From an uncultured bacterium (GTDB lineage Bacteria; Verrucomicrobiota; Verrucomicrobiia; Verrucomicrobiales; DEV007), in assembly GCA_963977015.1 (NCBI GenBank), contig CAXBMO010000007.1:160001-224000 (forward strand): a stretch of DNA of 64,000 bases, written 5' to 3'. The notes below the pieces were generated by a model, which saw only the letters and a list, made by a program, of their open reading frames with translations, searched no databases and was not told where the DNA came from. A program made the translations under genes and the position numbers. Positions 1-64,000 of this stretch are shown in pieces. The stretch's first letter is position 1. Each line of letters opens with the position of its first letter.

Positions 1-1019
1 TGGGCACTCAACCACTGGCAGAATTTCAAGGCAGCGTGATGAGTCATGCTGATGGCCGGGTAGCCGTGAATTCCCATGCCAAAGCTCATCTCCGTGTAGG
101 GTGAGGTCGGCTTGCTGACGACAAAAGCGGGATCCGCATCAGCAGGGACATTTTCGGGGCTACCGTCTTTGCGCCGGGCATCCTCAGTGATCATGAACGG
201 CTCATATTCATCCCAGGTCACCTCAAACTTGCCCATCCAGAAGGGCTCGATCTTGACCTTTTTCTGGGGACCTTCGTCTTCGAAACGTCCCTCTTCAGAT
301 TCAGGGCTTCCCATCATGAATTCGCCACCGGGGATGGGAACCATGGTGTATTCTGCGCCGGTCAACGGAATCGCCGCCGTGTATTCCTTCATCTCGCCCT
401 CGCTCTTCTCGGTCGAAACTTCGAGGATCTTCTCGCGAATGCTCTTCACAAGCTCGGCATCGTCCTTCGGGCCTTCGGGCTCCGGTCCACCCAGCGTCAC
501 GCCTTCGGGCCAAACAGCACCTTGGCTTGCCCAGAGTCGAATCTGACCCAGTTCCGTCGCATTGAAGGGACCTCCGCGACGAAGAAGCGGTTCGATATTG
601 GTCTTGAACCGCATCCGGGGTTGCTCAACAAGAACAAGATCTTCCGGCCATTCGGCGCCTTCTTCGATCCAGACTTTGAGCACATCCTGCTGAGCTTTCG
701 TCAACGCGCCCTCTTTCTCAGGCGGCATTGCCAGATCTCCTTCATCAGGATCCTTGGGATCAATGGTCGTCGTCCAGTAAACCGAACTGTCATTTGGATC
801 CCCAGGCGTCACGCCTGGATTGTCGCCATTGGCCTCAAATGCCGCCATTTTCGTATCCAACCGAACATCTCCTTCCGACTTGTCGGGGCCATGACAATGA
901 ATGCAGGTGCCTTCAAGGATCGGTTTCACGTCGCGAACAAAGTCGACCTTGTTAGCCGCTTGTCCGGACGACACGGCGAAAAACAGTAAAGCAAGCAAGA
1001 GGTTTACAGAAGTTTTCAT
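1..1019 (-). CDS. Exported c-type cytochrome (Planctomycete-type) fused to a SUMF1/formylglycine-generating-enzyme-like domain; runs off the left edge
   Basis: Not in the ORF track; translated by hand from ATG at 1019. MKTSVNLLLALLFFAVSSGQA signal peptide, VDFVRDVKPILEGTCIHCHG (CxxCH), MPP...WIEEGAEWP, then MVPIPGGEFMMGSPESEEGRFEDEGPQKKVKIEPFWMGKFEVTWDEY, typical of the FGE-sulfatase N-terminus. Confidence 0.85.
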   Translation of the reverse strand, partial: MKTSVNLLLALLFFAVSSGQAANKVDFVRDVKPILEGTCIHCHGPDKSEGDVRLDTKMAAFEANGDNPGVTPGDPNDSSVYWTTTIDPKDPDEGDLAMPPEKEGALTKAQQDVLKVWIEEGAEWPEDLVLVEQPRMRFKTNIEPLLRRGGPFNATELGQIRLWASQGAVWPEGVTLGGPEPEGPKDDAELVKSIREKILEVSTEKSEGEMKEYTAAIPLTGAEYTMVPIPGGEFMMGSPESEEGRFEDEGPQKKVKIEPFWMGKFEVTWDEYEPFMITEDARRKDGSPENVPADADPAFVVSKPTSPYTEMSFGMGIHGYPAISMTHHAALKFCQWLSA

Positions 1020-1086
1020 AAAGAGGAAGGGCGGATCTTAAAACGAAATCGCTTCAGAGCAATTCGCTTTCTAGGCTATTTCCCGA

Positions 1087-1110
1087 ATTTTGGTCTGGAG
1101 GGACCAAAAT
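1087..1110 (-). terminator. Hairpin just downstream of plsX
   Basis: ATTTTGGTC-N6-GACCAAAAT inverted repeat 5 nt after the plsX stop. Confidence 0.4.
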
Positions 1111-1115
1111 AGCAG

Positions 1116-2120
1116 TTAGATCCGAAGTTTGGCAATTTCCTCTTCAATGTGAGGATTCACATGGTGGGCAACCGCTTCTGCCGCGACCCGAATCGCGTTC
1201 ATGATCGCGACTTCGTTGCTCGAACCATGGCCAATGATCGATACTCCCCCAACGCCAAGGAGCGGACTTCCTCCAACGGTGTCGTAACTGGTCCGTTTCT
1301 TGACCTGGGAAAACGCCGACTTAGCCATCAAACCACCGATCATGGTCATCGGATTGGCCTGAACTGCCTCGCGAATGTATTTGCTGACCATTTTGGCGGT
1401 CGCTTCGCAACTCTTGAGAATGATGTTGCCAACAAACCCATCGCAAACCGTAACGTGAAGGCGTTTGGCAAACAAATCGTGCCCTTCGACGTTTCCAATA
1501 AAATTTAGATCGGCCTCCTTCAGGAGCGCAAACACCTCTTTCGTAAAATCGGTCCCTTTTTCGTCCTCTTCACCAACCGACATCAAGCCGATTACCGGTC
1601 TGGAAATTCCCTGCACATGCTTGGCGTAAACCGTGCCCATGATGGCGTAATGGACCAAATGCAGGGCTTTGGCATGAACGTTGGCACCCGCATCGAGGAT
1701 GTTGTTGGGTCCATGCTCGTTGGGAAGTGGCGAAGCAATCCCTGGCATTTCCACGCCTTCCAGGCTTCGCAACTTAATCCGGGAAGCGGCGACCATCGCC
1801 CCGGTATTTCCCGCGCTGACAACCGCTTGAGCCGTTTTCGACTTCACCAGGTCGACGGCCACACTCATCGAGGACTTCTTCTTCTGACGGACAGCTTTTA
1901 GACCAGACTCGCCCATCTCCACCGTTTCAGGGGCATGAACGATCTCAAACTTCGCATCCGCGATGTTTGCGGCCTGCAGTTCCGCTTCAAGAAGCTTCTC
2001 GTCTCCAACCAAGTAGATGCGCTTGATCCTTGGAAACGCATCCAGAGCCATTGCCGCACCGGCAATGGTTACCCGAGGAGCAAGATCCCCCCCCATGGCG
2101 TCGAGAGCGATTTTCACCAC
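1116..2120 (-). CDS. plsX: Phosphate acyltransferase PlsX
   Basis: IALDAMGGD N-terminus, VSAGNTGA, DAGAN, GNVEG, CDGFVGN, IGHGSS motifs; follows rpmF. Confidence 0.97.
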   Translation of the reverse strand: MVKIALDAMGGDLAPRVTIAGAAMALDAFPRIKRIYLVGDEKLLEAELQAANIADAKFEIVHAPETVEMGESGLKAVRQKKKSSMSVAVDLVKSKTAQAVVSAGNTGAMVAASRIKLRSLEGVEMPGIASPLPNEHGPNNILDAGANVHAKALHLVHYAIMGTVYAKHVQGISRPVIGLMSVGEEDEKGTDFTKEVFALLKEADLNFIGNVEGHDLFAKRLHVTVCDGFVGNIILKSCEATAKMVSKYIREAVQANPMTMIGGLMAKSAFSQVKKRTSYDTVGGSPLLGVGGVSIIGHGSSNEVAIMNAIRVAAEAVAHHVNPHIEEEIAKLRI

Positions 2121-2165
2121 GATTGGTCGATGACTTCTAGTGGAAAAGCCATCTGAATGTGCGGT

Positions 2166-2351
2166 CTAGATGTCGAGATCGACTTCCATGACCTGACGAT
2201 CACGGTAATGGCCGCACGATGGGCAGGCAATGTGCCCGGGTTTTGCGCTTCCACACTCGGAGCAGGTTTGGAAATTCGGAGCATGCCAACGATTGGCGGC
2301 TCGGCGCATACGCTTTTTCGACTTAGAGGTTCTTCGCTTTGGAACAGCCAT
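2166..2351 (-). CDS. rpmF: 50S ribosomal protein L32 (Zn-ribbon form)
   Basis: MAVPKRRTSKSKKRMRR; CSECG...CPSCG; yceD-rpmF-plsX synteny. Confidence 0.98.
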   Translation of the reverse strand: MAVPKRRTSKSKKRMRRAANRWHAPNFQTCSECGSAKPGHIACPSCGHYRDRQVMEVDLDI

Positions 2352-2393
2352 GGGACTTAAATTTGAATCTTCGGGTCTCGGATTAAGTGTGCC

Positions 2394-2876
2394 TCAGTCG
2401 CGCTGAGGCTTAAATCCCTTCAAATCCGCCCAAGAATCCCGGTTTCCAGGCTCAGCACCGTCTTCGGCGCTTTCACTTGGTTCCTCTGGCTTTTCGAACT
2501 TCCCCGACATTGGGCAATCCTTGGGAGGACTACCTTGCTCACAATGAGGGTGGATCGGAAGGGCGAGGAGAATATCCTCACGAATCGAATCCGTCAAGTC
2601 GATGGTTGCACGCCCTTCAATTGGCTCGTTAAAGATGCAATCTGGAAGCGAGACTTCCTGAACGAATGGATCCAAACAGCGAACGCACCTGGTTTGAAAG
2701 CGGGTTGACACCGATCCCTGTACCAAAAGGGTGCCGGAAACCAACGAAACGAAAAAATCATAGGAAATTGGTCCCTCCAATTTCAGATCTTTGTCGTCTA
2801 AGTGGAAGATATCCTCTTCGATTTGGCCCGCCAATCGGACGCCATCTTCCGGAATTTCTCGAATCTCGATGATCAT
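2394..2876 (-). CDS. YceD/DUF177 family protein
   Basis: CVRCL, IDLTDSIREDILLALP..P.C motifs; conserved position upstream of rpmF. Confidence 0.9.
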   Translation of the reverse strand: MIIEIREIPEDGVRLAGQIEEDIFHLDDKDLKLEGPISYDFFVSLVSGTLLVQGSVSTRFQTRCVRCLDPFVQEVSLPDCIFNEPIEGRATIDLTDSIREDILLALPIHPHCEQGSPPKDCPMSGKFEKPEEPSESAEDGAEPGNRDSWADLKGFKPQRD

Positions 2877-2912
2877 CGTGTTAGTTTAAACAAGTCGGTC
2901 TTTTTAATCCAC

Positions 2913-3518
<606 letters not shown>

Positions 3519-3531
3519 GTTCCTCAAGCGA

Positions 3532-3551
3532 GGCGGCACCGAATTGCCGCC
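3532..3551. terminator. GC hairpin between convergent genes
   Basis: GGCGGCA-N6-TGCCGCC between the aat stop and the stop of the 66-aa ORF. Confidence 0.4.
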
Positions 3552-3560
3552 AAACGCCCT

Positions 3561-3761
3561 TCACGAATCCTCCTCGTGGCCGTTCCCCAGATTGTCGAAC
3601 TGGTCCATCGCCTCGATGAACCCTTGAGCCCCGAGAACGAGAAGCAACGGAAGCGCCTGGGTTACCGCAATAATTTCGGGAACTTCGAGGTCGAATTCCA
3701 ATTCTAAACGGCGGCATTGTCCCACCAATTCATTAAGGGCTGCAATCTGATTCTTGTTCAT
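3561..3761 (-). CDS. Small hypothetical acidic helical protein (66 aa)
   Basis: ATG start, protein-like composition, fills the gap, AT-rich promoter-like DNA upstream, convergent hairpin downstream. Confidence 0.5.
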   Translation of the reverse strand: MNKNQIAALNELVGQCRRLELEFDLEVPEIIAVTQALPLLLVLGAQGFIEAMDQFDNLGNGHEEDS

Positions 3762-3993
3762 CGTCCAAATTATGAGGAGGTTGAATTCTTAGACAGCCCT
3801 AACATGCTAACAATTCACATAACCAAAGAACTTTTGGTAATGGCCTACGTCAAACGTGATCATAGACGTTCGAAGACGCGGAACTTTTTTTCGTACTTGG
3901 AAAAGGCCGGGGTGCGCACCTCTGGCGAAGGATGCCGGACCGGTTGCCGATTTCACGATTTTTTCCTGAATGGAGAAGCCCGTTGGGGATTTG

Positions 3994-5928
3994 TCACTTC
4001 AGGCTTCGATAATCTCCCTGTCGCACCGTAATTCCCTCCGCGTCGAATCGTTCGAGAATCGGCATCAGAATCCTCCGCGAGGTTCCGACAATCTGTCGAA
4101 GTTCGCTTGCTGTTGCCTTCCCCGCACTTTGAAGATGCTCAACCACGACAGCCTTAATTTTCTCATAGCCAGCCGCCGAAATCACCGTCTTCGGATCAAG
4201 GGAAATGGCTTCGCCGACCTGAATCAGGAAATTGAGTGCCTTTTCTTCTCCTTGGTTGGTCGCAATCTCGGCCTTGTTGGGAGGCTGAAGCACGTCCTCA
4301 CCAAGGATCTTGCGAACCGCTTCTCCCGCCTGCTTGAGATCGGGCGGCAGCGTCGGCAAATGATCGCGATGCCGGATGTTGGGACCAGCTTTTGCATATT
4401 CCCCCGAGAGAAGACCGTCCAGAATGACCTCAAACAGCTTCTTCTGTGGCAAGTCCTCTTCTACGGCACTCCGCAGATCGCGAATCGGTAGCCCCGGCAA
4501 TTCGGGATTCTCAGAATGCACCTGCCGAACCATCTTTCCCGCCCGCTCCGATACCTTGGTCCACCACTCTCGATCGAAGACCCAATTCCCACTCTGCGCC
4601 AACTTTCCAGCCTCGGTGAGTGACTGAACCCTTTCCGAAATTTCTACCGCGCTGAATCTGGATTTGCGGAGCAACTTCGATTTGGAAACCGCCTGGTCAC
4701 GAATCAACTGCGAAAGGACGAGGGTTTCCAAATCATCCGGATTCGCGGCGCGAGCTTCGAGGAAGGCGCCCTGCCAAGGCTTGCGAAACATCCGTCGATT
4801 GGCATCCTCATCCAGCACCACACCACCGGCAAGCGTGACGCCGAGCGAAGGATCGCGGAGCACAAACCGGTCGCCCACGAAGACAAAAATCGGCTCGGCA
4901 AATCGCAGTTCCGCCAGCACGCTTTCACCGGGACCCAAGTTCTTGGCGTTCAGAAAATGAACCCTCGTATCGAAACTCGCACTGCCATAGTGAAATCGAA
5001 CCTGCCGTCCCGTCTTCAAAGGTTTGGGAGCCGGCTGACCATGCACTTCGCGATTCGATTTTTCCAACAGCACGTCGATGCTCAAAACGGCATCGCCCAG
5101 GTTCGGTTCCGTCAGCACGTTGCCCCGCGCGATGCCTTCCGTGCCTCGTGCCGCAACGCCAACTCCCGTAAGGTTCAAGGCGGTCCGGGTGCCGGGAGGA
5201 ACCTCGTCTTGGTTTGCGGAATGTGACTGCACATTGCGGACGTTGGCGCTCAGCCCCTTGGGCTGAACCACGAGTTCCTTCCCCGCCGCAATCACACCAT
5301 CCGTCAGGGTGCCGGTCACCACAGTTCCAACGCCTTTGGGGGAGAAAACCCGATCCACCGGCAATCTCGGCTTCCCACAATCAACCACCGAAGGTGCCTC
5401 CGTAAAAATCCGCGCAATCTCGTTCCGCAATTCCTCGATTCCCAAGCCAGTGTGCGAAGATGTCGGAATCACCGGCACGTCTTCCCAAACGCCTCCGGTG
5501 AGATGGTCCGCAATGTCTTCCAGGACCAATTCCAAATCGTCGACCAGATCGACTTTGGTCAACGCAACAATCGCTCTGGGAACCTTCAGATAGTTCAGAA
5601 TCTGGTAGTGCTCCTCGGTTTGCGGCATCCAGCCGTCGTCTGCCGCGATGATGAACAAGGCCAGATCGATCGACCCAACGCCAGCCACCATGTTCTTGAC
5701 GAAATCAGCGTGGCCGGGCACATCGATTACCCCAATTGCCAATTCATCGCCCGATTCATCGATCGTTGGCAAAAGTAAATTCGCGAATCCCAATTCGATC
5801 GTCATTCCCCGGGCTTTTTCCTCGGGCAAACGATCGGGGTTGGTTCCCGTCAGTGCCTGAACCAGCGAACTCTTGCCATGATCAATGTGGCCGGCGGTTC
5901 CAAGAATGAAATGTCGGGATTCAGGCAT
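3994..5928 (-). CDS. selB: Selenocysteine-specific translation elongation factor SelB
   Basis: GTAGHIDHGKSSLVQALTGTNPDRLPEEKARGMTIELGF, DVPGHADFVKNM, TKVD, DRVF..KGVGTVVTGT. C-terminal winged-helix extension GTSRRILMPILERFD..GITVRQGD.R; 644 aa. Confidence 0.96.
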   Translation of the reverse strand: MPESRHFILGTAGHIDHGKSSLVQALTGTNPDRLPEEKARGMTIELGFANLLLPTIDESGDELAIGVIDVPGHADFVKNMVAGVGSIDLALFIIAADDGWMPQTEEHYQILNYLKVPRAIVALTKVDLVDDLELVLEDIADHLTGGVWEDVPVIPTSSHTGLGIEELRNEIARIFTEAPSVVDCGKPRLPVDRVFSPKGVGTVVTGTLTDGVIAAGKELVVQPKGLSANVRNVQSHSANQDEVPPGTRTALNLTGVGVAARGTEGIARGNVLTEPNLGDAVLSIDVLLEKSNREVHGQPAPKPLKTGRQVRFHYGSASFDTRVHFLNAKNLGPGESVLAELRFAEPIFVFVGDRFVLRDPSLGVTLAGGVVLDEDANRRMFRKPWQGAFLEARAANPDDLETLVLSQLIRDQAVSKSKLLRKSRFSAVEISERVQSLTEAGKLAQSGNWVFDREWWTKVSERAGKMVRQVHSENPELPGLPIRDLRSAVEEDLPQKKLFEVILDGLLSGEYAKAGPNIRHRDHLPTLPPDLKQAGEAVRKILGEDVLQPPNKAEIATNQGEEKALNFLIQVGEAISLDPKTVISAAGYEKIKAVVVEHLQSAGKATASELRQIVGTSRRILMPILERFDAEGITVRQGDYRSLK

Positions 5929-5949
5929 GATGGGATCTCAGTGGTGACG

Positions 5950-7731
5950 CTATCGCCGCAACCATTGGCGAAGATAGGACGAAAACAAATCACTGGCGAG
6001 AATGACCGACGCCGCAACCAGCACATAGAAGAACATTTCGTCCCAGAAAAAGCCTTTCGAAAGCGCAATGAGCTTCCCCAGGGTCAATAAACCAAGCATC
6101 CCCAGAACGGTGGCGTCCTTCACACAGGTTTCCCAACGGTAGAAAAAGTAGATCAGGAACCGGCTGAAAATCGCCGGAAAAAGAACCACCCCGAACACCT
6201 GAAATCGTCCCGCTCCAGAGCTGAGGGACTGCTCTGCCGCCGCGAGGTCTGCATTCTCAACGACCTCCCCCCACAAACGGCCCAGAATCCCGAAATTATG
6301 GATCGCGAGCGCGAGAACCAAAGGCCAGACCTGGAGACCCAACAGGGAAATCAACAAATAGGCCAGAATGTATTCCGGAATCGCCCGGCTCAGGACAAAG
6401 AGAAACCGCGTCCCATTCCCGAGAACGCTCCACAGCCGCTTCATCCATGCCGGAACCCTCCCCGCCCAGATGTCCGCAGGATTGGCCCGGGCCAACTGGC
6501 GGCTCGCCAACGGAAGGACAGGGAGAACCAACGCGCTGGAGAGGATAATCGCCGAACTCGCGATTCCGAGCGTGGTGAACAACGCGACACCACCTCCATC
6601 CATTAACAAATCCCAGCCCCATGGTATCGCGTCGAACCAGTTTCCACTGTCGCGAACCGGAGCCGGAACGAGTTCCGCAACGAAATTCTGAAAATTGGTC
6701 CAGCGACGCTCTGCGGAAAGCCGACCCAGCAAATTCCCGCCCGTCGTCCAGGCCAGCCCGATGGAAAGGAGCGTCCCGATGCCGACCCAACTCAAAAACG
6801 AATCGCGCGGGCGCGTCTTCCGCAAGTTCTCAACGCGTTGCGCTCGATCGGCAAAAACGGCTCCCGATTCCACTTCGCCTCCCCCATCCTCCGGATCCTG
6901 GAGCCGTTTGCGAATTGCCGCCCCCAACCGATCCACGATCACGATCAAAATGAGCAGGAGGTAAAAATACGTCCAGACTTCCCGATAGTAGAATTCCTCG
7001 TGCGATAACTGGATGTAGAGCCCAATCGTCTCGATTCCGACGAATCCCAGTACCGCCGAGGCTCGCAACGCGCATTCAAAGCGGTAAAAACTGTAGGTGA
7101 TGAGATTGGGAAGCGCCTTGGGCAACACGCCCAGCAAAAAGGTCTGAACGGGACCGTGACCGGTGGCCTTGAGGGCGAAAGCAGCCTCCTGAGCTTCCTC
7201 ATCAACCAACTCCGAGAACACTTTGCCCAAAGTTCCCGCAAACGGAATGGCCAACGCGACCATCCCCGCCAACGGCGATACCCCCAAAGCCGACAGGATC
7301 AACAACGCCCAGATCAACTCGTGGATTGACCGTGCGAGGCTCATCACAAATCGACAGACCAGAAACCCCACTTCCAGAACGAGCTTCGTTTTTCTGCCAC
7401 ACGGCTCCGGCCACCACGCCTTCGAACCGAAGAATCCCAGGATCAGCGCCACGGGAATCGCGAGACTCATCGCCGCAACGGCATAACGCAGCGTCATCAG
7501 CAGCCCCTTCACCGCTTTCCACAAAATCGGATCGGCGGAATCCGGAACATTGGCATCCTGATACTCGAAAGCGGGATGCAACGCCGCATGAAAAAACTTG
7601 CCCGCCCGACTCCAGTGCTCCGCATCAGGCGGAATCAGCCCCGCAGGTGTCAACCCCAACGCAAACGCACAGACCGCAAACACGGTCGCAATGCCGAGAA
7701 CCACCCAACGCCGTGATCCGCGAAGACTCAT
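5950..7731 (-). CDS. PhnE/PtxC-type ABC permease, two fused permease modules
   Basis: Two copies of R(S/A)I(H/P)E..., G(K/R)(V/L)(F/W)(S/G)E.V(D/E), Y(S/F)FYR(F/W)E..(L/V)(R/K)...VLG; multiple TM helices. Confidence 0.9.
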   Translation of the reverse strand: MSLRGSRRWVVLGIATVFAVCAFALGLTPAGLIPPDAEHWSRAGKFFHAALHPAFEYQDANVPDSADPILWKAVKGLLMTLRYAVAAMSLAIPVALILGFFGSKAWWPEPCGRKTKLVLEVGFLVCRFVMSLARSIHELIWALLILSALGVSPLAGMVALAIPFAGTLGKVFSELVDEEAQEAAFALKATGHGPVQTFLLGVLPKALPNLITYSFYRFECALRASAVLGFVGIETIGLYIQLSHEEFYYREVWTYFYLLLILIVIVDRLGAAIRKRLQDPEDGGGEVESGAVFADRAQRVENLRKTRPRDSFLSWVGIGTLLSIGLAWTTGGNLLGRLSAERRWTNFQNFVAELVPAPVRDSGNWFDAIPWGWDLLMDGGGVALFTTLGIASSAIILSSALVLPVLPLASRQLARANPADIWAGRVPAWMKRLWSVLGNGTRFLFVLSRAIPEYILAYLLISLLGLQVWPLVLALAIHNFGILGRLWGEVVENADLAAAEQSLSSGAGRFQVFGVVLFPAIFSRFLIYFFYRWETCVKDATVLGMLGLLTLGKLIALSKGFFWDEMFFYVLVAASVILASDLFSSYLRQWLRR

Positions 7732-8501
7732 GCGTCCTCCATCATTTCCTCAACACTCAATTCGTAGAGCTGCCTCAAATCGTCTTCACCCATCTCCTCG
7801 GGAGCAGCATCGAGGATCAGTTTGCCCCCTCGCAACCCCACAATTCGGGGAAAATACTCCCGGGCCAGCTCCAAATTGTGCAGACTCATGCAGAGCGTGA
7901 ACTTTCGCTCTTTGGAAAGCTCGCAAAGCAGCTTCACGGTATCACGGGCCCGAGCAGGATCGACGCTAGACACCGGTTCATCAGCCAAAATCGCCTCCGC
8001 TCCCTGAAACAGGGCCCGGGCAATCGCCACCCGCTGCTGCTGCCCTCCCGAGAGCCGGTCGGTGCGCTGATACAGCTTCTCCTCGATCCCAACTCGTTCC
8101 AGAATGGAATGAATCGCCAGCCGATCTTCCTCCGTGGGAACCAAAATATCGCGGAGAGAGCGAAACGTTCCCCGCTCGCCGCCTCGCCCCAGGATCACAT
8201 TCTGAATCACCCTCAGACCTCCAACCAACCCCAGGTTCTGGGGAATGAAGGCAATTCGAGACCGAAGTTGCCTCAACTGCCCCGGGCTGAATCCCGACAC
8301 TTCATTTCCAAAGACCGAGACCGTTCCCGTCTGCGGTGCGCGAATCGTATTCAGAGCCCGGAGAAGCGTCGTTTTGCCTCCGCCGCTGGGGCCGATCAGG
8401 GCAATTTTTTCGCCCTGATCGACCCGCAAACTGACGGAGTCGACCGCGAGTAACTCGCCAAACCGGCAGGTTACATTTTGAAGCTCAAACGCGGCCGCCA
8501 T
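7728..8501 (-). CDS. PhnC-like ABC ATP-binding protein
   Basis: GPSGGGKT Walker A, LSGGQQQRVAIARAL signature, ILADEPVSSVDP, SLHNLELA; ATGA overlap with the permease. Confidence 0.93.
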   Translation of the reverse strand: MAAAFELQNVTCRFGELLAVDSVSLRVDQGEKIALIGPSGGGKTTLLRALNTIRAPQTGTVSVFGNEVSGFSPGQLRQLRSRIAFIPQNLGLVGGLRVIQNVILGRGGERGTFRSLRDILVPTEEDRLAIHSILERVGIEEKLYQRTDRLSGGQQQRVAIARALFQGAEAILADEPVSSVDPARARDTVKLLCELSKERKFTLCMSLHNLELAREYFPRIVGLRGGKLILDAAPEEMGEDDLRQLYELSVEEMMEDA

Positions 8502-8513
8502 TCAGAAAATGGC

Positions 8514-9428
8514 TTACTTAATCAGGCCAACTTGAACGGCCACATCCTTAATACCGGCAAAATCTTCGTTCTTTGCCGAAATGATGGCGTCACGGTTAAT
8601 CGCCTTGAGAGCGTCCGATCCTTCTGGAGCTGCAATCAGCGCATCCTGGACCTTCTTGATGAAGCCCTCGCCAAACATCGACTCAACATCGGGATGGATC
8701 GTGAAATTGTAGTCCGCGTAAAAAGGAGTCGTCCAAATAATCTTGGTCTTCTCCTTAATGTTGGGATCGCTTTCCACCAGGGAATCATACGTCTTATAGT
8801 TCAGCGCACCCACTTCGTAGGTCCCATCGGCAACCGCATTCGCCGTTGCTACGTGGCCCCCGCTCATTTGGAAACCCGGCTCTTTCGCAAACCAGTCTTC
8901 CGGCAACTTGCCGGTATTTTCCAAAATGAAGAAGCTTGGCATCAGGCGGCCGGAAGTGGAGCCAGGCGAACCAAACGTGAACGTCTTGTCCTGGATTGCC
9001 GTTGGAAACTCTTCCGAAGGCTCAAGTCCGGTCGCGACATTCGTGATGAAGTAGGACTTGTACTGCGGATCCGCCTTGCCTTGCGCGATCGCCTGAGCCC
9101 CTTCCACAGCCATTCTTGCCTGAACTCCGGAAAGTCCGCCAAACCAAACCAAGTGAACTTCCCCGTTTTTGAACTTCGTGACAGAATCCGCGTAATCTTT
9201 CGAAAACTGGAACTCGACCGGAACGCCGAGGCTATCGTGAAGATAGGCAGCCAAAAGATCGAACTTTGCCTTTTGGTCGGTGATTTTCTCATCCGGGATC
9301 GCCGAGATGTAAAACACGCTATTTCCCCCTTCAGTGGCGGCAGACTTATCATCGTCCTTGCCGCATCCACTGAGGGCCAACAGAGTCACCGCAGCCAGAC
9401 CGGCGCGGGTGAGGAGTTGTTTCAACAT
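8514..9428 (-). CDS. PhnD-family substrate-binding lipoprotein, 'putative selenate ABC transporter' clade
   Basis: Lipobox LSGC after MLKQLL...; SAIPD, LVWFGGLSGVQAR, IAQG..D..YKSYFI, FTFGS.GSTSGRLMP, GGH.AT. Confidence 0.85.
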   Translation of the reverse strand: MLKQLLTRAGLAAVTLLALSGCGKDDDKSAATEGGNSVFYISAIPDEKITDQKAKFDLLAAYLHDSLGVPVEFQFSKDYADSVTKFKNGEVHLVWFGGLSGVQARMAVEGAQAIAQGKADPQYKSYFITNVATGLEPSEEFPTAIQDKTFTFGSPGSTSGRLMPSFFILENTGKLPEDWFAKEPGFQMSGGHVATANAVADGTYEVGALNYKTYDSLVESDPNIKEKTKIIWTTPFYADYNFTIHPDVESMFGEGFIKKVQDALIAAPEGSDALKAINRDAIISAKNEDFAGIKDVAVQVGLIK

Positions 9429-9549
9429 GGGTAGCTTATTGCTGTTTGTCGGTTTTTGAACCGCATCTCTCGGCAATAGTCGAAAACCTGCCCGATTTCC
9501 TTTCAAAAATACCAAAATCTGCCGCCTCCGGTTCCCCAAACGCCCGCCA

Positions 9550-9901
9550 TCATGATCCAACGCTCCCCTGATTCGACACCGCCTCCAGCAACGCCTTCGC
9601 CAGCTTGCGCGCCGTCTGGATCGACCGAACCTCATGAAAGTTCTGTGCCTCCACCAAGGCCCCCTCAAACAACCGATAAATCGTCGTCCCCTTCTCACGC
9701 GCGCTCGCGGCTACGATCCGGTTGGTGTCGGATTGGCAATCCAACCTACGATGCCCCGCCTCAAAAACTCGAAACGATCCTCACAAATTGGATGACCAAC
9801 GATCAGTAATTGTGGAAAGATAACCCGAACCCCGCTTCCATTCCGCTCAACGCGATCCTCTCAACTCCCAGAATCGCATTTTCCGGAAACAGCGAATTCA
9901 T
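9550..9901 (-). pseudogene. Probable decayed TetR/AcrR-family regulator
   Basis: Fragments in different frames: SLFPENAILGVERIALSG..SFHNY* (HTH-like), EFLRRGIVGW, and IYRLFEGALVEAQNFHEVRSIQTARKLAKALL (resembles the TetR C-terminal helices). Confidence 0.4.
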
Positions 9902-9925
9902 CCCCCCAACCCAACAAGCACTCAA

Positions 9926-10258
9926 ATGATAGGGATCCGCGCACATTTTATTCTTCGGTTCCTCTGCAGTGCAGTCGGTATGATCGCGGGCGTATTTGGG
10001 GCCGTAATTGGGTTCGCCTCGGCCGCCCAAGCCGAATGGGGCATCGCGTTCCTCGGCGTTGCCGTCCTCGTGCTCGGTCTGCTACTTCCCCATCACGTCT
10101 TCAGCAACTTCATTCCCGCCCGTTGCCCGAAATGTAGCGGCCCGGCCTACCCTCAGCGCCTCAAAAGAATCCGGTTTGTCTGTCGGAAATGCGGCCATTG
10201 CCACCAGACGAACTGGACATTTGGGTCGCGGGGCCCCGGTCGGGGGATTGAGAGCTGA
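9926..10258 (+). CDS. Small membrane protein with C-terminal Zn ribbon
   Basis: Two hydrophobic segments, then CPKC-x15-CRKCGH. The start may be ATG 9980. Confidence 0.6.
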   Translation: MIGIRAHFILRFLCSAVGMIAGVFGAVIGFASAAQAEWGIAFLGVAVLVLGLLLPHHVFSNFIPARCPKCSGPAYPQRLKRIRFVCRKCGHCHQTNWTFGSRGPGRGIES

Positions 10259-10346
10259 GCGGAAGCATCGCCGAAGGAAGAGTAACCGCAGATCTTGCAG
10301 CTTCGTCTCGTGGGACACGGTTTTCATGGTTTTAGCGGCGTGTTAG

Positions 10347-10520
10347 CTAGTCCCAGACGTAACGCTCATCATAGTCGATCCCATATTTTTTGAGCAAGTC
10401 ACGGTATTCATCTTGGAACGTCCGCGTGCGATGATGCCCATCATGGGTATCGATGGAGCGCAGCAGGGCGTCCTTTTGACTCATCTCGACGGAAAATGCC
10501 CCGAAGCCTTGCTGCCAAGC
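10347..10520 (-). pseudogene. C-terminal remnant of IS200/RAYT tyrosine transposase
   Basis: AWQQGFGAFSV...HHRTRTFQDEYRDLLKKYGIDYDERYVWD aligns with the C-terminus of the 27297-27749 protein. The N-terminus with the HUH motif is missing, and the catalytic Tyr position reads S. Confidence 0.85.
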
Positions 10521-10532
10521 CCGAGCGATGCG

Positions 10533-10613
10533 GCGTTCCGTCAGAACGCATTTCATTCTCCATCCCGATCCCAGGTTTGAACCCTGGGCTGGGATACGGG
10601 GCCCCTTTGGAGC
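10533..10613. repeat. REP-like three-hairpin element next to the transposase remnant
   Basis: Hairpins GCGTTC-cgtca-GAACGC, CCCAGG-tttgaac-CCTGGG and GCCCC-ttt-GGAGC; same layout as the elements at 27174 and 27772. Confidence 0.65.
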
Positions 10614-10644
10614 GGGGGAAATGCAGCGACGCTCGCCTGCGTTC

Positions 10645-12018
10645 TCAGTCCTTAAACTGCGCGACGAGCCCAGTGAGGGTGGATTTGGCGTCACCGTAGA
10701 TCATGCGACAGTTTTCGCGGAAAAAGAGAGTGTTGACCAGTCCGGAGAAACCGGCGCCCTGTCCCCGCTTCAGGGCGAAGACGGTTCTGGCGTGGTGGAC
10801 GTTGATGATCGGCATGCCGTAGATGGGGCTGGATTCGTCTTCGGCGGCGGAGGGGTTCACGACGTCGTTGGCGCCAACGACGATGGCCACGTCGACCATG
10901 TCCATCGTCGGGTTGACGTCGTCCATCTCGCGAAGCTGCTCGTAGGGCACATCCGCTTCGGCGAGGAGGACGTTCATGTGCCCGGGCATCCGCCCCGCGA
11001 CGGGGTGAATGGCGTAGCGAACTTCTGCGCCGTTTTCTTCCAAAATTTCGCCAAGTTCCTTGGTGGCGTGCTGGGCTTGGGCGACCGCCATTCCGTAACC
11101 GGGAACAAATACGACGTTGCGAGCGGCTTCGAGCACGAAATAGGCATCTTCAACGCTGATGGCCTTCATCTCGCCTTCGATCTCCTGTTTGGAGCCGCTG
11201 GAGGCTCCAAATCCACCGAACAGCACGTTGCCGAGGGTCCGGTTCATCGCCTTGCACATGATGATCGTCAAAATGAGCCCGGAGGTGCCAACCAAACAGC
11301 CCGCGACGATCAGGACGTTGTTGAGAATCACGAACCCGGCGGCTGAGGCGGCGAGTCCGGAAAAGCTGTTCAAGAGGGCGATGACCACGGGCATGTCGCC
11401 GCCGCCAATCGGAATCACGCCGAGGATTCCGAGCAGGAGGGAAAGGCCGATGACCACGTAGAGAAGCGTCGGGTTTCCGGTCGTTACCCAGACGACACCG
11501 CTCCCAATCAATCCAAGAAAGACGAGGAGGTTGATCCCTTTCTGGCCCGGGAAAACCTTCGCACTCCCGCCCATTCTTCCGGAGAGCTTGAGGTAGGCGA
11601 TCATCGAACCTGTGAAGGTAATTCCACCAATCAGAATCGCGGCAATGACGGCGCCACCGTTGAACCCGGAAATATCGTCACCTTGTCCCGTCTTGAAAGC
11701 GACGTCAGCCCAGCCGACCAGCAAACTCGCCAGACCGCCAAAGCCGTTGAACAGGGCGACCATTTCCGGCATTCCCGTCATCGGAACGCGCTTGGCGGCA
11801 ACGTATCCAATGACCGAACCGGCAACGACACCAATGATGATGAGGTTCCAGGAGATCAGTTCGGAGGACATGCCTCCCAAGGTCGCAATTACGGCGATCA
11901 GCATTCCACCGGAGGAAATCAGGTTGCCGTCCTTTGCGGTGTTCGCGGAACCAAGCATCTTGATTCCGATGATGAAGAGAATCGACGCGACGATGTAAGC
12001 GAGGTTTTGCCAGTCCAT
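10645..12018 (-). CDS. pntB: NAD(P) transhydrogenase subunit beta
   Basis: MTGMPEMVALFNGFGG, IGGGDMPVVIALLNS, VPGYGMAVAQAQH, HPVAGRMPGHMNVLLAEA, GANDVVNP. Confidence 0.98.
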   Translation of the reverse strand: MDWQNLAYIVASILFIIGIKMLGSANTAKDGNLISSGGMLIAVIATLGGMSSELISWNLIIIGVVAGSVIGYVAAKRVPMTGMPEMVALFNGFGGLASLLVGWADVAFKTGQGDDISGFNGGAVIAAILIGGITFTGSMIAYLKLSGRMGGSAKVFPGQKGINLLVFLGLIGSGVVWVTTGNPTLLYVVIGLSLLLGILGVIPIGGGDMPVVIALLNSFSGLAASAAGFVILNNVLIVAGCLVGTSGLILTIIMCKAMNRTLGNVLFGGFGASSGSKQEIEGEMKAISVEDAYFVLEAARNVVFVPGYGMAVAQAQHATKELGEILEENGAEVRYAIHPVAGRMPGHMNVLLAEADVPYEQLREMDDVNPTMDMVDVAIVVGANDVVNPSAAEDESSPIYGMPIINVHHARTVFALKRGQGAGFSGLVNTLFFRENCRMIYGDAKSTLTGLVAQFKD

Positions 12019-12060
12019 TGATTAAATCAGCTCTAAGTCTTTCGGGTTCGGGGCCCAGTA

Positions 12061-12357
12061 TTATTTCTTCGCGTCCTTCTTGAACATTCCCAACATGCGG
12101 TCGGTAACCACGTAACCACCCACCACGTTGATGGTGGCAAGAACGAGGGCGGCGAACCCAAGATAAACCGCAAAGCGATCGTCAACGTCGGCTTTGCCCG
12201 CGTAAATCATGGCGCCAACAATGGTGATTCCCGAAATGGCATTCGATCCCGACATGAGCGGGGTGTGCAACTGGGAGGGAACCTTGGAAATCAGCTCGAA
12301 GCCGAGAAACGCGGCCAAGGTGAAGATAAACAGGAGCAGAATGAGGATGTCGTCCAT
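12061..12357 (-). CDS. pntA: NAD(P) transhydrogenase alpha, membrane part (alpha2)
   Basis: VPSQLHTPLMSGSNAISGI, NVVGGYVVTDRML.MF. Confidence 0.96.
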   Translation of the reverse strand: MDDILILLLFIFTLAAFLGFELISKVPSQLHTPLMSGSNAISGITIVGAMIYAGKADVDDRFAVYLGFAALVLATINVVGGYVVTDRMLGMFKKDAKK

Positions 12358-12363
12358 CGTCGT

Positions 12364-13533
12364 CTATTTTTTGAAGGCTGGATGTTGGTTGACGAATTCA
12401 CCATCGTGGGTCAAAACCGCCCCTTTCAGAATCTCGTCACTCAAATCAAATTGGAACTCTTTGGATTCCTTATCCCAAAAGTGCTCCACAAAATTGCATA
12501 GGTTGGCCGCATACATTCCGCTGGCGTCACGAGGAATGAGGTTCTCCAACTTGGCGTGACCGATGATGCGCACACCGTTTTCCGTGATGACTTCCTCATC
12601 GACTTTGACGCCTTCCACGTTTCCTCCCGTTTCGGCAGCGAGGTCGACAATGATCGAGCCATTGCTCATGCTATCGACCACGTCGCTTTTCACCAGAAGC
12701 GGCGCCTTTCGCCCAAACAGCTTGGCTGTGCAAATCACCACATCACTGTTGGCGCAGACTTTGCCCTGCTCGACACGCTGTTTTTCGAGTTGCTCCGGAG
12801 TCAACTCTTTGGCGTATCCCTGATCGGTCGATCCGGTTTCTCCCAAATCAATGCGGAGCGCTTTTGCACCAAGCGATTCCGCCTGCTCAAGAGCTTCCGG
12901 GCGGGTATCGAACGCGGTCACTCTCGCTCCCAGGCGTTTCGCGGTGGCAATGGCCTGGAGACCCGCGACGCCGATTCCGATGACGAAAACTTTGGCCGGA
13001 GAAATCGTTCCCGCCGGCGTCATCATCATCGGGAAAATTTTGTTCAACCGCTCCGCCGACAAAATGACGGACATATAACCCGCGAGGTTTGCCTGAGAAC
13101 TGATGGCGTCCATCTTCTGGGCGAGCGTCGTTCGCGGCATCATTTCCATGCTGACACCGGTGATCCCGCTTTTGACCAGGGTATCAATTCGCTCCTGCTC
13201 TGGAGTGTTTGCCGGAGCCTCGCCGCCGCCCAGGTGAACGTGAAACGGGTTCAAGAATCCGACGAGCATCGCACCTTTCTTCATCTTTGCGATCTCAACC
13301 GTTTCCAGCGGCGCCACACAGAAAACCATGTCGGAATCTGCGATTCCCTTTTCCCGCGCTAGTGGTTTGGCCCCGACCTCTTCGTAATCCTGGTCCGTGA
13401 AGTCGGATGTCAGGCCGAGACCTGCTTCAAAATGCACATCGAGTCCCAAGCCAACCAGTTTCCGCGCCGTTTCCGGCGTCATGGCTGCCCGAGTCTCCTT
13501 CTCCTGGGGTTGTTTAGGGACAAAAAGTCGCAT
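12364..13533 (-). CDS. pntA: NAD(P) transhydrogenase alpha, soluble dI part (alpha1)
   Basis: ETRAAMTPE, PRTTLAQKMDAISSQANLAGY, MMMTPAGT, GIGVAGLQAIATAKRLGA, DLAAETGGN. Confidence 0.96.
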   Translation of the reverse strand: MRLFVPKQPQEKETRAAMTPETARKLVGLGLDVHFEAGLGLTSDFTDQDYEEVGAKPLAREKGIADSDMVFCVAPLETVEIAKMKKGAMLVGFLNPFHVHLGGGEAPANTPEQERIDTLVKSGITGVSMEMMPRTTLAQKMDAISSQANLAGYMSVILSAERLNKIFPMMMTPAGTISPAKVFVIGIGVAGLQAIATAKRLGARVTAFDTRPEALEQAESLGAKALRIDLGETGSTDQGYAKELTPEQLEKQRVEQGKVCANSDVVICTAKLFGRKAPLLVKSDVVDSMSNGSIIVDLAAETGGNVEGVKVDEEVITENGVRIIGHAKLENLIPRDASGMYAANLCNFVEHFWDKESKEFQFDLSDEILKGAVLTHDGEFVNQHPAFKK

Positions 13534-13546
13534 AGAGAGACGCGCG

Positions 13547-13574
13547 ACCTTAGAGGGTTGAACCTACTGTTCAA
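13547..13574 (-). promoter_or_regulatory. Candidate pntA promoter overlapped by a palindrome
   Basis: Minus strand TTGAAC-N16-TAAGGT; perfect inverted repeat TTGAAC-N5-GTTCAA at 13558-13574. Confidence 0.35.
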
Positions 13575-13663
13575 GCGGTAAAGTTTGAGAGCGTAAAAAA
13601 TAGTCAAAATATTGAAAATCACATTGGCTAGAAAAATTCCAATTCCCTTAAGCAATTTCGACG

Positions 13664-14245
13664 ATGAAACGAACCGGACTCTTTGGTGGTAGCTTCGACC
13701 CGATTCATCTGGGCCACACCATGCTGGCGGAGGAGGCGAAGGTCTCGGCCTCGCTGGATCAGGTGCTTTTTATCCCCTGCCGGCAAAGTCCGCACAAGGA
13801 TGAGGCGCCGGGGGCGAGTGACGAGCAACGCTGTGAAATGATCCGGCTTGCGATCGCGGATTTTCCCTGGGCCGAGGTCTCGACGGTTGAGTTGGAGCGG
13901 GAGGATCCGAGCTATTCCTGGCAGACGGCCCAGTATTTCGCGGGGCGGGATCCCGACGCGGAGCTGTTCTGGATTCTGGGAAGCGATCAATGGGATGTGA
14001 TCGAAAAGTGGGCCAACCCAGCGGTGTTGGCTGAATTGCTGACGTTCCTCGTTTTTCCCCGGGGCTCGGAAGTGAACGCCAAACCCGGGTTTCGGCATCA
14101 TTTCGTCCAACATGCCCACCCCGCCAGTGCGACCAAAGTTCGAAACGCCCGAAGCGATGCGAAACAATTTTTAGCGCCAAAGGTCTTCGATTTCGTGGAA
14201 AAAGAAGGTCTTTACTGGGAACCAACCCAAACCGGCAAATCCTAA
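13664..14245 (+). CDS. nadD: Nicotinate-nucleotide adenylyltransferase
   Basis: GLFGGSFDPIHLGH (HxGH), SPHK, SYS..T, WILGSDQ...I.KW, SAT.VR. Confidence 0.95.
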   Translation: MKRTGLFGGSFDPIHLGHTMLAEEAKVSASLDQVLFIPCRQSPHKDEAPGASDEQRCEMIRLAIADFPWAEVSTVELEREDPSYSWQTAQYFAGRDPDAELFWILGSDQWDVIEKWANPAVLAELLTFLVFPRGSEVNAKPGFRHHFVQHAHPASATKVRNARSDAKQFLAPKVFDFVEKEGLYWEPTQTGKS

Positions 14246-14249
14246 GAGC

Positions 14250-17200
14250 ATGGTGGAATCCTGGAACATCTGTATCGACACTGGAGGCACGTTTACCGAT
14301 TGCTGGGCCGTCCCGCCCGGTGGGACGGAACCAGTTCTGGTGAAGGTGCTCTCCTCCGGCAAGTTGCGAGTCCGTGTCGTCGGCGAATCCCGGATTCAGG
14401 TTCCCTGGCAACTTCCCTCCGGCTTCTTTGAGGGTTGGCAAATTGGGTTTGCGGACCAGACCGCCCGCATTGCGCAAAGCACGGTGCTCGCGGACGGCCT
14501 CCACCAGCTCAGTTTGGAGAAGGAGGCGAAACTGGATTCCGAGACCGACCTCTTCACGGGTGAAGAAGCACCGGTCATCGGAGCCCGCATCCTGACCCAA
14601 ACCTGCCTGAACGATTCGTTCCCTGCGATTTCCCTACGTCTGGCCACGACCCGGGGAACGAATGCATTGTTGGAAAAGAAGGGCGCGCGGACCGCTTTTT
14701 TCGTCACTCAGGGATTCGGGGATTTGCTCCGCATTCGCGATCAACGGCGTCCCGACCTCTTTGCCCTGAATCATCAGATTCCCGAACCGCTCTATGACGC
14801 AGTTTTCGAGATTCCGGAACGGTTGGATGCCGGCGGGGCCATTCTTGAACCGCTCGATCTCGATCATGACCTTTGCTCGAAGATTTCCGCCCTCGTTGAT
14901 GACGGGATCGAAGTCGCCGCGATCGCGCTGATGCACAGCTATCTCAACGACCAGCATGAGCAGGAGCTCGCAGGACTCTTGAAGAAAGCCGGCTTCAAGC
15001 ACGTGAGCCTCTCCAGCGAGTTGGCGCCGTTGATCAAGCTGCTTCCCCGGGCCGAGACCGCGGTTGTCGACGCCTATCTAACTCCGGTGATGGACGAATT
15101 TCTGAACCGGGTCTCCAGGGTTACCGATGATCTTCTGGTGATGACCAGCGCGGGAGGGTTGGAACCCAACTCGGATTTTCGGCCGAAGGACAGTCTCTTC
15201 AGCGGCCCCGCAGGAGGAGTCGTCGGAGCGGCCGCAAGCGGGAAACTCTGTGGTTTCGAGAAGCTCATCACGTTTGATATGGGGGGCACGAGCACCGATG
15301 TGGCTCGCTACGATGGCGACTTCGCCTACCAATTTCAGCAGGCGATCGGGGCAACGACGCTGCTCTCCCCTTCCCTGCGCATCGAGACGGTTGCCGCGGG
15401 CGGCGGCTCGATCTGCCAATGGTCGGAAGGAGGATTGCGGGTTGGACCGGAGAGCGCGGGCTCGGTTCCCGGCCCGGCGTGTTATGGCCAGGGCGGTCCG
15501 CTCACCATCACCGACGTGAACGTGCTTTTGGGAAGGGTCGATCCCGACAATTTCGGAATCCCGTTGGGAGACGAGAGCATTGCCGCGGCCAAGGCCAGGT
15601 TGCAGGAGTTGATGCGGGAAATGGGGACGAACGAGCCGGAGGAAGAGGTCCTCGAAGGCTTGTTGCGCATCGCCGTGGAGCAAATGGCCGACAGCATCGG
15701 AACCATCTCGATTCGCGAGGGCGCGAATCCTTCAGACTACGCACTGCTCGCGTTTGGCGGCGCGGGCCCACTTCATGCCTGCGCCATTGCCGATCGACTT
15801 GGCATGTCAACCATTCTCGTCCCGGCTGAGGCCGGGGTTTTGAGTGCCTTCGGGCTTCATCACGCCGAGGTGGAACGGTTCGCGGAACGGCAAGTCTTGC
15901 ATAACCTGGCCGACTGTCCTCAGATTGAAGATTGGCTGGGTGAGTTGCGGGACGAAGCGGCAGAAAAGCTCGGGACCGAATCCCAGGTTCGACGTCGCAT
16001 CGCGGAGTTGAGATTGAGCGGTCAGGAAGCTCCGCTTGATCTGGAAATCGACGATGCAGACCAATTGGCGACGCAGTTCCGTGCCAAGTACCGGACCGTT
16101 TTCGGATACGAGCCACAGCCTTCCCAACCTATTGAGCTGGTGAGTCTGCGAGTCGTTGTTTCGAAACCGCAAACGGCGAAGGTCTCCTCGGTCCGCCTCA
16201 CGGCAAAAAACACGGCGCCGAAGGAGAGCGGTCCATTTCTGAATCGAGCTGCGCTCAGTCCGGGCGATCAGCTCAGCGGCCCGAGAATCATTCAAGATCC
16301 CTTCAGCACGCTCTTCCTCCAGACTGGCTGGAGCGCGACGGTTCACGAAACCGGATCGCTGATTCTTCGTCGAGTCGGAGACGCAGCCAGTGTCGAGACC
16401 GCCACGGCAACCGACTCCCCGTTGGTTCGCGAACTCTTTCGCCATCGTTTTCAGAACATCGTCGAGGAAATGGGCGCCATGCTGCAGCGCTCCGCGGTTT
16501 CCACCAACGTGAAGGAGCGCATGGACTTTTCCTGCGCCTTGCTGGATGCGGAGGGCCAACTCGTGGTCAATGCGCCCCACATTCCCGTGCATTTGGGCGC
16601 GCTGGGATTGTGTGTGCGCGAAGTTGCCAAACACCTGGAACTTGGCCCCGGCGATATCGCGATTACGAATCATCCGGGCTTTGGCGGCTCTCATCTTCCC
16701 GACGTGACCCTGATCACAGCGATCTTCGAGGCAGGCCAGCGCATCGGGTATGTGGCAAACCGGGCTCATCACGCTGAAATTGGCGGGATCCGGCCCGGCT
16801 CCATGCCACCCAACGCGCAAAATCTGGAGGAGGAAGGCGTGGTCATCGCGCCGATGCTCCTTTTTGAAGGCGGAAACCCCAAGTGGGAGCAAATCGAGGA
16901 AATCCTCACCCACTCCCCGCATCCGACCCGAAAACTCGCCGACAATCTGGCCGATCTTCAGGCGCAAGCCGCAGCCAACTTGAGAGGTGCCCAAAGCCTG
17001 GAAGCCCTCGTCGCCGAGCATGGAGGCCCACTCATTCGCCTCCAACTGGAGTCGCTTGCCGAGCAATCGCGGGCCAGCTTCCACAAGGCCCTGAAATCTC
17101 AGTCGCTGGCTGAGAATGAAGCGGAGGAGAAGCTGGACGATGGCACGGTCATTCGCGTTGCCGCAAAACACGAGAACGAACGGTTCGTGCTCGATTTCAC

Positions 17201-17945
17201 CGGGACGAGCGCCACCGTGCCGGGAAATTTCAGCGCGACACCGGCCATCGTGCGAAGCGCCATTCTCTATTGCCTACGACTTTGGACCGGCAGCGACCTG
17301 CCCCTCAACGAAGGCTTGCTGCGCGACGTTTCCACGATTCTGCCACGCTGTTTCTTGAATCCCGAGTTTCCGGCAAATCCCCGCGAGTGCCCGGCGGTCG
17401 TTGGCGGCAATGTCGAAACGAGTCAGCGGGTGGTCGACACGATTCTCAAACTGTTCGGCATCCAGGCGTGCAGCCAGGGAACGATGAACAACTTCATCTT
17501 TGGGAATGACCGTTTTGGTTACTATGAAACGATCGCCGGAGGTGCCGGCGCGGGCCCGGACCATGAGGGCGCCAGTGGTTTGCACACCCACATGACCAAC
17601 ACCGCGATTACCGATCCCGAGATTCTGGAAAAACGGTATCCCATTCTGCTCCGGCAGTTCGCGATCCGAAAACAGTCGGGAGGGAAAGGCAGATTCGCCG
17701 GTGGTGATGGCGTCATCCGCGAATTCCAGTTTCGGGAGCCTCTGGAGGTTTCCCTGCTGATGCAGCACCGCATCGAACCGCCTTATGGGCTCAACGGAGG
17801 TGAGCCAGGCTCGTTAGGAACTCAACACTTGATTCGCTGCGATGGCGAAACCGTCGCCATTCCGGGGATCGCCGCGATTGAGGTTCAAGAAGGCGAACGC
17901 ATCGTGATCGAAACGCCCGGCGGTGGCGGGTTCGGCGTTGCCTGA
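14250..17945 (+). CDS. Fused hydantoinase A/B / 5-oxoprolinase (ATP-hydrolysing) family protein
   Basis: [107 protein letters not shown]. Confidence 0.95.
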
Positions 17946-17980
17946 TTGACAGGGTGGACCGACTCCGCTTCGCTACCTTC

Positions 17981-19480
17981 ATGTTCAGGAAACCCCTCTT
18001 CCTCTTTTTGGGCCTGCTTCCCCTTTTTCTTCAGGCACAGCCCAACATTCTCTTCATCACGGTTGATGACATGAATTGCGATTCCATCGGCGCCTTTGGC
18101 TGCCCGCTGGAAGACATCACGCCAAACATCGACAAACTGGCGGGGCAAAGCCTTCGGTTCAACAAAGCCCATGTCGTGGTTGGCAATTGTTACCCCTCAC
18201 GAAACGTGATGTTCAGCGGTCGCTATCCTCACAACTCGGGTGTCGAAGGGTTTTACCAGGTGAAGCCAACCAGCTTCCCGGTCTTGTGCGACTTGATGCA
18301 GCAAGGCGGTTACTACGCTGCGATTCGCGGCAAAGTCGCCCACTCGACTCCGTATCAGCCCTACGCCTGGGATGCCGACCTCACCATTCTGCCCGATGGG
18401 ACCAAAGCCCATCTCAAGGACGCCGCGTCCTACTATCAATCCGTCAAAACCGGAATCGAATCAGCGGCTTCCCAGGAAAAGCCGTTCTTCATCAACGTCA
18501 ATATCTCCGATCCTCACAAACCGTTTTGGCATCCGGGCGACAAGCACCCCACGTCCAGAATCTACACCGCAGATGAAGTGCCGGTTCCCGGCTACCTTTG
18601 GGATGATCCGAAAGTCCGCGAGGAACTGGCCCTCTACTATTCGTCCGTTCGAAGGGCTGACGACTGTGTTGGGCAAATTCTTCGTGCTCTCAACGAATCC
18701 GGAAAAGCGGGCGAGACCATCATCATGTTTCTCTCTGATCACGGGATGCCCCTGCCATTCTCCAAAACCCAACTCTATCATCACAGCACCAGAACGCCGC
18801 TCATCGTGAATTGGCCGGGGGTGACTCAGGCTGGCGCAATCGACGATTCCCATCTCGTTTCCGCCGTCGATTTGCTGCCAACGTGGTTGGAGATGGCCGA
18901 GCTCGAAGCTCCGGACGGTCTGGACGGACGCTCGTTGGTGAAGTTGATTCGCGGCGAGAACGAAGAAGGCTGGGACCGGGTTTACAAGGAATACAACGAG
19001 AACGCGGGCGGCCAACGCGCCCCGATGCGTGCCGTTCAAACCCAGCAGTTTCTTTACCTCTTCAATCCCTGGTCAAACGGTGAGCGACAGTTCAAGACGG
19101 CAACGCAGGGAACGGCTACCTATCGCCGGATGAAGCAGGTTGCCCCCACAAACGCCGAGATTGCCGCGCGATTGGACTTGTTTGACTTTCGGGTCGTCGA
19201 AGAACTTTACGATGTGGAGAAAGACCCGGATTGTTTGGTCAATCTGGCCGCGAATCCTGAATTCAGGCCGCAACTTCAGGAGATGCGGCAAAACCTGGAA
19301 ACGTGGATGGCTCGAACCGGCGATCCCGCGAAGGAAGCCTTCACCAATCGAGATTCGCCGGAGGTCGTTCAAGCATTCATGGCAAAACAGGAGGCGGAAT
19401 CGCTGGAGCGGCGCGCCATTCGCCGGAAAAACAAAGCCCCAAAGAACAGCGCAAACCCGCCGAAAAAAGGCAAGAGCTAG
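17981..19480 (+). CDS. Exported formylglycine-dependent sulfatase
   Basis: Signal peptide, PNILFITVDD, CYPSR (CxPxR) with SGRYP, GK..H, DPH.P, SDHG.P, ELYD..KDP. Confidence 0.93.
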   Translation: MFRKPLFLFLGLLPLFLQAQPNILFITVDDMNCDSIGAFGCPLEDITPNIDKLAGQSLRFNKAHVVVGNCYPSRNVMFSGRYPHNSGVEGFYQVKPTSFPVLCDLMQQGGYYAAIRGKVAHSTPYQPYAWDADLTILPDGTKAHLKDAASYYQSVKTGIESAASQEKPFFINVNISDPHKPFWHPGDKHPTSRIYTADEVPVPGYLWDDPKVREELALYYSSVRRADDCVGQILRALNESGKAGETIIMFLSDHGMPLPFSKTQLYHHSTRTPLIVNWPGVTQAGAIDDSHLVSAVDLLPTWLEMAELEAPDGLDGRSLVKLIRGENEEGWDRVYKEYNENAGGQRAPMRAVQTQQFLYLFNPWSNGERQFKTATQGTATYRRMKQVAPTNAEIAARLDLFDFRVVEELYDVEKDPDCLVNLAANPEFRPQLQEMRQNLETWMARTGDPAKEAFTNRDSPEVVQAFMAKQEAESLERRAIRRKNKAPKNSANPPKKGKS

Positions 19481-19488
19481 AGCAGTTT

Positions 19489-20493
19489 CTAGCCTTTCCA
19501 ACCATTCGCTTTCAGAACCTCAGCCAGGCTCACGGGGACTCCCCCCTGACGCTTGCTTTCATCGGCGGCTTCCATGAACGCGAAAATCTCGATGGTGGTT
19601 TCGAGCGGAACCGGCGCAACTCCGGTTTGAAAAAATCGAACCACTTCGCGGAGCATCGGAGTGTAATCGCCGCCTGATTGTTGCTCGACGATCGCCTTGG
19701 TTCCAAACTTCGTCACTCGATAGCCGGTTTTCTGATTCCGAAGCCCGTAGAGCACCCCAACTTTGCCATCGGCCCAGGTTCCCGTGACGACGTCCGTATT
19801 CCCGGTATGAACGCGCGTGACGGTTTCGCATCCCGTTCCGAGAACCGTAAAAAGTGCCTCCGTTGGGTGAACTCCATACCAGAAAAGATCCGGATGATTG
19901 GGTTCGAAACTTGCCGGGCCGTAGGAAATTGCCCCGCGAACCTCGCCCGCATCGGCTTCCGCCACGTCTACGACTCCAGGGTAAAACCGCAATGAGGAGC
20001 TGCTCCAACACGGAACGCCCGTTTCTTTCGCCAATTGGTAAATCTCAATCGCGTCCCGCAGGCTCCCGGCCAATGGCTTATCGATGAACATCGGCTTTCC
20101 GGCAGCAAAAACCGGCCGGGCCTGCTCCAAATGGGGACGTCCATCCACACTTTCCAGCATCACCGCGTCCACATGCTTGCACATTTCTGCAATCGTTGGG
20201 TAAAGCTGAACGCCGTAATCGTTGACCAGGGTTTCGGTAAATTTGTCGACGCGGTCCGCACTCGAGGGAATGTCGGGACTGCCTCCCTTGAAGGCGGCAA
20301 CCACCCTGGCCCCCGGAACATGGTTCTTGTTTTCAGGATCGTTGAACCGCGAGGTAAATGCGGTCACGTGGGACGTGTCCAACCCGATCAGACCAATGCG
20401 AATGGGTTCATCAGCAGCGGTTGCCACCAGCGAACAAGCCCCGAGAAGGCAAAGAACGCTGGTCTTAAAAGGAATGAGGATTGGGGTTTTCAT
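19489..20493 (-). CDS. Exported Gfo/Idh/MocA family oxidoreductase
   Basis: Signal peptide, RIGLIGLDTSH, ESVDGRPH, FIDKPLAG, SSSSLRF, WYGVH. Confidence 0.9.
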   Translation of the reverse strand: MKTPILIPFKTSVLCLLGACSLVATAADEPIRIGLIGLDTSHVTAFTSRFNDPENKNHVPGARVVAAFKGGSPDIPSSADRVDKFTETLVNDYGVQLYPTIAEMCKHVDAVMLESVDGRPHLEQARPVFAAGKPMFIDKPLAGSLRDAIEIYQLAKETGVPCWSSSSLRFYPGVVDVAEADAGEVRGAISYGPASFEPNHPDLFWYGVHPTEALFTVLGTGCETVTRVHTGNTDVVTGTWADGKVGVLYGLRNQKTGYRVTKFGTKAIVEQQSGGDYTPMLREVVRFFQTGVAPVPLETTIEIFAFMEAADESKRQGGVPVSLAEVLKANGWKG

Positions 20494-20635
20494 CCCTCCC
20501 AGTCTGTTCTCGAACGAAGGAGTATCCAACCCCAAATTCACCAGGATTTGGGCCGTAGAAACGTCCTGACGCGGTGAATATCTGCCCGATTTTGAGATTG
20601 ACTTGAAGGCTGAAACCATGTGTTCTCGGGGCCGA

Positions 20636-20920
20636 ATGAATCTTAAGAGAATCCTCCCCTCCCTCTCTCTCCTCTTTGTCGCGTTTAGTCTCAGCAGCTG
20701 TGGAATGGCACGTCAAACCGTTGGCACCGCTGCAGGATTGACCAATTCCGTGCTCAATAATCCCGTTGGCACCGCAGCTGGGCTCACACGCACAGGAATC
20801 GCAACTGGGCGAAACCTCACCCGAACCGGAGCGAATACGCTCAATCGTGCAACTCGCTCGGCTGCGGAAATTGCTCCCTACGCGGCCACTGCGGCCTCCA
20901 TCTTTTCGCCCCTTCCCTGA
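20636..20920 (+). CDS. Small lipoprotein with internal VGTAAGLT repeat
   Basis: MNLKRIL...FSLSSC lipobox; VGTAAGLT occurs twice. Confidence 0.7.
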   Translation: MNLKRILPSLSLLFVAFSLSSCGMARQTVGTAAGLTNSVLNNPVGTAAGLTRTGIATGRNLTRTGANTLNRATRSAAEIAPYAATAASIFSPLP

Positions 20921-21033
20921 GTCTTAGACCAAATATCGGGTTGCGCCGTGCGTCGAAGGTTTCTACAATGATCCGCCGGGATTCCGGCGACCTACTGCAA
21001 ATCTCAGAAAAAGATCCAATCGCAGCATTTGTT

Positions 21034-21597
21034 ATGCAAAAAACCAACCTCAAAATCCTAGTTATGGGAGCGGCTGCCAGTCTTGGCGTCGGCTCTGTTC
21101 TAGCGCAAGACGACGAAAAAATCGATTTTGCCACGCAGATTTACCCAATGGTCAAAGGCAGTTGTGTGCAATGCCACCAGCCTTCCTATGAGTATGAGTC
21201 CAATGGCCGGACCCGGACCAAGCGCCCCAAAGCTGATCTTATTGTGTCGAGCAAGGAAGATTTCCTGAAGGGTGGAGAAAGCGGAGCCGTGATCGTTGCT
21301 GGAAAACCCGACGAGAGCGAGTTTCTCCACCGGACGCTTCTTCCGATTGATGACGACGATCATCAGCCACCAGAAGGCAAGTCTCCTCAGTGGTCCGATG
21401 CAGAGAAAGCCCTTTTCGCGAAATGGATCGAGCAAGGCGCCGACTTCGGCGACTGGGTCAAGGATGAAACACCCGGTGAAGTGACGAACGTCTGGGATGG
21501 CGACAAGGAAGAAGGAAGTCCCTGGTCTGGCAAAGAACTCGAAGCCGAGCAAGTGAGAGTCTTTGACGAGGAAGGCAATATTACGGTGAAGAGCTAA
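21034..21597 (+). CDS. Exported Planctomycete-type monoheme cytochrome c
   Basis: Signal peptide, IDFATQIYPMVKGSCVQCH, GGESG..IVAGKPDES, HQPP, WIEQGA. Confidence 0.85.
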   Translation: MQKTNLKILVMGAAASLGVGSVLAQDDEKIDFATQIYPMVKGSCVQCHQPSYEYESNGRTRTKRPKADLIVSSKEDFLKGGESGAVIVAGKPDESEFLHRTLLPIDDDDHQPPEGKSPQWSDAEKALFAKWIEQGADFGDWVKDETPGEVTNVWDGDKEEGSPWSGKELEAEQVRVFDEEGNITVKS

Positions 21598-21627
21598 ACC
21601 TGGCTGAAACAACCGTAGACCAATTCC

Positions 21628-21662
21628 AAGACCGGGCTGGATTTCCAGTCCGGTCTTTTTTT
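21628..21662 (+). terminator. Rho-independent terminator
   Basis: AAGACCGGGCTGG-attt-CCAGTCCGGTCTT followed by a T run. Confidence 0.85.
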
Positions 21663-21717
21663 GCTCTCCGACCTCTTTTTTCTGGGACGTGGTTGGGAAT
21701 TGCTGTTTGCTCGACCG

Positions 21718-22704
21718 ATGAAAAACCCCGTTTTCAGCGTTCTCTTCCTCACCGCAGTACTCGTTCCGGCTCATGCGCAGGATGCCGAGCTTCGCCTCGA
21801 GGGCAGGGTCGCCTTTACCGAGGGACCGGCGTGGCACCCGAGTGGAAATCTCTACTTCACCGATATTGAAAACAACCGGATCATGCGCCGGGACCCGAGC
21901 GGCAAATTTCACGTTTATCGGACTCCATCAGGAAAAGCAAACGGGTTGGTTTTCGACACCGAAGGACGATTGCACGCCTGCGAGGGAGGAGGCGAAGGCG
22001 GAAATCGGCGCATCACCCGCACCGAACTCGACGGGACGATATCGGTTCTTTCCGCCAACTACCAAGGTAACAAATACAACTCGCCCAACGATCTCGTTCT
22101 GGATCGTTCAGGCCGAATCTACTTTACCGACCCGCGTTACGGCGATCGCGACGACATGCAGATAACCGATGCGGAGGGAAAGGAAATCGAAGGCGTTTAT
22201 CGCATCGATCCCGATGGTTCCGTTCATCTAGTAATTACACACGAAGTGGAGCGGCCCAATGGCATTGCCTTGTCGAAGGACGGAACGTTTCTCTATGTCT
22301 GTGACAACATGAACGACACTCCGACCGGGAACCGCAAGTTGTGGCAATTTGAGGTGGGAGCCAACGGATCCATCAATCTGGAAAGCCAAAAGCAGCTGTT
22401 TGATTGGGGCACGGATCGCGGGCCGGACGGGATGACGGTGGGGCCTGACGGGAACCTCTACGTGACCGCGGGATTCAATTTTCCAAGTCCTCCCAATCAG
22501 ACTGCCGATCGATACAAAGCAGGTGTCTACGTTTTCTCTCCAGAAGCTGAACTCCTTCGCACCATTCCCGTCCCGATCGACATGATTACCAACTGCACGT
22601 TTGGAGGAGAGAACGGAAATACCTTGTTCATCACCGCAGGCCACAAGCTCTGGAGCCTTGAAATTGCGCCCTCGATTCCCAAGGCGATTCGCCCAACGCA
22701 ATAA
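21718..22704 (+). CDS. SMP-30/gluconolactonase/LRE family protein (exported)
   Basis: FTEGPAW, LYFTDI, NSPNDL, IYFTDP.YG, PNGIALS, PDGMTV, TNCTFGG. Confidence 0.93.
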   Translation: MKNPVFSVLFLTAVLVPAHAQDAELRLEGRVAFTEGPAWHPSGNLYFTDIENNRIMRRDPSGKFHVYRTPSGKANGLVFDTEGRLHACEGGGEGGNRRITRTELDGTISVLSANYQGNKYNSPNDLVLDRSGRIYFTDPRYGDRDDMQITDAEGKEIEGVYRIDPDGSVHLVITHEVERPNGIALSKDGTFLYVCDNMNDTPTGNRKLWQFEVGANGSINLESQKQLFDWGTDRGPDGMTVGPDGNLYVTAGFNFPSPPNQTADRYKAGVYVFSPEAELLRTIPVPIDMITNCTFGGENGNTLFITAGHKLWSLEIAPSIPKAIRPTQ

Positions 22705-22728
22705 CCAATTGCCCAAACGGGCCAGCCT

Positions 22729-23280
22729 TTAGGCAGCGGTAAACACCAATCGGCTCGGAGGCGAAGATGCAATCAAGCTGAAGGCGACGTCTTCACCAGA
22801 AACTTCCACCGTGGTTTCGGACTCAGGATGCGATTCGAAAAACAGGGTTTCCGTATCCGGTTCAGAATGCAAAATCATTTCTTCATCGGGTCCCGAAACC
22901 GGGCGCCCGGCTGCTTCCTCCAGATTCAGAAAGTAGGTTTCTCCCTCGGGCGCACCTGCGGTATAAACGAAACGTGCCGCGGCAGGCGTGTCAGCGTCTG
23001 GGGAAATCTGTGAGGAAGCATCATCTTCATCAACCAGTCCCCAAGGCTTGATCTGCGCTCCCACCTGGTTCAACGCGTTCTCAATGGAAACCGGTTGGAG
23101 CGGTTGAACGGATTCCTCCGAACTGGCGACCGTGACCGGCGGCGTATCGTGGGATGCATCAACTGACGATGGAGCCGAATCCATCTCGAAAAACCCGACG
23201 GGCGCCGCCGAGTAGAGAATTCTTGCCTCCAAAGATTCGAGAAGCAACTTCGGTTGGCGCGGATGGGAACTTGGATTCAT
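22729..23280 (-). CDS. Short acidic protein with N-terminal LEPR-XLL motif
   Basis: PRQPKLLLESLEARILYSA at the N-terminus; the rest is acidic and low in complexity. Confidence 0.7.
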   Translation of the reverse strand: MNPSSHPRQPKLLLESLEARILYSAAPVGFFEMDSAPSSVDASHDTPPVTVASSEESVQPLQPVSIENALNQVGAQIKPWGLVDEDDASSQISPDADTPAAARFVYTAGAPEGETYFLNLEEAAGRPVSGPDEEMILHSEPDTETLFFESHPESETTVEVSGEDVAFSLIASSPPSRLVFTAA

Positions 23281-23445
23281 TATGCCTATGTGGTTTTAGG
23301 CCCCGTTTTTGTGAGAATATACAAAACGGATGAAATTGCACTCGTTTTTTTGTTGGCCTGTCAAGGACCTCGGAATTCTACCAATGCCTCATCCCGGAAA
23401 AAACCGGAAACCTTCGCGAGAGATTTGGTTCGAGTTCCAAGCGCG

Positions 23446-23461
23446 GCGATAGGCCTATCGC
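23446..23461. other. Perfect 16-bp palindrome in intergenic DNA
   Basis: GCGATAGGCCTATCGC; could be a terminator stem for the MoxR-DUF58 unit or a binding site. Confidence 0.4.
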
Positions 23462-23505
23462 TCAGCCCAAACAATGAGAGAGCAGGCTAGTTTACGGATG
23501 ATGCT

Positions 23506-24405
23506 CTAGCTTATCGACTTCAGGAATTCCACAACACGCTGTCTGAGTTCTGGATTGGCCCGGTTCTCAGTTCGAGCGAACGCCGCTTCATCCAGATCTG
23601 ACCGAATTTGTGCCAAGTTCGCCCGCAAATTCGCAGGCAGAACACTGAGCTTGTCAATCTCACCTCGGCTTAAGGAAGCGAGATCCACATCGAACCTCTC
23701 CTTCATTGCGGTTTCGAGAACGGCCCGTATTTCAGTTTCGCTGGATGCGTCCCTCAAAGCGACAAGGGCGGAAGCGCCCGGCTTCTCAGCGGATTCAGAT
23801 ACGACAGCTTTCTCTCCAAACAAACGCGCCTTCCAATAGCGGAATCGCAATCCTCCCCAAACCGCAATGATGAGGGTGATCGACACCCAACGTATCCACC
23901 CGCGATCCGGTCGAATCGATTTCACGGCGGGCTTCAGCTCTGCGTCGAGCGGATCACCTTCCACCATCGAAGAAATAGTGTAGGGAATCGGCTCGGTCGT
24001 GATCGTCAGTGGGATGCTCGATTCATCATTCGGCCAAAAAACCAGGGTGAGTTCGGGAATCTGCCCCTCTCCGGGCAAATTGGGCAGCAAACGATAGTCC
24101 CAGCGATCAACAATGAACCCCGCGCTCTCTTTTCCGGAAATGGACTTCTCGACCTTCGCCAACGCAAACTCTGGCATCGCCGCGATCGAACGATACGGCG
24201 GCTCGGGCTTGAACCTGCGTTGGTTCCCGGTTTCCTTCATTTCAGCCATCGGAACTTCCGGCACGACCATCGTAACGCTCAATGTCAGGGTATCCGCAAC
24301 GGTCGCCTGCTCCGGCACCTTCAGTTCCACGAACGCCCGCACGGGCCCATTCTCATAGGAACTCGCCTCAAGCAGGAAAAGAATCGGGATCAGCAGGCTA
24401 ACCAT
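23506..24405 (-). CDS. BatD-like/MoxR-operon membrane-anchored hypothetical protein
   Basis: Signal peptide, beta-rich domain, one internal TM (WVSITLIIAVWGGL), helical tail; overlaps the DUF58 stop. Confidence 0.7.
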   Translation of the reverse strand: MVSLLIPILFLLEASSYENGPVRAFVELKVPEQATVADTLTLSVTMVVPEVPMAEMKETGNQRRFKPEPPYRSIAAMPEFALAKVEKSISGKESAGFIVDRWDYRLLPNLPGEGQIPELTLVFWPNDESSIPLTITTEPIPYTISSMVEGDPLDAELKPAVKSIRPDRGWIRWVSITLIIAVWGGLRFRYWKARLFGEKAVVSESAEKPGASALVALRDASSETEIRAVLETAMKERFDVDLASLSRGEIDKLSVLPANLRANLAQIRSDLDEAAFARTENRANPELRQRVVEFLKSIS

Positions 24406-25285
24406 GATGGTTCCCCCTTCGCTTCCGAATTCGCTCCTTCAGGAAACTGTGCAGGGCTCCAACATAATCGTGCCCGACCCAAAGCGAAAATTGATCGACT
24501 CCAGCCGCATCCAACTCCTGCCAAAGTTCCGATCGCTCCTCCTGAGCCGTCTCCGCAAACGAGGAGCGAACCTTGCGATCGCCGGAATCCACCACAATCA
24601 TTTCGCCGCTTTCCGCATCCCTGATCCGGACCAAACCGGCTGCGGGCAACTCCACCTCGTGAGGATCCACGACCGAAACCGCCACCACGTCATGGGATCG
24701 CGCAGCAGCTTGCATGGCATCGAAAAATCCACGGGTTTGGAAGTCGGAAATCACGAACACGACCGCTCGGCGCTTCGCGATATGCATCAACATCTCGAGC
24801 GGCTCGTTCAGGTTCGTTCCCGAAGAAGCCGGCTGATGTGTCAGCGTCTCATACACGATCTGCGACACATGAACACGCCCCTTCGCGGGAGGCAGATGTC
24901 GCTCCACCTGATCCGTGAACAAGATCAGCCCCACCCGGTCATGATTCGCCGCCGCCGAATGAGCAAGCAAACCGGCCAATTCCGCCGCCGCTTCCCGCTT
25001 CGTCTGGTCGCTGCTCCCGTAATTTTCCGAAGCGGAAACATCGACGAGCAGATACACCGTCAAATCGCGTTCCTCGATAAAGCGCTTCACAAACGGCTCG
25101 CCGGTTCGCGCCGTCACGTTCCAATCGATCGTCCTCACCTCGTCTCCAGGCTGATAGGGGCGCACCTCGTCGAATTCGATGCCCCGCCCCTTGAAGACAC
25201 TCAAATACTCCCCGGCCAACAATTCTTCAACCGCCTGTCGACACCGAATTTGTAGGGATTGGAATTGGAGGTCTGAGTCAGTCAC
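24398..25285 (-). CDS. DUF58 domain protein
   Basis: SVFKGRGIEFDEVRPYQPGDEVRTIDWNVTAR, EERDL, DVSAS, ISDF; GTG start. Confidence 0.95.
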   Translation of the reverse strand: MTDSDLQFQSLQIRCRQAVEELLAGEYLSVFKGRGIEFDEVRPYQPGDEVRTIDWNVTARTGEPFVKRFIEERDLTVYLLVDVSASENYGSSDQTKREAAAELAGLLAHSAAANHDRVGLILFTDQVERHLPPAKGRVHVSQIVYETLTHQPASSGTNLNEPLEMLMHIAKRRAVVFVISDFQTRGFFDAMQAAARSHDVVAVSVVDPHEVELPAAGLVRIRDAESGEMIVVDSGDRKVRSSFAETAQEERSELWQELDAAGVDQFSLWVGHDYVGALHSFLKERIRKRRGNHHG

Positions 25286-25390
25286 TACGGTGAATCTGAC
25301 TTTCGGTGGATTGAACCGTTCGTAAAGACGGAAATCCTCCCGTCATTGCCAGTTTGAGCTTCCGCGGCGCAGTGTTACTATCAGTTCAGC

Positions 25391-25948
25391 ATGAGTGAAG
25401 CCGTCGCCTTCCAAAAAGAAACCATTTCCATCGCGGACTATCTCGATGGTGAGCCGTTTGCATTGGAGCGCCACGAGTATGCGAATGGGCAAGTGTTCGC
25501 GATGGCGGGAGCCAGTGAAGATCACGAGACAGTAGCAGGGAATTTGTTTGTGCACCTGCATCTCCATACAAAGGGTAAGGGATGTCGCGTGTTTAAAGGC
25601 GATATGAAGCTCCGGCTTTCGCTCAACGAAGCCGACCTGTTTTACTACCCCGACATCATGGTGACCTGTGATCCTCGGGATACGGATCCCATTTTCAAAA
25701 AGCATCCCAAAGTGCTGATTGAAGTGATGAGCGACTACAACAAGGACCACGTCGAAAAACTGTTCGCCTACCAGCAGATCGAAACCCTTCAGGAATACCT
25801 CATCATCGATCAAGATCCCACAGAGAAAAAGGCGTGGCTCTATCGGCGAGAAACCAATTGGGCCAAGGAAGAGGGAGCGCCTGACGGGGTCGTTTCCCTG
25901 GCGCCCCTCGATTTTTCCATTCCTCTGGCCGAGCTCTACGAAGTCTAA
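25391..25948 (+). CDS. Uma2 family (PD-(D/E)xK) putative endonuclease
   Basis: RHEYANGQVFAMAGAS..H, YYPDIMVTCD, P.VLIEVMS, K..AY, EYLIIDQ. Confidence 0.92.
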   Translation: MSEAVAFQKETISIADYLDGEPFALERHEYANGQVFAMAGASEDHETVAGNLFVHLHLHTKGKGCRVFKGDMKLRLSLNEADLFYYPDIMVTCDPRDTDPIFKKHPKVLIEVMSDYNKDHVEKLFAYQQIETLQEYLIIDQDPTEKKAWLYRRETNWAKEEGAPDGVVSLAPLDFSIPLAELYEV

Positions 25949-26928
25949 CTCGGCACGGGCACTTTCTTAAAAATCTGCTCCACCACCTCGTCCGGCGTCA
26001 CGTCTTTCGCTTCCGCCTTGTAGGTCAGCGCGATCCGGTGTCGCATCACTTCGTTCGCAATCGCCCGAACGTCAGCCGGCAACACGTAATCCCGTCCATC
26101 CATCATCGCACACGCCTTGCTAGCCTTCGCCAGATTGATGCTGGCGCGCGGGGATGCCCCATGGCGAATCATCGGCCCCAGCTCTTCCAACCCGTAGGTC
26201 TCGGGATGACGCGTGGCATCGACAATGTGGAGAATGTAGCTCTCCACGGTATCCTTCATAAAAACCTCATCCAGCGACTTCCGCAGCTTGAGAATTTCCG
26301 GTCCGCCCGCGATCGAAGAAACCTCCAAGTCCGGACTGCTCTGCGCCATCTTGCGCATGATCTTCTGCTCCTGCTCAAGCGTCGGATATTTCACGATCAC
26401 CTTGAATAGAAACCGGTCGAGCTGGGCCTCGGGCAGTGGATAGGTTCCCTCTTGTTCGATCGGGTTCTGCGTCGCCAACACCATGTAGGGCTCATCCAAT
26501 TTAAAGCTTTCCTCCCCGATCGAGACCTGTTTCTCCTGCATCGCCTCCAGCAGCGCACTCTGCACCTTGGCCGGCGAACGGTTGATCTCGTCCGCCAACA
26601 GGATGTTGGAAAAGACCGGCCCCTTCTGCGTATGGAACTCCCCGGTCTTCGGATGAAAAACCAGCGTACCAACCAAATCCCCCGGCAACAAATCCGGGGT
26701 AAACTGAATCCGATTGAAATCGACATCCAGCGCCTTCGCCAACGTGCTCACCAACAGCGTCTTCGCCAATCCCGGGACGCCCTCGATCAAGACGTGCCCG
26801 CTGCAAAGCATCGCAATGAGCAATCGTTCAACGACCTCTTCCTGACCCACCACCACCTTCGCAATTTCATCGCGAATCCGGCTCAAAACCTTCTGTTCTT
26901 CGGCAAATACTTTGGGGGCTGTCGCCAT
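25945..26928 (-). CDS. MoxR family AAA+ ATPase
   Basis: [75 protein letters not shown]. Confidence 0.97.
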
Positions 26929-27173
26929 AGGAACGCCGATCTTCGCGGCTTGTCGCGAAACATGCAAGTCCAGGCTTCAAATCGGGTCCTCAAGGACGGC
27001 CGATTGCCCGACATCGATTCGAGGCCAGCGCGAAAGCTGGTGTTGGCCGTGCGAAGCAACGGACGCGGAATCGGCGAAACTGGATGAGATCCCTGGAACC
27101 CGCCCAAACCGCGGGAATCGCCCCTTCGACCAAGAACAACTCGCCCACGACATTGCTGTTTGCCGCCGTGGAG

Positions 27174-27255
27174 CGTCGCGTAGCGACTGTTGATGTTAGC
27201 CGTGGGTTCTCAACCCACGGAGCCAAGGAGTCGAGCCATGCGTCGCGTAGCGACT
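27174..27255 (+). repeat. REP/REPIN-like three-hairpin element (left copy)
   Basis: GTCGC-GTA-GCGAC, then TAG-CCGTGGGTT-ctc-AACCCACGG, then a second GTCGC-GTA-GCGAC. Confidence 0.85.
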
Positions 27256-27296
27256 GCTCAAACAGGGAAACCGCCAACCGAAATCCCGAAACGTGC

Positions 27297-27749
27297 TCAG
27301 CCCCACAGATACCGCTCGTCATATTCCACGCCGTGTTTTTTCAGGAGCGCGACGTATTCTTCCTCGAAGGTTCGCTTCTGATGATGCTCGCGCTGATTGG
27401 CGATGTATTGGATGACGTCCGGCGCGGCGGAGGAGCTGACGGTGAATGCCGAGTAACCGTCTTGCCAACTAAAACGCGTTTTCAAAAGTCCCGATTGATT
27501 GATGGCGTTGGAGGAACCTCCTTTGAGACGTTTCATGGCTTCGGATATTGTCAGGGTTTTTGGGATGTCGATGAGGGCGTGGATATGGTTTTCGATGCCG
27601 CCAATTCGTCTTGCATGCATGCCGTGGGTTTTGCCGGTTTCGGCGATGATGGCCCAGAGGCGTTCTTCGATTTCGGGCGCGATCAACATTTCCCGGTTCT
27701 TCGTGCTGAATACGCAATGGTAAAGAAGTTCGGTATACGTGTTAGCCAT
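27297..27749 (-). mobile_element. tnpA: IS200/IS605-family (RAYT-like) Y1 tyrosine transposase TnpA
   Basis: YHCVFSTKNR, HUH motif NHIH, LKGGSS, WQDGYSAFTVS, catalytic Y in QYIANQ..HH, DERYLW; no tnpB follows. Confidence 0.93.
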
Positions 27750-27771
27750 TCTTGAGCTTAATCTGGTGATC

Positions 27772-27853
27772 GGTCGCTATGCGACGAATTTTTGGCCGAC
27801 GCTTTCCGTGGATTGAGAACCCACGGCTAACATGAACGGTCGCTGACGCGACG
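27772..27853 (-). repeat. REP/REPIN-like three-hairpin element (right copy, inverted)
   Basis: Reverse complement reads GTCGCGTCAGCGAC-cgttcat-GTTAGCCGTGGGTTCTCAATCCACGG-spacer-GTCGCATAGCGAC, matching the left copy. Confidence 0.85.
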
Positions 27854-27907
27854 TGTCGGAGCCACTTACCGGTATGGCAGCTCGCCACAGCCCAATGTAT
27901 CGCTCGA

Positions 27908-28085
27908 ATGACTGTCCTTTGGTGGCTTGTTTGCTGAGAATCCCCCTCTCCCAAATCCACTTCAGCTCGTGCATGATGCAAAACCTGCTGCGGCCGATTC
28001 CGACGGAGGATCCGGAGCTTTTTCTGATTCTCGGCGACCATGTTTACGCTGATACCGATGACCTGGCGATGGCGCCGTATTTGTC
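27908..28085 (+). pseudogene. Degenerate 5' fragment of a PhoD phosphatase
   Basis: PLSQIHFSSCM...EDPELFLILGDHVYADTDDLAM aligns with PLSRIHFGSCI...DEPELFLFLGDNIYADTDDMAV of the 28984 gene; the start is frameshifted and the rest is missing. Confidence 0.75.
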
Positions 28086-28106
28086 CACGCCGCTCAACTG
28101 GCTTCT

Positions 28107-28565
28107 TTACTTTCGGAGGGCATCCAGGCACTCCACCATCACCTCCAACGAGTCGCCCAATCGATGATTGTCATCGACGGCGACGAGCCGCGCTTCGTCC
28201 AGGCCACTGTTTGCGAGCAGTTCCTGGCTGTGGGCGAAGGGAATCGTCTCATCGCGGGTGCCATGCAAAATGATGGTGTTCGGGCCGACGCGAGTTGCCC
28301 GACCCCAGTTTTTCCAGGCCGGGCAGAGCAAGAGTAGCGGCGTATCGCCAAGCTCCAGGTTCGCGGCAACCGCGCCACCGCGGGAGGAACCAATCACGAC
28401 ATCCGGAGCCTGACGATCAAGCTCAGCCTGGGCGATGCTTACGGCTTCGTCAAAGTCTTCGTTCGGCAACGCAGGGTTCAGCACCTCGTGCCCGTAGTTA
28501 ACGAGAAAGGTGGGTTTCGTCCCGCCCGGTTTGCTGTGCCATCCATGGAGGAAGAGAATTCTCAT
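28107..28565 (-). CDS. Small alpha/beta hydrolase (YqiA-like)
   Basis: ILFLHGWHS, GSSRGG nucleophile elbow, LHGTRDE.I, DDNHRL. Confidence 0.88.
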   Translation of the reverse strand: MRILFLHGWHSKPGGTKPTFLVNYGHEVLNPALPNEDFDEAVSIAQAELDRQAPDVVIGSSRGGAVAANLELGDTPLLLLCPAWKNWGRATRVGPNTIILHGTRDETIPFAHSQELLANSGLDEARLVAVDDNHRLGDSLEVMVECLDALRK

Positions 28566-28615
28566 GTTAGGGACAGAATCGCCATCTGCGGAGTCAATGC
28601 AAATTGGCCGCCCAA

Positions 28616-28897
28616 CTATTCGACCCACTTTCCTGCCGCGTCCGTGATGACAACGCGCTCCTCATCAACGCTCTTCACCAACTTCGACGCGACCCGCAGC
28701 GCATCGATCAAGCTGTCAATCTGCTCAAACTGCATCATGGGTCCACCGGATCGAACGTTGACTGAAAACGGGGGCAGAAATTCGCTGGAAGGAATGGTTT
28801 CCGGTGTGTCTTCGTCGCCGCTCGACACCTCGACATCGCCTTGGCCAAACTTCCGCCGAACCATGGAAAAAAACGATCGCACAATGGGTTTCACCAT
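28616..28897 (-). CDS. Hypothetical protein
   Basis: Fills the gap co-directionally with the hydrolase; protein-like composition; start uncertain. Confidence 0.45.
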   Translation of the reverse strand: MVKPIVRSFFSMVRRKFGQGDVEVSSGDEDTPETIPSSEFLPPFSVNVRSGGPMMQFEQIDSLIDALRVASKLVKSVDEERVVITDAAGKWVE

Positions 28898-28983
28898 TGA
28901 TTCCTTACGCCTGATTGCAGCCGAGAGAGACATCCAGACATTGGCTTGCACAAGTCGCCCCGCGATCGCTATGCTGCGAGAAC

Positions 28984-30012
28984 ATGACCGCAATCCTTTC
29001 CCTCATTCTCCTGGTTCTTGTCACCACCGCGACGGGAGAAGAACCTCTCAGCCGAATCCATTTCGGCTCATGCATTAAACAGGAACAACCCCTGCCGATC
29101 TTCCAAACGATTCTGGCTGATGAACCGGAGTTGTTCCTCTTTCTCGGCGATAATATTTATGCGGACACAGACGATATGGCGGTGATGCGGGCGAAGTATG
29201 CCAAGCTGAACCAGGATCCGGGATTCTCGTTATTGCGGGCGAGTTGCCCGATCCTGGCAACTTGGGATGATCATGATTTTGGGAAGAACGATGCGGGAGC
29301 GGAGTATCCGCACAAGGCGGCGGCGCAGCGGATTTTCATGGATTTTTGGGGTGAGGCGCCGGGTTCACCGAGGAGGATGCGGGAGGGAATTTATGATGCG
29401 GTGAGGATTGGGCCCGAAGGGAAACGGGTGCAGGTGATCCTGCTGGATTGCCGCTATTTTCGCGGGCCGCTGAAAACCGGGGAGCGGCGCGTTGGCGGGA
29501 AATACTATCCTGACGCGAATCCTGAGATTCCGATGTTGGGCGAGGCGCAGTGGGCTTGGTTGGAGGCGGAGTTTCGCAAGCCGGCAGAGCTGCGAATCTT
29601 GGCAACGGGAATTCAGTTCCTCGCGGAGGCGGCGGGGCAGGAGACGTGGTCGAATCTGCCGAGCGAGCGACGACGGATGATCGATCTCATCGCGAAGACG
29701 CAGGCAGGTGGAGTGATTTTTTTAAGTGGCGACCGCCATTGGGCGGATCTGTCCGTGCAGACGGAGGAGGTGCCGTATCCGCTCTATGATTTGACGTCCA
29801 GCGCGTTGAATCAGATCCATCCTCGCGGCACGCCAACCGAGAATCGATTTCGGGCGATCAAGGCTCCCAAATCGACATATCACCAGCCGAATTACGGAGT
29901 GGTCGGGATTGATTGGGAAACGTCCACCGTCCAGTTGGAGATTCGCGATGCGGCCGGCAAGACACAGATTTCGCGTCAGGTATCGCTGGAGGCGTTGCGA
30001 CAAGCGCCGTGA
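28984..30012 (+). CDS. Alkaline phosphatase D (PhoD) family protein
   Basis: Signal peptide, FGSC, LGDNIYAD, TWDDHD, LLDCRYFR, LGEAQWAWLE, SGDRH. Confidence 0.92.
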   Translation: MTAILSLILLVLVTTATGEEPLSRIHFGSCIKQEQPLPIFQTILADEPELFLFLGDNIYADTDDMAVMRAKYAKLNQDPGFSLLRASCPILATWDDHDFGKNDAGAEYPHKAAAQRIFMDFWGEAPGSPRRMREGIYDAVRIGPEGKRVQVILLDCRYFRGPLKTGERRVGGKYYPDANPEIPMLGEAQWAWLEAEFRKPAELRILATGIQFLAEAAGQETWSNLPSERRRMIDLIAKTQAGGVIFLSGDRHWADLSVQTEEVPYPLYDLTSSALNQIHPRGTPTENRFRAIKAPKSTYHQPNYGVVGIDWETSTVQLEIRDAAGKTQISRQVSLEALRQAP

Positions 30013-30020
30013 GATCCACT

Positions 30021-31703
30021 TTAATGGGCGCGCGCTTTCTCGCGAATCTCAATCACGCGCTTCATGACGTGGCTGAGTTTTCCTGACCAATCCGCGGTGC
30101 CAAACGCATCGTGAAGCGTGCGATACAGTTCGTAGATCTCTGCGTAGACGGCTTGGTTGGTTGGATCCGGCGTATAGACCCGGTCGCGGAATCCGCAGAC
30201 GCCGCTTTGGGCTTCCTCGATTGTGATTTGGCCGCTGGAGACGGCACCGAAAATGGCGGCTCCCAGGGCACAGGTTTGATCGCTTTTGGCGACTTTGAGC
30301 GGACGACCGATGATGTCGGCATAGATCTGCATGAGGGTGGCGTTCTTCGTGGACAAACCGCCGGTGTTGATGACCTCATCGACCTTGACGCCATATTCCT
30401 CCATCCGGTTGATGATGGTGAGGGCGCCGAAGGCTGTGGCCTCGATCAAGGCGCGATAAATTTCATGGGCTTGGGTGTGGAGAGTTTGGCCGAGGAGCAA
30501 TCCGCTGAGCCGCACATCCACGAGGATGGTGCGATTGCCGTTGTTCCAATCGAGGGCGAGAAGGCCGGTTTCGCCAGGCTTGAGCTTGGATAGCTCGGCT
30601 TCCATCTTTTGGAATTTTTCGTCCATGGAAACTCCGTATTTGTCGGGAACCAGATTGTTCACGAACCAGAGAAACATGTCGCCAACCGCGGATTGCCCGG
30701 CTTCGATTCCATAATACCCGGGAAGAACCGAGCCATCGACAATACCGCAAACGCCGGGAAGCTCGTCGAGCTTGCGCGAAGTCGGCGCGACGGTGACGTC
30801 GCAGGTGCTGGTCCCGAGAATTTTAACGAGGGTGCCTTCTTTTACGCCGGCACCGACGGCTCCCATGTGGGCGTCGAAGGCTCCGACACTGACGGCAGTT
30901 CCCTCAGGCAATCCAAGTTTGGCGGCCCATTCCGCAGTCAGGCCTCCAGCCTTGGTGTCGGCCGTTTGCGCCGATGAATAGAGCCGGTCGCGCAATGCCG
31001 CGAGGTCGGGATCGAGCTGGGCGAGAAATTCCGCGTCGGGAAGTCCTCCCCAGTCCTCACAATACATTGCCTTGTGACCGGCGGAGCAAATGCCACGCGC
31101 CATCGTTTCCGGCTTGGTGTTTCCGGTGAGAACGGCGGGCAGCCAATCGCAGTGCTCCACCCAACTGTAGGCGGCGGCGAACACGTCCGGAGCGACATTT
31201 TTGCAACGCCAGATTTTGCTCCACCACCATTCGGAGGAATAGATGCCTCCACATTTGGCGAGATATTGGGGCCGTTCGTTCGCGGCAAGTTCCGTGATTT
31301 TGGCGGCTTCGTCATGCCCGGTGTGATCTTTCCAAAGCCAAACCATCGCATCGAGATTGTCCCGAAATTCAGGTTTGAGGCCCAGAGGCGTTCCCTCTGC
31401 ATCGACCGGGATTGGCGTGCTGCCGGTCGTATCGATTCCGATTCCAATGATGCTGGCAGGATCAAAGCCGGGATCCGCTTGCCGGGCCTGTTCGATCGCG
31501 CCCTTGATGATGACCTCCAGTCCATCGAGGTAATCCTGTGGATTTTGGCGGGCCACATTCGGGTCCTTTGTCGTCAGGATACCGAGTTCTCCAGATGGAT
31601 ACGGGAAGACGACAGAGCCGAGTTCCGCGCCGGTTTCGAGGTTTACGAGCAACGAGCGGCACGAGTTGGTGCCGTAGTCCAGGCCAAGGGCATGTTTGTC
31701 CAT
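30021..31703 (-). CDS. araB: Ribulokinase (FGGY family)
   Basis: LGLDYGTNS, GIDTTGSTP, LWKDHT, GGIYSSEWWWSK, EHCDW, AGHKAM, FDAHMGAVG, GTSTCD, EAGQSAVGD, DWNNGNRT. Confidence 0.93.
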   Translation of the reverse strand: MDKHALGLDYGTNSCRSLLVNLETGAELGSVVFPYPSGELGILTTKDPNVARQNPQDYLDGLEVIIKGAIEQARQADPGFDPASIIGIGIDTTGSTPIPVDAEGTPLGLKPEFRDNLDAMVWLWKDHTGHDEAAKITELAANERPQYLAKCGGIYSSEWWWSKIWRCKNVAPDVFAAAYSWVEHCDWLPAVLTGNTKPETMARGICSAGHKAMYCEDWGGLPDAEFLAQLDPDLAALRDRLYSSAQTADTKAGGLTAEWAAKLGLPEGTAVSVGAFDAHMGAVGAGVKEGTLVKILGTSTCDVTVAPTSRKLDELPGVCGIVDGSVLPGYYGIEAGQSAVGDMFLWFVNNLVPDKYGVSMDEKFQKMEAELSKLKPGETGLLALDWNNGNRTILVDVRLSGLLLGQTLHTQAHEIYRALIEATAFGALTIINRMEEYGVKVDEVINTGGLSTKNATLMQIYADIIGRPLKVAKSDQTCALGAAIFGAVSSGQITIEEAQSGVCGFRDRVYTPDPTNQAVYAEIYELYRTLHDAFGTADWSGKLSHVMKRVIEIREKARAH

Positions 31704-31742
31704 GTCACGTCGTAACACGGGATCGATTTGAGGGCAAGCCGA

Positions 31743-32696
31743 CTAGCGGAAGACGTCGATGTAAATGTTGGCGCAATCCTTGGGTGAACGGGCGATCACC
31801 AGCCGGGAGGCGCGCGAATAAAAGCGATTTGCCTCGCTACCATTCAGGGGAATCGGTTTCGTCTCGGCCGCTTGCTGGGCTTGTTGCAGTTTTTCCGGGC
31901 CGCCACCTTCGTATTCCTTGGCCAGCCCCTCGTAGATGGCTCCCTGATAGAAGTGAAAACGCTCCTCCTTGACGGAATCGATCGTGGAATTGGGGTTCTG
32001 CGGATGGAACGTCCAGTGGTTTTCCTGCCGGTACACAAAAAAGAGTTCACCCTCCATGAAGTAGAAGGATTCGGAGAACCCGGAATGATCTCCGAGCGAG
32101 CCATCGACCGTGATCAACTCGAGCGAACCTGATTTGGGATGGCGATGGTAGACGGCTTTCGCTTCAATTGGAACACTTTCATCCGCGAACTCAATGGCAG
32201 AAATTCGGGCGTCGCGCAGGTTGATGTCGTTGAACCATTCGCGAATCTGCTTGGTTCGCGCGGTGGCGATTTCTTCACTGAGTTTCGCCTGAGCCTCCGA
32301 TTCCTCGACGGGTTCCAGCCGTATTCCGGCGAGAACCTGGCGGATCTGGGCCGCATTGATCTCTGCGCCGCTTTCATCCAAAGCATTTCCTTCCGCATCG
32401 AGGAACTGGATCTCAGCGTCGATCACAAGGTTGAAGGGATAACCATCGCCACTTCCCCTTGGCTTGGCAGAAAAAACATAGGGGGCTACCCGCTGACCGT
32501 CCAGGTTCTCAAACTGCTTGCCCAATCGCGTGGCCGTTCCTGCCGGAACGACATCGAACGTCATCTCAACGAACGATTGCAGCTTTCGATTCTGACTGAG
32601 CAAGGGAACCACATCGTCCCAGGAAACGCTGCCCCCCGCAGAGGTAATCTGTGGGAGCATCAATGCGGCAAAGATGAAGTTTCTGGCCCGGATCAT
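31743..32696 (-). CDS. Exported hypothetical protein
   Basis: 317-aa ORF with a signal peptide; no family recognised. Confidence 0.7.
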   Translation of the reverse strand: MIRARNFIFAALMLPQITSAGGSVSWDDVVPLLSQNRKLQSFVEMTFDVVPAGTATRLGKQFENLDGQRVAPYVFSAKPRGSGDGYPFNLVIDAEIQFLDAEGNALDESGAEINAAQIRQVLAGIRLEPVEESEAQAKLSEEIATARTKQIREWFNDINLRDARISAIEFADESVPIEAKAVYHRHPKSGSLELITVDGSLGDHSGFSESFYFMEGELFFVYRQENHWTFHPQNPNSTIDSVKEERFHFYQGAIYEGLAKEYEGGGPEKLQQAQQAAETKPIPLNGSEANRFYSRASRLVIARSPKDCANIYIDVFR

Positions 32697-32747
32697 GGTC
32701 GAACAAAGTGTGCTATTATAGACTTAGCAACCCCACTTTCCTTCACA

Positions 32748-33935
32748 ATGGCCTTTCACTTGCCCCCAGAACAAGCGGCGAGGCTCGACGGCCTATTCGA
32801 GCAACTCACCAACCGCCGAGAACATTATATCGGATATCCGTGCACTGCAGATCTCGACTTTCGCGAGCTCTATCGCTTTCTGGATTTCCCCATCAACAAC
32901 GTCGGCGATCCGTTTAAGGACGGGACCTATGGGCTCCACACCCACGAGTTTGAACGGGAAGTGATCGAGTGGTTTGCGTCAATTTTTCATGCGCCCGAGG
33001 ATAGCTACTGGGGCTACGTCACCAATGGAGGGACGGAGGGCAACATGTATGGCCTTTACCTGGCTCGTGAGCTTCACCCCGGCGGGATGTGTTACTACAG
33101 TCAGGATACCCACTACAGCGTGGCCAAGATTTTGCGGGTGCTGAAGATGCCGCACATCATGATCAAGTCGCTCCCGAGCGGCCAGATCGATCTCGCGGAT
33201 TTGCGGGCCACCCTCAATATTCACCGTGACGTCCCGCCAATCATCTTTGCGAATATTGGCACGACGATGCGCGAGGGTGTTGATGACATTCCCCAGATTC
33301 GGGAAATTCTCGCCGACCTCGCAATTCCCGAGAGCTACATTCACTGCGACTGCGCCCTTTCCGGAATGACCCTCCCCTTTATGGAGGGCGCACCTGAATT
33401 TGATTTTCGGCAGCGGGTCGACAGCCTCTCCATCAGCGGCCACAAGTTCATTGGTTCGCCTATTCCCTGTGGCGTTGTCCTCGCGAATCGAAGTCACGTC
33501 CGGCACATTGCCCGTTCCATCGAATATGTCGGCTCCCTGGACACGACCATCTCCGGTTCGCGAAACGCGATGACACCGCTATTTTTGTGGTATGCCATTC
33601 ATAAATGGGGCAAAGACGGGTTCCGGCGAAGAGTCGCAAGCTGTCTTGAGAACACCGAATTCGCGATGCAGCGTTTTGCGGAAATCGGCGTAAAAGCCTG
33701 GCGCAATCCCCATGCCATCACGGTCGTTTTTCCCCGGCCCCCTGAAGAGATCCGCACGAAATGGCAAATCGCCGTTCATGATGAGATTGGCCATTTGGTG
33801 GTGATGCCGCACATTTCAAAAGAGCAGATTCGCGCGTTTATCGACGATTACGCCGCCGCCTTGCACGATCCCCAACAAACTCGCCAACGGATTCCACGGA
33901 GTGACCTTTGCGCGACCTTGGAACTCACGCCATGA
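32748..33935 (+). CDS. PLP-dependent histidine decarboxylase-family enzyme (histidine or serine decarboxylase)
   Basis: IGYP, INNVGDP, WGYVTNGGTEGNMYGLYLARE, THYSV.K, ANIGTTM..GVDD, IHCDCALSG, SISGHKFIGSPIPCG (PLP Lys), TISGSRN. Confidence 0.92.
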   Translation: MAFHLPPEQAARLDGLFEQLTNRREHYIGYPCTADLDFRELYRFLDFPINNVGDPFKDGTYGLHTHEFEREVIEWFASIFHAPEDSYWGYVTNGGTEGNMYGLYLARELHPGGMCYYSQDTHYSVAKILRVLKMPHIMIKSLPSGQIDLADLRATLNIHRDVPPIIFANIGTTMREGVDDIPQIREILADLAIPESYIHCDCALSGMTLPFMEGAPEFDFRQRVDSLSISGHKFIGSPIPCGVVLANRSHVRHIARSIEYVGSLDTTISGSRNAMTPLFLWYAIHKWGKDGFRRRVASCLENTEFAMQRFAEIGVKAWRNPHAITVVFPRPPEEIRTKWQIAVHDEIGHLVVMPHISKEQIRAFIDDYAAALHDPQQTRQRIPRSDLCATLELTP

Positions 33936-34342
33936 AACAGATCACCGTCGTTGCGAAAGAATGTGAGGACATCGCCACCTTAATCGCCGAGGCGCTGGCG
34001 TCGAAAGGCATCAACATCGAGAGCATTACGCTGGAGACGATCGATGAATCGAGCGTCGTGGGCCTTGTGGTCGATCAATACGACGACGCGTTGCTCGCTT
34101 TGCGCGACGCCGGTTTCGACGCAGTCAGCGAAGACGCCCTGCTCATTCGCGTTCCTGATGAACCGGGAAGTTTGGCGAAAATCGCGCGACGATTTCACGA
34201 TGCGGGGATCCACGTGCGGAGTTTGCGAATCATTCGCCGCCGCCAGGGAAGAGCAATCGTCGCGGTTTCGGTGGATCGCACCAAGCAAGCTTTTGAGTTG
34301 GTGAAGGACTCGATCATCAGCGAAGATCGACTTCGCAAATAA
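33932..34342 (+). CDS. Tandem ACT-domain protein
   Basis: MKQITVV...IAEALASKGINIESI and VPDEPGSLAKIARRFHDAGIHVRSL; ATGA overlap with the decarboxylase. Confidence 0.88.
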   Translation: MKQITVVAKECEDIATLIAEALASKGINIESITLETIDESSVVGLVVDQYDDALLALRDAGFDAVSEDALLIRVPDEPGSLAKIARRFHDAGIHVRSLRIIRRRQGRAIVAVSVDRTKQAFELVKDSIISEDRLRK

Positions 34343-34420
34343 GGCCATTTCGACACTAGCCGAAGCAGGAGAAGTCCGGTTAATCAACCAGGCTTAAATA
34401 TAATGTTCGTGAAATAATCG

Positions 34421-34448
34421 TTGATACCAAATCTAGCTTGGTTATGAT
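34421..34448 (+). promoter_or_regulatory. Candidate sigma70 promoter for ftsK
   Basis: TTGATA-N16-TATGAT in AT-rich DNA about 50 nt before the start codon. Confidence 0.4.
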
Positions 34449-34501
34449 GGCAATGTAAGAACAGAATATTTAGAATTCCCCTCATTTTTCAGAAGCCAGG
34501 C

Positions 34502-37219
34502 ATGAGCGACCAAAAATCACTCCCCACACTCGTCGATCCCCCTCAAATTGACCCTGTCCATAACCGGCGTCACTGGCAAGAAGCCGCCGCCCTTACATGC
34601 GCAGGACTGGCTGTTCTTTACGCCATCGCCCTTGCTACCTACACCCCTACCGATTTGCCTGGTTGGATTCCTTTTGCACAGACTGGTGCGAGTCCGTCAG
34701 CTGACGCAGAAGTGCAAAACTGGGTAGGCCCTGCCGGAGCCATCATGGCCGGGAGTGCCTTTTACCTGGTTGGAGCAGCGAGCTACCTCATCCCGCTGGT
34801 CATTCTGTGGGTGGGCGTCGCCATTTGGATCGAGCGAAAGCTCACGGTGGGCCGCACGCTGGCAGCCACTGGCGCCTTGCTTCTCTCCGCAGCCTGTCTG
34901 ATTGAATTTCAGCCCTTTGTTTTTGAATCACTGGTGGGAGCTTACAACCTCCCGGAAAGCAAAGGTGGACTGGGTGGACTTTGGGTCGGGCGCTTTGCCA
35001 CCAAAGGCACCATTGGCCATGCCGGAGGCGCCTCACTCATGGCCGTCGTTTTCCTGATTAGCGCCGTGTTCGTCGGCGGTAGCCACCCATTTCGCGTCAA
35101 ATCGCGCCTTCGCCAGAAAATGAGCGATCGCAGCCGCAAGAAGACGGAAAAGCGAGTTTCGCGCTACCATTACAACGATCCAACAGCCACTGAGGTGAAC
35201 GTTTATCCCGAAGCTGAGGCTGTGGTTGATTCGGGCATGGTTCAGAACGCTCACAAAGCGCCTGCAGAGCCGGTCTTCGTCACTCCGATTCACGACGAAC
35301 CTCTGGTCAGCGCCAATGCGGCGCCCCCGGTTTCACCCACCGCATCCCAACCTGGCTATACGGATCAGATGGTGGCATCCGATGACTCCGAGACGATTGA
35401 CGCCCCTCATCCAGCCGAGGTTCCCATGGAACGCGAGGAGCCTATACCCGTTGCGACGCCTCAGAACACGCAGCCCCAGCCAAGTCCAACGCCGGTTCCC
35501 TATCAGCCCAAGGTAAACGACACCAACCGTAGCCGTTCCTCGACAGTGGATTTCTCGGCCATGGCGGCAAGTTTCAGCCCAAAGGCAGGAAAGGAGCAGT
35601 TTGCGAATTACACGCTGCCGGCGCTGAACCTCCTGAATGACGAAGAAGAGGACGAAACTCCGCTAACCGATCAAGCCGAATTGATCGAGACCCAGGAGAC
35701 GATCATCAATACCTTGAAAACCTTTGGGCTTGGAGTTCAGGCGGGTGATATCACCCGGGGACCAACGGTCACTCGCTACGAGATTTATCCGAGTGAGGGA
35801 ATGCGCGTCAAACAAATCGCCGCGCTGGAGGCTGACATTGCTCGAGCGACTCGCGCGGAATGCATCAACATTTTGGCGCCAATCCCGGGCAAAGACACCG
35901 TCGGAATCGAGATCGCAAACACCCGCAAGGTCCTCGTTCCCCTTCGCAAATTGTTGGAGCAGCCCGAGTTCGTCGAAACCAAGATGAACATCCCCATCGC
36001 CTTGGGCAAAGACGTTTACGGCAAGACGATCGTGGCAGATTTGGCGGCGATGCCCCACCTTCTCGTTGCGGGAGCGACCGGAAGCGGAAAAAGCGTCTGC
36101 ATTAACTCGATCATCGCAAGTCTGCTGTTTCGCTTCACGCCGGATCAGCTCCGCATCATCATGATCGACCCCAAGGTGGTTGAGATGCAGGTTTACCACA
36201 CCCTTCCCCACCTGGCGGTCCCTGTGGTGACCGACCCCAAGAAAGTGCTTCTTGCCCTGCAATGGTCGATCAACGAAATGGAGCGACGCTACGAACTGTT
36301 TGCGCGCTACGGTTGCCGCAAACTGGAGGAGTATAACAAGTTGGCGTCACGCCCATTTGTCCCCGGCAAGTCCAAGCAGGACAACCCCGATCAAATGCAG
36401 TTTGACGACATGCTCCTATCCGATCCCAACTGGGAAGATGAGGCCCCCAGTCCCCGATACAATTCGAGCCGCCGCCAACCCAAGCAGCATCCTCTCGAGA
36501 ACGGGGATCCGGACTTTCTGCCATTTGTGGTCGTGATCATTGACGAGTTGGCCGACCTCATGCAAACCGCGCCGGCGAACGTGGAGACGTCCATTAACCG
36601 CCTTTGCCAAAAGGCGCGGGCTGCTGGGATCCATTTGATTGTCGCCACCCAGTCCCCCCGTGTTGACGTCGTCACCGGATTGATCAAGGCGAACATTCCG
36701 GCGCGCATCGCGTTCCAGGTTTCGTCCGCCACGGATAGCCGAGTGATTCTCGACAAGTCCGGCGCTGACAAACTCGTCGGGAAAGGTGATATGCTCTATC
36801 AGCCACCTGATTCACCGGTTTCGGTTCGCGCCCAGGGTGCGTTTTTGACCGATAGTGAAGTTCAGGACGTCTGCGATCATTGCAGTCACCAGGCAGAGCC
36901 CGTTTTCGAGCCCGGAGTTCAGCGAGCCTTGCAGGGTGATTCTGAGCCCGGCCCCGAAGATGTCTCCCTGGCAGACGAAGAAACCGTCGCCCGCTGTATC
37001 GATGTGATTTTGACCGATGGCAAGGCCTCGACCTCGTTCCTCCAACGACGTCTTCGTCTTGGATACAATCGGGCTGCTCGCATGATGGACCTTTTGGAAG
37101 AGCGCGGAATTGTTGGACCGGGAGATGGCGCCAAGCCACGTGAGATCCTCATTTCAGCGACCAACGAGGAAGACGAGCCGCAGGAAGCTTCCCAAGAAAG
37201 CTCTGAATCCCAATTCTAG
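34502..37219 (+). CDS. ftsK: DNA translocase FtsK
   Basis: N-terminal TM domain, Pro-rich linker, APIPGKDTVGIE, PHLLVAGATGSGKS, IDELADLM, ARAAGIHLIVATQ, LVGKGDML, gamma domain STSFLQRRLRLGYNRAAR. Confidence 0.97.
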   Translation: MSDQKSLPTLVDPPQIDPVHNRRHWQEAAALTCAGLAVLYAIALATYTPTDLPGWIPFAQTGASPSADAEVQNWVGPAGAIMAGSAFYLVGAASYLIPLVILWVGVAIWIERKLTVGRTLAATGALLLSAACLIEFQPFVFESLVGAYNLPESKGGLGGLWVGRFATKGTIGHAGGASLMAVVFLISAVFVGGSHPFRVKSRLRQKMSDRSRKKTEKRVSRYHYNDPTATEVNVYPEAEAVVDSGMVQNAHKAPAEPVFVTPIHDEPLVSANAAPPVSPTASQPGYTDQMVASDDSETIDAPHPAEVPMEREEPIPVATPQNTQPQPSPTPVPYQPKVNDTNRSRSSTVDFSAMAASFSPKAGKEQFANYTLPALNLLNDEEEDETPLTDQAELIETQETIINTLKTFGLGVQAGDITRGPTVTRYEIYPSEGMRVKQIAALEADIARATRAECINILAPIPGKDTVGIEIANTRKVLVPLRKLLEQPEFVETKMNIPIALGKDVYGKTIVADLAAMPHLLVAGATGSGKSVCINSIIASLLFRFTPDQLRIIMIDPKVVEMQVYHTLPHLAVPVVTDPKKVLLALQWSINEMERRYELFARYGCRKLEEYNKLASRPFVPGKSKQDNPDQMQFDDMLLSDPNWEDEAPSPRYNSSRRQPKQHPLENGDPDFLPFVVVIIDELADLMQTAPANVETSINRLCQKARAAGIHLIVATQSPRVDVVTGLIKANIPARIAFQVSSATDSRVILDKSGADKLVGKGDMLYQPPDSPVSVRAQGAFLTDSEVQDVCDHCSHQAEPVFEPGVQRALQGDSEPGPEDVSLADEETVARCIDVILTDGKASTSFLQRRLRLGYNRAARMMDLLEERGIVGPGDGAKPREILISATNEEDEPQEASQESSESQF

Positions 37220-38070
37220 ATTCGGATTGTCTGAATGGACGGTGCAGGAACCGGAAATTTCGTCCTTGTGAGGATTTGGCTCCGCATCAGAAGAATGGTA
37301 ACCCCCATCAGCAAAATTCCAGTAACGCCAAGTGTCCGGACACTGATTTTGAAGTCGCGTTTGGAATTGCGGTTCTTGAAATCCCAACGATTCCAGAGCA
37401 TTTCAACGTGACCGGTTCTTTCGAGAACCCGGAGACCAGCGTTGAAGTTGGCCAACCACTCCCGGTTTGATTCCGCCACCGCTACCGTGAGCATGCCTGA
37501 AGGCAGAGAATCCGATAGCTGACGAATTTGAGGATGAAGTCTGGCTTTAGCGAGTTCGATTTCGGTCTCCAGTTGATCGGAAACCAAAAGGTCGCACTGA
37601 TTTTTTAAGAGCAATTCAAAAGCGGCTTTGGAACTCTCCACCGGCACAACTTTCCAGCCCCGGGATTTGGCGTAATTGTGCGCGGTTGAGCCTTTTTTCA
37701 CGGCGACCGCCATCGTTGCGTTAACGTCTCTCATTCCGCGAAGCTTGGAATCCTTCAACGCAAAACCTCGGAGCTGCTCAACACGGTATCCGCTCGAAAA
37801 CACGATCGGCATGCCCGATGAAACAGCATTCAGTTGAATTCCGGCTGCGGCATCCACTTCGCCGGCCACCAACTTCTCGATACATTCCAAGTTGGAGGAA
37901 ACCGGCACGAAGCGGACGTCTCCGTTCCCGATTCTCGATGCGGCAAGGATAATTTCCCGATCAAAACCAATGGTTTCAGATTCGATTGCGACTTTCCATG
38001 TCTCGGCCGCCGCTATGGAACCAAAACAGGCAATAAACACCGGAACGAAATGAGCTGTAGACCACGCCAT
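37216..38070 (-). CDS. Family-3 solute-binding domain protein with C-terminal TM helix
   Basis: Signal peptide, GFDREI, L..GEVDA, VAVKKGST, FNAGL..L..TG, then TLGVTGILLMGVTILLM. Confidence 0.75.
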   Translation of the reverse strand: MAWSTAHFVPVFIACFGSIAAAETWKVAIESETIGFDREIILAASRIGNGDVRFVPVSSNLECIEKLVAGEVDAAAGIQLNAVSSGMPIVFSSGYRVEQLRGFALKDSKLRGMRDVNATMAVAVKKGSTAHNYAKSRGWKVVPVESSKAAFELLLKNQCDLLVSDQLETEIELAKARLHPQIRQLSDSLPSGMLTVAVAESNREWLANFNAGLRVLERTGHVEMLWNRWDFKNRNSKRDFKISVRTLGVTGILLMGVTILLMRSQILTRTKFPVPAPSIQTIRI

Positions 38071-38270
38071 ATTATAGGATTTGTTGTACTTTTAATTTCT
38101 AGATTCAAATATTCAACAATTACCAACCGGATTTCATTGGTCATGGCCTCGGCAGACTGGGGCGAAAAGCCTCTATTCCCATTATTCTCGACTTTGCATC
38201 CAATGATTCTTAGGATTTCCCCGTCGAAGAAAAAAGCCCTTATCCAGCAATCAGTCCTTCACTTTAAAAA

Positions 38271-38705
38271 ATGCGCTCCACAGTACGACTAGCGGTTCTC
38301 CTGAGTCTTGTTTGCCTTACCAACAGCTGCATGACCGTGAATGAAGAAGGGGACCAAGGGAATGGAGGGAGTCTGGCGCCGAGCAACGGATCCACCGAAG
38401 GTAATGGAAGCAGTTCAGCAATCCGGGCCATTGAGTTGGTTCAGGTTTTGTGGCGCAAGGTCGATGACCATCCCGTTTCCTACGTTCCATCGGAATTGGA
38501 CCGAACTCACCCAACTGGCGCCAACGACGGGGAATGGATTATTGATCATCAAAGCGGAGCCAATTTCTTCGTCCCGTTTCAAGGCGTCGGCAAAGCCACC
38601 TACGACCATGTTTTGGCATCAATTCCGACCAACGGTCAACCTCCAGAGCTTGCTAAGAACCTGAACGTCGCAGGGGTTGACCTTCCTTCGGTTCCACCAA
38701 ACTAG
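38271..38705 (+). CDS. Hypothetical lipoprotein
   Basis: MRSTVRLAVLLSLVCLTNSC lipobox-like, followed by a Gly/Ser linker. Confidence 0.65.
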   Translation: MRSTVRLAVLLSLVCLTNSCMTVNEEGDQGNGGSLAPSNGSTEGNGSSSAIRAIELVQVLWRKVDDHPVSYVPSELDRTHPTGANDGEWIIDHQSGANFFVPFQGVGKATYDHVLASIPTNGQPPELAKNLNVAGVDLPSVPPN

Positions 38706-38740
38706 GGTATCGGTTTGCAAATAGGTTTCAAGAGGGTGCA

Positions 38741-38755
38741 TGAGAATGATTCTCA
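38741..38755. promoter_or_regulatory. Fur-family 7-1-7 operator-like palindrome upstream of phoU
   Basis: TGAGAAT-G-ATTCTCA perfect inverted repeat. Confidence 0.55.
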
Positions 38756-38809
38756 ATGTGACAATGGTGTAACGTTGCAACTGATTGGAACATCAGCTAG
38801 TTTGTTCGA

Positions 38810-39499
38810 ATGAGCAGTCACGAAGGCCACACCCTTACGTCTTTTGACGACGATCTTCAGAACCTTAGGAGTTCTGTTTTGATGATGGCGAGTCTCTCCC
38901 AGCGAAACTTGGAAAACGTGCGGAGAGGACTTTTGGAACGGAATTCTGATCTTTGTAACGAGGCGGTTGGCAAAGATGATGAGGTTGATGAACTGGAACG
39001 CCAAGTGGACCGGGAAGGGATGGAGTTGATCCTGCGTTACGCCCCGGTCGCCTCGGACCTTCGCCAAGTGCTACGTTCGATGAAAGTCGCTACAGACCTG
39101 GAACGCGTATCCGACCAGGCTGTTGGTATCGCCAAGCGGGCAAGAAAGCTCAACAAACAGACGGAAGTCGCGGCCACCAAAACGATGGAGCCGGTTTTCG
39201 ATCTGGCTTGCCAGCTTCTTCGGGACAGTGTTCGAGCCTTTAGCGACGGCAATATCGAGTTGGCGCGAACGGTGATCGCGGGCGATGGCGAATTGGACAA
39301 CCTCCACAAAGAGGTGCTGAAGCAACTCACCAGTTTGATGGAGGAAGATCTGGATAATCTACGAATCTATCTGCACCTCACGTTTGTGGTCCGGTTTCTC
39401 GAGCGAGTCGGAGACCATGCCGTCAACATCGCCGAAGAATTGGTCTTTATTGAAGGAGGATCAGACATTCGCCACCTGAAGGCATCTCAGGCTGCGTAG
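38810..39499 (+). CDS. phoU: Phosphate signalling protein PhoU
   Basis: DDEVDELE, PVASDLR, DLERVSD.A..IA, D.ELD.L, LERVGDHAVNIAEE, G.DIRH. Confidence 0.96.
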   Translation: MSSHEGHTLTSFDDDLQNLRSSVLMMASLSQRNLENVRRGLLERNSDLCNEAVGKDDEVDELERQVDREGMELILRYAPVASDLRQVLRSMKVATDLERVSDQAVGIAKRARKLNKQTEVAATKTMEPVFDLACQLLRDSVRAFSDGNIELARTVIAGDGELDNLHKEVLKQLTSLMEEDLDNLRIYLHLTFVVRFLERVGDHAVNIAEELVFIEGGSDIRHLKASQAA

Positions 39500-39627
39500 G
39501 GAATTGGCTTCGCACGGGATTGTTGCGACGCTTTTCCCCTCAGGAATAGCTGTCGGGTTGTTGTTCGATAGTCCAGCGCTGGCCCAACCAACAATCCCGG
39601 TCGAGAAAATTACCCGTCGCTCCCTGA

Positions 39628-40296
39628 CTAAGTCAGATCGGGCCGATTCTCCTGAGTGCGCTCCCGTGCCTTCTCTTTGCGCCAGTTCTCAATTTTCTCG
39701 TGGTGACCAGAGAGAAGCACTTGGGGAACTTCCATCCCCCGAAAGTTTGCGGGGCGGGTATAGTGTGGCGCTTCCAACAAATCAGGCTCTGAAAAGGACT
39801 CCTGCTGCGACGAGCGCTCATCGCCGAGCACACCGGGAAGAAGCCTGACGATGGCATCGGTCAAAACCACGGCAGCGATCGCTCCGTTGGTAAGGATGTA
39901 GTCGCCAATCGAAATCTCTTCATCGACGAGAGCATCAACCACTCGATGATCGACGCCCTCATAATGGCCGCATAAAATGATGAGGTGTTGCTCTTTGGAT
40001 AGCGAAACGGCCATGGATTGCTGCAATTGCCGCCCCTGAGGAGTCATCAACAAGACACGGCTCTGTGGACTCTTTAGGTCCTTCATTGCGGCAAAGAAAG
40101 GCTCCGGCTTCATCACCATGCCGGGCCCGCCACCGTAGGGAATGTCATCGACCCGCCGATGCTTGTCCTCGGTCCAGTCTCGCAAATCGTGAATCTGAAT
40201 TTCAACCGAGCCTGCATCCTGCGCACGCTTCATGATGCTTTCCCCTAAAGGAACGCGACACATTTCCGGGAAGATGGTGACGATATCGATTTTCAT
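39628..40296 (-). CDS. trmD: tRNA (guanine-N1)-methyltransferase
   Basis: [61 protein letters not shown]. Confidence 0.98.
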   Translation of the reverse strand: MKIDIVTIFPEMCRVPLGESIMKRAQDAGSVEIQIHDLRDWTEDKHRRVDDIPYGGGPGMVMKPEPFFAAMKDLKSPQSRVLLMTPQGRQLQQSMAVSLSKEQHLIILCGHYEGVDHRVVDALVDEEISIGDYILTNGAIAAVVLTDAIVRLLPGVLGDERSSQQESFSEPDLLEAPHYTRPANFRGMEVPQVLLSGHHEKIENWRKEKARERTQENRPDLT

Positions 40297-41150
40297 CACA
40301 GACTGATGATGTAGCTCAGAGTAATAAGCGTACGATCGTGCCACTTTGCACGATCGCCATTGATTAGGGAATAGGAACTCGGTGCCGTGACCAACAGAAA
40401 ACGATTTCCATCAAGCCAGCGCCCTTTCGCCGCCGTTCCCTGGTAGCCGGCAAAGGCTTGTCTTCGCTCGGCATGGATGAATCCGGAAGCGAGCTTCCCC
40501 CCATTCGGCTCGACATAGTCGAACGAAAAGCCATGGGCACCTTCCCGAAGTTCGTCAGGAACCGCCGTCACCACAATGAAGTGATCGGACATTTTGCGCC
40601 AGTTCCAGGACGCCGTTTCAGAATCATATCGAGCAATCTGGGATCGCAATCCCAGAATCGGAAGCGTTTCCTGGATCAAGGAGAATCGAAGTTTGCGATG
40701 CGTATCACGGACGAATTCGACACTCGCAGTCCCTTGGTCCCGAACCCATTCCGTTCCCTGCAACTCAGGCAACCGGTTCTCTTCGGCACAATCCCGAAGG
40801 GCTGCCAGCAGATCTGAATGCGCAACGCCGCCCGCTTTGGTAAAACGCTTTTGGTGCTCAAAAATCAGAGACGGTTGATCAAAATATCGCCCAATGACAA
40901 ATCTCAGCTTCGCCACATCCCCGGCGCCTGTCAGCTTCTGATAGACCGTTCGATGAGATTCGGAGCCAAACTTCAAAGCATTCAACATCGCAGCAGGACC
41001 ACAGGCAGTGGCGGAGAAACTGGTTTGATCAACGGGTTCGGCGTTCTTCGCGATTTCCAAGCCCACAGTTTGAGCTCCAACGGTCAGTCTCAGGAGAAGA
41101 AAAACAGCCCCGAGCACGGAAGTCGTCTTAATCGAGATCGCCGTCATCAT
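40296..41150 (-). CDS. Exported hypothetical protein, papain/C39-like cysteine peptidase fold
   Basis: Signal peptide; DQ....[11 protein letters not shown], later HFIVVT and YVEP, consistent with a Gln/Cys-His-acid arrangement. Confidence 0.55.
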
Positions 41151-42274
41151 CGTCGGCCGTCCGTCCCCGAAGCTTTGCCTCGATAAACCCGTCAAGATCG
41201 CCATCCATTACTGACTTCACGTCGCCAACGGTGTGGCCAGTGCGAATATCCTTCACCATTTGGTAGGGTTGAAACACGTAGGAACGAATTTGGCTCCCCC
41301 ACCCGATGTCCGATTTCTGGCCATATTCCTTCTCCATTTCGGCTCGCCGCTTGTCTTCTTCCAATTGGTAGAGCTTCGATTTCAGAACCCGCATCGCGGT
41401 TTGGCGATTCTTGAGCTGGCTGCGTTCCTCCGTGCATCGAATCTTGATCCCACTGGGAATGTGATGCAGATGGACCGCAGTCTCGACCTTGTTGACGTTT
41501 TGGCCACCTTTTCCACCGCTTCGCGCCGTGGTGATTTCCACATCGCTTTCGTCCACTTCAATGTCGATATCGTCATTGATCTCTGCCGTTACATCCACGC
41601 TGGCAAAAGACGTATGCCGTTTCTTCGCCGAATCGAACGGAGAAATCCGCACCAGGCGATGAACTCCGCGTTCGGCACTCAAATTCCCGAAAGCGTAGTC
41701 CCCTATCACCCGCATCATCGCAGACTTGGTTCCGGCTTCCTCCCCGGCTTGATGCTCAACAACCTCGACTTTGAAACCACGATTTTCAGCCCACCGCTGA
41801 TACATTCGCAGCAACATGTCCGCCCAATCGCAGGCTTCGGTTCCGCCTTGACCGGCGTTGATTGCGACAAAGCAGTTTTCCTTGTCATGCGGGCCGGCCA
41901 TCAGCAATTGAAGCTCATAAGCTGCGAGGTCGGCCTCCACCTTGGGAAATTCCTCCGCCAACTCTTTCGCGTAGTCAGCATCACCTTCATCCGCCATTTC
42001 TCGCAGAGCCATCAAATCTTCGATTCTCGACTCGAGATCGCGATAGGGTGTGACGCGCGATTTAATCGACGATACCTCATCGATCGTCTTCTGGGCTTTG
42101 TCTTTATCGTCCCAGAAGTCGGTTGCTCCCATCAGCTCTTCCAGCTCGGCAATTTTTTTGGTTTGAGCAGGGAGGTCAAAGATAGCGTCTGAGTTCGCCC
42201 AAACGTCCTTTCAACGCATCTGTATCCAGTGCGGAAAGGTCGCTTTTATTCTCAGACTGATTCTGGCTTGCCAT
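41128..42274 (-). CDS. prfB: Peptide chain release factor 2, programmed +1 frameshift at CTT TGA C (42181-42175)
   Basis: A 32-codon first ORF ends ...LRRYL-TGA and the +1 frame joins the ORF with [18 protein letters not shown] (SPF), GGQNVNK (GGQ), WGSQIRSYV. Confidence 0.97.
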
Positions 42275-42353
42275 ATTGTTAGGATGAATAAGATTCTTGA
42301 GGGCGGCTACAATAATTCGCCTGGCGTTCCCGTCAAACACAGCACACCAGAAG

Positions 42354-42899
42354 GTGGAAAAAATCATGGCAACGCTCATTCGAACGGCACGTCTGACTGA
42401 AACCAGTCTGATTGTTCACTGGTGCAGTGAACAACGGGGACTCGTCAAGACTGTAGCAAAAGGCGCTCTGCGCCCCAAGAGCCCATTTTCCGGGAAGCTT
42501 GATCTGTTTTTCGAAGCCGAGCTCGTCTACATCCCAAGCAGAACCAGCGATCTCCACACGCTCAAAGAAGTTTCGGTGGTCAATCCGCGGAAACAAATCC
42601 GTCTCAGCTATGAATCCACCTTGGCTGCCGCCTGCTTTATCCGCTGGGTCGAGGTGGTTTCGGAACCTGAAGCACCGATTCCCGAAACGGCAGACCTTTT
42701 ACGGAGGGCTTTGAATTATCTGGATGAAAAAGGAGCGGACATGAAGGCCATCCTACACTTTGAAAAGCAGCTTGCGACATTCTCAGGCGTCTACAGTGGA
42801 AGGAAGACTGCGGCAGACGACCTCGGAGAAGCCTTTGGAACAAAACCTGTGCAACGCGAAGAATTGTTTCGCAAAATTCAAAGCAAGTTGCATAATTAA
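42354..42899 (+). CDS. recO: DNA repair protein RecO (short form)
   Basis: ETSLIVHW....GLVKTVAKGALRPKSPFSGKLDLF, L.TL.E; GTG start inferred. Confidence 0.88.
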   Translation: MEKIMATLIRTARLTETSLIVHWCSEQRGLVKTVAKGALRPKSPFSGKLDLFFEAELVYIPSRTSDLHTLKEVSVVNPRKQIRLSYESTLAAACFIRWVEVVSEPEAPIPETADLLRRALNYLDEKGADMKAILHFEKQLATFSGVYSGRKTAADDLGEAFGTKPVQREELFRKIQSKLHN

Positions 42900-43009
42900 T
42901 GTTCAATTGTTCTCAAATTTGTGGAACAAGAACAGTCTAACTTTTTAGAAACTAACCGGACGCAGCCCATTTTTCAGTGAACCCTCAACTTGCCCAACGA
43001 CCTAAAGCC

Positions 43010-43921
43010 ATGTCGACCGGCCCTACGAATCTTCTTCAAGTCCTTCAAAAGCGTGTCGAAACTTTGCAGGGTGAGGGTAAACTTGAGGACGCATTGCGTG
43101 TGGCGCAAACGGCAGTGGACGCGGCGCGACGCAATGTTTCCAGCGACCCAGCCTGCGTTCCACAATTGGTCTCCACGCTCTTGATGCTGGCCGACCTGCG
43201 TCGCATGTGCAGCGACTTTGAAGGCGCCGAGAATGTGTATCTGGAAGGCCTTGGATTGGCTGCAGATGAAAACGTCGGAGTTTCCAATCTCGAGATTGCC
43301 CGTTTCCAGAGTGGTCTCGCATCGCTCTACGACTTTACGAGCCGCGAAACTCAAGCCATCCCACTTTACCAGGAAGCGATCAACCGTTTCGAGGGCAACA
43401 CTCCGCCAGAACTCGAAGAGTCCGCCTACCTCTGCAACAACCTGGCAATGATCTATAAGCAACTGGGTGACTTCCAGTCCGCCGAAACCTACTACCTCAA
43501 AGCACTCGGCGTTTTTGAATCCACTCGCGGGGCAAGTCACACATCTGTTGGAACCGTCTTGAACAATCTGGGTGGTCTCTATGGAGAGATGGATCAACCA
43601 GAGAAAGCTCGGGGAATGCACGAACGCGCGATGGCCATCAGGGAAAACGTCCATCCCAAAAACCATCCCGATCTCGGCCAGTCACTTTGCAATTTGGCCA
43701 CCGTCTATCACCAACTCGGAGACTTTAACAATGCAAAGAAGCATTACGATGCGGCAATGCGCTTGTTCGAAAAGAATCTTGAGGAAGCGGGAGAAGACTA
43801 CTCCATCTCCATGAGAAACTATGCCGAACTCCTTCGTGAGCATGGACATGAGGCCAAGGCTGAGGTGCTGGAACAAAAGCTACGCGGACTCGCTCAACAA
43901 ATGAGTGAAGGCCGTGTTTAG
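43010..43921 (+). CDS. Tetratricopeptide repeat protein
   Basis: Repeated NNLA.IY...G....AE..Y..AL units. Confidence 0.9.
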   Translation: MSTGPTNLLQVLQKRVETLQGEGKLEDALRVAQTAVDAARRNVSSDPACVPQLVSTLLMLADLRRMCSDFEGAENVYLEGLGLAADENVGVSNLEIARFQSGLASLYDFTSRETQAIPLYQEAINRFEGNTPPELEESAYLCNNLAMIYKQLGDFQSAETYYLKALGVFESTRGASHTSVGTVLNNLGGLYGEMDQPEKARGMHERAMAIRENVHPKNHPDLGQSLCNLATVYHQLGDFNNAKKHYDAAMRLFEKNLEEAGEDYSISMRNYAELLREHGHEAKAEVLEQKLRGLAQQMSEGRV

Positions 43922-44645
43922 GGCAACTGACGGACGTGCAGTTCAAGCTGGATCCGCTTCGGAGGATCCCATCGTTTTTTGATGGTCCCACCATTCTTGA
44001 GAGAGCGTTATAGGGCGAAATCTCTCCGTTCCTCGAAACTCGCCGGGGAAATGTTAATAACTCGTGAAAAACTCGAGCTAAAAGGAAAGTTGGATTTTTC
44101 GATGTTCCCTCCGAATGAGCATCATGTATGCCATTTTGCGAACTTTCCGCCACTTGGGAGTTGAATCTATTGGAAATCTTTCGTTTCCAGATTGCTGTAT
44201 TATCAGGATTCAGAACTCTTTAAGGTAACTTTTACAGTTACGTAACACGCTCACATTAACAGTGTTACACAGCATGATTCTTCACTTCTGATTTCCAAAG
44301 ATTTTCCCAAGTCAGTGACCGCCAATTCGTTTCCCTGAAAACACTTGGAAAATCCTGAGATTCTAGAATTGAACAGGAAAAGCTCAATTTCGCGCAAAAT
44401 ATACAAAAATCCGACTGTGAACAAGTCTCTGAAATTCTCCGAGAACGAATGCTTCCAAGCCAATTTCCCCGTTGAGGGATTCCCGTTTTTCTAGTTTTTA
44501 TAAATTAAATTGAGATTTCAGATCCAGATCGTATCCTTCCATTACACCAGTCCCATGGAATTGAGCTGTTTGTTGCAAATAGCTCCTAGTTAAAGGCGAC
44601 GGGGGTTGTTAGCAGCCTCATCTCATCCAACGCCGATAGCTGAAT

Positions 44646-44680
44646 TGAGGAGACAGGGATCATTGATCACTGTCTCCTCA
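44646..44680. other. Long hairpin (17-bp arms, one mismatch) upstream of pcm
   Basis: TGAGGAGACAGGGATCA-t-TGATCACTGTCTCCTCA. Confidence 0.6.
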
Positions 44681-44733
44681 TTGCGTTCAGGGCTTGTTCT
44701 TGAGGTCGATCGCGTTTTGGGCGATTGTGTTAG

Positions 44734-45468
44734 ATGCGTTGCATTTGGCGGCTATTGATCCTCTCTCATTTTGCGATTTCGGGATTGTTGGCAGATCCTC
44801 CCAAAATGGAACCTCATCAACCGGAGGACGAACATCTTCAAACTCGCAGGCTTGAACTCCTGAAAACGCTGAGAAGTGAGCCCTACCTCATCGACTCGGA
44901 GCAGGTTCTTCAATCCATCGCGTCAGTCCCACGCGAAGAGTTCATGTTGAAGGCAAATCGCAAGCATGCCTATGAGAACATGCCCATGCCCATCCGGTTC
45001 GGCCAAACGATCAGCCAACCCTATATCGTAGCGTTCATGACCGAGAAACTCGCGCCAGAGCCGGATGACCGCGTCTTGGAAATCGGAACCGGTTCAGGAT
45101 ACCAGGCTGCGGTTCTCAGCCCTTTGGTGAAGCATGTTTACTCGATGGAGATTGTCCGTCCGTTGGCCGAGGAAGCAGCAAAGAAGCTCAAGAAACTTGG
45201 CTATCTCAATGTTTCCGTTCGAGCGGGAAATGGATATGAGGGTTGGCCCGAAGAGGCTCCTTTCGACTCTATCATTGTGACTTGCGCTCCGAACTCCATT
45301 CCGCAACCACTGATCGATCAACTTCGAGATGGTGGCCGGATGATCATCCCCGTGGGGGACTTTGGAAATCAACGTTTGGTTATTCTGGAGAAGAAGGATG
45401 GCAAGGTAACACGGACTGATACGCTTCGCGTTTTGTTTGTCCCGATGACGGAGGCCCCAAAGCCATGA
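44734..45468 (+). CDS. pcm: Protein-L-isoaspartate O-methyltransferase (with signal-like N-terminus)
   Basis: VPREEF, AY, GQTISQPYIV, VLEIGTGSGYQAAVL, GWPEEAPFD.I, L..GGRMIIPVG, FVPM. Confidence 0.96.
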   Translation: MRCIWRLLILSHFAISGLLADPPKMEPHQPEDEHLQTRRLELLKTLRSEPYLIDSEQVLQSIASVPREEFMLKANRKHAYENMPMPIRFGQTISQPYIVAFMTEKLAPEPDDRVLEIGTGSGYQAAVLSPLVKHVYSMEIVRPLAEEAAKKLKKLGYLNVSVRAGNGYEGWPEEAPFDSIIVTCAPNSIPQPLIDQLRDGGRMIIPVGDFGNQRLVILEKKDGKVTRTDTLRVLFVPMTEAPKP

Positions 45469-45746
45469 ATGAAGATGGCGAGGTCTTTAAGGAAGACATG
45501 CGGCAGACTCTTGAAGAGATTGCGCGTTATTACATGCCATTCGGAAAGTATGGGCCGGAACATTTTCCTCCCAAAGGCAAACGTCTCTACGATTTGCCAT
45601 GGGAATACCTGCATTGGTTTAGCCAGCAAGGGTGGCCGAAAAGCCGCCTTGGCCAACTCATGGAGATTGTTTACCACATGAAGGGCGACGGCTCTGAGGA
45701 GATTTTTAACGTCTTTCGCCAAGCCGATAGAAAACGACGAACCTGA
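45465..45746 (+). CDS. DUF3820-like small protein
   Basis: MPFGKY....L.DLP.EYL.WF...G.P...LG.LM; ATGA overlap with pcm. Confidence 0.85.
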   Translation: MNEDGEVFKEDMRQTLEEIARYYMPFGKYGPEHFPPKGKRLYDLPWEYLHWFSQQGWPKSRLGQLMEIVYHMKGDGSEEIFNVFRQADRKRRT

Positions 45747-45756
45747 AAACGCGAAA

Positions 45757-45782
45757 GGCCGCCCTCTTGATGAAGGGCGGCC
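45757..45782 (-). terminator. Terminator hairpin between convergent genes
   Basis: GGCCGCCCT-N8-AGGGCGGCC, with a T-rich tail on the minus strand. Confidence 0.6.
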
Positions 45783-45810
45783 AGTCGACAAAAATCGGGA
45801 AACGGTCAGG

Positions 45811-46278
45811 TTACTCAACCACCGTCATTACGCCTTTCATCAGCGCGAAATGACCTGGGAAGGTGCACAGGTAAGGGTAAAGACCGGCCTCGGCAGGGAC
45901 CTCCAGTTCAAGGACGTCGGTCCCACCAGGCTGGATCAACTTGGTATGTGCCAATACCACGTCCGCATTATCCGGGATGTAACCCTTCGTCAATCCCTCG
46001 GGATCTGCCATCAGAGCCATGGCGCCTTGAATCAAAGCGGCTTCCTGTCCAGGCTTTGCAATGACCAGATTGTGAGGCTGGGGAACCGCATCAGCAGGAA
46101 CTACCAAGGTGATTTTGACTGTCGTGCCAGCCTTGACGGTAAATTCCTTGACGTCGTAAAGGAAATTCATCTTGTCCGTGGTGATCGTGATTTCGGTAAC
46201 GGGATCGCCAGCAAATGCTTGACTGGAAAGTCCCAGGGCAACGATACCAAGGCCAATGTTTCGGAGGATATTCTTCAT
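45811..46278 (-). CDS. Exported blue-copper protein (azurin/auracyanin family)
   Basis: Signal peptide; type-1 Cu ligands HNLV...CTFPGH..LM. Confidence 0.92.
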   Translation of the reverse strand: MKNILRNIGLGIVALGLSSQAFAGDPVTEITITTDKMNFLYDVKEFTVKAGTTVKITLVVPADAVPQPHNLVIAKPGQEAALIQGAMALMADPEGLTKGYIPDNADVVLAHTKLIQPGGTDVLELEVPAEAGLYPYLCTFPGHFALMKGVMTVVE

Positions 46279-46401
46279 ATAAGGTAGTCAGGTTCAAACA
46301 AGGTGAGCGGAGACCGCAAAGCCCTTAGACGGAGATAGCTTCGATCTGCTCGATGTTTTTTCGGTGGCGGAGGCTACACAGAAATGCCGAATTAGCAAGG
46401 C

Positions 46402-47355
46402 TCAGCCTCCATACTGATAAAAACGAAGCCCGAGCATGGGCAGTTGCAGCTTCTGAAACTTTTCCCAGTTCATCACCGCCCCAGCCGTGGCCAGAGCATC
46501 CGCCAATCCCGCATCGGGCGCCTCAACCGTCACGACACGATTGGCGTCGTGGCCAGCATCTCCGGTTGGGTTGAACAGATGGTGAAACTCCCCGGATTGG
46601 TCAAAACGATGGCCGTATCCGCCCGAACTCGCCAAGCCGCCATAGACAACGGAAATGGTGTCGTAGAACTCTCCCTCATCGATTGGAGACTCGACAGCGA
46701 TCTTCCACCCGTCATTCCCTCGTGGAGGCCCCAACGCGCAATACTCTCCCAAGTTGACCAATGCGTGGGTGATGCCCTGTCCGAGGATGAAACGAGCAAT
46801 CTTTTCCGAGACAAACCCCTGAGCCATTCCATTCAGGGTCAATCCCATTCCGGACTTCTTGAACCAAACCCGTTCATCGGAAAATCCGACATTTTCAAAG
46901 CCGACCTTCTCGAGAGCCGCGTCCAGAAGCTGTTGAGGTGGCTTGAAGCCGGAATCTGGATTCTGCCTGAAGTGAGCCTCATAGACTTCCCAGAGCGGTT
47001 GAACGGTCGGATCAAACGCACCATCCGTCATCTCATGCACCTCTTTGCAAAGCTTGAGCGCCTCCAGCAATTCATAGGGAGGATTTGGCAGGTGGCCAGC
47101 CCGATTCAACTGCCGAATGGTCGAGGCCTCGTCGTAGAGCGAGAATATGGCATCGAGCCGGGCGACTTCTCGATTCACCGCATTCATCACGGACCGCGCA
47201 TCTCTTTCGCTTTGGGCGTAAAAAAGGATCGAGCCACTGGTTCCAAGAACCGGCCCATACCATTTCCATAACCGATTTCGGCGGAAGTTCAGCCACCCCA
47301 GAGTCCCTACGGCTCCCAGAGCGCATCCCATTCCGATTGCGTAACGCCGATTCAT
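46402..47355 (-). CDS. FAD:protein FMN transferase, ApbE family, NosX-like
   Basis: RR plus TM N-terminus, LGT, FSLYD..S....LN, TDGAFDPTVQPLW, LTLNGMAQG, ASSGGYG, HHLFNP, ADALAT. Confidence 0.88.
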   Translation of the reverse strand: MNRRYAIGMGCALGAVGTLGWLNFRRNRLWKWYGPVLGTSGSILFYAQSERDARSVMNAVNREVARLDAIFSLYDEASTIRQLNRAGHLPNPPYELLEALKLCKEVHEMTDGAFDPTVQPLWEVYEAHFRQNPDSGFKPPQQLLDAALEKVGFENVGFSDERVWFKKSGMGLTLNGMAQGFVSEKIARFILGQGITHALVNLGEYCALGPPRGNDGWKIAVESPIDEGEFYDTISVVYGGLASSGGYGHRFDQSGEFHHLFNPTGDAGHDANRVVTVEAPDAGLADALATAGAVMNWEKFQKLQLPMLGLRFYQYGG

Positions 47356-47414
47356 CGTTCCAGCCGGTTCAGATGGTGAGAATTTTCGCCATGAGCGCAT
47401 GATAGGACGACAAA

Positions 47415-47522
47415 TGAGAAGCGTCTTCTCAAAATGGCATTTGAAAACCGTTTTCCGGCTTAGTCAGAACTTGACAAGCCCCGGCAAATAAGCCATGGCT
47501 AAAAAGTATAGCCAAGACTATA
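47415..47522. promoter_or_regulatory. Operator cluster upstream of the metal ABC operon
   Basis: TGAGAAG-cgt-CTTCTCA (47415-47431); GAAAAC-c-GTTTTC (47443-47455); TTGACA at 47471; TAAGCCATGGCTAA (47489-47502); TATAGCCAAGACTATA (47507-47522). Confidence 0.6.
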
Positions 47523-47526
47523 TCTT

Positions 47527-48450
47527 ATGAAATTCGCTCGAATCCTCCTCCTTGTCATCCCGTGGTTTTTTTCTGCGTGCACTCCTAACGAGGGAGGAAA
47601 AGTTCAAGTTGTTGCTACGACCACCATGGTCGCCGACATGGCTCGCGCGCTCCTCTCTGAGGTCGAAAATGTTGAATTGACGACCTTGATGGCTCCTGGC
47701 GTGGATCCTCACACCTACAATTTGCCGGCCCGTTCCATCGCCAAGCTAGATGGCGCGGACATCATTCTCTATTCAGGCCTGAAGCTCGAAGGACGCACTG
47801 AGGAACTTTACCAAAGCCGGGCAGGAAACGCCGTCGTTCTTGAAGTGGCGAGTTCCGTCCCCAGCGGCGATTTGATTGTTTCCGAAGGATTCGAGGGGCA
47901 TCCGGACCCCCACGTTTGGGGAGACCCTCGAATCTGGCTGAAATGCATTGATGCCGTCGTCGCGGCCCTTAGCGAAAAATTCCCCAACGATCGCGGAACG
48001 ATCGAGCAGAACGCCGATGCCTATCGCCAGGAACTGGTCGAGCTCCATCATTGGGCGACCCTGCGAACCAGCCAAATCCCGGAAGCCAATCGCATCCTGA
48101 TTACGAGCCACGACGCGTTCAACTACTTTGGCAAAGCGTATGGACTTGAGGTTATCGGGATCCAAGGAATATCCACGGAAAGCGAAGCCAGCGGAGCTGA
48201 TATGTCGAAAGCGGCTGAACTCATCCAGGAGCGAGCCATCAAAGCGGTTTTTGTCGAATCGAGTGTGAATGGAGCGACCATCGAGCGCCTGGCACAAGAC
48301 ACCGGCGCAACCATTGGCGGTGAACTTTTCTCTGATTCGCTCGGTCCCGCTGGCGAGGAAGAAACCTTCGATGGACAGACCTACGACGTGGGAACCTACG
48401 TCGGAATGCTCAAGCACAACGTCAACACCATCGTGGAAGCGCTGCAATGA
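47527..48450 (+). CDS. TroA-like Mn/Zn/Fe ABC substrate-binding lipoprotein
   Basis: Lipobox FSAC, VVATTTM, GVDPHTY, DPHVW, TSHDAF.YF, ELFSDS. Confidence 0.94.
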   Translation: MKFARILLLVIPWFFSACTPNEGGKVQVVATTTMVADMARALLSEVENVELTTLMAPGVDPHTYNLPARSIAKLDGADIILYSGLKLEGRTEELYQSRAGNAVVLEVASSVPSGDLIVSEGFEGHPDPHVWGDPRIWLKCIDAVVAALSEKFPNDRGTIEQNADAYRQELVELHHWATLRTSQIPEANRILITSHDAFNYFGKAYGLEVIGIQGISTESEASGADMSKAAELIQERAIKAVFVESSVNGATIERLAQDTGATIGGELFSDSLGPAGEEETFDGQTYDVGTYVGMLKHNVNTIVEALQ

Positions 48451-49226
48451 CACCTGCCCTGGAAGTCCACGACCTCACGGTTGCGTATCGCAAAAAGCCG
48501 GTTCTCTGGGGAATCGACCTCGAAGTTCCCAGCGGCTGCCTTGTGGGGATTGTGGGCCCAAATGGAGCCGGCAAGTCGACGCTGATCAAAGCCTGCATGG
48601 GGCTTCTTCCCCTCAGCAGTGGATGGGTCGAGGTCTTCGGGAAGCCTCTTTCCGCAAACATCCGCCGCGTGGGCTACGTTCCGCAGCGCGAGGACATTGA
48701 TTGGGACTTTCCCGTCACCGTCCGCGATGTCGTATTGATGGGGAGATACGGCCATTTGGGATTGTTTCGACGCCCGCGAAAGCGAGACCAGGAAATCGCA
48801 GACGAGTGCCTGGAGCACGTCGGGATGGCCGACTACAGCTCCCGGCAAATCTCCCATCTCTCCGGCGGGCAACAGCAGCGGGTGTTTCTCGCCCGGGCGC
48901 TCGCCCAGGAAAGTGACATCTACTTCATGGATGAACCGTTTGTCGGCGTCGACGCAGCCACGGAGTCGAGCATCATCAACCTCCTGCGCGAATTGCGGGA
49001 TCGCGGCAAGACCCTGTTCGTCGTTCATCATGATCTTTCGACCGCGAGTGACTACTTCGACAAACTGGTGCTGTTGAACCAACGGCTGGTCGCGTTTGGC
49101 GACACGGAAGATGTCTTCACCACAAAACTCATCCACAAGACGTATGGCGGAAGGTTGACCATCATGGCGGACGTGGCGGAGGCACTGAATCGCGACGAGG
49201 GTTTGGCTGGCGTCGATCGACACTGA
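48447..49226 (+). CDS. TroB-like metal ABC ATP-binding protein
   Basis: GPNGAGKST, YVPQR..IDWDFP, LSGGQQQRVFLARALAQ, MDEPF.GVD, VHHDL. Confidence 0.95.
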   Translation: MTPALEVHDLTVAYRKKPVLWGIDLEVPSGCLVGIVGPNGAGKSTLIKACMGLLPLSSGWVEVFGKPLSANIRRVGYVPQREDIDWDFPVTVRDVVLMGRYGHLGLFRRPRKRDQEIADECLEHVGMADYSSRQISHLSGGQQQRVFLARALAQESDIYFMDEPFVGVDAATESSIINLLRELRDRGKTLFVVHHDLSTASDYFDKLVLLNQRLVAFGDTEDVFTTKLIHKTYGGRLTIMADVAEALNRDEGLAGVDRH

Positions 49227-50659
49227 TGACACGCGCTACCTACAGGCTGCTGAAGCATTTTCCCGCTTCCTGGTTCGCCTGGCTTTGCCTGGCGGGCATT
49301 CTGATGCTGCCCAACTTCGCTCAGGCCGCCAGGATCGGCGACGTCACCCAAGTCGATGCGTGGGAGCAAGCCCGACTCTTCTTCAATTGGGGAAACAGCT
49401 ACGTCCGTTCCCAGTGGATCGGCTGCCTTCTCATTGGCGCCTGCTGTGGACTTTTGGGGAGTTTTATCGTCGTTCGCCGCATGGCACTCATGGGCGACAT
49501 GCTGAGTCATGCGGTTCTTCCGGGAATCGTCCTCGGGTTTCTCTGGAACCTCAAAAAGGATCCGATCCTGTTGCTGGTTGGGGCGATTATTGCGGGACTT
49601 GTTGCCGTTGGATTCGTGACCGCGCTCAAGCGAACCACCCGGCTAAAACAGGATGCCAGCCTAGGCATCGTTTTGGGCGGGTTTTACGCCATTGGGATCT
49701 GCCTGCTTTCCATGGTTCAACGCATGCAAACGGGAGACAAAAGCGGTCTTTCCAATATCCTCATCGGCTCCGCTGCTGCCATTTCCGATTCCGACCTTTG
49801 GCTGATTGGCATCGTCACTGCCATTTCCGCGATCCTGATCTTCATCTTTTTCAAAGAACTGGTCGTGAGCAGCTTCGATCCCGCATTCGCCAAATCAATC
49901 GGGGTTCCGGAACGCGGCCTCCATTACCTGTTGATGGCGCTGCTGAGTTTTGCCGTGGTGATCTCCATCCAGGCCGTGGGAGTCGTGCTCGTTTCGGCGC
50001 TTCTCATCATCCCGGCGGCGACGGCCACCCTTCTGACCCATCGCTTCTGGCTCGTCGTTGTCCTGGCCGTCGAATTTGGGATGATTTCCGCGGTTGGAGG
50101 CGCCTTCACCTCGTTCCTGCGCTCCTCGCTCCCGACCGGTCCCCTCATGATTCTCGTCGCGGCGACTGGGTTCGGCCTCGCCTTTCTTTGTGCTCCCGAA
50201 AGCGGGCTGATTCCCCGCTTTGTGCGCCGCCGTGCCCAGTCTGCCCGCATTCGCCGCGAAAACTCACTCAAGGCGATTTTCCATCAGCTCGAATCCGAGA
50301 ACTTCTCTGCGGAGCGTGTCGACATTGCCGATCTGGTGAACCGCCGCCAACGAGAGGAGGAGGACGTCCTCCGTGAAATCCAGCAACTCGCCAAGCACGG
50401 TTTTGTTGAGCTGACGGGAGAATCGCTTCGGTTGACCGACACGGGCTGGCGCAAGGCCCGGCAAGTCGTCCGCAATCACCGCCTTTGGGAACTCTACCTC
50501 ACCCATGCCGCCGACATTGCGCCGGATCACGTTCACGATGATGCCGAGAAGATCGAGCACGTTTTGGGCGAAGAAGTGGTGCGAACGCTCGAAGCGCGAT
50601 TTGGAGAGGAAGCCATCGATCCGCACGGGCGAGAAGTGCCCGTCGCCAGCCAATCATAA
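49226..50659 (+). CDS. TroC-like metal ABC permease fused to a C-terminal DtxR/TroR-family repressor
   Basis: Permease motifs ALMGDMLSHAVLPG, SFDP.FA, AVGVVLVSALLIIPA, PTGP; then ENSLKAIF, LTDTG.RKA..VVRNHRLWELYL, VHDDAEKIEH, DPHG..VP. Confidence 0.92.
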   Translation: MTRATYRLLKHFPASWFAWLCLAGILMLPNFAQAARIGDVTQVDAWEQARLFFNWGNSYVRSQWIGCLLIGACCGLLGSFIVVRRMALMGDMLSHAVLPGIVLGFLWNLKKDPILLLVGAIIAGLVAVGFVTALKRTTRLKQDASLGIVLGGFYAIGICLLSMVQRMQTGDKSGLSNILIGSAAAISDSDLWLIGIVTAISAILIFIFFKELVVSSFDPAFAKSIGVPERGLHYLLMALLSFAVVISIQAVGVVLVSALLIIPAATATLLTHRFWLVVVLAVEFGMISAVGGAFTSFLRSSLPTGPLMILVAATGFGLAFLCAPESGLIPRFVRRRAQSARIRRENSLKAIFHQLESENFSAERVDIADLVNRRQREEEDVLREIQQLAKHGFVELTGESLRLTDTGWRKARQVVRNHRLWELYLTHAADIAPDHVHDDAEKIEHVLGEEVVRTLEARFGEEAIDPHGREVPVASQS

Positions 50660-50661
50660 CC

Positions 50662-51585
50662 ATGAACGAGCTGTTTCCACCTTTTGACGCCTACGCGATT
50701 TTTGTCGAACCCTGGAGTTGGGGCGCCTGGAAGATCCGGCTCCTCGCGATGTTCGTCTTCATTTCCTGCGGCCTGGCCGGCAACTACCTCATTCTTCGCC
50801 GCATGGCGCTGGTAGGCGACGCCATGAGTCACAGCGTCCTCCCCGGGATCGTCATTGCATTCATCATTGCACGGGGCAACCACTTCTGGGTGGTGGTCGG
50901 TGCAATTCTCGCCGGTTTGGCAACGTCAGCCCTGATCGAGTGGCTGAACAAGAACTCCCGCGTCAAACAGGACGTCGCCATTGGCGTTACCTTCACGACG
51001 CTCTTTGCGCTCGGTGTCGTTCTCATCAACGTGTTTGCGGGGCGGGTTCACTTGGACGCGGATTGCGTGCTTTACGGAGATGTCGAGCAAGCGCCAGTCG
51101 CCAAGTTGATTCAGGCCGGGGTCATTGCGGTCGTCACCATTCTCCTCGTCCTCGCCTTCTTCAAGGAACTCCTCGTCACCTCTTTCGATCCGACCCTGGC
51201 CAGTTCCATGGGAATTCCGGCCAAATGGGTCCACTACGGGCTGATGGGGTGGCTTTCCGTTGTCGTGGTGAGCGCTTTTGAGGCGGTTGGAAGCATCATG
51301 GTCGTGGGGATGCTCATCCTCCCCGGAGCCACCGGACTCCTCCTCAGTGAGCGGCTTTCCCGCGTCATGATCGCGAGCGTCATTCATGCGGTTTTGAGCT
51401 CCTTTCTCGGTTACCATGTCGGCCTGTGGCTGGACTGCAAAATCGCAGCAGCCATGGTCAGCACAGGCTTCCTTCTCTTCATTCTTGCCTGGCTCTTCAG
51501 CCCAACCCAGGGGCTGGTTTCCCAATGGATTACCCGGTCCCAGCTTCGCAACCATGTTCGCGAAGCAGCGCTTGCCGAACCCTGA
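50662..51585 (+). CDS. TroD-like metal ABC permease
   Basis: RRMALVGDAMSHSVLPG, VHLDADCVLYGD, SFDP.LA, AFEAVGSIMVV. Confidence 0.93.
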   Translation: MNELFPPFDAYAIFVEPWSWGAWKIRLLAMFVFISCGLAGNYLILRRMALVGDAMSHSVLPGIVIAFIIARGNHFWVVVGAILAGLATSALIEWLNKNSRVKQDVAIGVTFTTLFALGVVLINVFAGRVHLDADCVLYGDVEQAPVAKLIQAGVIAVVTILLVLAFFKELLVTSFDPTLASSMGIPAKWVHYGLMGWLSVVVVSAFEAVGSIMVVGMLILPGATGLLLSERLSRVMIASVIHAVLSSFLGYHVGLWLDCKIAAAMVSTGFLLFILAWLFSPTQGLVSQWITRSQLRNHVREAALAEP

Positions 51586-51605
51586 ATTCACGGTTTTGTT
51601 AGAAC

Positions 51606-51968
51606 GTGTCCCAAATCATCTTTAATGAAATCAGCGCTGCGGAAATCTCCGCAATGCCAACGATGCAGCAGCTTGATCTTCTCGCCGAATTCAAAGTCTC
51701 TCCGGATGACCTCGAGAACCTCGACGAGCATCGTTTCGGCAAGCTGGAACGTGAGGGAAAGACGCTCTATCGCTATCGCGCCAACGAGATGCGGATCTAC
51801 TTTGAGCTCGAAGACCAAAGTGTCATCGTTCACCGCGTTCTCCACAAAAACACCTTCCAGGACTTTCTCTACCGCGCGAGCCTGCCCATCTCCGAAGACG
51901 AAGAGCTCTCCAAGGCCGGTGGTTTCTGGGAATTGATCGAAGAAGGCGAGCGCGCACGACGGGTTTGA
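51606..51968 (+). CDS. RelE/ParE-like protein without an adjacent antitoxin
   Basis: QIIFNEISAAE..., LYRYRA.EMRIYFE.....VIVHRVLHK resembles the RelE beta core; GTG start. Confidence 0.55.
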   Translation: MSQIIFNEISAAEISAMPTMQQLDLLAEFKVSPDDLENLDEHRFGKLEREGKTLYRYRANEMRIYFELEDQSVIVHRVLHKNTFQDFLYRASLPISEDEELSKAGGFWELIEEGERARRV

Positions 51969-51969
51969 G

Positions 51970-53139
51970 ATGAAGATCACTTCTCTCGATCAACTGTCCG
52001 ACGAACCCACGCGTCTTGCCGCGTTTCCCGTCGCCCAAAAGAAGATTTTTCTCGGCCACGCCGGCGTCACCGCCCTCCCGCGATGCGTCGCCAATGCAGT
52101 TATCGACTACACCAATGCCTCGTCCGAAAACGACCAGGAGTTTGGTGACGTTTTGCGGCGCGTCGGCGATACCCGCCGCGTTTGCGCCAACATGATCGGC
52201 GCCAAGCCGAACGAGATCGCTCTGCTCGGCCCGACCAGCCTCGGGCTCAGCCTCTTTGCCAACGGCCTGCCGTGGGAACCCGGCGATGAAATCATCTGCT
52301 ACCTCGATGATTATCCGGCAAACGTGTATCCGTGGAAGAATCTGGAACGCCTCGGAGTCCGGCTCGTTTACCTCAAGCCGGAGCACCCGGGCGAAATCAC
52401 GCCACAATTGGTCGAGCAGGCGCTCACTCACAAGACCAAACTCGTCGCCCTCGCCAGCTGCCACTTTTTGACCGGCTATCGCATCGATATCAACGCGATC
52501 GGCCAGCTCGCCCACGATCACGGCGCCCTCTTTTCGCTCGACGCCATTCAAACCATCGGCGCCTTCCCCACCACCGTCGAGCACGTCGACTTCCTGAGCG
52601 CCGATGCCCACAAATGGATGCTCGGCCCCCTCGCCACCGGCATCGTCATGGTGAAGGAAAAGCACTTCGACCTCCTGCGCCCCACCCTGCTTGGCGCCTG
52701 GAACATCCAGTCCCCCAACTTCATCACCCAGGACTCCATCGAATTTGAAGCCGGTGCCCGTCGATACGAACCCGGCGTCCTCAACTGCGCCGGAATCTTC
52801 GGGATGCAAGCAGCATTGCAAATGATGCAAGCCGTTGGGCTCGGGAACATCAGCAACCGGTTGTTGGAATTGAAGGCGACGATCGTCGCGCAGCTCAAGG
52901 AGCGCGGCTTCACCATTCACGGCAAGGAGACCGGCCCCAACGCCAGCTCCATCACCACCTTCACTCACCCGGCCAAAGATCTGGAAGCCCTCTTCAATCA
53001 CCTGACCGAGGCAGGAATCACCGCCAGCTTCCGGCACGACCGCTCGGGCCAGCCCTTCCTCCGCTTCAGTCCCCACTTCTACAACACCGAAGCCGAACTG
53101 GATCGTGTTTTCCAAGCCATCGACACCCTGCCCGAATAG
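51970..53139 (+). CDS. Class V aminotransferase-fold PLP enzyme
   Basis: FLGHAG, DYPANVYPW, DAIQTIG, SADAHKWMLGP (PLP Lys), RYEPG, RFSPHFYN. Confidence 0.9.
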   Translation: MKITSLDQLSDEPTRLAAFPVAQKKIFLGHAGVTALPRCVANAVIDYTNASSENDQEFGDVLRRVGDTRRVCANMIGAKPNEIALLGPTSLGLSLFANGLPWEPGDEIICYLDDYPANVYPWKNLERLGVRLVYLKPEHPGEITPQLVEQALTHKTKLVALASCHFLTGYRIDINAIGQLAHDHGALFSLDAIQTIGAFPTTVEHVDFLSADAHKWMLGPLATGIVMVKEKHFDLLRPTLLGAWNIQSPNFITQDSIEFEAGARRYEPGVLNCAGIFGMQAALQMMQAVGLGNISNRLLELKATIVAQLKERGFTIHGKETGPNASSITTFTHPAKDLEALFNHLTEAGITASFRHDRSGQPFLRFSPHFYNTEAELDRVFQAIDTLPE

Positions 53140-53147
53140 CCGCCCTA

Positions 53148-53603
53148 TCAGGCGATCTGCTTTGCCATCACGACATTGCAACGCGCATACACGGGATGCT
53201 CGCCCTCCGCGACCGGCTCAAAGCCCAGCGAGCGATACAACGCAATCGCCGCTTCCAGGCGCGTGTTGGAGAGCAGTTCCACCCGGCTCGCTCCCACCTC
53301 CCGCAGCTTCTCCAACGCGTGGAGAGCCAGTTTCCGGCCAATGCCCTGTCCCTGAAAATCGGGATCGACCGCCATCCTGGCCAACTCATACACGCCGCGC
53401 GTTTTGTTGAACAACGCGCAGCTTCCTACCACGCGCTCATCGACCGTCGCAGTAAAAATCCAACCACCTTCGCGCCAAATTCTCGCCGGATCCGCCGCCA
53501 GCGCCCGGTCGCTTTCCTCAATCGCAAAGAATTCCGCGATCCAGCGCTCATTCAGCGCAAGAAACGCCTCCAGATGATCCGGCTGATTTTCGTGGATCTT
53601 CAT
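53148..53603 (-). CDS. GNAT family N-acetyltransferase
   Basis: YELARMAVDPDFQGQGIGRKL, SNTRLEAAIALYRSLGF. Confidence 0.92.
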   Translation of the reverse strand: MKIHENQPDHLEAFLALNERWIAEFFAIEESDRALAADPARIWREGGWIFTATVDERVVGSCALFNKTRGVYELARMAVDPDFQGQGIGRKLALHALEKLREVGASRVELLSNTRLEAAIALYRSLGFEPVAEGEHPVYARCNVVMAKQIA

Positions 53604-54118
53604 TCATCAGCCTCCGCTTCCACCAAAATGACGCGCCCCCGTGACGTAAAGGAAATGCCCTGCTGCCCCTGGGTGCCGATCATAATCGACTCCGCGATCG
53701 GCGGATTTGCCAACTCCTCCGATCGCCATTCCACAATGAAGTTCGCGCCCGAACCTCCCTCCTTATGGGTCTCCGGCACCACATAGCGAATCGACTCCAT
53801 CGGCGCCAGGGTGATTGGCTCATCGACATACTTCTTCAGCAACTTGCCCTGTGTCTCGTAATAATCCGCCACGACAATCGAAATTGAGCGCTTGGGATCC
53901 ACGTTTCGAATACTCAACGTCACCGTCAGGAAAAACGGGCTCTCCCGGTCCCCGCGATAGATGTGGGAATACGCCGGCACATAAAGGTGCTGCCCTTTGG
54001 ACAACTTTACATTCTCATCACCTGCTTCAACAGTCCCCAATATCGAGAGGCTGATCACCAAACCAAGAACCAACTGCGCTATCGCGGACTTCGGAGTTAG
54101 GAACAATCGCCGGTTCAT
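53600..54118 (-). CDS. DUF3124 domain protein (exported)
   Basis: YVPAYSHIY, LTVTLSIRN.D, DYY.T.G, GGSGANFIVEW, P.AESIMIG, GISFTS.G. Confidence 0.88.
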   Translation of the reverse strand: MNRRLFLTPKSAIAQLVLGLVISLSILGTVEAGDENVKLSKGQHLYVPAYSHIYRGDRESPFFLTVTLSIRNVDPKRSISIVVADYYETQGKLLKKYVDEPITLAPMESIRYVVPETHKEGGSGANFIVEWRSEELANPPIAESIMIGTQGQQGISFTSRGRVILVEAEADE

Positions 54119-54367
54119 GATGTTGGCGAAGATCGCTCCGTGACTCATCCTGTCAATTTCCGAACTGAGGATCGTCCAATCCGAGCGACTTTCACCTCTT
54201 ACCGCATTCCTCGTCGGTTCTGCCTGAAGTCCCTGATCACCGGTTCCAATCAATGCGCTGAAGCTCTACGATTTGGCCGAATTCGCTTGGTGAATCGAGC
54301 AATTCTTCGCAGTTTGTGTCTGTAGACCTGGATTTGGTCCGTGTATTCTATGTTTTGGATTCCAATC

Positions 54368-56785
54368 ATGCGCTTTCGACTCTTTACCGCTCTTTTGATC
54401 GGCCTCGGCTCTGCTTCGGCCTTGGCGCAATCTTTTGATGAGCCCTTGATCCCGTTTCTGGAGACCCACTGTTACGATTGCCACGACGACAGTCTGAAGA
54501 AGGGCGGTCTGGACCTGTTTGAGCTGGGTGTGGATTTGAGCGACGAAGCCGTTCAAGCGAAGTGGGTTCGCATTTATGATCGTGTGATGCGCGGCGAGAT
54601 GCCGCCGGAGGATAAGAAGCAACCTACAGAGGAAGAACGTCGCGCCTTCAGCCGGCATTTGGCGATGCCCATCGCGAAGGCTCACGAGGAATCCAAGGGC
54701 ACGGTTTTGCGGCGCCTGAACCGTGAAGAGTATGAAAATACGATGAACGACCTGTTCGGCACGAAGCTGGAATTGGCGAAGATTTTGCCCGAAGACGCCC
54801 GCTCCCACGAGTTCTCGAATGTGGGTGAGTCGCTCAGCATCTCCATGGTGCAGATGGAGCGTTATCTTCAGGCCGTCGACCTGGTGTGGGAGGATTTTAT
54901 CGTCGACGACATCAAAGGCCTGGAATCCAACGTGATCCGGGTCAGCTATGCGGAAACCCGGGAGGCCGAGAAGTTCATCGGCACGAGCTGGCATCAGGCA
55001 AAAGATGGGGCGGTGGTCTTTTTTCGGCGAGTGGGATACCCGACCGGAATGCTTCGTGGGTCGGGAGTTCGCGAACCCGGTCGCTACAAGATCCGCGTCA
55101 CCGGGTATGCCTATCAATCGGAGAACCCCATCACCTTCTTCCTCGGCGGAACGACGTTTGCCCGAGGCGTTGAGAAGCCGACTTACGGCTACTATCAATT
55201 GAAGCCGGGCAAGCCGCAGACGATCGAAATTGAGACCACGATTCCTCACAATTACATGGTTCAGATTGAGCCGGAAGGGATTTCGGTTTCCACTCCCGAA
55301 CTGAAGAAGATCGGCATCGAAAACTACAAGGGGCCGGGCCTCGCCATCAACCATGTCGAGATTGAAGGCCCGCTGGTGGAGGAGTTTCCGAAACGCGGAT
55401 ACCGTCTCATTTTCGACGGCATTGATCGCCATGAAGTGATGCCGAACAATCCCAAGGATCGGGAACGAAGCTATTATCGGCCGAAGTTTGACGTTACCTC
55501 GGAAGATCCAAGCCGCGACGCTGCGCAGTCGTTCAAACGCCTCGCGACCGCGGCCTTTCGACGCCCGGTCCAGAACGCTGAACTAACGCCTTACCTTGAC
55601 CTCTTCAATGCTGAAATGGAAAGTGGTTCCACTTTCGAAGAATCACTTCGGACGGGTGTAAAAGCCATTCTCTGTTCGCCCAATTTTCTCTTTCTGCGCG
55701 AGAAACCCGGCAAACTGGATGATTACGCGCTGGCGTCCCGGCTCTCCTACTTTCTCAATCGCACGAGCCCGGATGCGGAGTTGTTGGCCGACGCCGATGC
55801 CCGCCTGTTGGCCGGCGATCCCAAACGGTTGCTGAAGCATGCCGACCGATTGCTGGCGAAGCCTCATTCCGAGCGTTTCGTCATCGACTTTACCGATGCG
55901 TGGCTGGATTTGCGAAACATCGAGTTTACCGCGCCCGATCGAACTCTGTTTCCTGAGTTCGATCCGTTTCTGCAGTTTTCGATGCTGGCCGAATCCCGCG
56001 CGTTTTTCGAAGAATTGTTGGAGCAGAACCTGAGCGTTTCCAATCTCGTCAAATCCGACTTTGCCATGTTGAACAACCGGTTGGGTAGGCACTACGGAAT
56101 TGAGGGAGTGAAGAGCCCATCGATTCAACGCGTGAGCTTGCCCGCCGACAGTCCTCGTGGCGGCTTTCTCAGTCAGGGAAGCGTGCTGAAGGTTTCCGCC
56201 AATGGGACCAACACATCGCCTGTTGTTCGTGGAGTTTGGGTGATGGAACGCATTCTGGGGAAGACGCCACCTCCTCCGCCACCGGGAATCCCGGGAGTGG
56301 AACCCGATATTCGGGGAGCCGAGACCTTGCGGGATTTGCTCGACAAGCACCGAAATTCGGAAACCTGCCGGAGTTGTCACCAGATGATCGATCCGCCGGG
56401 TTTCGCGCTGGAAAGCTTCAATCCGATCGGTGGTTGGCGCGAGCAGTTTCGCAGCCTCAACAACAAGGACAAACGTCCTGAGATCATCGTCAACGGACAG
56501 AATGTTCGTTACCGCATCGGACCCGAAGTCGACTCAAGTGGTCAGCTTGCCGATGGAAGTGAGTTTGCCGGTTTCAATGAGTTCCGGACCTTGCTGGCTC
56601 AAGATCAATCCACCCTGGCCCGCGCCCTCGTAACCAAGTTCCTTATCTTTGCCACGGGCCGCGAAATGGGATTTTCGGACCGTCCTGAAATCAACCGGAT
56701 CGTGAAGACCGCCGCCAAGCAGGGATACGGGGTCCGTGATCTCTTGCATCTCGCGATTTCCAGCGACATTTTTCAAAACAAATAG
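54368..56785 (+). CDS. DUF1592/DUF1588 (PSD) domain c-type cytochrome protein
   Basis: Signal peptide, CYDCH, MPP, LRRLNREEYENTM.DL, AFRRP, LASRLSYFL, TSPVVRG.WV, PPPPP, CRSCH..IDPPGFALE.F. Confidence 0.92.
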   Translation: MRFRLFTALLIGLGSASALAQSFDEPLIPFLETHCYDCHDDSLKKGGLDLFELGVDLSDEAVQAKWVRIYDRVMRGEMPPEDKKQPTEEERRAFSRHLAMPIAKAHEESKGTVLRRLNREEYENTMNDLFGTKLELAKILPEDARSHEFSNVGESLSISMVQMERYLQAVDLVWEDFIVDDIKGLESNVIRVSYAETREAEKFIGTSWHQAKDGAVVFFRRVGYPTGMLRGSGVREPGRYKIRVTGYAYQSENPITFFLGGTTFARGVEKPTYGYYQLKPGKPQTIEIETTIPHNYMVQIEPEGISVSTPELKKIGIENYKGPGLAINHVEIEGPLVEEFPKRGYRLIFDGIDRHEVMPNNPKDRERSYYRPKFDVTSEDPSRDAAQSFKRLATAAFRRPVQNAELTPYLDLFNAEMESGSTFEESLRTGVKAILCSPNFLFLREKPGKLDDYALASRLSYFLNRTSPDAELLADADARLLAGDPKRLLKHADRLLAKPHSERFVIDFTDAWLDLRNIEFTAPDRTLFPEFDPFLQFSMLAESRAFFEELLEQNLSVSNLVKSDFAMLNNRLGRHYGIEGVKSPSIQRVSLPADSPRGGFLSQGSVLKVSANGTNTSPVVRGVWVMERILGKTPPPPPPGIPGVEPDIRGAETLRDLLDKHRNSETCRSCHQMIDPPGFALESFNPIGGWREQFRSLNNKDKRPEIIVNGQNVRYRIGPEVDSSGQLADGSEFAGFNEFRTLLAQDQSTLARALVTKFLIFATGREMGFSDRPEINRIVKTAAKQGYGVRDLLHLAISSDIFQNK

Positions 56786-56812
56786 CCCCTTCCACTCCGT
56801 CCACCTTTCGCC

Positions 56813-58111
56813 ATGAACAGCCCTCACCTCGCTACCGGTTCCCACCTGAGCCGACGCCACTTTCTCCGCGGAACCGGCGCAGCCGCCTTGAGCCTTCCGA
56901 TTCTGGACGCCATGACTCCGGCGTTTGCCGCAACGGCCCCGGCAAAGTCGCCACCCCGATTTGTCGCGATGTGCGCCGGCCTCGGATTCCATACGCCTTA
57001 CCTGTTTCCTGAGAAACCCGGCAAAGACTATCAGGACACCCCCTACCTGAGCCGCTTGAAGGCGCATCGCAATCAGATGACGATCTTGTCGGGATTTTCA
57101 CATCCCGAACAACAGGGAAACAATGGACACGCATCCAGCCTGACGTGGTTGACCTCGGCAAAACGACCGGGGTTGGCAGGCTTCAAGAACAGCATCTCCC
57201 TTGATCAGCTGATTGCCAGCCAGATCGGGATTGAAACGCGATATCCCTACCTCACGCTTTCTTCTGGGGGCAGTTCGCTTTCCTGGACCTCCAACGGGGT
57301 CGAGATTCCAGCCCAGAATTCTCCCGCCAATATTTTCAAGGCGCTTTTTATCGATGGGACGGAAGCAGAGATTGCCGCTGAGATGCGAAGCTTCCAACGG
57401 GGACGAAGCATTATGGATACCGTATTGGGAGAAGCGAAGAAGCTGCACAATGAGCTGGGGCATCGCGACCAGGAGAAGCTTGACGAGTATCTGACTTCGG
57501 TTCGTGAGCTCGAACAACGCCTCCAGCAATCCGAGAACTGGTCCCAACAGCCCAAGCCCAAAATTGACGCCGAACCGCCTACCGACATTAGTGATCGGAA
57601 TGACATCATTGGGAAGCAACGGCTTCTGAATGACATGATCGTTCTGGCGCTGCAAACGGATTCGACAAGAACCGTGACGTTCCAATTGGGCAGTCTCAAC
57701 TCACCGCCCAGCAATATCGAGGGAGTGAACACCGATTGGCACAACCTCTCACACCACGGCAAGGACGAAGCCAAGATCGAAGAATTGAAACTGATTGAGG
57801 AAGCGGAGTTTGATGTCTTCAACGAGTTCCTCACCAAGCTCTCCAGCATCAACGAGAACGGCCAGACGCTCCTGGACCGCACATCGGTTCTGTATGGTTC
57901 GAATCTGGGGAATGCGAGCAGCCACAACTGGCGCAACCTTCCCTTGATCCTCGCCGGTGGCGGATTCAACCACGGTTCCTACATCGCGCATGATCCTGAC
58001 AACAATACGCCATTCGCCAACCTCCTGGTTCCGTTGGCGCAGCGCATGGGAGTCGAGATCGACCAGTTCGGGAGCAGCACCTCAGCGGGAATCGCGGAGT
58101 TGAGCGTGTGA
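56813..58111 (+). CDS. DUF1552 domain protein (Tat-exported)
   Basis: LSRRHFLRG Tat motif, LP.LDAM, NSISLDQ, LDEYLTSVRELE, ALQTDSTR, WH.LSHHG, GSNLGNASSH, NLPLILAGG. Confidence 0.92.
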   Translation: MNSPHLATGSHLSRRHFLRGTGAAALSLPILDAMTPAFAATAPAKSPPRFVAMCAGLGFHTPYLFPEKPGKDYQDTPYLSRLKAHRNQMTILSGFSHPEQQGNNGHASSLTWLTSAKRPGLAGFKNSISLDQLIASQIGIETRYPYLTLSSGGSSLSWTSNGVEIPAQNSPANIFKALFIDGTEAEIAAEMRSFQRGRSIMDTVLGEAKKLHNELGHRDQEKLDEYLTSVRELEQRLQQSENWSQQPKPKIDAEPPTDISDRNDIIGKQRLLNDMIVLALQTDSTRTVTFQLGSLNSPPSNIEGVNTDWHNLSHHGKDEAKIEELKLIEEAEFDVFNEFLTKLSSINENGQTLLDRTSVLYGSNLGNASSHNWRNLPLILAGGGFNHGSYIAHDPDNNTPFANLLVPLAQRMGVEIDQFGSSTSAGIAELSV

Positions 58112-59214
58112 TCTACGACGTCATTGTTCTGGGAACGGGGGGAGTCGGCAGTGCCGCGCTTCACCATCTGGCACAGCGCGGAGTCCGGGTTCTCGGCCTT
58201 GATCAGTTTCCCGGCGGTCACAGCTTGGGGAGTTCGCACGGGGCGACGCGCATCATCCGCAAGGCCTACTTCGAACATCCCAATTACGTTCCCCTGCTGA
58301 ACCGTGCTTATGACCTGTGGAAAGCGCTCGAAGCGGAAACCCGGAAGCCGCTCTATGCCGAAACGGGCCTGGTTGAAGTTGGTCCACCCGATGGGGCGAT
58401 CGTTCCCGGCGTTCTCAAAGCCGCTGCGGAACACGGACTACCGGTCGAAACCATTGCCGAACGGGATTTCCGCGATCGTTTTCCCGCTCTGCGACTTCCC
58501 GAAGGGGCTGTTGCGTTGTTTGAACAGGAAGCGGGTTTCCTTCGGGTTGAAGACTGCGTTCTCGCGCATCTCCAGTCTGCGAGCGAACACGGTGCCAGTT
58601 GGAAACAGGAGAGCGTGATCGGCTGGGAAGCGGACGGTTCTGGAGTTGTGGTCGAGACATCTGAACAACGCTATCAGGCCCAGTCGCTTGCCATCGCCGC
58701 GGGCGCGTGGTCGGGCCCCATGCTTCGGGACATTGGGCATCCCCTGCGCATTTTGCTGCAACATCTACTTTGGTATGAAAGCGGCGAAGCTACGACGTTG
58801 GAATCCGGATTTCCCTGCTTTTTCTACGAAACCGGCGAGGGCTACTTCTATGGTTTTCCGAAACTCGACGCGCAGGGCTTGAAGGTGGCCGAGCATGGAG
58901 GAGGCGTCGAGATTCCAGTCCCCCAAAAGGCGGCAGAGGTTAATCCAAAGGTGGAGGGACGAATTGAAACGTTTCTTCGCGAAAACATCCCCAGTGTGTC
59001 CAACACAAGGACGCGCCATGAGTCGTGTTACTACACGATGTCCCGGGACGAACACTTCATCGTGGACCGTCACCCGATTCATGAGCAGGTCAGCTTTATC
59101 GCCGGGCTCTCCGGCCACGGATTCAAGTTCGCATCAGTTCTGGGTGAGGCATTGGCCGATTTGGCGACCGGGAAAAACCTTTCGAGCGAGTTTGATTTCC
59201 TGAGGCTTCGATAG
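58108..59214 (+). CDS. solA: Monomeric sarcosine oxidase / N-methyltryptophan oxidase family flavoprotein
   Basis: GTGGVG, GSSHGATRIIR.AY.E, AGAW, FYGFP, CYYT.SRD.HF (FAD-attachment Cys position), SGHGFKFA; GTGA overlap. Confidence 0.88.
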   Translation: MIYDVIVLGTGGVGSAALHHLAQRGVRVLGLDQFPGGHSLGSSHGATRIIRKAYFEHPNYVPLLNRAYDLWKALEAETRKPLYAETGLVEVGPPDGAIVPGVLKAAAEHGLPVETIAERDFRDRFPALRLPEGAVALFEQEAGFLRVEDCVLAHLQSASEHGASWKQESVIGWEADGSGVVVETSEQRYQAQSLAIAAGAWSGPMLRDIGHPLRILLQHLLWYESGEATTLESGFPCFFYETGEGYFYGFPKLDAQGLKVAEHGGGVEIPVPQKAAEVNPKVEGRIETFLRENIPSVSNTRTRHESCYYTMSRDEHFIVDRHPIHEQVSFIAGLSGHGFKFASVLGEALADLATGKNLSSEFDFLRLR

Positions 59215-59221
59215 ATTGGAT

Positions 59222-62200
59222 CTAACGAACCTCCAGCAGCACCGGTTGGGTTTCCCCACGAACTTCGGGCTCATAGTATTGATACGCGACGCTGGCTGGG
59301 GCCTGCACCTTGACCGGGAACTTTGCCCGCAACTGATAGCGGAACTGCAATGGCTTTCCATCTCCCGGAATCGCATTAAAATAGAGTGTGACTTGGCGTC
59401 CCTTTGGCTCGAATCGTTGGATGGTGCCCTTCTTCAACAACGCCTGAAAGGAGGCTGCCTCGATTTCAAAACCTGGTGGGATTCCGAGGTCAACCAGCGT
59501 CATGGGTGCAAAACCCGGGCGGTTGTAACGCAGGGTCACGTCAACGTTGAGAAGATCGCGGCTCGCCAATTCCGTCGTTTCGTAATCGGTTTCGATCTCC
59601 AGGATTTGCTCGGTTTCGCCTTCCTCGTCCGCATGAGGTTCGTAGTGCACCGCAACCAGCTGGTAGGCAAGGTTCGCCTCGCGATTGATGTTGAGAACGA
59701 CTTCGTTGTCCCCGGCTTTCACGAACTCGGTCAGACTGACCAGGTGGAAAACATCTGCGTTTTCCTTCGTAATTTCGAGCGGATTGGTCACGTCTCCATT
59801 TGCCGAGATCTGAACCGTCACGGCGCCTTTGATCTTACCTGCTGAGCCGGCCCCCATCAGCAAGGCGCGCATCGCCTGGACCGTCGCCTGAGTTGAATGC
59901 CAGGTTCCGCCGCTGTCACGCTGGGAGATCAGCCAGGCCAGGGCTTTGTGCGCCGTTGAAATAGAAGCATTCGCGCGCATCATCGCCTGGGCAATCAAGG
60001 CCGTGGTTTCAATGTCGAAAGAGCCACCCCGGCCATAGGTCAATCCCTCCCCTTCCGCTTTCCAAAACACAACGCCGTCCTGCTCCTGCTTCATCGAATC
60101 CAACTGGCGAATCACCTCACGCGCCTCCGCATCTCTTCCCGCCGTGACAAACGCGTTTGCGACCAACGCCAACGTGTAGGCGTCATTGACGCCGTCACTC
60201 TTCGCGGCCAGAAAGTCAAAGCTTGCATCCAGTTCCTTCCCGCCACCAGCTTCGGCAACGGCCCAGGCGATGTAAGCGGTGGAACGCAACGCCGCGTCTT
60301 CACGCGAGTTCTTGAAATTGTTGATCGCACCTTCAGCGATTCCACCCGTGGGAGGATCCCAGCTTCCATTATTCTGGCGCTGTTGCATGAGCCAGCTCCG
60401 CGTGCGCTCGATCACAGCTTGGTCGACTTCATAGACTTTGGCCATGTCCACGAACTCCATCAGGCCATACGCGGTCAGGATCGTGTGGGCCGGAGGATTT
60501 CCAAACCAATCAAATCCTCCTCCATTCACTTCGTAGGACAACAGTCGCTGATATCCCTGGGCAATAAAGTCCAAGGCCTTCATCTCCAATTCCGGCTTAG
60601 CCTGTTTCGTATCGCGAAGATAGTTCAACACCAGCACATTCGGATAGGTGGTCGATGAGGTTTGCTCGAAACAACCGTAGGGCATTCGGAAGATGGAGTC
60701 CATGCCCTCCACGACCTGGCTAAACGCTCCGGGATAGATCTTCACAAAGAGGTCACTGCCACCGGAAATCGCATTTGCCGGGATCTGGATGCTCTCCTGC
60801 GTTTCTGTTGTGAGCCTCCCATTCTTTACAAGCTCCATTCTCTCACCATTCGGAACCACCCGAACCGTGCGTTCAACGGCATCGGCCAACTTTGATCCCT
60901 GCGCAAAGACCGTGAGGGAGTGACGTCCCGCTTCCAGCGCGCGAATGCGATAGCTCGACTGCATCACTCCACCTCCCGAAGCTTCGAGTGTTTTTTCCGG
61001 GACGTCAGATACCAACTCATACCAGTCTTCGGCTTGGGCCTTGAGCTGAATCGATTGCGGCTCTGAGAGATAATTGAAAATGGCGATCGGAATCGTAATT
61101 TCGTCGCCCTGGGTCAGTTCAGTCGGGAAATCGATATCGATGAAGAAATCCTGGAATACACGAATTCCACGCTCAAACGAGCCGAGTGATCCGTCTCGCG
61201 ACACCGCACTTCCTGACAATCGCCAGGTCGTGATCGAGTCGGCGAGCGCCAACTCCAACGAAGCCTTCCCATCAGCACCGGTTAGAAGCTGCGGTTGCCA
61301 CAAGAGGGTCTCTGGGAAATGGCGGCGAATCCGGGGAGGTTCGGCTTCACTGCCATCGTGACCATTTGGACCAAGTGAGCCAGCTTCGGACCTTCCAAAA
61401 GCGGCCTCGGCCACCATCATGTCACCATCAAATCGTTCCGCCTTTTCGATGAAGACGTCCAATGCATTCTGGGTCCTCCCGCCGTCCGCAAACGCCCCCA
61501 ACTTGGAGAAGACCGCCAGAAGAATTACCGGGATCAGGGTGAAGGCGGTATTTGCCACGAGGATTCCCAGCCTTTGCGGAAGGGTTTGCCAACCGCTCAA
61601 GGACTTTCGCAGGAATCCAATCAGCCCCGCCAGCAAAAAGAGAATCACAAACGAAGCCAGGGTCAACCGCAGGAACGTCGATTCATGGATTGCAGAACGA
61701 TTCGACTCATTGGCGACGACGAACCCCGTTACCATGAGCCCGGAAAGGCCATAGACAATCGGGATCAACACGACCATCTGGCGGAACAGCGAGAGGTGCC
61801 TGCTAGAATGCTTCAGCCTGCGGAGCTCCGCAGATTTGATTCCGAGCCACACGGTTCCCGTGATCATCAACACTACCCAAATAACGAACGCCATGGGAGC
61901 GGATAGATAGCCGATCGCCCGGCCGATCAGCATCATCAGAATTGGAGGCGCCAGCGTCGCGGTCAGGATGATCCAGAAAAATTGGCGCATGCGTCGTTGA
62001 AATTCGATGAGGTGAAGTTCTTCGGACTCGCCCGGGCGGAAGCGCAAACGCGACAGTCCGTAGCCCGCAAAGACCAGCGAACAAACGATCAACAAGCCAA
62101 AAGGAAAGGTTACCAACAACCGGAACAACTCATCAGCATTCTGGCGCTTGCGTTCCTGCAGTTTATTGCGGCGCTCTGCCTGGGAACTGCTCTCCGCAGA

Positions 62201-64000
62201 GATCGGTCCGCCGGGATCGGCAGCCGCGGCGAAGGCAATGACATTCGCTTCTTCGAGCTCAGGCGTCGGCGCCCCGGGATCCGGTATTGCCGTGAAGTCT
62301 GACGGAGGTTGAGCGACAAACTGCGCTCTCGGTTTGAGGATTTCTTCCTGGATCAGGAAATACATTTCTTCCAGTCCGGGGCGAGAGTCGTTCAGTGCAA
62401 AAACGGCCTCATCAACTGCGGCAAGACTCAGGGCGGCCTCGACAGGTGATCCGTCCTTCGACGTGACCAGGAACTCGATCATTGCCTTCTCCGCGGGTCG
62501 ATACGTTTCGGCGTCGAGCTTGGCCTGAACCTGGAGTTGGTCCGCGCGATGCACCTGGATCAGCTTGGAATCCCGGGCGATGTCTCCGTTATCCAGAATT
62601 GCGTAGGCCTGCAGTTGAAGCGTCCCGGCAAGGTCGAGCGGGATATCGTAGGCATATTCTCCCATTCCGCGTTTCAACTCGATCGAGGACGTCGCCAAGG
62701 ATCGACCATTTTTCACAACATCGAGGAACACACGTTTCGCTTTTGACGCAGAAAGCACCTTCAAGTTGGCAGTCTGCCCCTGTCGGTAAATCGCCCCATC
62801 AGTCCTAAGCAGGATCCCATCGACCTGCACGCCAACCGCAAGCTCCTTGGTCACCTTCACCTCGGCACCCCGATCCGAGCGGGCTGAAAGCGACAGCTTC
62901 AAGTTCGGTTTGTCAGGAGTCAGCTTCACCTTGCCAATTCCCAACTCATTGGTTTCCACGCGAGACCCTCCTCCGGTGTAGATAACTGCTTTGGCAGGCG
63001 TCCCGTCCGGATAGGCCGCCACGATGTAGAGCGTATTCTCCACGTTTTGAACCAGTTCACCGCTTTCCGGGAAGACCTCGACGCGCAACGGCTGATTCGT
63101 CACCTTGACCTGAAGAGGATGTCTGCGGGTCTCACCGGTTGCATCGGTCACTTCGGCCGTGAACCGAACAAACGCGTCTCCCTGATTCAAGGACTGTCCA
63201 ACGAAGGCATCTTTGAGAGCAATCTCCGTTTCGAATGATCCCTGATCATTCGTCGTTCCTGTGACGGTTTGGAAGGTTCGAAACCGCTCGATAAACTCGT
63301 CTGAAACGATGCGGATCTTGCCTCCCGCAACCGGCTTTCCAAAGGTGTAGTCGGCATTCAACTCAAGCCGGACCTTGTCGCCCGGGGCATAGTAGCCGCG
63401 ATCCGCCCGAAGACTGACCTTGAACTTGGGAAGCACATAGCGCTCGACCTTCACCTCGCGCTCAGAGGTCGTGTCATCAATCGTGACCGCGATCGTATAG
63501 CTTCCTTCGTTGACCTGGTTCGCCAACTTGAAGTCCGCTGACGCGATGCCAAATTCGCTCGTGGCGATGAGCTTGCGGAACACCTTGTTCCCCTTTGCGT
63601 CCCTGACTTCAAAAGCCACCTCACGCGATGAGGCAGGTTTCAGGGAATCGGCCTCCATCGAAAGCGCCCGCATGTGAATGATCTGGCCGGGCTGATAGAG
63701 CGGCTTGTCCGTGCTTAGCATGGTTCGAAAGGATCGCCGAACCGTGATTGACTCCTCGGTGTTCGCCTTGCCGGATTTCCCGCGAACCTCGGCCACCAAC
63801 TTATAAGCCCCTTCCTCGACCGTATTTCTGACTTCGGCGGAGAGATCCGCAATCCCGTTCTCATCGGTTCGCGCAGAGCCGAGACGCCGCGATGATCCAT
63901 CATCCCCAATCATCATCACTCGGACCTTGGCATTCTCAACCGGCCGACGAGTTTCCTCACTTCGCACGAAAACTCGCACCGGCGTGATTTGCCCGGGTTC
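59222..64000 (-). CDS. Alpha-2-macroglobulin family thioester protein with a polytopic membrane insert; N-terminus beyond the window
   Basis: STDKPLYQPGQ, YVLPKF, AAVDEAVFAL, PRIRRHFPETLLW.P, ADSITTW, FFIDI.FP..LTQGD, thioester MPYGCFEQT, GGF.WFG, GTW.STQAT, YYEPE; frame stays open to 64000. Confidence 0.93.
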   Translation of the reverse strand, partial: EPGQITPVRVFVRSEETRRPVENAKVRVMMIGDDGSSRRLGSARTDENGIADLSAEVRNTVEEGAYKLVAEVRGKSGKANTEESITVRRSFRTMLSTDKPLYQPGQIIHMRALSMEADSLKPASSREVAFEVRDAKGNKVFRKLIATSEFGIASADFKLANQVNEGSYTIAVTIDDTTSEREVKVERYVLPKFKVSLRADRGYYAPGDKVRLELNADYTFGKPVAGGKIRIVSDEFIERFRTFQTVTGTTNDQGSFETEIALKDAFVGQSLNQGDAFVRFTAEVTDATGETRRHPLQVKVTNQPLRVEVFPESGELVQNVENTLYIVAAYPDGTPAKAVIYTGGGSRVETNELGIGKVKLTPDKPNLKLSLSARSDRGAEVKVTKELAVGVQVDGILLRTDGAIYRQGQTANLKVLSASKAKRVFLDVVKNGRSLATSSIELKRGMGEYAYDIPLDLAGTLQLQAYAILDNGDIARDSKLIQVHRADQLQVQAKLDAETYRPAEKAMIEFLVTSKDGSPVEAALSLAAVDEAVFALNDSRPGLEEMYFLIQEEILKPRAQFVAQPPSDFTAIPDPGAPTPELEEANVIAFAAAADPGGPISAESSSQAERRNKLQERKRQNADELFRLLVTFPFGLLIVCSLVFAGYGLSRLRFRPGESEELHLIEFQRRMRQFFWIILTATLAPPILMMLIGRAIGYLSAPMAFVIWVVLMITGTVWLGIKSAELRRLKHSSRHLSLFRQMVVLIPIVYGLSGLMVTGFVVANESNRSAIHESTFLRLTLASFVILFLLAGLIGFLRKSLSGWQTLPQRLGILVANTAFTLIPVILLAVFSKLGAFADGGRTQNALDVFIEKAERFDGDMMVAEAAFGRSEAGSLGPNGHDGSEAEPPRIRRHFPETLLWQPQLLTGADGKASLELALADSITTWRLSGSAVSRDGSLGSFERGIRVFQDFFIDIDFPTELTQGDEITIPIAIFNYLSEPQSIQLKAQAEDWYELVSDVPEKTLEASGGGVMQSSYRIRALEAGRHSLTVFAQGSKLADAVERTVRVVPNGERMELVKNGRLTTETQESIQIPANAISGGSDLFVKIYPGAFSQVVEGMDSIFRMPYGCFEQTSSTTYPNVLVLNYLRDTKQAKPELEMKALDFIAQGYQRLLSYEVNGGGFDWFGNPPAHTILTAYGLMEFVDMAKVYEVDQAVIERTRSWLMQQRQNNGSWDPPTGGIAEGAINNFKNSREDAALRSTAYIAWAVAEAGGGKELDASFDFLAAKSDGVNDAYTLALVANAFVTAGRDAEAREVIRQLDSMKQEQDGVVFWKAEGEGLTYGRGGSFDIETTALIAQAMMRANASISTAHKALAWLISQRDSGGTWHSTQATVQAMRALLMGAGSAGKIKGAVTVQISANGDVTNPLEITKENADVFHLVSLTEFVKAGDNEVVLNINREANLAYQLVAVHYEPHADEEGETEQILEIETDYETTELASRDLLNVDVTLRYNRPGFAPMTLVDLGIPPGFEIEAASFQALLKKGTIQRFEPKGRQVTLYFNAIPGDGKPLQFRYQLRAKFPVKVQAPASVAYQYYEPEVRGETQPVLLEVR

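Follow-up and report, generated by a model that had tools for sequence, protein, structure and literature searches.

A thioester macroglobulin with a six-helix membrane insert at its bait site, encoded next to an ECF sigma factor: a possible protease sensor of an uncultured bacterium

Near the end of the window, i.e., the whole stretch of 64,000 nucleotides from an uncultured verrucomicrobial bacterium analysed here, lies a gene for a thioester alpha-2-macroglobulin (59222..64300, minus strand), whose 5' end extends 300 bases beyond the window end (Table 1). Its product comprises 1692 aa, and the frame is uninterrupted across all 1692 codons. Directly upstream, on the same strand, is a gene for an ECF sigma factor, whose stop overlaps the ATG of the macroglobulin gene by 8 nt (ATGCCTGA) and whose product matches Sigma70_r2 (E 6.4e-16), Sigma70_r4_2 (E 5.9e-10) and Sigma70_ECF in Pfam; its best NCBIfam match, TIGR02989, reaches 114.8 bits and falls under the cut-off of 124.55. 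ECF sigma factors were among the neighbours that a first-pass annotation of the same DNA had singled out to be looked for. The same annotation had noted that no pbpC follows the macroglobulin gene, and indeed the downstream neighbour is a convergent FAD oxidoreductase. No terminator-like site was found on the gene's strand, and a scan for sigma-70-type promoters upstream returned 4 sites versus 1.9 expected, a result that is not informative for an ECF promoter. An open reading frame of 294 aa upstream of the sigma gene, which has no Pfam match, is of low complexity and overlaps plus-strand open reading frames, was taken as non-coding.

Table 1. Features of the macroglobulin locus, listed in the direction of transcription. 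Coordinates past the window end are window-equivalent (those of locus L002 plus 58000).
Feature	Coordinates	Strand	Evidence
ECF sigma factor gene, 174 aa	64293-64817, beyond window end	-	Pfam; overlap from sequence
Cytoplasmic head, 55 residues, predicted anti-sigma segment	64136-64300, beyond window end	-	predicted sigma complex
Helix 0, N-terminal membrane anchor	64067-64129, beyond window end	-	hydropathy 1.93; AlphaFold2 helix 58-84, pLDDT 72-84
Thioester alpha-2-macroglobulin gene, in-window part	59222..64000	-	open frame; Pfam hits MG2, MG3, A2M_BRD, A2M, TED_complement, A2M_recep
Bait-region domain, first part (A2M_BRD), ends AAVDEAVFAL	62393..62809	-	Pfam PF07703, E 3.3e-11
Linker 1, disordered segment ahead of helix 1, predicted periplasmic, candidate bait	62210..62392	-	pLDDT <50, residues 637-697 of 1692-aa form
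Insert helix 1, predicted out to in	62063..62131	-	hydropathy peak 2.36; AlphaFold2 helix
Insert helix 2, predicted in to out	61922..61984	-	hydropathy peak 2.14; AlphaFold2 helix
Insert helix 3, predicted out to in	61832..61900	-	hydropathy peak 2.23; AlphaFold2 helix
Insert helix 4, predicted in to out	61712..61780	-	hydropathy peak 2.13; conservation
Insert helix 5, predicted out to in	61604..61672	-	hydropathy peak 2.61; AlphaFold2 helix
Insert helix 6, predicted in to out	61499..61567	-	hydropathy peak 2.41; AlphaFold2 helix
Linker 2, disordered segment past helix 6, predicted periplasmic, best bait candidate	61328..61486	-	pLDDT <50, residues 939-991 of 1692-aa form
A2M domain (MG7), right after the invariant R..RR.FPETLLW landmark	61040..61309	-	Pfam PF00207, E 1.5e-21
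Thioester domain (TED, TED_complement)	59861..60724	-	Pfam PF07678, E 3.1e-48
Thioester motif CFEQ	60662..60673	-	translation
C-terminal receptor-binding-type domain (A2M_recep)	59252..59503	-	Pfam PF07677, E 4.1e-12

The Pfam domain set of the macroglobulin is of the eukaryote type and begins with MG2 (E 1.6e-30) and MG3 (E 4.7e-9), which, like A2M_BRD and A2M, exceed their cut-offs. The chain of MG domains, which AlphaFold2 renders as beta-sandwich repeats, the bait-region domain and a thioester domain with CxEQ (TED_complement plus GCFEQ) are the hallmarks of the superfamily of alpha-2-macroglobulins (A2Ms) and thioester-containing proteins; the A2M domain was recovered also by a family search of the genome. 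The thioester motif, noted as intact at first pass, reads CFEQ in translation, and GCFEQ (residue 1210 of the 1692-aa form, in which linker residues are numbered as well) is found in 105 of 112 relatives and is invariant across the 53 that were aligned. Conservation is highest in the macroglobulin domains, with every trap feature retained, and the thioester is presumably reactive.

Between AAVDEAVFAL and PPRIRRHFPETLLW lie 351 residues, about 210 of which are filled by a block of helices. A Kyte-Doolittle scan (19-residue window, threshold 1.6; residues numbered in the 1720-aa first-ATG frame) detected exactly seven hydrophobic segments, one near the N-terminus and six at residues 752-962 (window 61499-62131), all remaining hydropathy windows of the macroglobulin being at or below 1.26. 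The six segments coincide with the helices that the first-pass annotation had placed in the bait region, and AlphaFold2 predictions, made with 45 and 53 aligned relatives, give six confident helices between disordered flanks (pLDDT 77-92 in a 1102-residue model and 94-98 for the isolated insert). Helix 4 contains a nearly invariant proline and follows directly on a stretch with a nearly invariant arginine. The loops after helices 1, 3 and 5 are rich in Arg and Lys in the window's protein, as had been noticed, and the pattern is common to the family: the mean number of Lys and Arg in successive insert loops is 5.55, 1.03, 5.12, 1.17 and 3.45 across 64 relatives. This alternation indicates that the loops after helices 1, 3 and 5 lie inside the cell and, judging from the Arg and Lys counts, both halves of the macroglobulin would be periplasmic. 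Thus, the earlier proposal of an integral-membrane thioester macroglobulin with both halves outside is supported by the even number of helices, the positive loops, the helix prediction and conservation.

The N-terminus of the protein, beyond position 64000, which the first-pass annotation could not see, consists of a head predicted to bind the sigma factor and, after it, a membrane anchor, helix 0. A conserved Trp-rich juxtamembrane motif, WPWLFSGGFW, precedes helix 0 and occurs in 78 of 91 proteins with at least five insert helices, in none of 56 without any and in none of 7 with two, counts that, like those for gene neighbourhoods given below, are confounded by common descent because nearly all insert-bearing proteins form one clade. 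This co-occurrence suggests that helix 0 belongs to the same membrane module as the bundle.

Membrane-spanning bait inserts, for which a search of A2M homologs had been proposed, are shared by relatives: at the equivalent site, at least five hydrophobic segments are present in 105 of the 112 database relatives retrieved with this region. The layout is common to more than 100 sequence clusters, so that a family with a membrane-threaded bait is not a one-off; the source labels of the clusters include Verrucomicrobiota, Planctomycetota, Phycisphaerae, Lentisphaeria, Myxococcota-type and Acidobacteriota-type. A query with the insert over 401 genomes of the phylum returned 5 matches, that to its own genome included, and the other four were weak; we attribute this small number to the poor conservation of the membrane query, which makes for low sensitivity, and do not take it as a measure of rarity. 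The breadth of the family also bears on whether an assembly chimera, against which the first-pass annotation had cautioned, or a frame-shifted pseudogene might mimic an insert. The chance of this is close to nil, given that the frame is open over its full length, the layout recurs in relatives of many sources, and contigs from four runs of two studies span both junctions unbroken, with no joints, insertions or deletions (one of the four, at 90-99% identity, represents another strain); we reject it.

Searched alone, the insert matched only T2SSF (E 0.23) and ABC2_membrane_4 (E 8) in Pfam, which we take as noise, and nothing in NCBIfam. Among 1.84 billion representatives, it produced 13 matches at E <=0.001, of which those checked were macroglobulins or gene fragments, whereas a free-standing family of the insert was not seen; the four short matches inspected begin within the linker or helix 1. 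The helix block had no usable match in the ESM Atlas, and a Foldseek search of the bundle against the PDB found none at E <=0.001, with the best TM-scores at about 0.2. A wide VIA-align search recovered generic helical bundles only, the best at Z 11.2 over 135 residues with an rmsd of 3.3, which is below the value of about 13 at which Z becomes meaningful for helical models. The missing fold match is no proof of a new fold. The lack of Pfam, NCBIfam and Foldseek matches does argue against the possibility, which we consider very improbable, that the six helices are an inserted enzyme or transporter, for example a rhomboid-like intramembrane protease cutting its own protein. Rhomboid proteases have GxSG in helix 4 and a His in helix 6, and the window's protein has, besides the matching number of helices, a GLSG in helix 4 that resembles the former. 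However, over 53 relatives GLSG is unconserved, and the insert helices contain no conserved His, Ser, Asp or Glu, so that neither rhomboid signature is a property of the insert. Shedding of the trap by intramembrane proteolysis, suggested at first pass, likewise finds no support, since no rhomboid or site-2 protease gene adjoins the locus and the GLSG is not kept.

By contrast, a further suggestion made there, that protease attack is relayed to the cytoplasm, gains direct support from the ECF sigma gene immediately upstream, overlapping the start codon. The macroglobulin gene is adjacent to and co-oriented with the sigma gene, as is typical of ECF anti-sigma factors, and the complex of head and sigma factor was predicted with scores of 0.88, 0.88 and 0.85 in three runs, compared with 0.01 for the best of three controls. 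The runs have at least 86% of contacts in common (partner pLDDT 67-68) and bring head residues 5-24 and 30-41 together with sigma residues 6-46 and 108-163. The mark applied to this score is attained by 116 of 157 solved complexes and 2 of 215 mismatched pairs, figures that are a rough guide here given the use of our own alignments, and the high score may partly reflect likeness because sigma/anti-sigma complexes are abundant among solved structures. With this qualification, the head is predicted to hold the sigma factor between regions 2 and 4. No Pfam family, zf-HC2 included, is matched at E <=0.01 by the first 80 residues, and these contain no His/Cys motif, so that the window's protein has no recognisable anti-sigma domain of the zf-HC2 (PF13490) or other class I type. 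Many relatives, however, have a classical zinc-finger anti-sigma domain: precomputed annotation places zf-HC2 (PF13490) at the equivalent position in 16 of 112, and HxxxCxxC is found in 11 of 64 full-length proteins.

The survey of gene neighbourhoods covered loci in which the N-terminus is complete and upstream DNA is available. Where at least five insert helices are present, 7 of 10 such loci have a sigma gene next to the macroglobulin gene on the same strand, as do 4 of 5 loci with two helices and none of the helix-free relatives examined, subject to the common descent mentioned above; the neighbouring sigma genes are confirmed by Pfam in L008, L021, L091-L094, L121, L133, L138 and L152. 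In L092, the adjacent sigma factor bears a SnoaL_2 extension of its own, and the macroglobulin has no head. The insert-bearing loci that lack a sigma gene (L003, L136 and L155) are those with a truncated or absent cytoplasmic head, and a subgroup with the six-helix insert has just 8-22 cytoplasmic residues. These three short-head loci imply that the insert has a role independent of the sigma factor, and it could be that this role is the only one. The bundle would then serve to pin the bait and both halves flat against the inner membrane, so as to catch proteases at the membrane surface and retain the trap once it is cut, whereas the head and sigma factor would answer a cue other than bait cleavage (general envelope stress or protein turnover might be among such cues). 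We consider this rather unlikely, notwithstanding that few residues of the bundle are conserved, namely, prolines and loop arginines only, as expected of a structural anchor, and that its fold matches are generic. With an N-terminal anchor already present, six further helices would be costly for anchoring alone; the length of the bundle is tightly held at 201-224 residues; and a neighbouring sigma gene accompanies membrane helices at the bait site in 11 of 15 loci, compared with none of the helix-free relatives examined.

Several known systems share parts of this architecture. ECAM/YfhM of Escherichia coli, a type I A2M, is reported to be a large monomeric trap in the periplasm, attached to the inner membrane and bearing a CxEQ thioester (PMC4498604, PMC5764988). 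The window's protein resembles it as a putative periplasmic trap attached to the inner membrane and equipped with such a thioester. ECAM is lipid-anchored through a lipobox Cys, and its gene is paired with pbpC; by contrast, the window's protein has no Cys in its first 110 residues and hence no lipobox, is predicted to be anchored by helices, lacks a pbpC neighbour and carries six membrane helices at the bait site, so that neither mark of type I bacterial A2Ms is found. Its Pfam domains are of the eukaryote type and not those of the bacterial bMG set, with bMG3 reaching 23.3 bits and thus staying under the cut-off of 34.9. The same genome carries three classical thioester A2M genes, two of which are then followed by PbpC-like genes. 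MagD of Pseudomonas aeruginosa is described as a type II macroglobulin that has no thioester and depends on separate Mag proteins (PMC3735191, PMC5764988). It is comparable as a bacterial macroglobulin at the inner membrane with membrane partners, but the window's protein has an intact thioester and carries its membrane part within the bait site. Human alpha-2-macroglobulin and complement C3 are soluble, and in C3 the anaphylatoxin domain is inserted at the bait-region site. The order of MG2, MG3, bait-region domain, A2M, TED and receptor-binding domain is the same as in these proteins, and a variable insertion or trigger site lies at the equivalent place; however, their module is soluble, whereas here it is a predicted membrane bundle combined with a cytoplasmic regulatory head.

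Single-pass anti-sigma factors of the RseA/RsiW type are freed by regulated proteolysis, and the short class II proteins of the CnrY type allosterically. The window's protein shares with them an overlapping gene after that of an ECF sigma factor and the succession of a cytoplasmic N-terminal segment, a membrane helix and a periplasmic sensor, and with the CnrY type the short head. By contrast, its sensor would be a thioester trap of 1600 residues that re-enters the membrane six times, and its head matches none of the known anti-sigma families in Pfam. The main text and the part of one supplement that we drew on from the ECF classification paper contain no macroglobulin-containing anti-sigma factor. 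To our knowledge, all characterised thioester macroglobulins are soluble or merely tethered, and the full-text literature searched yielded no description of a membrane-threaded macroglobulin; as far as such searches can show, the locus still fits its first-pass description as a candidate for an undescribed system.

Where would proteases be sensed? Linker 1, whose membrane-proximal end is an Arg/Lys-rich helix, has a mean pairwise identity of 0.31 and a length of 50-72 residues in 53 relatives; linker 2 varies more than any other part of the protein, with a mean pairwise identity of 0.18 and a length of 30-92 residues in the same set, compared with identities of 0.53-0.69 in the macroglobulin domains beside the linkers. 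Given this variability and their predicted disorder, the two flanking linkers may serve as bait.

Building on the computed architecture, topology and conservation, the linkage to the sigma gene and the predicted interface between head and sigma factor, we propose that the protein is both a seven-helix inner-membrane protease trap and the anti-sigma factor of the upstream ECF sigma factor, a dual assignment on which we are evenly divided. It would be laid out, from the N-terminus, as a 55-residue cytoplasmic head, helix 0, periplasmic macroglobulin domains 1 to 6, a disordered linker, a six-helix bundle passing through the membrane and back, a hypervariable linker and the rest of the trap. A foreign protease in the periplasm would cut one of the two exposed linkers, i.e., the bait, whereupon the macroglobulin body would undergo its usual large rearrangement and capture the protease via the thioester. 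With the ends of the bait fixed in the membrane bundle, this movement could be transmitted across the seven-helix module to the head, which would let the sigma factor go to activate a response. In this way the cell would probably detect proteases attacking from outside and respond by turning on genes inside, and we infer that bait cleavage is the signal releasing the sigma factor. In view of the size filter of RseP, a cut in linker 1, leaving about 600 residues hanging on helix 0, would be a misfit with the classical site-1/site-2 proteolysis route, so that an allosteric route must be assumed. More tentatively, and with doubt in the balance, bait cutting, covalent capture and ECF sigma release, and with the latter the induction of a defence programme, may be one physical event, a one-shot protease alarm that would constitute an unrecognised bacterial device.

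Alternatively, the seven-helix module itself could sense a small ligand or a disturbance of the membrane or its lipids, and either arm the trap or free the sigma factor, with the macroglobulin as the effector. The generic likeness to four-helix sensor bundles points in this direction, and the readiness of the clade's bait site to take different modules, pseudopilin-like ones among them, suggests that the inserted module tunes the trigger. Nevertheless, conserved polar or charged residues of the kind expected at a ligand site are lacking within the helices, and it is the macroglobulin domains that are best conserved, with all trap features kept; we find such a sensor improbable.

Should the trap and anti-sigma reading hold, the macroglobulin family would signal and not only trap, ECF signalling would gain a new kind of sensor domain with foreign periplasmic proteases as an unusually clear candidate stimulus, and the way in which bacteria notice proteases attacking their envelope could be put to a direct test. 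If the one-shot alarm exists as well, the protein would be a bacterial counterpart of complement and of the insect thioester proteins that couple recognition to immune signalling, and the founding example of a complement-like thioester protein as a membrane-built signalling device. Among Acidobacterial relatives, upstream sigma-like genes are weakly confirmed by Pfam (region 4 alone in 5 of 8, HTH_20 only in 1 of 8, no match at 1e-4 in 2 of 8), and we treat a sigma-like operon in this group as a lead. In relatives from the wider clade, pseudopilin-like modules sit in the bait site which, accepting different modules as it does, seems to be a general site at which trigger modules can be plugged in.

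The macroglobulin is encoded in a minus-strand frame that is open to the end of the window (G000:C7:160001-224000, in the genome's own handles) and continues into locus L002, whose coordinates become window coordinates on addition of 58000. The upstream-most ATG yields a 1720-aa frame, and the start given in the protein's database entry, 28 codons later, yields 1692 aa; at this second ATG, the frame overlaps the stop codon of the preceding gene (ATGCCTGA). MG2, MG3, A2M_BRD, A2M, TED_complement and A2M_recep all score above the Pfam cut-offs, the bacterial-type bMG3 falling below. These domains, along with the CFEQ thioester motif, which translation places where the first-pass annotation had located it, assign the protein to the thioester macroglobulin superfamily and, judged by domain content, to the 'eukaryote-type'.

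A Kyte-Doolittle scan of the 1720-aa frame revealed seven hydrophobic segments, one at residues 83-110 (helix 0) and six within residues 752-962, with no hydropathy value above 1.26 elsewhere; 351 residues separate the two landmarks that the first-pass annotation had used to delimit the bait region. For residues 1-1102 (1692-aa numbering), AlphaFold2 with an alignment of 45 sequences (mean pLDDT 75.5) predicts an N-terminal anchor helix at 58-84 and long helices across 707-939 (pLDDT 77-92), with one stretch of pLDDT below 50 on each side of the bundle (637-697 and 939-991); when the insert was modeled in isolation with 53 sequences, the helices reached pLDDT 94-98. In 64 relatives with the anchor and exactly six insert helices, the successive insert loops contain on average 5.55, 1.03, 5.12, 1.17 and 3.45 Arg+Lys residues, and because of this alternation the loops that follow helices 1, 3 and 5 are assigned to the cytoplasm. 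As the anchor is oriented N-in and the insert helices are even in number, the two halves of the macroglobulin both lie in the periplasm. Thus, the six bait-region helices and the positive-inside topology proposed at first pass hold up, and we regard this architecture as nearly certain. Helix 0 is preceded by a Trp-rich juxtamembrane motif, WLGxxRFW in most relatives and WPWLFSGGFW in the window's protein, with one Trp invariant in the 53-sequence alignment. The motif is found in 78 of 91 proteins with at least five insert helices, 0 of 56 with none and 0 of 7 with two, a distribution that is confounded by descent and fits the view that helix 0 and the insert probably form one seven-helix membrane unit.

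Coordinates of the macroglobulin gene, its neighbors and related features (window numbering unless a locus is named)
Feature	Coordinates	Strand	Remarks
Protein with PSCyt1, PSD2-5 and PSCyt3 domains	within 54341-58111	+	814 aa; planctomycete-type pair with the next gene
DUF1552 (HXXSHH) protein	within 54341-58111	+	432 aa; weak TAT-signal match, below family cut-off
DAO-family FAD oxidoreductase	58108-59214		convergent with macroglobulin gene
Macroglobulin gene	59222-64300	-	start as in database record
Upstream-most ATG	64384	-	1720-aa frame
CFEQ thioester	60662-60673	-	
Six insert helices	61499-62131	-	
294-codon ORF	L002:6814-7698 (window-equivalent 64814-65698)	-	upstream of sigma gene
ECF sigma factor of locus L092	2016-2966 of L092	+	SnoaL_2-like C-terminal extension

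A search of the protein collection with residues 655-1030 retrieved 112 proteins at E ≤0.001, in which bait-site helices were counted by the same hydropathy rule: 85 have six, 16 have five, 4 have eight to eleven, 5 have two, and 2 have none or one. GCFEQ is present in 105 of the 112, some of the others being truncated records, and the source names, where given, include Verrucomicrobiota, Planctomycetota, Phycisphaerae, a 'Deltaproteobacteria' MAG, Polyangiaceae and Thermoanaerobaculaceae. The architecture is conserved and widespread. Contigs from four public runs (two studies), one of them at 90-99% identity and therefore from another strain, cover both insert junctions without joints, insertions or deletions. 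These contigs and the family of relatives exclude a chimera, a concern that the first pass had raised, or a pseudogene, and leave the insert practically no chance of being an artefact. In a tree of 175 sequences built from the C-terminal 620+ residues, 94 of the 96 proteins with at least five helices, all except those of loci L155 and L136, fall in one clade; the two-helix forms are grouped in another.

Directly upstream, on the same strand, lies a gene for a 174-aa ECF sigma factor (Sigma70_r2, 6.4e-16; Sigma70_r4_2, 5.9e-10; Sigma70_ECF), the best NCBIfam match of which, just below the cut-off, is the Rhodopirellula/Verrucomicrobium sigma subfamily. Because this gene immediately precedes it, with an overlap of 8 nt, the macroglobulin occupies the position expected of an anti-sigma gene, and its layout, a 55-residue cytoplasmic head followed by a membrane helix, is also that of an anti-sigma factor. 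Compared with ECF anti-sigma factors, the protein is thus alike in gene position and layout but differs in lacking a zf-HC2 domain, its binding being a prediction; no Pfam family, zf-HC2 included, matched the head. At least 17 proteins form a subgroup with the head type of the window's protein, 'AMDGMMKEYGRKGGPGDDEGFIAAV', all of which retain G16, E20 and E31. In relatives, this position is taken by three further head types: a classical zinc-finger anti-sigma head (HxxxCxxC in 11 of 64 relatives; precomputed PF13490 in 16 of 112), a helical 'RFEELLGLLLDEEI' type, and almost nothing (8-22 residues). For residues 1-55 paired with the sigma factor, complex prediction gave scores of 0.88, 0.88 and 0.85, the best of three controls reaching 0.01. 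The mark on this scale was attained by 116 of 157 complexes of solved structure and by 2 of 215 mismatched pairs, counts that apply only roughly to the custom alignments used here; the score may also partly reflect likeness, since sigma factors bound to anti-sigma factors are frequent among the solved structures. At least 86% of the contacts, which involve sigma region 2 (residues 6-46) and region 4 (108-163), are common to the runs, with a partner pLDDT of 67-68. The model supports binding of the head to the upstream sigma factor, and we consider an anti-sigma role for the head likely.

We surveyed 80 genome and 80 metagenome loci from the macroglobulin clade with a profile iterated from the window's sigma factor, which matched 28 ORFs. 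Of the loci covering the whole N-terminus and the DNA upstream of it, an adjacent same-strand sigma gene was found in 7 of 10 with at least five insert helices (the window's own, L008, L021 and L091-L094), in 4 of 5 with two, and in none of the helix-free loci examined; these counts are not independent, because nearly all insert-bearing proteins share one clade and the two-helix forms another. Pfam confirmed the sigma factors at L008, L021, L091-L094, L121, L133, L138 and L152. At L092, the sigma factor, which carries a C-terminal extension, directly precedes a six-helix macroglobulin devoid of a head, an alternative wiring of these two partners. In the insert-bearing loci L003, L136 and L155, which lack the sigma gene, the head is truncated or absent. 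Such members, with the bundle but neither head nor sigma gene, speak for the main rival explanation, which we hold to be rather unlikely, namely, that the bundle merely anchors bait and trap at the membrane.

The insert itself matched no Pfam or NCBIfam family, and an exhaustive search among 1.84 billion representatives yielded 13 matches, of which those checked were macroglobulins or their fragments. Foldseek found no match to the bundle at E ≤0.001, and a wide structural search recovered generic helical bundles only (best Z 11.2, rmsd 3.3, 135 residues aligned). Within the helices, only the prolines of helices 1, 4 and 6 are conserved; outside them, conservation is confined to one Tyr following helix 1 and to Arg residues of the cytoplasmic loops, and the GLSG of helix 4 is not kept among relatives. 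The length of the bundle, 201-224 residues, is tightly kept despite an identity of only 0.23. In our view, it is a simple up-and-down arrangement of helices that bears no signs of catalysis or transport; that the insert is an enzyme or transporter appears very improbable, and that the bundle itself does the sensing, improbable.

Both periplasmic linkers are predicted to be disordered. Variability in the macroglobulin is greatest in linker 2, after helix 6 (mean pairwise identity 0.18, length 30-92); linker 1, before helix 1, has values of 0.31 and 50-72, and identity in the neighboring macroglobulin domains is 0.53-0.69. Hypervariable, exposed and flanking the usual bait site, the linkers would be the natural bait candidates. 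The best reading, to which we give about an even chance, is that the macroglobulin is a protease alarm. An attacking protease would cleave one linker, whereupon the macroglobulin would rearrange and its thioester capture the protease; since the severed linker is anchored in the bundle, this motion could be transmitted through the seven-helix module to the head, which would then release the sigma factor. That bait cleavage is the releasing signal we propose tentatively. Given the size filter of RseP, the classical site-1/site-2 proteolysis route fits poorly, because cleavage in linker 1 would leave some 600 residues attached to helix 0. Short anti-sigma factors of the CnrY type release sigma allosterically and, by analogy, allosteric release seems the more likely here.

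The macroglobulin is not of the ECAM/YfhM type, from which it differs in lacking a lipobox Cys and a pbpC neighbor, the latter as observed at first pass, and in its eukaryote-type domains. The same genome also encodes three classical bacterial thioester A2Ms without insert helices, on contigs C1, C3 and C4 (L172, L173 and L174; 1999, 1840 and 1948 aa with CTEQ, CVEQ and CTEQ, respectively); two of these genes are followed by genes for PbpC-like class A penicillin-binding proteins, and the remaining one converges on a hybrid histidine kinase gene. A full-text search of a limited literature collection found no paper on a macroglobulin with bait-region membrane helices or an anti-sigma fusion, and the main text and available part of one supplement of the ECF re-classification (PMC7826278) do not mention macroglobulin, A2M or MG2 domain. 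The architecture is apparently undescribed so far. The initial interpretation is supported overall, and the sigma link and the N-terminal part outside the window make it more precise. We regard the protein as a thioester macroglobulin probably combined with an ECF anti-sigma factor, and the hypothesis is testable.

Larger inserts arose within the six-helix clade, with 9-11 helices in P0098, P0099, L008 and L035 and 8 in P0086 and P0092. The latter two, cluster representatives of about 1306 aa with TED absent from the precomputed Pfam list, appear to be devoid of any thioester domain. The sister clade with two bait-site helices comprises L121, L133, L138, L152, P0106, P0110-P0112 and P0115; the second of these helices corresponds to the N-terminal portion of the pseudopilin-like DUF1559/SBP_bac_10 family of planctomycetes (Pfam E 1.7e-8, L152), and the heads of the clade display HxxxCxxC in L121 and L152 (PF13490 weak in L152) and precomputed PF13490 in P0111 and P0112. 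Helix-free relatives (including L013, L020, L025, L038, L050, L009 and L011) fill the bait site with some 240 residues (197-391), where 33 of 75 carry 'GPDGxxxTxDD' preceded by 'DPWGxPY'-like text; we take this stretch to resemble the head region of GspG, a type II secretion pseudopilin, and Pfam called no pseudopilin domain in L013.

About ten helix-free relatives, mostly with Acidobacteriota labels, have a sigma-like gene 1.1-1.7 kb upstream (L040, L058, L059, L062, L073, L081, L082, L135, L140 and L143), as do three more loci with a split macroglobulin frame, at 3.3-3.9 kb. Pfam matches are clear for L040 and L082 and weak for the other eight (region 4 alone in five, only HTH_20 in L062, no match in two). 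A CarboxypepD_reg protein lies between the two genes in L058, L059, L062, L073 and L081, that of L062 with zf-HC2. Upstream of the window's sigma gene, the 294-codon ORF has a low-complexity, Arg/Ser-rich translation without a Pfam match and is overlapped by plus-strand ORFs; this region is probably a non-coding stretch of about 700 nt before a divergent FAD monooxygenase gene, and the operon promoter should be located there.
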